From assembly GCA_951406725.2 (NCBI GenBank), contig OX597830.1, positions 16,430,001-16,494,000 of the forward strand: a DNA stretch of 64,000 bases, given 5' to 3'. Below the pieces are notes generated by a model that worked only from the letters and a program-made list of their open reading frames with translations, made no database searches and was not told where the DNA came from. Below, one piece after another: positions 1-64,000 of the stretch. Numbering within the stretch: position 1 is the stretch's first letter; every line of letters starts with the position of its first letter. A program made the translations under genes and the position numbers. The DNA is from Octopus vulgaris (Eukaryota).

Positions 1-603
1 TTCACCATTCGTCCCAATGTCTCCCTCGTTCTTCTTCGATCGTAGATTCCTTCTACTTGGCTCACTTAACACTTCTTTATCCAGTTCTCAACATTCATAC
101 ATACGCATCACAAATCCCTACCAGCTTAGTCTTATTTCTCAAGCACAATACCTGATGGTTCTTAAACTTAGTTTTTATTTCGGCTCATTTATATTCCATC
201 GTCCAATAAGCCTAAAATAATCTTCACTAAAACCCTGAAGCCCTTCATTATCCCTATGGATCCCTAATTAGTTATATTTGTATCATCAGGTATGAAACAG
301 CAGGGACAGTTTAGAAATCTATTTCAAAGTGAAAACACAATTTTCGAAACTGGTTAGGTCTTTCAGATTAGGAATTATAATTTCTCATTTGAGAAAGATC
401 TAGAAAATTGCGTGTCTTCTCTCATTCGTGGGGGCGGCTTGGCTCACTAATATGCTTGTGAACAAATAAAAAAGAGAAAACACTTTAAAATAATTACTGC
501 TCTTTAGCTTCTAGTCGGGCCTAATCGAACGGGTCCTTGACCAGATGCCTTCTAACCATAACCATCCGGGGTTTCATAATCAGTTGAAGAAATTATTTTA
601 GTA

Positions 604-985
604 TCTCTTTATATATAAACGGCAAAATGTCTGCGTGTGTGTGTGTGCGTGCATGTCCTTTATACAAATCCATAATTTTTCAGTTAGAGGTCTCGCACTT
701 TCTATGGTCATTCAAAACCGTCCAAGGGTGGTCATGCACATCTTTACATTTCCCCAGTCACCCCGCAAAGCCATTAAAAAATCAACAGAAGTGACTTTCT
801 TGTGAATTTTCTATCCAAAACCCACTCAAAATGCCCGAAACTTCATACGCCAATTGAATGCCAGCTTGCTGTATGTGATTGGTCGGAGATTTGGACAGTA
901 CTCGCGTGTATGTGCGCACGCACGTACGCAGCTGTATATGCATGCGCTAGCACTATGACCCGGCAACGCCGGGTCATAGTACTAG
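604..985 (+). mobile_element. Non-autonomous Helitron
   Basis: Starts A|TC, ends CTAG|T; perfect 13-bp subterminal hairpin ACTATGACCCGGC-aac-GCCGGGTCATAGT (952-980); no TSD. Confidence 0.8.
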
Positions 986-1417
986 TACATTATATTAAAC
1001 TTTCAGTAGCGTTTTGTTATTACTTTGTAATATAAATGTTTCTTGTTAAAAATATTCATTGCTATATCAATATTTTCGTCTTTGCCAGTCATTTACTCCT
1101 TGACATCTTGCTGAATGAGAGAGATGTTCCTGAGATGTTGGTGTAGGATTTTTTACCCTCATGCCGGATTTGTGAGGCTGGTGCTTTTTTTGCAATAGCA
1201 AACTGACCTCATTTTTCTTGTAGTTTTCTGTTGCAATATCAACCCCTCTTAATCTTCTCTGATTTGTCAAAATATTGTTCTTTTGTATATATTGTAACGA
1301 TATCACATATCATTAGTTAACTATCATCATCTTCTAGAAAGTAAACTTTACTAAAGTACATTTGTTTCATTCAGGATGTCTTGAGTATGTCTGATATTGC
1401 TAAACAAATGAGATGGG

Positions 1418-1644
1418 TTAAACCCTTTCGTTACCGTATTTATTTTGAGATGCCGTGTGTTCCTTTCAATTACTTTTAAATATAACAAAGAACTTAGTAA
1501 AATAACTTAGTTATCATTAAGCTAGTGTTAGGAACATAAATTGTGACTAAGGTTTGATGGAAGATTTTAAATCAAAACTTATGAAAACAAGACATTTGTA
1601 CTCAGAGCCAGAGCCAGTTTCAGCCGGTTTGGTAAAGAAAGTAA
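1418..1644. mobile_element. piggyBac-like MITE family 1 (~225 bp), right end degenerate
   Basis: TTAA-CCCTTTCGTTACC start; internal sequence nearly identical to the copies at 14861, 39057, 46286 and 59636. Confidence 0.8.
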
Positions 1645-3035
1645 GAACAATATTCCATACATGAGTAACTAAACATAATTTTCTTGGCCTTATGAAGTTT
1701 CTATGTTAGTTTTTCATGTCAAGCGTACTTCCTACGTGAACAAAATGAAATTTTCTACACTATCCCCCATCAATTATCTGCATACTCGCTTTGGGGTGGG
1801 GGGTTCGTCTTTGGAACATTTCAATTGATTTCCATCAAGATCACATACATTCTACAATCAATTTTTGTTTAACTACTTTTTCTTCAGATTCGTTAGAATC
1901 CTTCCTTTTATATTTGTATTGATTTATTAGAATTAGCTCTTGGTTAGAACTTTGAACTGTCTACTTATAATAGCTTTCCATTTATTGAACAGGTTCTCAG
2001 TCACTCCATTGAACCATTTATCATTGTACAGTCCTTTATATTTACCGACAGAATTTTCAACCTTCATGGTTTCAATCATCTTAAAGAATTATCAATTCTG
2101 TTCTCTTCCACATCTTCAGACTGAGTAAATAATGTCTAAAATTGGGTCACGGTTTGATTGTTCTTCAACTTATCTGCACTGAATGATTTCGGTGATTTCT
2201 TGGAGCATTCTAGTCTTCGGAGAATTTCTATAGAACTTTAATACCAAGTAAATAACTTTAGATTCCGATTACTTTAAAAAGGCACTAAATGTTACAACGT
2301 ACCATTATATTGGCAACAAAATATACAAATTTCTCAAAGAAATTGTAATATTTCTTTAATGCGATCGAATTTTTCTGAAGAACGAGAAAATTTAACTACC
2401 AAAATCATAACAATGACAGAGATAATGAAGACCGTCATCATTTTGTGTTTGATAAAAAGAAGCAGGAACTTTATTCTGTTTAGTTAATGTGTTGGTCATT
2501 AGAAATATTCTATTCAAATATTATTTGATCTTCCGTAAACAAGGAAATGGTGAGAAAATTACAAATCGTTTCACGCAAAAACTACATTTAACTACTTATA
2601 TAAAACTCACAGGCACTCCGTCGGTTACGACGACGAGGGTTCCAGTTGATCCGATCAGCGGAACAACTTGCTCATTTTCCACAGACACGGGTACCCTTAA
2701 CTTAGTTCGCTTTTCTCTGTCATCCCAAAAGCAGTTACAGTTCTCTTGGGAATTGTAACTGCTTTGGGACTCAGTAATTTTTTGATTGAATTAATAGGTG
2801 TTTCTAAGGAGGAAAAATTTATGGTTATTTATCATAAAAGAGAATCCATTACATTTTTAAAGAAGTCAAGATACCTTTGTACATTGAAAGGGAGCCTTTT
2901 CATGCCTGATTGTTGGGAGAGGGGGAACCCTCCTGTATTGAGTGCCACATACCTTTCGTAACAAGGAGCCCCCGATATCTATCAGATGCCCAGGGCAATT
3001 GCCCACTTCGCTCCACCCTATAAACCCGGCCCCAG

Positions 3036-3300
3036 ATGTACTGCCTTCAGATGAGATGGAGAATAGTGAACGGCGACAAATGTAGATGCGGGAAAGTTGG
3101 CATTCTAAAATATATTCCATCTAACTGCTCAATATTTTTGGAAAGGTGTGCATGGAAACACAATAAGGTCCTCAAAATTCTCTATTGTTCCGTTAAGAAG
3201 CAGATGGAAGCAATTAATGGTAACAAGAAATCGCAGGAGGATGGCAGGAAACGCTTTATCATGCTTGTTCGTCGAGGTCAACATGGTTACTTAAAATAGA
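3036..3300 (+). mobile_element. Decayed RLE-type (HERO/NeSL-like) non-LTR retrotransposon fragment
   Basis: DKCRCGKVGILKYIPSNCSIFLERCAWKHNKVLKIL resembles the zinc knuckle followed by the WRH.xVL motif that precedes restriction-like endonucleases. Confidence 0.6.
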
Positions 3301-4099
3301 AGAAATTTGTGAATGACGAGAATTATGGGTGGTAGCAGGAGGTCACATGAAATAGATGGGTTTTGAGATTTAAATTTGGTAATTTTCTGAGATTTTAATT
3401 TTTGTGTGTAAGGCGCTCACCGAACTTGCAGTGACCACCCACTGCCATGGTTTAAATCCAGTCCTGAGTACATCATAGGTAACTTGAAGAAGGAATCCAT
3501 GTCTCATCCCAACCAACCTTTTCGTTCCACTTGGTCATCTGACTTTGCTGAGGGACTGAATCAAATACAGTTCCCTTTTCTAGAGTTCATTAGCCAGAAA
3601 AAAATAGACATTCATACATGTGTCAATAGAAAGGATGTATTACCCGAATTATACAGTATTATACAGTATTATTATTATTTTATCAATTGGTTTTGCACCA
3701 GACATAGATAACCGGATAATTTTCTAATAACCGCACTTGTCAGAGATTGCAGATATGAAAAAGATTGCGATTTGTTCCCTGTTACTGAAGGTGAAAAAGT
3801 ATCACATCCGATTTGTGGAAAAGTTGAAATGATGTTGTGCAAGGTAGTTTTGCAGGGAATTTACCAAGTGTTGTATCCCTATCCCCCATCCCCACCCCAC
3901 CACCATTCTCCAAAAAAAACAGGAGTGAATTGTGATGCAGTAAATTTACTGGATTGAAATGCCTGTAGGGGACGACTGAAAAGGTTGGTATGAGTGCAGG
4001 ATTTATATAGGTGAGTAGGGGGATTTTGATGGGAATTGGGTGGGTTAGCAAAATCTTTAAACCCATGCATGGGTGCATATGCATATGTATTTGTATATA

Positions 4100-4315
4100 C
4101 TCTTTACTTTTTTTACTCTTTTACTTGTTTCAATCATTTGACTGCGGCCATGCTGGAGCATCGCCTTTAGTCGAGCAAATCGACCCCGGGACTTATTCTT
4201 TGTAAGCCCAGTACTTATTCTATCGGACTCTTTTGCCGAACCGCTAAGTGACGGGGACGTAAACACACCAGCATCGGTTGTCAATCAATGATAGGGGACA
4301 AACACAGACACACAA

Positions 4316-4388
<73 letters not shown>

Positions 4389-4555
4389 TACGACAGGCTT
4401 CTTTCAGTTTCCGTCTACCAAATCCACTCACAAGGCATTGGTCGGCCCGGAGCTATAGCAGAAGACACATGCCCAAGGTGCCACGCAGTGGGACTGAACC
4501 CGGAACCATGTGGTTGGTAAGCAAGCTACTTACCACACAGCCACTCCTGCACCTA
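4100..4555 (-). mobile_element. tRNA-derived SINE family A (with internal CA/TA microsatellite)
   Basis: Head GGAGTGGCTGTGTGGTAAG...GGTTCAGTCCC (A/B-box-like) and (AAAGAGT)n tail; many copies in the window. Confidence 0.88.
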
Positions 4556-5179
4556 TATGTGTAGGATTTGGTTAGAACTTTGCAGGATTCTCAGAATGTA
4601 ATGATAGAAGGACCAATAGTGTGGGTTCTGGTGTTTATAATCAGGGTGGAGCCCGTAGGTATGCTATCACATACTTTCTCCAACATGGGCATGAATTAAA
4701 AATTTTACCCTTGCAGTTTCGACACGTGTCTGATTGAAGAGAGTTTTTTAACATAATTCTTTTCCTTGGTAGGTATACTCTGCACAATCTACTACGGTCA
4801 AAAACCAAGATTCTTCACTTGATTTCTTCAACTACTATGTACGCTAGGTTGGGTTGAGACATTGCGTCTCTGCTGGATATTAAAGGAAGACTTGTAGTCG
4901 TTAGACATGGTCCTGAAAGAACCTTCTGTTGAACCCACATATTTCCACACACTTGACTCCCTACTAGGGTCCTTTGACATCACTTCTGCTTTATATACGA
5001 TTGTCTCTGTGTTTGAGAGGCCATTAAGGGGACATATGGTATACCACTACATGAGCATCTCGCCTCTGCCTCGGGCGAGGGCAAAATATTTTGTTTATAC
5101 TGGGTGCACAGCTAACAGGAACTCTTAAGGTGTATTTATTAAATATTTTATGGAACCTATTCGTACGAGAAAGTGTTCT

Positions 5180-5417
5180 CTTACTCTCTCTCTTACTCTT
5201 TTACTTGTTTCAGTCATTTCATTGCGGCCATGCTGGAGCACCACCTTTAGTCGAGCAAATCGACCCCGGGACTTATTCTTTGTAAGCCCAGTACTTATTC
5301 TATCGGTCTCTTTTTGCCGAACCGCTAAGTGACGGGGATGTAAACACACCAGCATCGGTTGTCAAGCGATGGTGGGGGGACAAACACAGACACACAAACA
5401 TATACACACACACATAC

Positions 5418-5462
<45 letters not shown>

Positions 5463-5621
5463 TACGACAGGCTTCTTTCAGTTTCCGTCTACTAAATCCA
5501 CTCACAAGGCATTGGTCGGCCCGAGGCTATAGCAGAAGACACTTGCCCAAGATGCCACGCAGTGGGACTGAACCCGGAACCGTGTGGTTGGTAAGCAAGC
5601 TACTTACCTCACAGCCACTCC
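5180..5621 (-). mobile_element. SINE family A
   Basis: Near-identical to the 4100-4555 copy. Confidence 0.88.
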
Positions 5622-6409
5622 TAAGGAAGATTTTACTCACATAAGATTTTACGCTTAGGGAAAAGAGTTGTCTGCGTGTGAACCACAACAGTTGCTGGTG
5701 GTGGTGGCTTATCTACAGGCTCCACCATGATTCTAAACGATGGGACCTCCAAGATCCTCCCACCATCACATTCTGGGCGCCCAGCAAAATTTTAACCATA
5801 CATACATATGTGCTTAAGCACCTATTCGTGGGTTTAAAGGTGTGAGTACCCACCCAACCCTACCTCAAGAAATCCCTACTCACATAACAAGGCCGCATAC
5901 ATATTAACTCACCCCATATGGGCCGCGTCACGACACACTCAGATTAGGGGGCAAGGGACATAACTCTTGATAGATTCACTGCTTAATTATCTCCCGTAAC
6001 TTCGTTTCGTGCGTTTTACACCACCCAGACCAGATGTCACACCTCCTCACCTTCCGTAACAGAGAGCAGTCGCCATTATATTCACATCTGTCATCACTGA
6101 TAAGAACAGTTATTTAATAATTGGTCAATTACCAAATATCCGGTGGAAAACCGATTGGTAAAATCGGTTGTAAAGGATGTATAATACTGTATACTTTGAT
6201 GTGTGTGTGTGTGTAAATGCATACGTTGGGTAGTGGAACACTTTTACATTGTACACTAGGCTCTCATTCTGTTGCAAATATTTGGGCAATTCCTCCAGTT
6301 GCAAGATAACTTTTTCCTTTTCTATCAGATGTGGAAGATCAGTAAAGAATCATTGACATTCTTCCCCTTCCTGACTAAAAGACAAAAAAAATATGTGTAT
6401 ATATATGTG

Positions 6410-6442
<33 letters not shown>

Positions 6443-6473
6443 ATCAAAAGAAAAACAGGACGCAAAGGATTCT

Positions 6474-6560
6474 GCGGTACATATGTTTCGGGCTTTGTTG
6501 AACAACTTATATCAATGCATAATTGATATAACAGGTAGGTCAACAGCCTTCTTCAGCCGC
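6474..6560 (-). ncRNA. Type I hammerhead ribozyme (Penelope pLTR-associated)
   Basis: Minus strand GCGG-CUGAAGA-A-GGCU...long stem II...AGCC-C-GAAAC-AUAU-GUA/CCGC: intact CUGANGA, GAAA and GUA cleavage triplet, 4-bp stem I and a palindromic minimal stem III. Confidence 0.7.
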
Positions 6561-7262
6561 GTACAATTACCACACTAAGGACATGTATTACATTATAGCA
6601 GGTTTGAGAAGAAGTTTGGGAAAAAACCGAGTTTCATTGGGAAAGTAACTCCTCATAGGCGTATATGGCATTGCTAGACACCAAAACAAAACGTCCATAT
6701 CGCTTTCTCACTCGATAAAGAATATATATATATATATATATCATCAGCATCAGCATCATCACCATCGCCGCAGCCGCCATCACTACTACCACCACCACCA
6801 CCACCACTACCATCATCGTCATCATCATCATCATCATCATTGTTATTTTGTAAATATCCATCTTTCATTCTGATATGAATTTGATGGCTTGACAACACCC
6901 AACTGGTCCAACAACTGCATCTTCCTCTAATGTCTGCCTTTAAATGGTTTCTACAGCTGGATGCCTTTCCTAATGCCAACCACTATACAGAGTGGAAAAT
7001 AAAATTTTTTCAATGAAAACAATTCTTAATTTTTTGAAATTAACTACCCCTTTAATTAAAATTGAAATGCAATAGGGAATGAGTTCCTCTACATTAAGTA
7101 TGCTAATGCATACTTTACTACTAGTTTTTCATACAGTGGGTGTCCCTGAGGATTTTTCTCCAATCATTTTTTTTTTTTCTTTCTTTTAACTTATTACACC
7201 ACACATTTTATTCCCTGAAATCCTATATTCTTCTCTGGCCTTCTAAGACCTAGCAATTATAT

Positions 7263-8614
7263 TTAGCCTATAATTTACTGAGGAGGTTTAATTATACAAA
7301 AACATGTTCATAGTTGTCCCTGTGCTGTCAAAGATCAGACACACTGCATTTCGTTTTTAATTATTTTTAAATAATTTAAATTCCAGTTTCATCCTTTTTT
7401 ATAAGTATTAATCATTAAAATGTTGAAAAAATTATTTTTCTCATCACAATGTTTGTTTTAATATTTCTTGACTCCTCTATATTTTAAAACCCACTTTACC
7501 ATATAATAGATTTGAGGACATCTATAGGCCTGAAAACACACTATGTATTTGTAATATGTTAGTAGGCTAAGGCGGCAAGCTGGCAGAATCATTAGCATGC
7601 TGGGCGAAATGCGTAGCCGTATTTCGTCTGCCGTTACGTTCTGAGTTCAAATTCCGCCGAGGTCGACTTTGCCTTTCATCCTTTCGGGGTCGATAAATTA
7701 AGTACCAGTTACGCACTGGGGTCGATGTAATCGACTTAATCCCTTTGTCTGTCCTTGTTTGTCCCCTCTATGTTCAGCCCCTTCTGGGCAATAAAGAAAT
7801 AAGAATCATTAGCACACCAGACAAAAAAGGCTTAGAGGCATTTCATCCGTCTTAACATTCTGAGTTCAAATTCCACCAAGATTAACTTTGCCTTTCATTC
7901 TTTTCGGGGTCAATAAAATAAGTACCAGTTGGGTATTGGGGTTGTTGTAATCATCTTACCCCTCCCTCAAAATTACTGGCCTTGTACCAAAATTTGAAAT
8001 CTATATCTCATAGGTCCTACTAATATAGTATATGTATATCCGTGCAGCATACTATAGATCTAACAACATTTGTATGCCTTATTAACACACTGTAGGCATT
8101 ATTAACTGCCAAATTTTTTTATTCATATTTTTGGGCTTTGCCAGATGTTTTAGGACTTAAAATAATATATAGTATTTAAATTTTCTTCATATGTGAATTA
8201 TTTGGGGAATTATGATAAATTTTTCATAAAGTCCCAAATGGGGATCACTGAAAAAAAAGCATATTTATCCTTTTCTATTCAATTGCATTAATAAACATTT
8301 TAGTTTTTTTGAAACTGTAGTTTCAAATGTGAATGTGTATGAAATATCAATGAATGATATAAATGGGAAATGGGGGGAAAAGAAACGTTTTCAAAACAGT
8401 CAATATTTTTGTAGTTCAAAAATTGCGATTTATGACATAAAATGTCCTCTAGAATTAGCCAGATGAATACTTATAAAAAAAGGATGAAACTGGAATTAAA
8501 ATTTATTTTAAAATAATTAAAAACGAAATGCAGTGTATCTGGTCTTTAACAGCACAGGGACAACTATGAACATGTTTTTGTATAATTAAACCTCCTCAGT
8601 AAATTATAGGCTAA
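7263..8614. repeat. Long inverted repeat: 7263-7409 versus 8466-8614
   Basis: Arms of ~147 bp with high identity around a ~1.05-kb spacer that contains two SINE copies. Confidence 0.85.
7570..7803 (+). mobile_element. SINE family B (GGCGGCGAGCTGGCAGAA...GAGTTCAAATTCC...AAAGAAAT)
   Basis: A/B-box-like head, ~230 bp. Copies at 17836-18068(-), 18917-19143(-), 22404-22810(+, partly duplicated), 24222-24415(-), 28970-29201(+), 29771-30002(-), 32491-32721(+), 38588-38822(+), 40895-41105(+) and 42490-42715(+). Confidence 0.85.
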
Positions 8615-8841
8615 CTTTAACTACTAAATATCGTTAAACACACCTCTGCAAATACAATGTATAAATGCAATTCACTTTAAATACAACAAACAACCAGCAG
8701 TGAGACTGTTTTTAGCAGATCCCCAAATGGGGCTCATGGCAGGCAACGGGTTAAGATGCGATATGTCTTACATGCTATATATCATAGGCGCAGGAGGTAG
8801 ATGAACATAGACACAATGGTACTCACATATGTGTGTGTATG

Positions 8842-8939
<98 letters not shown>

Positions 8940-9369
8940 TACATATATATATATCATCATCATCATCATCATCGTTTAACGTCCGCTTTCCATGCTAGCA
9001 TGGGTTGGACGATTTTGACTGAGGGCTGGTGAACCAGATGGCTGCATCAGGCCCCAATCTTGATCTGGCACAGTTTCTACAGCTGGATGCCCTTCCTAAC
9101 GCCAACCACTCCGAGAGTGTAGTGGGTGCTTTTTACGTGCCACTGGCACGGGGGCCAGTCAGGTGGTACTGGCAAATCCACTGACAAGGCTTTGGTCAGC
9201 CCGAGGCTATAGTAGAAGATACTTGCCCAAGGTGCCACGCAGTGGGACTGAACCCAGGAACCATGTGGTTGGTAAGCAAGCTACTTACCACACAGCCACT
9301 TCTGCACCTATATCTTTAGATTTGGTGGGGAGTTACCATATGATCAATGTGTATTTTACTGAAGCATAC

Positions 9370-9733
9370 TTGCTTACAGCTGTCTGTCAATGCTGACAAC
9401 AACATTGTCCTCTGAGAGTCTTACCCTACATTTTGAGGGTTGATAAATGTGAAAACAGTCCGATCCTGGAATGGCATGTCCTTGAACACAGATGACAAGG
9501 GAAGTTGCCCATTATGCTGTTAGTGAGTCAGAGATGATGTAGACATCTCTTTTCCTCGAGTATCTCATATCAGATTAGTTCATTCATTGCAGAGGGAGTG
9601 TCAGGTTTGCTGGTTCCGAGCAAAGTACTCTAGTTGTACCAGCTGAATGTTGCAGGTGTTGAATACAAGCTTAAGAGGAGGGATCATATGATCAATTCTT
9701 ATTTTACTGGTACACTTTAATCTATCAATATCT
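9370..9733 (-). mobile_element. Decayed RTE-clade LINE 3' end
   Basis: Frameshifted LKLVFNTCNI...EYFARN followed by EEKR...FPCHLCSRTCHSRIGLFSH, the C-terminal zinc finger typical of RTE elements. Confidence 0.7.
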
Positions 9734-10032
9734 CTTAAAAGGATGAAAGGTAAAATTTTAAACTTTGTGGGATTTGACAAATAAATCACCATCCTTGTTT
9801 CAACATCTACTTTTCCATGCATGCATGGAATTTGTTGAGGTGGATTTTTTTTTAACAGCCAGATGCTCTTCCTGTCACCAACCTTCACTTGTTTCCAAGT
9901 AAGGTAATATTTCCCCATAGTCAGACATGTTTACACAGAATATTGAAAGTGAAGGACACCACATGCATGACAGTGGCAATTGTTTACAACATGAATGCAC
10001 TGTCAAAGCATAGACACAGTAACACATACATA

Positions 10033-10547
10033 TACCGTATAGTATAGTCCACCCTTGAGTATAATACGCAAGGGATTTTTATGGGGCTGTACCTCTGAAA
10101 AAACCTAAACCTTGTGTATAATATGCACTCCTTCTCTAACTTGAGTCGTGCGTAATTAAGCCAGCAGAACCTAGTCGAACAAACACTTCCATGCATGCAT
10201 AATACAATAATGGTGATGTTCTTAACTGTTATATGGGAATGTAAATATGTTTGCAAATTGTTTTTGTTACATGTTATTCTGTGTTCTGAATACTTTTGTT
10301 TTAATAAATGTTGCTTACTGCAAGTTATGAATGATTCTTTTATGACTTCATTGCTTTCAAACTTAGCTTTAGGTATTTTCGCGTCCGACATCACAAAATG
10401 CATCTGAATAAACATTGCCGGACAGCAAATAGAGACTCGGACATAGCTTAGAAAATATTTTTCATTTTTAACTTCGTATAGTATACACTAGGGATTTTAA
10501 CCTTTAGATTTTGGGAAAAAAGTGCGGATTATACTCGAGGATTTACA

Positions 10548-10549
<2 letters not shown>
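10033..10549. mobile_element. Tc1/pogo (Tigger-like) non-autonomous element
   Basis: TA-CCGTA start, GAGTATAATACGCA subterminal motif and inverted TGCGGATTATACTCGAGGATTTAC end. Confidence 0.55.
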
Positions 10550-10594
<45 letters not shown>

Positions 10595-10733
10595 GGTCTC
10601 TATCAGTTTCCTATACCATATGTATTTACAAGGCTTTACTCAACCCAGGGTCATAGTAAAAGACACTTGCCCAAGGTGGCACACAGTGGGACTGAACCAA
10701 AAGCCATGTTGTCAGGAAGCAAACTTCTTGCCA

Positions 10734-10803
<70 letters not shown>

Positions 10804-10925
10804 TATGCAAATACATGTTTATAAGCACGGAAGTATTACCTTTTATTCAATGTTGGAGTTTTAAGTGATTGAATTTAGAGAGAAGGGGGGGGTCCGTAAA
10901 GGGAAGTAATTCTCAAGCTGGTTAA

Positions 10926-10929
10926 ATTT

Positions 10930-11010
<81 letters not shown>

Positions 11011-11026
11011 GTGTGTGTGTGTGTAT
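10926..11026. repeat. (TA)n/(TG)n microsatellite, representative of many simple repeats in the window
   Basis: Directly visible. Others include (GA)n 10738-10800, (CT)n 34681-34745, (TAA)n 13320-13380 and (GGT)n 49288-49365. Confidence 0.95.
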
Positions 11027-11249
11027 ATTCCCGTATGTTATATTTTAATAATTACTGGTATCTTTATATATTAATATATTTTATATGTAAAGCATAATAT
11101 GTTATACATGTATGTATATTGTTGTAATTGTCATTTTAGTAAATAAATAAATAAGTTGACATAATATAATGTTTGAAAGTTGATGAACCACCTACTGATC
11201 CCCTCCATTTTCTTATTGCTCTCTCTCTCTCTCTGTATATATATATATA

Positions 11250-11690
11250 TAAAGTTAATCCAAACAAGAAAGCACAAAAAAACACAACAATGTGAGGACG
11301 TGGAACAAATATAGTATTATTGGATGCTCAGGAAAGAAGGAAAGAAGGAGGGTTTAACGTTTCGAGCGGAGCTCTTCGTTGGAAACATAGGAGAAGGAAA
11401 GATCCAGAGAAGGGAAGACAGAGGGAAAAAAATCACCAACAGTACACACGAGGTCACATTATATATATATATATATATAGGGGGAGAGTTCATGAAGAAA
11501 ACAAAAGACGAAGACAGGTAGTGTACAAAACAAACAGATGTATTAGTATAATGCTCAGGAATAGAAAAAGTATTTTACGTTTCGAGCCTACGCTCTTCTA
11601 CAGAAAGGGACACAGAAAAAACAAGGAGAGAAACAAGGAGAGAAAAAAATGTGTGTAGTGGCTACCGATCTATCATGGCGACTGAATGTA
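11250..11690 (-). mobile_element. Two Penelope-like pLTR fragments in (TA)n with degenerate hammerhead cores
   Basis: Minus strand CCAACGA-AGAGCtccGCTC-GAAACGTT (~11356-11383) and CTGTAGA-AGAGCgtagGCTC-GAAACGTA (~11576-11603). Confidence 0.5.
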
Positions 11691-12124
11691 TATATATTTA
11701 TTTATTTACTAGCTGTCCATTGGTTACAACAAAGAGAGTTTCAGCTGATCTGATCAACAGAACAGCCTTGCTCATGAAATTAACATGAAAGTGGCTGAGC
11801 ACTCCACAGACACATGTACCCATAACACAGTTCTCAGGGAGATACAGTGTGACACAAGTGTAACAAGGCTGGCCCTTTGGAATACAGGTACAACTCATTT
11901 TTGCCAGTTGAGTGGATTGGAGCAAAGTGAAATAAACTATCTTACTCAAGGACACAACACATCGCCAGGAATTGAACTCACGACCTTATGATAATGAGCC
12001 GAATACCCTAACCACTCAGCCACACACCCCCAATTAGTATCTCACTCCCTTATGACAAGTATTGATTTGTTTACCTCTCTGTGACTTAGTAGATTACTAA
12101 ATAGAAGAAGCACCAGACCTATGA

Positions 12125-12212
<88 letters not shown>

Positions 12213-12597
12213 GTTAAGACAATCTTTTGCACTTCTTGCAGGGATGGTAAGCCAGGGATCATTCTCATATAATTTTCAAGAAGGGAACCGAAAATTATGA
12301 GAATGATCCCTGGTATCATCCCTGCAAGAAGTGCAAAAGATTGTCTTAACTGGTACATCACACGTATTGAGAAGAGCATTGTCGCTGTGAGAGCTGTTAC
12401 TGCCCATGTATTTTAATTTAACCTTAAAAAAAATAAAAAAAAAAAAAATGAACGAACTATTGAGTTTGGTTTAATGGCCTACCAATGTATACTATGAGTT
12501 TCTTTGCCCTAGGAGTCGGGAAGATGCTCGGCAAGAAATGGAAGCAAATTTGAAAGAAGAAGAAAAAAAAAATAATAATAATAATAATAATAATAAT
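12213..12597 (+). mobile_element. Dong/R4-like LINE 3' fragment with a 5' inverted duplication, inside (TAA)n
   Basis: Encodes ...MIPG..SLQEVQKIVLTGTSHVLRRALSL*; (TAA)n on both flanks; 12213-12276 is an inverted copy of 12291-12350. Confidence 0.7.
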
Positions 12598-12713
12598 GTT
12601 TGGGAATAGGATTCCAAACTTACAGGGAAAAATTCAATTTAGTAATTCTAAATCAAATTTCACAATATATAATACATGTATATAAATTAGAGTAGTATCA
12701 TCCATGATTCACC

Positions 12714-12942
12714 AATCATACCATATAGAAAAAAAATTAAAGATACGATAAAACATTTACTTAGAACTAAATAAGGTACTAAATAATAAATAAATAGTAT
12801 ATAATTAGTATATACTAATTACATACTATTTAGTATATTAGTATATTACTAATTATATACTATTTAATTATTATTTCGTACTTTATTTAGTTCTAGGTAA
12901 GTGTTTTATCGTTTCTTTCATTTTTTTCTACATGGTATGATT
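12714..12942. repeat. AT-rich imperfect palindrome (~95-bp arms), probably Penelope-derived
   Basis: AATCATACCATATAGAAAAAAA...TATAATTAGTA is mirrored by TACTAATTATA...TTTTTTCTACATGGTATGATT. Confidence 0.7.
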
Positions 12943-12985
12943 TAAGTATATCATTGTTGAATTGCTACATGGTGGTTCTTCTCTA

Positions 12986-13023
<38 letters not shown>

Positions 13024-13278
13024 TTACACGCACAATGGGGCTTCTTTCAGTTTCTGTCAACCAAATTGACTCTCAGGACTTTGGTCAGTGCGAGGCTATA
13101 ATAGCAGATACTTGTCCTAGGTACCATGCAGTGGGACTGAACCCAGAGCTATTGGACAGGTGGGTATTTTGGCAGATTTAGACATGCATAGAGCTGACAA
13201 ATTCCACTGTCATTTAACAATTCCTCCAGGATTCCTTCAACACCCACTCCTAACCTGCCAAAGATAGTAGCTAAAGCA

Positions 13279-13317
13279 CATTATTTACATTTGATGGATA
13301 CTTGTCCTCATCTTGTT

Positions 13318-13384
<67 letters not shown>

Positions 13385-13562
13385 CAACATTGAAAAATAC
13401 CTTAGGAATAAGAACCCAGGTTCAAAATTTCCCCAAGACATTTGATGAAGGGCTGGAGGGTATATCAGCCGAAACATTGTGTTAACAACAAACAAGATGA
13501 GGACAAATATCCGTCAAATGTAAATAATGTAAATAATTCCTCATCTCTTAAATATAGAACTG
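13279..13562 (+). mobile_element. Penelope-like pLTR fragment with an inverted flank across (TAA)n and a degenerate hammerhead
   Basis: 13279-13319 is inverted relative to ~13489-13531; TTGATGA-AGGGCTG...CAGCC-GAAAC near 13442-13476. Confidence 0.55.
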
Positions 13563-13755
13563 TTCAGTTCAAATACCTGGCTTTTTAAAATTTTAATTTG
13601 AAAAAAATAATTTAAAATTTTGTAAAATAATTTTGTCGACATCATCATCATCACCAGGAGGAGGAGGATTCTGTTAAGCCATATTTATTTACAAGATTTA
13701 CAAGTCAAGAACATCATATGAAGGTAGTTAATACTTTTCCCTAAGTGCATTATTA

Positions 13756-14183
13756 GGATCTTTTCGGTTTGAACGGCAGTTTTTAACATAATTTCTAGGT
13801 AATTAAAAAATATTAAACTTCGTATACTGGTAGAATGTGTTTATAAAACATCTTTTTCTCTTAGCTCTATTGAGAAAATTCTATAGTTTGTAAGATAGTT
13901 GCTGGGTTTTTTTTCTTCCATTTCTGCAATTTCAACCAATCACTGACGTCTATTGAGGTAAAAAAAAACATTCTGTGCCATATGAATATGTCCCTCGTTT
14001 AAGAAACAGATTGGGTTTATTTACATTTGTGAAGAAAAAAAGATACCCTTCCCCCCACCCCTAACCTTAGCCCTAACCCTAAAACAGATTGAAATGCAAT
14101 AGATCGATACTAGGGTCATAATTATGGGAGACAATTTCATATGACACCGCTAGAAAAAACTGCCGTTCAAACCGAAAAGGTCC
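13756..14183. mobile_element. MITE with ~29-bp TIRs, 8-bp TSD and internal telomere-like repeats
   Basis: TIR GGATCTTTTCGGTTTGAACGGCAGTTTTT / AAAAACTGCCGTTCAAACCGAAAAGGTCC; TSD CATTATTA at 13748-13755 and 14184-14191; CCCTAA-like repeats near 14058-14082. Confidence 0.85.
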
Positions 14184-14667
14184 CATTATTACTGCACAGG
14201 AATTAGTGTATTATTATATGGAAAAGGTTTATACAATCCAATAACATATAATTGGATAGTAATATAACTTAGACTATATCCATGTAATCACATTTTCGGG
14301 TTTCCCATTTCTGAACCTTGGTTGTTACCCAACTGGTTCTCATGAAAAACTTTTACAAGCTGGCCTGCAATTCCTAGAGATAATCCCTATATATTCCTAT
14401 ATTCCAGTCTTTGGAACTAAACGTAACTTCCATGTAAAACACATGAAACTAACAATAAAAATAAAGAATTAAAATTAACCGTTTAAAAGTTCGTTACTTT
14501 TCCAGCGTCCCTTTTCTTTTCTAATCAACATAAATTACATCTGCACTTAGACATTTTACTAATTACAGCTTAGAGAAAATTCTATGTTGCCACGAATTCG
14601 CTCACTTTCCTCGAAGCGTAGAAAACATCGTCTTTCCTTCAAGCCAGAATATTTAAGTCGGCGTAAC

Positions 14668-14852
14668 TTCGGTACAAGTACCGGTGTAAGTACCGGATAC
14701 ATTTCAAGAAAGTGTTGTTTTTTTTAAATATGGGGGGTTACGGTTAGGGTTTGTGTTAGGATTAGGGTTATGATTAGGGTTAGGGGTGGGAGAAAAGGGT
14801 TTCTGTTATCTTCAGAAATGTAAACAAAGTCACGTGTGTACTTATACCGAAG
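14668..14852. mobile_element. Short MITE-like element with a degenerate (TTAGGG)n core
   Basis: Inverted ends CTTCGGTACAAGTAC / GTACTTATACCGAAG; GGTTAGGG-like repeats at 14735-14786. Confidence 0.55.
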
Positions 14853-14860
14853 GATCGCCT

Positions 14861-15086
14861 CCCTTTTTGCTACCGTATTTATTTTGAGATGATATGTGTT
14901 TCTTTCAATTACTTTAAATATAGCAAAGAATTTAGTAAAATCACTTAGTTATCATTCAGCTAGTGTTTAGGAACATAAATTGTGACTAAGGTTTGGTAGA
15001 AGATTTTAATTGAAAACTTATGAAAAGAAGACATTTATACTACAGAGCCAAAGCCGGTTTCAGCCGGGTTGGTAACGAAAGGGTTA
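14861..15086. mobile_element. piggyBac-like MITE family 1
   Basis: Same internal sequence; ends GGTAACGAAAGGG-TTAA. Confidence 0.8.
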
Positions 15087-15284
15087 AGTCTAAAGAAACG
15101 TTAATTCAACGTTGAATATCTGAAGCCACCGGCCAAATGAGTGTTTACGTAATTAACACCGTCTTCCTTCAAAACAGCTGGCAGCTAATTAGAGTGGCTA
15201 ATAACAAAGCAAGGGAGGTAATTCTTGAGTCAAGGTCTTGCTTAAAACGTTCTGTTTATTGGTTAAACGCCATTAGTTTCCCGC
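15087..15284 (+). promoter_or_regulatory. Putative SELENOO core promoter / 5' UTR
   Basis: Only ~200 bp of non-repeat DNA between a MITE and the first ATG. Contains a reverse CCAAT (ATTGG, 15258), a YY1-like CGCCATT (15268) and an E2F-like TTTCCCGC (15277). These are motif matches only. Confidence 0.35.
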
Positions 15285-40827
<25,543 letters not shown>

Positions 40828-41319
40828 ATTATCTCTCTATACTGCACCGTAGAAGCACTTGTTACTCACAAATACACTTTATTAATATTCTTCAGGGTGG
40901 CCAGCTGGCAGAATCGTTAGCATGCTGGATGAAATACTTTAGCGGTATTTCACCCATCGCTACGTTCTGAGTTCAAATGCCATCGAGGTCAACTTTGCCT
41001 TTCATCTTATCAGATTTGATGAAATAACTACCAGTTACACACAGTTATTAACTAGACCCTTCCCTCAAATTCCAGGCCTTGTACCTATAGTAAAAAAGGA
41101 TTATATTCTTGAGGGTGGGAGGACAAGTTCAACAAAGCTATCTGGCCATTTAGAATAAGGAACTCAAAGATAAGTCTGACAAAGGATAAACATTTAATCC
41201 CTAATTGTTACTTCAACAAAATGTGTTTTGTTCAACAAACAATTGTGTTGAATGTTTACACTTTAGTATAGTTGTTTATTATATTATCACTTTCACTTTA
41301 TCCAACATTTTTATCACTA

Positions 41320-41700
41320 GGGATAACATCCACCTGTTGTCCACCTCTGTATTCTATAAACCCCATTTATTCCGACTTCTGTATCAACTATTCTTCCATC
41401 TTCACCAACTGCACAATAAAGACCCCACCACTACAACAACATCCACTCTAAATCTAAGGAGATGCAACACTTTCTCAATTGTGGCTGTCCTTGATTTGTT
41501 GTGAATATTGCACATTACTAAGCCAGGGCTATTAGTCATGCCATCACACTCGTGTTGAGCATATATTTAACTGCAGACTAGCTTCCCTTCTATTTTACAT
41601 CTTGTCCATCTTCTACTTAATATCTTGTCCATTTTCCACTTAATATGCATGCCCCCCCCTCCATAACTTCTACTTTCTATCCTCCAAGCTTGTGATTCCC
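41320..41700 (+). mobile_element. Possible decayed Penelope-like RT fragment in the SELENOO 3' UTR
   Basis: LSTSVFYKP...LRRC resembles the Penelope thumb-region motif; heavily degenerate. Confidence 0.4.
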
Positions 41701-43456
41701 AATCTTTCCCTGGCCACTTCTCTACGCCACACAATTACTTTTCTGTCAGACAATGGGTCAATCTTCGAATATCAGAACCGCTTCTTTCCATATACAAATT
41801 TAACAAAATTTAGATTTACTATAACCTACATGGTCGACGGAGGGCACAAGAACACAGAGTATTTGTATGATTAAAACCCTTAATCCAGTAAACTAGTGAG
41901 TGACCTTAAAGCTTACGGGTAAACAAGAATTGAACTTTGGTGCTCAAAATGCTCTGGCTCTGCTGAACTTCAATAGAATATTACAGTAACAGTTTTTGCC
42001 ACAAGAAGTAAATAAGTAATAATTCTTATTACTAATGATGTGTTTAGCATGACAGAGATATATCTTAACACAGTTTTTCTAAGAATATAGAATTAACCAT
42101 ATTTAAATTATCACACAGACCTTAATTAATATTTAGTGTGAACGTGTGCTTCTATGGTGCTGAAATAAGCCAAACAGATTTGCTAAGAATGTGGGGGAAA
42201 AGATCTAGAAGAATTAACAAACTTGAAAGTCATTATCAAAAAAATAATTTCTCATATCATAAAGTTTTTGCATCTACTCCTCCCACCCACCCCTTCATTC
42301 TGCATTATTAAAACAGATAGGTTAAGAAGTACTTAGCTGTCCATTTCCATTATTTGGATCCTGGTTCTTCACAAAGATATACAAAGGAACTAAACATTAA
42401 TTCATTCTAACAATTGCAGGATTAATGAACCTTAATGTCGCTTTCTCTTCATTAATAACAAAATAAATTCCCTGATTATTGTTATTATTGAGGCGGTAAG
42501 CTAGCAGAATCGTTAGCACACTGGGCAAAATACTTAGCGGCATTTCGTCCATCTTAAAGTTCTGAGTTCAAATTCCACCCAAGATCAACTTTGCCTTTCA
42601 TCCTTTCAGGGTCAATAAATTAAGGACCCATCAAGCACTGGGGTCACTGTAATCGACTAGCTCCCCACCCCCCTTTCCCAATTTCAAACTTTGTGCCTAT
42701 TGTAGTAAGGATTATTACTATAATTATCATCATCCTCCTAAAATTGCTGGCCTTGTGCCAAAATTTGAAACATGGGCATTGATTGAGCTGGCAGACCAAA
42801 AATGCTTAGCAGCATTTCTTCCAGCTTCACATTCTGAAGTTAAATGCCACTAAGGTTGACTTTACCATTCATTCAAAGTACCAGTTAAACACTGGGGTTG
42901 AGGTTTATGTTAGAAACAAATATAATAATTGCCATGATGAAGGCAGAGGATTGGCAGAATTGTTAGCACAGCAGACAAAATGACTTGTGGACCTTTATGT
43001 TCCGAGTTCAAATTCTGCCAAGCTTTTCATCATTGCAATAAAATAAAATACCAGTTACGTACTGGGCTCAGAGTAATCAATCATATCCCTCCTCCAAATT
43101 TAAGGCTACGTGCCTTCGTTAGAAATTATCTTCATCATCGTTAGGCGAGTTAATTTTTTTGCAAACTGCTGACATCAATTACAGATTATCCATTAGCAGA
43201 ATTATCAGATAATCTATCTAACCATATTATTATTGTTTTTGTTTATAAACATTTAAAATCCTCATAATTCAGTTTGTTTAAACATAAAATTATTATATTG
43301 ATATTATATCGGATATTAGAAACTAAGGAAAATTGCAAAATGATTAGGTTCACTAAGATCATAAAGATTAAATGTTTATCAGATTAATCATCTTAAAATA
43401 TTCATCTTATACTTCACTAATTACTTTTCATGTTTGTTAATCCTTCATCTTTTTCC

Positions 43457-43517
43457 TTGCTGATGTATGATGGGTTTTGCTTAATCTCTCAAGAGGGGCA
43501 AATCCTTGACGAAGCAG
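43457..43517 (+). promoter_or_regulatory. SECIS element (type II) of SELENOO
   Basis: ATGAT(43467) + 11-nt arm GGGTTTTGCTT + AA(43483) + mini-stem CTC-tcaa-GAG + GGGCAAATCCT + TGAC(43507). Helix II pairs at 10 of 11 positions (G-U allowed); tandem G.A/A.G core; helix I TTGCT/AGCAG. Confidence 0.85.
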
Positions 43518-43641
43518 TCAAAACTGGCTTCTTTTTTTTTTTTTTTTTTTAAAATCAACTTTAAACAGTCTAAACATACTATTAAAGAAATATGATTAAA
43601 TCAGCTTTTCTTTTTTTTTTTTTAATATTTACAAAACTATT

Positions 43642-43647
43642 AATAAA
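43642..43647 (+). terminator. Likely polyadenylation signal (AATAAA) of the SECIS-containing SELENOO mRNA
   Basis: AATAAA about 125 nt after the SECIS, preceded by U-tracts and followed by GT-rich sequence; an ATTAAA is also present at 43581. Confidence 0.5.
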
Positions 43648-43750
43648 ATTTTCTTATAACAAAATGATTTGAGTTGTGTATGATGACATATTACACGAAA
43701 GGATTGTACGCTATGTATTTGTGTGTGTGTGCGCATGCGTGTATATATAT

Positions 43751-44156
43751 ACGCAGGAGTGGCTGTGTGGTAAGTAGCTTGTTTACCAGCCACATGGTTC
43801 CGGGTTCAGTCCTACTGCGTGGCATCTTGGGCAAGTGTCTTCTGCTATAGCCCCGGGCCGACCAATGCCTTGTGAGTGGATTTGGTAGACGGAAACTGAA
43901 AGAAGCCTGTCGTATATATGTATATATATATATATGTGTGTATGTGTTTGTGTGTCTATGTTTGTCTCCCTAGCATTGCTTGACAACCGATGCTGGTGTG
44001 TTTACGTCCCCATCACTTAGCGGTTCGGCAAAAAGAGACCAATAGAATAAGTACTGGGCTTACAAAGAATAAGTCTCGGGGTCGATTTGCTCGACAAGGC
44101 GGTGCTCCAGCATGGCCGCAGTCAAATGACTGAAACAAGTAAAAGAGTAAAGAGTA
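43751..44156 (+). mobile_element. SINE family A
   Basis: Full-length copy just downstream of the predicted SELENOO polyA site. Confidence 0.88.
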
Positions 44157-44325
44157 TGTATATATTATTGGTTGCACATACTTAGTGTATCCGTTTTGTT
44201 TATATGCCAAATTTGCAGCCACATAGCATTCGAGGAAAGGTCCCTAGATGATGCCACATGTTAAAGAACACCTGAATGTCACAGACCAGTTAAGCAATTT
44301 GCCTCAGAAACAATACACATACACT

Positions 44326-45130
44326 ACAAAGGTGGGCTGAAAAGATCATCAGCTGACTACAAACGAGTGATGCTTGAGCATTTATTTCAACTCTTCCTAC
44401 TAATAACTGCATTGCTTCTTTCCAGGTAAACTGACGTCAGATTTTTCAAAGAAGACTTCAAAAGTAACTTGTAGCAACTTTTCTTGAAAATGGACAACGT
44501 TTGGTGTCCTGATGTTATCGAGTACCTGCAGAAAAAAAGAGATTTAGCCCACAAGGACATTCATGGTAACATGGTTTTTACATTAGGGGATGATGCTCCA
44601 GTTTTATCAACAGTGCAAAAGTGGGAAGCTGATTTAGGAGGGAATGTAGAGTCTTGAAGATGACCCAAGGTCTGGACGTCCTGCCACCACCAAGAAAAGC
44701 ATTGATTGTGTTCACTACATGATGATGGATAACAGACTGTAAATCAAACAGCCAATGCTATTAACAGATCCTGTGAGAGAGTTGGGAATATCCTGCACTA
44801 TGAACTTGCTGTGTCTACTGACACCTGATCGAAAGTACACCAGGCTGATCACATCACAGAAAATCTGACATTCATTGAGGCAGACCCAGCTGACTTCCTT
44901 GAATGTTTCCAAACCCAAGATGAGTGAGGCTTCAACACTGTGAGCCAAAGACAGAGAGACAATCCATTCAGTGGAAACATCCCTAGTCATTTGTTCCAAA
45001 ACAAGCCAAAATTGTTTCATCTGCAGGGAAGGTGATGGCCTCAGTCTTTAGGGATGCAAAAGGAACTGTTTATTGACTATCTTCAAAAGGGCCAGACCAT
45101 CAATTGTAAGTAACTAGGCCGACTTCTTTG
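44326..45130 (+). mobile_element. Decayed mariner transposase fragment
   Basis: Frameshifted motifs STVQKW, EDDPRSGRP, AGKVMASVF.DAKG and IDYLQKGQTIN. Confidence 0.85.
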
Positions 45131-46285
45131 TAAATTAATCTCTTAGATATGACATTTTGAATTTTAAAATCTGTTTCTTTAAAGTTAACAGGACAAGTAT
45201 GATCATCAATATACAGAAATGCTGGAAACCTAACTAAATTCTGATTTAGACTAAAACTGCTGGAACAGATGTCAGAAAGTGTGCAGTTTTCTAGTAATTT
45301 CCAAATGTAAAAGCTACATGGTTTAGTGGTTACGGTATTCAAGTCATGATCATAAGGTCAGGAGTTCAATTCCCAATGGCCTATTGTGTCTTTGACCAAG
45401 ACACTTTATTTCACATTGCTCCGATTCACTCAGCCCTAAGTCAAAGGGCCAGGCTCAGCCACTAACACGTTAATTTTATGAGCAGGCTGTTTCCATTGAC
45501 TGGATCATATAGAACCCTCGCCATCATAACTGAGTGCCAATATACATAATTTCCAAATGATGCGATGCATGTGGCCCAGGGTTCTTGAGTAATAAGAGAA
45601 ATGTACAAAAACTACTTAGTAATTTATAAAGTTTATATGTGTGAACAAGCTTGATAGTGCCTATATCAAGGATTTGGAACAGATATACAAAAAGACAAGG
45701 TCAGATCAATTGTATACACAATAAATCGCACAAGAACCTTATTTGGTTTTTGTTGCATCATTAATGAGACATACTTTCATTGTATAAAGTTCTTTCTGTT
45801 GGTATGTATAGATTTGATCCATTGTTTTCAAGAGTGGTACAGAATAAAGACGTTATTTCTGAATCTACAAGGTCCTAGATGAAAATTCTGCTTTGGACTT
45901 TACTATTTGATCTGTTTCAACATGAAATCAACTTAACTAGTTTGTATTACACAATCAGGCAGCGGGGAAGAAATCACCTCAATTTATAATACAAACCTAA
46001 AGTGACATTTTAGAGCAAATCATTTACTTGAATCTTATGGACAAGACTTACTGGAGACAACACCCCTAGAAAATCAAATATTGGCAACATTTTGTGTATA
46101 TAACTACTTACAGGTTGATAGTGGTCTGCGATAATATTAAGTCAATAAAACAAAAACATAAAATGAGGTCTAAAAACAAGGACAAACTATTATCTGCAAT
46201 GCACTTATTTTTGTCCTATTAGTGGGAAACTGTTGCTTGCATCCCCAGACATAGTTTAGTTCAAGTTTGAACTTAAAACATCAAT

Positions 46286-46514
46286 TTAACCCTTTCGTTA
46301 CCGTATTTATTTTGAGATGATCTGTGTTTCTTTCAATTAATTTTAAATATAACAAAGAATTTAGTAAAATAACTTAGTTATCATTAAGCTAGTGTTAGGA
46401 ACATAAATTGTGACTAAGGTTTGGTGGAATATTTTAATTCGGAACTTATGAAAACAAGACATTTGTAAGTAGAGCCAGAGCTGGTTTCAGCCGGGTTGGT
46501 AATGAAAGTGTTAA
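46286..46514. mobile_element. piggyBac-like MITE family 1
   Basis: TTAA-CCCTTTCGTTACC...GGTAATGAAAGTG-TTAA; appears nested in a family-2 MITE. Confidence 0.8.
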
Positions 46515-47370
46515 ACCGGTCGCATCTGGCTCAATCATTCTGCCAGTTTTATGTTCAAACTGGCCAGATCTAGCCTCTCATATATACCCTATGATATCAT
46601 TTTAAAATGATATCAAAATAATCACATCATCAAAATCTCGACGCTAAAAGATAATCTATGATTAATTTAAGACAATACTAATAAATAAGCTTTGATAAAC
46701 ATCACCCTTTTCAAGCCTAGCCAGGCTCATGGGCCCGGTTTCCGTGGCGTGTGTTCCCCCCACCTGGATGAGACTCCAGTCTATCGCAGCGTTACTCAAG
46801 AAACAGGAAGAGAAAGTTGTGGCGAAAGAGTACAACAGGGGTCGCCACCACCGCCTTGGAGTTTTTAGGTGTTTTCGCACAATAAACACACACAACGCCC
46901 TGTCTGGGAATCAAAACCGCGATCCTCCAACTGCGAGTCTGCTGCCCTAACCACTGGGCCATTTCGCCTCCACCAGGCAGCACAAACCTACACCATAATG
47001 ACTAAAGGAAAAACTATGTCTACAATGCATGTGCCACTAATTTTCACACCAGTATTTAATCCTTTGATTACCATAATCCTGCTGAAATATATTCCTTTTG
47101 TTTCAATTAATTTTTTAAATAATTAAGAATTTAGGAAAATAATTGTCATTATTAAACTAGTGCTTCAATTAGCATGAAATTTGGATGGAAAATTTAATTT
47201 CAATCATTTTAAAACAGAATGTTTGTGTCTTAGAACCAGGGATAGCCACAAGCAGGTCGGTAACCAAAGGGATAAGGGCATTTGTGGATAATCAATGCTT
47301 TACTGAGAAAAAAATATAAATACTTGATATTTTCTCTCTTTGTAGAAATTTGAGTATCAAATTTTGGAAT

Positions 47371-47597
47371 TTAACCCTTTAGTATTTAAACCGGCCATAT
47401 CCGGCCAAAATATTTAATCTGTTTTATGTTCAAACTGACCAGATCCAGGCTCTCACACCTACCCTACAATGTTATTCTACATTAGGTAATTACACCATCA
47501 AGATCTTGAAGATATGAGATAATGCATGATTAATTCAAATCAATGTGAATCAATAAGCATTATGTTTGATAGAATTATCAGAACACTAAAGGGTTAA
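47371..47597. mobile_element. piggyBac-like MITE family 2
   Basis: TTAA-CCCTTTAGT...ACTAAAGGG-TTAA. Confidence 0.8.
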
Positions 47598-48230
47598 AAA
47601 AAAAAAGTAATTGAAGTATTCAGAATAAATATTATTGTTAGTTCCTCACTCTCTCTTCACTAGTAGTGTTTCCTATGATAGCTGAATTACTGAGGAAAAT
47701 GGTGTAAGTTTGAATTACCACTACTTCTTATTATGGGAAGATGTGTAACTCTGAAACAATTGGTGATAATACTACTTACTCACTAGCAAGAACAATGAAT
47801 ATAGAAGCTGGTCAACATTTTTTTTTATATAAATCTCATCATTTAACATCCATTTTCCATGCTGGCATGGGTTGGACAACTTGACAGGAACTGGCAAGGC
47901 CAAGCACCACACCAGGTTCCAAAGCCTGTTTTGGCATGGTCTCTAGATGCCCTTCCTAATATCAACCACTCTACAGTGTATACTGGATGCTTTTTCATCA
48001 GTGCTTTGTTTGTGGCAGTAGCACCCACACCAATGCTTTTTACATGGCACCTTGGTTTTAGGATCTCTGATATAGATATAAAAAGATAAATATCTATATT
48101 TTTAATGCTAGACGGTTGAGCAATGACTAAGGTGTAGTATATGTTATGTAAACTCCAACAGATTTTCTCAGTAACTCAGTTTGAAAGTAACTGTTATCTT
48201 AATTTTTCTTTCACAGCCACTCCTATGCCT

Positions 48231-48630
48231 ATAGGTGTAGGAGTGGCTGTGTGGTAAATAGCCTGCTTACAAACCACATGGTTCCGGGTTCAGTCCCACT
48301 GCACGGCACCTTGGGCAAGTGTCTTCTACTACAGCCTCGGGTCGACCAAAGCCATGTGAGTGGATTTATTAGACGGAAACTGAAAGAAGCCCGTCATATA
48401 TATGTATATATATATGTGTGTGTATGTTTGTGTGTCTGTGTTTGTTCCCCAACATCGCTTGACAACCGATGCTGGTGTGTTTACGTCCCCGTAACTTAGC
48501 AGTTTGGCAAAAGAGACCGATAGAATAAGTACTAGGCTTACAAAGAGTAAGTCCTGGAGGGTCAATTTGCTCGACTAAAGGTGGTGCTCCAGCATGGCCA
48601 CAGTCAAATGTCTGAAACGAGTAAAAGAGA
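48231..48630 (+). mobile_element. SINE family A
   Basis: Full-length copy; further degenerate copies at ~60295-60640(-) and 63703-64000(-). Confidence 0.88.
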
Positions 48631-49159
48631 ATAAACCATGATTTTTTTTTTCTCTTTTCCCCCTCCTTAAAAGAATAAATCTTTATATTAGGTCCAAAAA
48701 GTAACAGTTGCTTTTCATTTGAAGGACATGAAGCATCTCTTCTTTGGAATTATTTCAATTGAAACCGGTTGATATGTATAACATCATGTTGCCCTCTCAA
48801 ATATTTTATCCACAAAGATTTATCAAGTTTTCTCCAAACTTGCACCTTGAGAATACAAAATACATCCAATCTGGTTTAGTATTTGTTACCATAATAGGGA
48901 AGAATTAAGACATTCTTCAGAAAATAAAGAGTTTTTGAAAAACATTCACTATCGGATTTCTTTCAATCCTTTAAATAAAGAAAATGTGAGAGACAGACAG
49001 ACAGACAGAGACAGATAGAAAGAAACATGAAAGATAGAGTGTGAGTGTATGTGTAATGTAGAGTATCTTGAAGAATCAAGCTTGTACACAGAAACAATGA
49101 AGAAAATAAAGAATGAAAAAGAAAAAAAAAAGAACATCCAATCGAATGAAATATACCAA

Positions 49160-52100
49160 TTCGATTTCATTCCAATAAAACTTTATTATAAAAGAAAAAG
49201 GAGAAGGGACACAAGATAACAAAAACGTAAAAGACCATCTGCAAAACTGAATTGTGATTCTTGACAAACAGCTGGCATGTTGGGAGTTGGTGGTGGTGGT
49301 GGTGGTTGTAGTTGTAGTTGAGGTGGTGGTGGTGGTGAAGGTGGAGGTGGTGGTGGTGGTGGTGATAGACAATGAAATTACTTTATGGGATGTGATGAAA
49401 GAGTTGGGTAAGAATATTTCTGAACTGGAAATTGAAATTGAACTAAGATGCCAAAACGACTCAATACATGCTGGATATTCTATTAAATGAAATATTATAT
49501 TAATTATTTTATACTAATTACACTTGTTGTTGTCTATCTTTTATTTATTTTTAATGTCTTTGGTACAGTTAGTCCAATTCTAGATTAAATACTTTTAAGC
49601 TCTGCTGGTGGCAAAATAAACAGTTAGAAGAACAATGAAAAAGAAAAAAAAAAAAACAATTTGTAACATATAACAAAATATAACTTTGATGTATTTTGGG
49701 GAGGAAAATGGAATTAGGCTTTTATTTTGTTTTATTTTTTCATTTTAATCTAAATGGAGTAAGTTTTGTATATGAGGCTCTGAATTATAAATCATCTTCT
49801 TACGCAAGTTGATTTCCAGAAAGAAAAGACAGTAATGGAACATTTACCAAAGCCTAAATTGACATGGAACAATTACCATGTAGGAATTATCATCATCTAT
49901 GTTCTGAAACTAGGTAGCATACTCAAATGGAAGTGTTGTAGAAATATACCATCAATAAATAACTAACCCTGAGAACATTAAAAAAAAAAAAAAAATAATA
50001 ATAATAATAATAATAACCCTCTCTTACTGGGAGATGGTGAAGATAAAAACATTGGAAAGATTCATTCTTTAGAAATGTAATACAATTTCATGGAATTATT
50101 GAAATAGATATTTGTCTTTTGAATGGAAGAGAAAGATCAGGCAAAAAAAAAAAAAAAATGACACTGACAATAGATTTAATGAATTCGACAAGAATCTTGC
50201 ACAAGACTCATGAATAATGGTACTACTACATGTAGCTTTTTTTTTTCAGGTTTGTCTCAGACTGACAATAAATCTCAAAAGAATTGAATTGTATACAGTC
50301 TTGTATTAAATACATATATTTAATGCTAACATTACAAGAGAGCTTCTAGCTGACAATGTTAAGACTAGCCAGTGCAGGAGGACAACCACCGAAGAAAAAA
50401 AAAAAAAAAAAGATTGTCAAAACTGCCCTAGCCAGCAGTAGAATGGTAATGGGTTCACAAAAGACTGCATGTTGATCTTTTTTTTTTTTTCTTTCTTTCT
50501 TTCTTGAAACAATACAGGAGAAAATTTAACGGCACATCAAACAGCAGCAATATAATAAAATATTTTCCTTTTTTCTGTTTTTTAATATAAAATTTCAAAA
50601 ATCTTCCAGCAAGAAGAAAATATTTCTATTAAATATCCAATGAAAATGATTAAGCTAAGAGTCAACAAAATATTTTTGAATTTGATTTTAAGTTTGTTTC
50701 AGGACTGCATTGAGGAATAATAGAGAAATTGGTGGACACCGACACCAATTTTGATGTAATTAAGGCTTAGGCCAATGAGATTGTCACAATCCAAGGTAAG
50801 GGACCAAGGATCAGTTGAAAAAGGTATTTTGAAAAAAAAAAGGGGGGGGGTATGGAAAAATGCTTTGAGTGAAACATCTGAGAAGAATGGTGAAATATAA
50901 ACAGTGTAAATGCTTTTTTTTTTCTGTATCTTTTTTCCTGTTTTTCTCTTTTTTTTTCCCTCTTTTTTTCAAAAGATAGAATGAAATTTGGTTATTTTCC
51001 AAGATATCAAACTGTAAAATAGATGATTTAGCTGTATCAAACCTATAATACAGATCAACAAAATAAATATTCTAATAACTGAACTTCATGAGGTCATTTA
51101 GCAGTCAGAGGTGCCACATTTATACGTATGGTATAGTGTAATACAAATCTCTGTACAAATCTCTCACAAAGTCAGATTATTAAATCTGTTAGAATATACT
51201 TCCAAAAATCCATTTTCACATTTCTATAGAAGAGCAGTTAATAATAATAATAATAATGTAAACAAAACTACTCTCATATGTACAACACTGAATGAACTAT
51301 CCTCTCAAAATGGTCATCCTTTTTTTCTCTCTTTCTCTCTAAGTCTCACTTTATTATCCTAAATTTGATGAAAACATGACCCAAAAGAAAATATAGAAAA
51401 AAAAACTTCAAAAGACTCTGGATAAAGGCAATCAACTAATTAGAACTATATGTTTTAAAGGCACGTTCTAATGTATGCTCAAAGGAGATGTTTTGTTAGG
51501 TGAAGAATAAAAGCAAAAGGAAAAAAAAAAATCTTCAATTTTCGGAAATGTGTGTTTTATGAGATTAATGAATAGAAGATCCTAACGAAGCAATCTAGTG
51601 TTCGACAGAATTAAAAAGGAGATAAGAGTTGCATCGAAATAACTGCTCAAATGATAATGCAGTCAAAATCTTTTAAGCTGAAATATTTTTTCCTACATCC
51701 AATTTGTTTATCAATAAACTAATTGTAGGGGATTTTAGTTATGAGCAGACATTGAGAGAGATAAGAGTGAAGAGAGGTCGTTAAAAGGCTCTTAGTGACA
51801 GGCAGCTATTAGCAATTAATATTAAGATACTCAAGTAACCACAACTAGGACCAGATGACAACATGACTTTTGGATCCAAATTATTTTTTTATCTGCACCA
51901 AAAAAAAAAAAAAGAAAAAGTCAGGGTTAGCTGGTATATTTCACAAAGCTGATGGTGATATAAAGAGCTATAAATGCAAGCTCTAAAAATATTGGCATGA
52001 AACTACCTGTGGCAGAGTTGTCATCTTTTAGGGAGTATTATCTCATTAAATAAAACATTTTATCTGAACTTATAGTGTGGAGGTTTGTTCCTATATATGG

Positions 52101-53964
52101 GAGGAAAAAAAAATGTCTCACTGATGTGGACCAACTGTTAACTTAATTAGATGAATAAACTAAACTGCACAAATTACAATAAAATAAAACGAAGCTATAC
52201 ACTTCAAACCCAAAAACTGAATTTTTAGAATCTATCAAGAATTTCTTGTTCCATACGAAATTTTCACTGAATAATTAGATTCAGTCATTTCAGGATATTA
52301 AACAAAGATATCAGCTTAAAGATTATCACATCTTTGACAAATGAATGGATGATAAAGATTCTGGATTATTCTAATTCAAAAAAAAAAAACTTGTATTGGT
52401 TAGAGAAAATTAATGATTAAACTCAAGTAGAGCAATACTATTGGTTGATGAGAAAATTCAGAATGCTCAGACAATGTTAAAAAATTTTCTTAATTTTCTT
52501 TGACTATATAATTCTCCAATTAAATATGAATAATAGCAGTCAACAGGCTTTTTTTCAATTAGAAGAATCAGATGATTTTTTTATATAATCCAGGATTTAT
52601 TAGCAAATATATATATATATATACACATGTATATATATATACACACACACATATATATATAAAAGAAAAACACCAATCCTTACAGCAAGACAGCGATACA
52701 TAGTGATAAGACTAACTCTGATACTGGGCCTAAAATCTGTTTATAATTGAGTCAAACTTCACAGTTTAGGGATAATAATAATAATAATAATAATAATGCA
52801 ATTTTTCTTAATGATGGCAGGAAAGTGAAAACCAAAACAAAAATCTAATATTTATTTTTAAAAAATGGTGAACTACAATTAATTGGATGGTTTCAGATGC
52901 TAGCCAAAAATTAAATGTAAAATACACAGGTGGGAAATTTCTGAAGTTTCTTGTTTGAATCCTGAGGCCTTCACCATAGAATTATATTCATCTTGTATAA
53001 ACAAAATATAAATGCAATGCTTTGTAGGCTGTAGAGGGGAAGATATTCGAGATGATATTAAAGAAACCAGTTTAGTTTTCTTCAGATGAGGAAGAGGAGG
53101 AGGAGACACTTAGTAAGCTCTACAGAACAAATTAGTGAAGAAGAATGCTTACAAGTGCAAGCAAATTCCATGTGTAATCAATAAACAATCTCAGAGGTAA
53201 TTGCTTGACTGAGAAAATTTTATAAACACAAATGTTTGTTTGGTTTTTTTTAGACAGATTCTCAATTATAGAAAAGTAATTGAAAATCTGTCTACAAAAC
53301 AAACAAAAATTAAAAAGTGTTTCTTTTTCCTAGTTTTAAATTGAAATAAATCAACATTAATACACATGTTTTACACTTTGGAATTACTATATATGACAAG
53401 TGGGTAGGGTCAAAACACCACATTGCATAGCAATCAGGAATTAAAGAAACAAAAAAAAAAAAAAAAATATATATATATAATATACTAGGAGGAGAATGCA
53501 AATGTTGTTAAGATCTAGTAATTTGTTCAATAATCTGCAAACAAATATCAATTTATTTGTTCTAAAAATGTTAAGCAGTATAAAGCAATAAAAAAAAAAA
53601 AAAAAAACTCTGAAGCTGAGAGAAAGATGATAATAAAACAGCTAGGTAAAGTCAGCTTTTAGGGAAAGTAAAAATTTTAAACTTTTATTACAAAAGATTT
53701 CAAACAGAAACAACAAAGACAAAAATGGAAAAATTAATTAATTAATTAAAATTGAATATTTTTCTAACAGTAAATTGATAGAGCCATGTGTTAGGTCAAC
53801 ATAAAATCAAAGTTAGGTGTCAATAACTACCCAGTTTCTTAAGAGTTTAAATAAATCAGCGGTTAGTATGAGTAAGACTACTTCTAAAATATCAAAGTAC
53901 TTGACAAAGAAGTAATAAATATTCCTTTTTTTCCTTACTAGGCTAAATGATGATGATGATGGCG

Positions 53965-53998
<34 letters not shown>

Positions 53999-56079
53999 TG
54001 ATGATGATGATAAATTGTAGGGCTAAAAAGATCATATAACAAGTTTAGAATACAAAATTCTTTAAAGTGTAAACCTATGGAGCAGCTGTAGAATGCTGTG
54101 AAATAATTGTGAATACAGCAAAATTTGGAATTTCTGAAAGCAAATGAACAAGAGAGCTAAAACACTCCGATAATGATGTAGAATACATGTCTGTGTATTT
54201 GTATGCATGTGTGTGTGTGTGTGATTGTGTGTACATATAGACTTAAGACAATGGAAGAAGACTAATACACCTTGTTCATTATCTCTTTCTCAAATCTCTA
54301 TTCTTCCCCAAATTTTACTGATGACATTGAGTCACACTGAATGTTTTTATATAAATACTTGACAGCCAATGAAAAAGCATTTCATTTTTACATGTGTGAT
54401 GTCCCAAATAACGAAGGCAGTTTCAAAATAAAGACACCCAGTCTTTCTCTTGCCTGTCTCCAAATATTTTTATCTAACTGAAATCTGAAAAATAAATCAA
54501 GATCAAAATCACTTGAATGTTTTTTGCATGTAAAAAAAAAAAAAAAAAATTTAAATAAAACAGGTTTAAAAATACAAGAATAATAAAGATAATGGTAAGC
54601 AGAGTCTTATTTACAGAGGAGAAAATGGCAGAAACGAGAACCATAGAAAGATAAAGTCTTCTCTTTTGAAGGAGATATATGTTTGGTAAATAACATGAGA
54701 GATTGTTCTGCAGTGGAGGGCAATCATTTTACTTTACAGAACTTTCACTGACATTTCTATTTCAAGGCAACAGAGAACACTTGTTTGTAAGAAAATCAAG
54801 TTCTGTTTCAACTTGTTTCGTCACAAGAATTATTACAAGTTGGTGTGGAGAACTTGGTGAGCAGGGGGGGAGAAAAAAAAATATTTCTGATGTGTTTAAG
54901 CAGGGTTGAGGGGAAGAGAATGAGAGACGATTAGAAAATTAAATAAAATAGCTTACAGAAATATATAATGAAGCACAGGAAGTTTTGTAGAACCAAAATT
55001 TCTAGCTTTGTTTGTTGGATTTAATAAATAAATTCCTGTACAAAAAGAAATTATGTGTGTGTGTATGTTTGTGTATATGTGTGTATATATATAGCTATAT
55101 ATATATATATTCATACACACATATGTTTTCTCGCTTGTTGGGGATTATTTTTTGTTTTCTTTTCTGTTTAAACTCTACAACTAAATGAAACGAAACTTAC
55201 TGGATTGAGAAAAGAAAATGAAATTAATACATTTATCTCTCTTCAATCTGTAAATTGTATAGTGACCTTTTTCAATGATATAATCCTTAGCGTGGTATAT
55301 ATATGTAGACAGATGGATCATTTTACCCCAGCATCAAGGGAACATAATCCAGCAAACAGAGGTTCTGATGAAATCAATAGTTAACAGCAAAACAAATACA
55401 TCACTTAAAGTATATGTATCTCTCTCACATGCACACACATACATACAGACACTCACACGCATACACAGTTATTGGTTTGTTGGCAATAATGCTATAGGAT
55501 TAGAATGTGGAGCAATTACATACGTTATAGGAATCAGATAAAAAGCGAGACAGAGTATATCTTCTTTTTCTACTATCCTTGTCAAGCTTAATACAGCAAT
55601 GGAGGACTTTCCATCAATAATATTGCAGTAACTGCTCCTACTATTTTCTACTTTATCTGAAACCATTTTTGATCTTTTCTTTTTTCTTTGTTTTTTTTTC
55701 TTTGTTTTTTTTATCATTTCTAATCAACAGCTTCAGAGTAATGCTTTGTTTATAACCAGTCTTAAATGTTCCTCTTTTTTTTTTTTGTCTTTTTGTTTTC
55801 CAGACTTGATCAAGTTACTTTAAAATAAACAGGACTCAAGTTTACAAAGAGAGAGAGAAAGAGCGAAACAGAGAGAGAGAGAGAGAGAAGGAAAGAACAT
55901 AGACTACATTTTCAGTAAGAGAAGAGAGAGAGGGTCTTGTCAAATACATTCAGTCATTTTTTTTTTTTTAAATTTTTCTTCAAGTTAAATAAAGAATAAT
56001 ATCGTACTTCACTTTTTGCATATTATCAATATTTTAATATTCGTCTTTGATTCTTCAAACAGTCCAGTTAAACTATTTG

Positions 56080-56142
<63 letters not shown>

Positions 56143-56478
56143 TATTGCATGTATGTATGTGCATATGCATGCAAAGTATAAACTGAAAGAGTGGGGGGAG
56201 AGGGGGGCACAGGTGAGCAATGGATAGAAACCAGCAATTGTAGCATATATAAACACCATTGTCCATTTAGGTCCACCTACAGATAAACACTGTAGATCTG
56301 TTAGGTGTTGTATGTAAACATCAGCTAATGAAACTCAAGTGTGTGTGTGTGTATTGTTTCTTTGTTTTTGGAGGGGGCGGGGGGATTCCTAACATTTTGT
56401 TTTATGCCTTTATTTCATTTTGTTTTCAATTTTTTTTTTTATTTTTGCTCTTTCTTTTTTTTCTTTTTCTTTTTTTAA
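49160..56478 (-). other. Putative very long 3' UTR of the convergent gene
   Basis: I see no SINE, LINE or MITE between ~48640 and 56478, unlike the rest of the window. Many U-tracts on the sense strand; candidate AATAAA at 49187-49182 followed by U-rich sequence. Confidence 0.55.
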
Positions 56479-56598
56479 TTAGCATTTTTCAGCAGCCGAT
56501 GCTGTGTCCAACTTCATTTTCTTAGAATTATGCAAATCGTCCAAGTGGCTGTCTTCTCCATCTTGCTTATGCACAGAACCAGCACTACTGTTTGGCAT
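56479..56598 (-). CDS. Terminal coding exon of the convergent gene
   Basis: Acceptor tttctcctttttccag|; MPNSSAGSVHKQDGEDSHLDDLHNSKKMKLDTASAAEKC*; phase 0; KKMK is NLS-like. Too short for the ORF track. Confidence 0.82.
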   Translation of the reverse strand: MPNSSAGSVHKQDGEDSHLDDLHNSKKMKLDTASAAEKC

Positions 56599-56787
56599 CT
56601 GGAAAAAGGAGAAATAATATATATATAAATCATTGAAATCATCACTGTCACCACCCCCACCACTGCCATCAAATCAATACATTTTATTTAACCAAATAGT
56701 TCACAGAATATAAATACGCCACTGAAAGACAATTTACTGCAGTATTCATCCAAAGATAATATCTTATGAATGAGCTGATTTTCAAAA

Positions 56788-56847
<60 letters not shown>

Positions 56848-56870
56848 CCAAAGAGGGTACGGGCACCGCT

Positions 56871-57060
56871 ATATATATTACATGTAGAAAAATACAAACT
56901 GGGACAAGAAAGAAGACGATACAAAAAATAGGGACGGGACATTCGAAGCCTTCAATCAACTGAAGATTGAAGGCTTCGAATGTCCCGTCCCTGTTTTTTG
57001 TATCGTCTTCTAAATGTTTTACGTTCTTGTCCCGGTTTGTATTTTTCTACATATAATATA
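56871..57060. repeat. Near-perfect fold-back hairpin (~90-bp arms, 7-nt loop) in (TA)n, in the last intron of the - strand gene
   Basis: ...AGGGACGGGACATTCGAAGCCTTCAATC aactgaa GATTGAAGGCTTCGAATGTCCCGTCCCT... Confidence 0.9.
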
Positions 57061-57139
57061 TATATATATAACCAGAGGGAGACAAAAATCATCCTAATAG
57101 TGGCTACCAAGAATGCTAGATGCATTTCAGCCTAGATGG

Positions 57140-57642
57140 GCTTGAGACCCAGGAAGGCATGGAATGAGGTGGTCAAGCACAACCTTCGAACGTTGGGCCT
57201 CACAGAGGCAATGACGAAAGACCGAGACCTCTGGGGATATGCTGTGACTGCGAAGACCCGCCAAATGAAGTGAGTTCATGGCTCGCAGGACGGCCTGCTG
57301 TGCTTACCTTGGATCGTAGGGTGACCCGCTGTGCTTGAGGCGACCTTCTGAGTCAAGTACATCAACAACAAAATAAAAATCAAATGGAAATTGTAGTTGT
57401 GATACCCGTGCCGGTGGCACATAAAAAGCACCAACCGATCGTGGCCGTTGCAAGCCTCCTCTGGCCCCTGTGCCAGTGGCACATAAAAAGCACTCACTAC
57501 ACTCACGGAGTGGTTGGCGTTAGGAAGGGCATCCAGCTGTAGAAACACTACCAGATCAGACTGGAGCCTGGTGCAGCCTCCTGGCTTCCCAGTCGAACTG
57601 TCCTAGCATGGAAAACGGACATTAAATGATGGTGATGATGAT
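57140..57642 (+). mobile_element. RTE-like LINE 3' end (ORF end, 3' UTR and (GAT)n tail)
   Basis: RPRKAWNEVVKHNLRTLGLTEAMTKDRDLW... The same 3' UTR recurs at ~8955-9172(-), 25669-26105(-), 27155-27330(-), 29365-29660(+), 36365-36525(-), 36830-37045(+) and 47838-48050(-). Confidence 0.8.
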
Positions 57643-58652
57643 AATGTTTCTACTGCACATTAACAAACAATTTATAATTATCACCTATAAAGCAGGAAAT
57701 TTTTATCACTGTATAACCCATATAGTTTGATCCCCTATCAACATATATTGATTTGGGTCACTAGATCACATTCAGAAAATAAAACTGATAATGGTAGAAA
57801 TGAATCACTTTTTTTTTTCTATTTTTTCTTCTTTTATTCTTTTCAGCCAAGCAGCTTCATAGAAAATGGACATTAAATGATGATGATGATGATGACCATT
57901 TTTCAATATATTTTACACAGCAATTATAATAAATCTCCCGAGACACTCTTTTTCCCATATATCATAGTAAAAGTCAGTGTTTCATTGGTATTTCATTGGA
58001 ACTAATACTGTATGCAATAACAACCAAAGCTACCGAGATATTTCAAAGACTAATTTTGAAAGCTTTACCTGAAATCCATACAGCAAGTACAAATACATTT
58101 TGATGTTGTGTATGTAAGAGTAAGCGACACTGAGTCATACACAGTACTGGACTAATAGATTACAGATACTGAATTCAATTCTACTGCTGGTATTTGCTAC
58201 CAGTCTTTAGGCATTTTCAAACAGGTACTATATCAAGCCATCTAGAATTGTTACCTGGCATCGGCTGATAACCTTTCAAAGTGACAATGCATCCACCATT
58301 CACTCAAAACCTTCAAGTAAGCACCAGCCAGGGTTTGCAGTTATTAACAGAGAGCAAGATAGTGATATGAAGACCAATGGACATGTGTTTGTTTTACATT
58401 ATGTCATGGCATGAGCATAAAATATACTAAGTTCAGTGTAGAGAACAAATATCAAATTGTTTGAAAAAGTGAGTATTGTAAATTTTTTGGCAAGAAATAT
58501 CAAGCCAATGCCCTTATACGTATATATGTATATATATATATAAAGTATATACATATTATATATGTATATATTATATATATATATATATAATATATGTGTG
58601 TGTGTGTATATATATAAAGTATATACATATATATATACATATATATATAAAG

Positions 58653-58687
<35 letters not shown>

Positions 58688-59635
58688 AACACCGTAAAAA
58701 ACAGACACTTGGTTGATCTTACATGGGTCTAAATGTTTATAGGGGCAAATTCCCTACAAGCAGATGCCCTTACTATTGCCAACCACCAAATGTTTCCAAA
58801 CAAGGTAATACTCCTCCACAGCCAGACCTGTTCTTACAAAATGACACTGCTTTTATGACAGTGACACTCATTTACGACTACCGTGTGATGTCAAGACAAG
58901 GAGACACACACATGCAACAGGCTTCTTTCAGTTTCCATTTACCAAATCCCTTCACAAGGCTTTTGAAGGAATGTGTCCAAGGTGCCACACAGTGGGAGTG
59001 AACCTGAAACCATGTGGTCCAGAAACAAACACTTGATAAACCTATGTCAAGTTAAAGAATGGCTTCTTTTAATCTTTTTTTTTTTTGTTCTCTTCTTGCA
59101 AATTTAACAATCTTCATGTTGTTAGAACAACATTCCCTGACTGTCGCAGACCATTTTATCAGCCAAGCAGAGTGAAGCAAGTAAAATTATTTGCCTTGTC
59201 CAGGAAAAATACACAATAGCCAAGCAGGGCTTGAACTCCAGCAACTTAAAATCTTTGTGATTGAGCTTTCAAATGCTTTAAAAACACATTTTGTTAAGAG
59301 ACCACTTTTTAAAAATAAAGGGCTATTTAACGTTTTGTTGTTTTTTTTTTTCCAACTCTATTTAACTGTTTAACATTCAGATTTCTTTGTCAAATGTATT
59401 GCTTATTTATTCACATCACTTTGAATTAATCATACATTATCTCGCAGCTTCGAAATTTCAATGGAGTGTTTGTGTATATTTAGAAGGACATTGTAGGGTT
59501 GGATCTGATTAGTTTTAACATAAAACAGGTAGACTAGTTAGGCCAGGTACGGCCAGATTAAATGCTAAGGAGTTTAAATAACAATTCTGTTACCATATAT
59601 AAATACTCTTCTTAGTTAATACATTAAAATCTTAT

Positions 59636-59863
59636 TTAACACTTTCATTACTGTATTTATTTTGAGATGCTCTGTGTTTCTTTCAATTACTTTAAATATA
59701 ATAAAGAATTTAGTAAAATAACTTAGTTATCATTCAGCTAGTGTTAGGAGCATAAATTGTGACTAAGGTTTGGTGGAAGATTTTGATTCAAAACTTATGA
59801 AAACAAGACATTTGTACTGAGAGCCAGAGCCAGTTTCAGTCGGGTTGGTAACGAAAGGGTTAA
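59636..59863. mobile_element. piggyBac-like MITE family 1
   Basis: TTAA-flanked with the same internal sequence; ends 23 bp from an exon donor. Confidence 0.8.
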
Positions 59864-59886
59864 GCAAATCAAACATTACAACTTAC

Positions 59887-60209
59887 CACTATCGAGGAGA
59901 AAGAAGTTGTCCCAACGTCTCCACCTCCCATGGCTGCCATTTGAAGAACAGCTGCTGCTGCTGCAGCAGAATCTGAGACTACAGATTGACTTCTTCCTTG
60001 CGACAATAAAGAGTGTGTAGCCGATGGTGGCGCTGTGTTCACTACAACACTATTTGCAGTCTGGATTTGCTGAGCTGTTGCAGGTGGTGCAATCACATTA
60101 ACAGCGACTGCGGTGTATGGTGTTTTGTTCATACTTTTCACCATTGACACTTGGTTTGCAGCACTTGCTATTGTAGATCCTGTTGCGTTGCTTGCATTCA
60201 GAGTACCAT
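59887..60209 (-). CDS. Penultimate coding exon of the convergent gene (Ala/Thr/Ser/Val-rich)
   Basis: Acceptor cttgttcttccag|, donor GTG|GTAAGT; (D)GTLNASNATGSTIASAANQVSMV...AAAAAAVLQMAAMGGGDVGTTSFSSIV; phases 1 and 0 match both neighbours. Confidence 0.85.
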
Positions 60210-61474
60210 CTGGAAGAACAAGGGTAAGACAACAGTCAATTAAAACAGCAATTAGAAAAGCAAATCTTCTGTAAATTAACTTATAAATTATCATCTTTTA
60301 TCTTTTGTTTCAGACTGTGGCCAAGCTACAGTAGCGTCTTGAAGAATTTTAGTTAAATAAATTGACACTCATTTAAACCTAATACTTAATCTATCAGTCT
60401 CTTTAACTGAACTGCTACGTCATGGAGACATAAACACACCAGTTGACAAGCAGTGGTGAGGGACAAACACAGACACAAACACACACACATATACATACAC
60501 GATGGGCTTCTTTCAGTCTCCACCTACCAAATCCATTCAAATTTGGTCAGCCTGAAGCTATCAGAGAAACACTTGCTAAGGTGCCACACAAAGTGGGACC
60601 AAGTCCAGTGCCATGTGGCGGGAAGTACACCCACCTTATTTATCTTTCCAATTAATCTCTCAAAATACTCAAGATTTTAAAAACTTTGTTAGAATCAATT
60701 TTAAAGCAACTGTCAGTTTCCTAACGTAAACACACATTGATGTGAATTACATTTCCTCAAAGAATTTAAATATTTAATTATTAATCTGCTTATCTTTCAG
60801 TTTATTCTGCTTTGATCATGTTCAAATATGTGAATAAGAAAATTACAAAAAAAAAAAAAATTAGACAGGATTTCTAAAAATAGAATTTTGAATGAATTAA
60901 AATGGAAGTTATACTTAAAATGAAAAATAAAAATAATACCAAACACAATAAGGTGGAGAGATGATGGGTATCTAATTAAAAGTGTCAAATAAATGTGTGC
61001 TATCTTTTCTGAACTACTCAGCAATAGAAACTGCTATATAACGAGAAGTGAAGGTTAATGGCCAAGTAATTAGAAATTTGGACTTATGGTTGGGGCTTCA
61101 TCCTCACCCCTCAGTGTCTCACCAGCTGCATGGCAACCTCACTAGTGCTGGTGGTAGGAAAAAGAAAAATCACTCAGCACAAGCTGTAGAGCGGTTGGCA
61201 TTAGGAATGGTATCCAGCCATAAAAACCATGGCAAAGCAGACATTGTAGTACAATGCAGTCCTTGAATCCTTCAGATCCTGTTGAATCACCCAACCCATG
61301 CCAGCATGGAAAGCAAATGTTAAATGATTATGATCATCATCATTAGGTTACGGGTTTGATTCTCAGACTGGGTGGTACACATTTTCTTGAGTAAGACACA
61401 CTGCATTTCATATTGGTTCCAGTTCACTCAACAGGAAATGGAACGTCAGTGGTAGTTGGATGTTGATCCTATAA

Positions 61475-61845
61475 TCATCATCATTGTTTGACCATGGTCG
61501 AGACAATGGAATTTACCATGCTATGCCAGATTTCACGGTCCATCATGGCATTACGGAGGTCCTGTTGCTGGATGCCTGTATCCCTGGATTATACATCAGG
61601 GTAGGAGAGTGTGCGCCCTCTGGTATTGCGAGTAGATGGCTTCCAGAGGAGAAGAGGAGAAATTACCTCTTTTTCAGCTCTACAACAATGTCCAGCAAAC
61701 TGGACTCTCCTACCTTTCACAAGAGATGACACAGGTGGTAGTTTCCTATATATTTGCATTTTGGTTGGATGGCGCTTCCACGAGAGATTTTGAGCTCTCA
61801 TAAGGAGGCGAGTGTAGGTTCCATCCAACCGCCTCTCAAGCTCCT
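61475..61845 (-). mobile_element. RTE/RTE-X-like LINE 3' fragment
   Basis: LERRLDGTYTRLLMRAQNLSWKRHPT...RRVQFAGHCCR...LLLWKP; (GAT)n tail. Confidence 0.8.
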
Positions 61846-62420
61846 ATGACTGACTGGCATCCCATTCAGAGGGTGACCTGCACTCTCAATCACTTAAACA
61901 TCTCGGAAACCTTGAGGAGTTCCAGCTCCATGAGCCCCTAGGCTTGAAGCATACTTATGATTAAGACATGGAGATAAGACATTTCAAGAAAAACAGAGAA
62001 AGTTGAGAGGACAAAACATAGGAAAAGGAGGAAACGCAACAACTAGATTTTTGTGGCAAAATGGATGCGGAGTAATCTACAATAACAGAAAGCAAAACTT
62101 TGCCAAATAGATCAACTATCTTTGTAACATTTCTTGTTGCCAACATACACAATAGACACTTCATGTAAACCTAGATTAATATATATAGAGAGAGAGAACA
62201 TATAAAAGCAACTCCCTTATTAATCATTTTAAAAACAATAATAAATATGACACACAGCTTTAACCCTATAGCATTCAGGTTCTTCATTGTTTTGAATTAA
62301 CCATGCTTGTTTTGTGGCTTTGGAACTTCGATGATGTGATTGTTTGTGTTTAGAATGACATTGCAGGATAAATGTGAAAGGCTGAATCTGGCCATAAAAC
62401 AAGTAGAATATTTGGCAGGC

Positions 62421-62651
62421 TTAACCCTTTTGTGTTCAGATTACTCTGTTAAATGTAATACTTTTTTCCCCTCAAATTGTTTTGAATTAATCATACATTA
62501 TCTTACAGCTTTGAAGTTTCAATGGTGTGATTAGTTTATTCTTAGAATGTCAATGTAGGTTAGGTGTGAGGGGCTAGATATGGCCAGTTTGAATGTAAAA
62601 CATGTAGGATATTTGGGCCGGATATGGTCGGCTTAAACACCAAAGGGTTAA
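62421..62651. mobile_element. piggyBac-like MITE family 2 (second of a tandem pair starting ~62260)
   Basis: TTAA-CCCTTT...AAAGGG-TTAA; reverse orientation relative to the 47371 copy. Confidence 0.7.
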
Positions 62652-62760
62652 ATGATAAGGAGTTATTTTAGCTGAAGAGCTTGCATCTCAATGTCATCTG
62701 ATTTTATTTAAGACAAAAATAAGACAAATTTTTTTAAAAAAAAAAGGGGGGGGGGCTTAC

Positions 62761-62985
62761 CTTGAGTAATCACCGTTTCTTTTTTCAATTCAAAATCAGC
62801 GCCGTTTGTTAATACTACTGTATGTCCTGAGGAGCTGGGTCCATTTACAATAACTCTAGCAGGTTCAGACACTAGCACTTTAGGCTTGATAACTGTAGGC
62901 AGTTGATGAACTGAAGGGGCATTAGCTGACAAAGATGTAGCTACAGCTGCTGTTGTCATTGATGGTCCTGTTATGATATGTGATG
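62761..62985 (-). CDS. Internal coding exon of a convergent gene (low-complexity, possibly FoxK-like C-terminal region)
   Basis: Acceptor tttgtattccaacag|, donor G|GTAAGC; SHIITGPSMTTAAVATSLSANAPSVHQLPTVIKPKVLVSEPARVIVNG...KKETVITQ. Phase 1 joins the next exon as ...TQD-GTLN. The 5' boundary is less certain. Confidence 0.78.
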
Positions 62986-63243
62986 CTGTTGGAATACAAA
63001 CAAGTTGCCTTGTATTACAACCATGTGTCATCAGAAAAGCTACAATTGATATTTGGAAAAGGTTGAGAACTAGTATCAAAATTAATTCTGAATGGAATAA
63101 AAAATATCACGATTCAAACAATTATATATACTAGCTGGACCCATAAAAATAATTCACAGAAAACATAAAAAATGTACGGAGATGTACTTGCATAGCAAGT
63201 GATTTGATCTGAGATTGTGTGCTGAAACGAAAACAATTGCAGC

Positions 63244-63479
63244 GTGGAAGGTGTTTGTAAGCCATTTAAGAAACACACAAAAGCCGTTCGATTCACTTCA
63301 ACATTTAAGTTTAATTAAGAGACGCAGCATGGATTTTTGTCAGTGAACAGGTCGCGGTCTCAAAACGATGAAAATATTTTGACAAATAAAACTTAAATGT
63401 TGAAGTGAATCGAACGGCTTTTGTGTGTTTCTTAAATGGCTTTTGTGTGTTTCTTAAATGGCTTACAAACACCTTCCAC
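63244..63479. repeat. Inverted repeat (~70-bp arms) with a short internal tandem duplication
   Basis: GTGGAAGGTGTTTGTAAGCCATTTAAGAAACACACAAAAGCCGTTCGATTCACTTCAACATTTAAGTTT is mirrored at 63388-63479. Confidence 0.85.
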
Positions 63480-63900
63480 ATAAAAAATGTAAGCATCTGT
63501 AAATTGTGTGTTGGTGCCATGTGAAATGCTTCTATATTGTGACAGTTACAGAATAATAGAAAGACATGTAAAACTGATAACTATATAATCCAACCAAAAT
63601 ATCTCAGGTACACAAACATAAACAGAACTACTATTTAGCCTTAAAACACATCATACATATTCAAAGAACCTTGGTTTAGTGGTACGGAACATTCTCTCGG
63701 TATTCTTTTATTCCCTTACTTGTTTCAGTCATTTGACGGTGGCCATGCTGCAGCACCAACCTTTAGTTGAAGAAATCGACCCCTGGACTTATTCCCTGTA
63801 AGCCTGGTGCTTATTCTATCAGTATCTTCTGCCGAATAGCTAAGTTATGGGGATGCAAATACACCAACATCAGTAGCCAAACAATGGTGGCAGGGGCACA

Positions 63901-63938
<38 letters not shown>

Positions 63939-64000
63939 ATAGGCTTCTTTCAGTTTCCACCAAGCAAATTCACTCACAAGGCTTTGGTCGGCCCGATGTT

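Follow-up and report, generated by a model that had tools for sequence, protein, structure and literature searches.

The closest described counterparts of the octopus locus are the metazoan SELENOO proteins, including human SELENOO and the SelO listed in the selenoproteome of the limpet Lottia gigantea (PMC3473315). These proteins combine a kinase-like domain and an N-terminal extension with a selenocysteine (Sec) three residues from the C-terminus, and their SECIS element lies in the 3' UTR. A second group is formed by the bacterial SelO/YdiU AMPylases (PDB 6EAC, 6III, 9JYM and 6K20; chains of 478–491 aa), and a report on SelO homologues describes protein AMPylation activity with redox and metabolic enzymes as targets (PMC12409994). 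The selenoprotein-coding Naiad (Penelope-like) elements, in which this mollusc genome is rich, likewise have a SECIS behind UGA codons; their SECIS is described as type I, situated 1–21 nt from the stop and carried in repeats (PMC8557442).

Octopus SelO has the ordinary arrangement of an animal selenoprotein and is notable for its long tail and for its truncation in databases. Its UGA at codon 718 very likely encodes Sec, most likely by means of a hairpin at 43457–43517 near the end of the UTR. Sec as the third-last residue and a SECIS in the 3' UTR, both predicted for octopus, are found in metazoan SELENOO as well, and the locus is probably a real, functional selenoprotein gene.

One SelO gene, with 13 exons at 15285–40827, was found on the + strand of the window (the whole 64-kb stretch of DNA analysed). 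All 12 of its introns have GT–AG borders, and the sole in-frame stops are the TGA at 40816 and the TAA at 40825. The coding exons are as follows:

15285..15814, + strand: first coding exon, taken from an in-frame ATG further upstream (15285), where P0124, P0001 and P0123 also start
23228..23366, + strand: exon 2, PF02696 match
24683..24828, + strand: exon 3, from the ORF and splice sites
26985..27108, + strand: exon 4, from the ORF and splice sites
27967..28082, + strand: exon 5, PF02696 match
30284..30387, + strand: exon 6, with the LNTDN and DYGPFGF motifs, aligned to 6eac_A
32246..32418, + strand: exon 7, PF02696 match
33198..33229, + strand: exon 8, from the ORF and splice sites
34481..34675, + strand: exon 9, from the ORF and splice sites
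35874..35994, + strand: exon 10, from the ORF and splice sites
37086..37243, + strand: exon 11, from the ORF and splice sites
38350..38528, + strand: exon 12, spliced to exon 13 in a single contig from each of four runs
40682..40827, + strand: coding portion of exon 13 with the tail VS-TGA-SS-TAA, from the ORF, splice sites and contigs

When the PF02696 profile was searched against the whole genome, five exons scored above the Pfam cut-off, all of them at this locus, and there were no matches elsewhere. The core of octopus SelO aligned to the Pseudomonas SelO structure (6eac_A, E = 3e-100) with its conserved motifs, indicating membership of the SelO domain family, and the catalytic-core motifs aligned to the bacterial AMPylases as a group with E values from 3e-100 to 1e-95. 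Unlike the bacterial chains, octopus SelO carries an N-terminal extension, an insert of ~100 residues between two aligned stretches and, as predicted, a eukaryotic SECIS. The residues preceding the TGA were identical (717/717) to P0124, labelled Octopus vulgaris, and identity across the same 717 residues was 99.4% with P0001 (O. sinensis), 93% with P0123 (O. bimaculoides) and 78% with P0002 (Argonauta). The N-terminus consists of a 70-residue Arg-rich extension common to octopod entries named 'mitochondrial', and is a likely candidate for a mitochondrial targeting peptide. An Ala/Ser-rich linker precedes the tail, as it does in other octopods. Two divergent entries were also seen. P0121, labelled as an O. 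sinensis isoform of 640 aa, runs into intron 11 (from 37244) and is without the Sec exon; Sec-less 3' isoforms have been described for mammalian SelO (PMC3316567). The cuttlefish entry P0125, named SELENOO (824 aa), has an unrelated tail, which is probably a gene-model error; the transcript-derived members of its cluster end LRVT.

At the end of this 13-exon frame, the codons TGA, TCT, TCA and TAA follow one another in frame, exactly the ending given in the original prediction:

40816..40818, + strand: in-frame TGA, codon 718 from the ATG at 15285, predicted Sec; Cys at this position in 6 of 76 long homologues
40825..40827, + strand: TAA, predicted true stop, from the ORF

A homologue search found 579 sequences, 120 of which were listed. 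Among the 76 listed homologues of 550 aa or more, 62 end in V[ST] immediately ahead of the Sec position, six end C-S-S and eight have other tails; the UGA therefore occupies a position that is Cys in some relatives and at which most entries are truncated. TGA-TCT-TCA-TAA, like the C-S-S tails of homologues, places a Cys or predicted Sec at the third-last residue. None of the 76 shows U, which may reflect the storage format of the collection and is not evidence. In all four entries from three Octopus species and Argonauta (P0001, P0002, P0123 and P0124), the last residue is the one preceding the UGA, bearing out the expectation that automated annotation would cut SelO three residues short. In addition, a degenerate pattern for the tail (TGA-Ser-Ser-stop) retrieved 63 metagenome-contig loci, of which tblastn confirmed 49 to be SelO; because the pattern demanded TGA, this count shows that the ending is widespread and does not give the frequency of TGA. 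The final 22 residues, searched against PDB, gave no match. The domain and the Cys-aligned UGA thus support the earlier proposal of a SelO gene with UGA as Sec, recoding itself being a prediction from sequence.

The sequence downstream of the stop contains the following features:

40828..43660, + strand: inferred 3' UTR of ~2.8 kb, its 3' end inferred from an AATAAA, with contig cover to 43521 in three of four runs
40879..41104, + strand: decayed SINE-like repeat, 78% identical to a copy near 28965, with A/B-box-like motifs
41105..41259, no strand assigned: palindromic dispersed repeat, MITE-like, with approximate bounds, from genome copies
41275..42460, no strand assigned: single-copy middle of the UTR (~1.2 kb), with no Penelope or other coding remnant detected by genome search, Pfam or tblastn
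42476..43078, + strand: three decayed SINE-like pieces (42476–42770, 42792–42901 and 42952–43078), in the same orientation as the first
43457..43517, + strand: predicted type II SECIS, from the Rfam alignment, a SelO-derived model, a pattern scan and folding; single copy in the genome search
43642..43647, + strand: AATAAA, candidate distal poly(A) signal, from the motif, 125 nt after the hairpin

In the hairpin, ATGA (43467–43470) is followed by 12 nt, AA (43483–43484), 23 nt and GA. Helix II starts at 43472 and comprises 10 positions with nine pairs and one U-U mismatch; the apical mini-helix has 4 bp and helix I has 4–5 bp. The core, AUGAU/UGAC with tandem G-A pairs, has the UGAN/NGAN form, and helix II, the 12 nt leading to an unpaired AA (11–13 nt after AUGA in type II elements) and the mini-helix together give the type II shape. 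The geometry originally described (AUGA, AA, apical mini-stem and GA) is therefore present, but its 11-nt helix II is reached only by counting the U-U pair that closes the core. Compared with type II SECIS RF00031, the octopus hairpin shares the AUGA-N12-AA-N23-GA layout, the tandem G-A core, helix I, the 10-position helix II and the mini-helix, and differs in its score (22.5 bits, below 35), in the mismatch in helix II and in the 3' core, which is UGAC instead of the consensus KGAW (PMC3753652). Only the last base departs from KGAW, and the same UGAC occurs at another locus (L056).

The strength of this candidate was evaluated by several approaches. A pattern scan of both strands of the 64-kb window returned this hairpin as its sole match, and dinucleotide shuffles of the UTR gave at least one match in 4 of 1000, with thresholds that had been set when the candidate was already known. 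Folding energy alone leaves the whole hairpin unremarkable and not beyond shuffles: z was −0.76 for 96 nt (43/200 shuffles as good), −1.43 for 61 nt (21/200) and −2.25 for the upper stem (2/200). Rfam SECIS_1 aligned to the hairpin over its full length with 22.5 bits and E = 0.54, against a gathering score of 35, and at that threshold nothing was reported in the 64-kb window. The same threshold also reported nothing in any of the 20 loci, out of 63 other tail loci, to which it was applied, although 16 of these 20 have strong SelO-model matches, so it was regarded as a cut-off for curation, and the hairpin was classed as a SECIS prediction and not an RF00031 hit. Moreover, a covariance model was built from 17 hairpins behind other SelO genes, with octopus excluded. 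This model ranked the octopus hairpin first of 16 matches in the window (16.8 bits, E = 0.15), and it matched 40 of the 63 tail loci, always downstream and on the same strand as the tail. Across the 17 training hairpins, 89% of helix II cells were paired and 9 of 10 pairs showed double changes, figures that lean favourable since the elements had been picked for pairing. A contig from organism B spans 42743–43521 with 9 differences in 779 nt, counted over the whole span. The pattern, Rfam and model tests all point to the hairpin at 43457, none of them strongly on its own, and the original identification of the hairpin as a SECIS is upheld as likely by the sole pattern match and the top, though weak, model match.

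The apex of the hairpin is AA, unlike the CC that is confined to mammals among SelO SECIS elements; AA is the normal non-mammalian form (PMC3316567). The pattern matches behind other SelO tails had AA in 26 of 26 cases although CC was allowed, and 37 strong SelO-model matches, 17 of which had trained the model, comprised 29 AA, 7 AG and 1 AU. AA is thus the default apex in SelO SECIS elements and not special to the octopus, and the label 'cephalopod-type' is unfounded. The seven AG and one AU apices (L037, L039, L047, L054, L020, L024, L066 and L016) belong to a related group from other organisms and occur where close relatives have AA.

The TGA and the ATGA of the hairpin are separated by 2651 nt. 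The 35 other distinct SelO candidates have distances of 83–1147 nt (median 372), so that the octopus value is more than twice the longest of them; short metagenome contigs and the 23 of 63 loci without a model match mean that long distances are under-counted in this set. In mammalian selenoproteins the distance is reported as 207–5207 nt, with a mean of 872 (PMC3316567). The view of 2.65 kb as exceptional therefore applies to SelO, for which the distance is long, but not to selenoproteins at large, as it falls within the mammalian range. This long distance, the weak Rfam and SelO-model scores, and the eight other SelO candidates with an AG or AU apex, which a pattern for AA or CC misses, would fit a UGA that encodes Sec by way of a different, non-canonical or nearer SECIS, with the hairpin at 43457 incidental. 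We consider this very unlikely, because the covariance model needs no AA and still ranks the hairpin first, its two other UTR matches score less (11.4 and 9.3 bits) and are both on the minus strand, and contigs reach the hairpin. No stable hairpin was found beside the UGA itself (40810–40880, z = +1.03).

The machinery required for Sec insertion is represented in the octopus genome. A tRNA-Sec with a TCA anticodon was recognized in three of four genome loci scanned, together with a multi-exon SepSecS, domain 4 of eEFSec and an SBP2-type exon (E = 8.5e-14 to human SBP2, 7zjw_B) in which SBP2 and SBP2L are not told apart. Two of the three tRNA-Sec genes (L070, L071 and L072) are identical, inverted and ~57 kb apart on C24; the other, with two changes, lies on C3. 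Following the known eukaryotic pathway, SBP2 would bind the tandem G-A core of the hairpin and eEFSec would deliver Sec-tRNA at the UGA, and the ribosome would then make a 720-residue SelO ending U-S-S. Failure of recoding would yield the 717-residue form, as in databases. By homology, octopus SelO would act in mitochondria as a pseudokinase whose AMPylation targets are redox and metabolic enzymes. The C-terminal Sec of SelO is a likely redox switch.

Should the UGA instead be a true stop, the protein would end VS, and Ser-Ser-stop and the hairpin would be relics. All complete octopod database entries do end before the UGA, the hairpin is not strongly stable, and the human SelO SECIS was among the weakest tested in reporters (PMC2761289). 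Cutting a protein short at a C-terminal Sec is, however, a known fault of annotation, with SELENOO among the documented cases (PMC12822975); furthermore, Ser-Ser-stop and an intact hairpin core persist in a genome that contains the Sec machinery. A true stop is accordingly most improbable. Given the weakness of the human element, both Sec and Sec-less octopus forms may be made.

A SECIS acts on the mRNA that carries its UGA, at more than 51–111 nt from it, so the extent of the SelO transcript was assessed with contigs from four sequencing runs (X1, X3, X9 and X13), which carry no strand and whose RNA nature was guessed and is supported by spliced contigs. Exons 12 and 13 were joined by one contig in each of the four runs, and these contigs run 100–140 nt past the stop. 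One intron bin had a depth of 0 in all four runs, and in the runs that cover the UTR the depths of UTR contigs resembled that of coding contigs. X13 provided overlapping contigs from 40987 to 43521, and in X1 and X9 contig cover reached 43521 with breaks at repeats. In X3 the depth was 0 over 43325–43525, where contig filters can leave holes. All four runs break inside the first SINE-like piece, so that the UGA and the hairpin are never joined within one contig. An X1 contig goes on for 132 letters past 43521 and, if colinear, would end near the AATAAA at 43642, the signal that had been predicted to follow the SECIS and that is present 125 nt beyond it. Taken together, the UGA and the hairpin are probably on one mRNA.

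Four further AATAAA occur downstream of the stop but ahead of the hairpin, at 41415, 42462, 42614 and 43037, the last two inside distal SINE-like pieces. Most mRNAs could accordingly be polyadenylated upstream and be without the SECIS, which would make the Sec form minor or regulated. Along the UTR, contig depth drops from 71 to 44 in X13, and over the hairpin it is zero in X3, in line with such an arrangement; X1 (8.5 to 8.2) and X9 (56 to 67) show no fall, and the relative levels of different gene parts cannot be read from contig depth. The chance that upstream polyadenylation predominates is very slim. An unlikely and speculative extension is that poly(A) signals borne by the SINEs switch SelO, through alternative polyadenylation, between the 720-residue Sec form and the 717-residue Sec-less form. 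If so, transposons would control whether SelO keeps its redox tail.

The origin of the long UTR was examined by repeat searches. The repeat at 41105–41259 has nested inverted arms and is 73–86% identical to ~40 copies among the matches listed. The other pieces are labelled SINE-like on the basis of copy number and A/B-box-like motifs. Recognizable repeats account for ~900 of the 2651 nt (34%), and the remaining ~1750 nt still exceed the distance in every other SelO candidate here. The gain in UTR length from repeats would be about one third, with single-copy sequence making up the remainder. The proposal that insertions had pushed the SECIS away is not supported: SINE-like pieces are present, but repeats make up only about one third of the distance. 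A Penelope-like insertion, also part of that proposal, was sought in the UTR with genome DNA, Pfam (ORFs and six frames), tblastn, blastn and nhmmer, and rejected: these searches returned SINE-like matches and noise. Pfam gave no matches in six frames of 41100–42061, and the best tblastn score against 8 long ORFs of 12 GIY-YIG loci was 17.3 bits, which 43 of 60 shuffles equalled or bettered. The region 41275–42460 is single copy, and no reverse transcriptase or GIY-YIG remnant was found by these tests, which could miss a very old remnant of another family. Elsewhere in the genome, many GIY-YIG elements (G000; for example L092 and L097) have identical scores and 781-codon open frames, which suggests a recently active Penelope-like family.

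These results bear on whether a Naiad element brought the hairpin or the hairpin belongs to another transcript. Naiads occur in Octopus, some clam and spider Naiads carry a SECIS, and donation to hosts has been proposed (PMC8557442). Unlike the type I SECIS of Naiads, the octopus hairpin is type II, single copy and without a flanking Penelope remnant in the UTR, and other SelO genes have their own SECIS; a Naiad origin, or membership of another transcript, is thus extremely improbable. Equally far-fetched is A-to-I editing of the UGA into a Trp codon, giving W-S-S in place of U-S-S: it is suggested only by the extensive A-to-I editing of coleoids, the SINE-like pieces share one orientation with no inverted pair in the UTR, and the X3 contig has 0 differences over 40680–40925, so that the main X3 form keeps the UGA, contigs being prone to drop rare variants.

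With UGA as Sec, octopod SelO gene models would be corrected from 717 to 720 residues ending U-S-S, with Sec predicted, and a probable SECIS is marked that scores too low for the Rfam threshold. A mollusc SelO selenoprotein, the AA apex outside mammals, kilobase UGA-to-SECIS distances and misannotation of C-terminal Sec are already in print. A literature search, with subscription papers outside its coverage, found no paper on octopus SelO or the cephalopod selenoproteome, and the record is thus new for this lineage. Its significance is practical and not conceptual, and would be greater only if the Sec form were switched on and off through the upstream poly(A) sites.

Two further repeats were observed around the end of the gene. 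Part of intron 12, at 39920–40468, had been taken by eye for a mitochondrial insertion, a reading that was rejected; it is an AT-rich, young, multi-copy nuclear repeat for which a first look gave 2128 candidates. The 39 best-matching copies elsewhere are 94–97% identical over ~320 bp, and two copies share ~1.2 kb. Just downstream of SelO, at ~44650–45110, lies what by eye is presumably a decayed mariner-like transposase.
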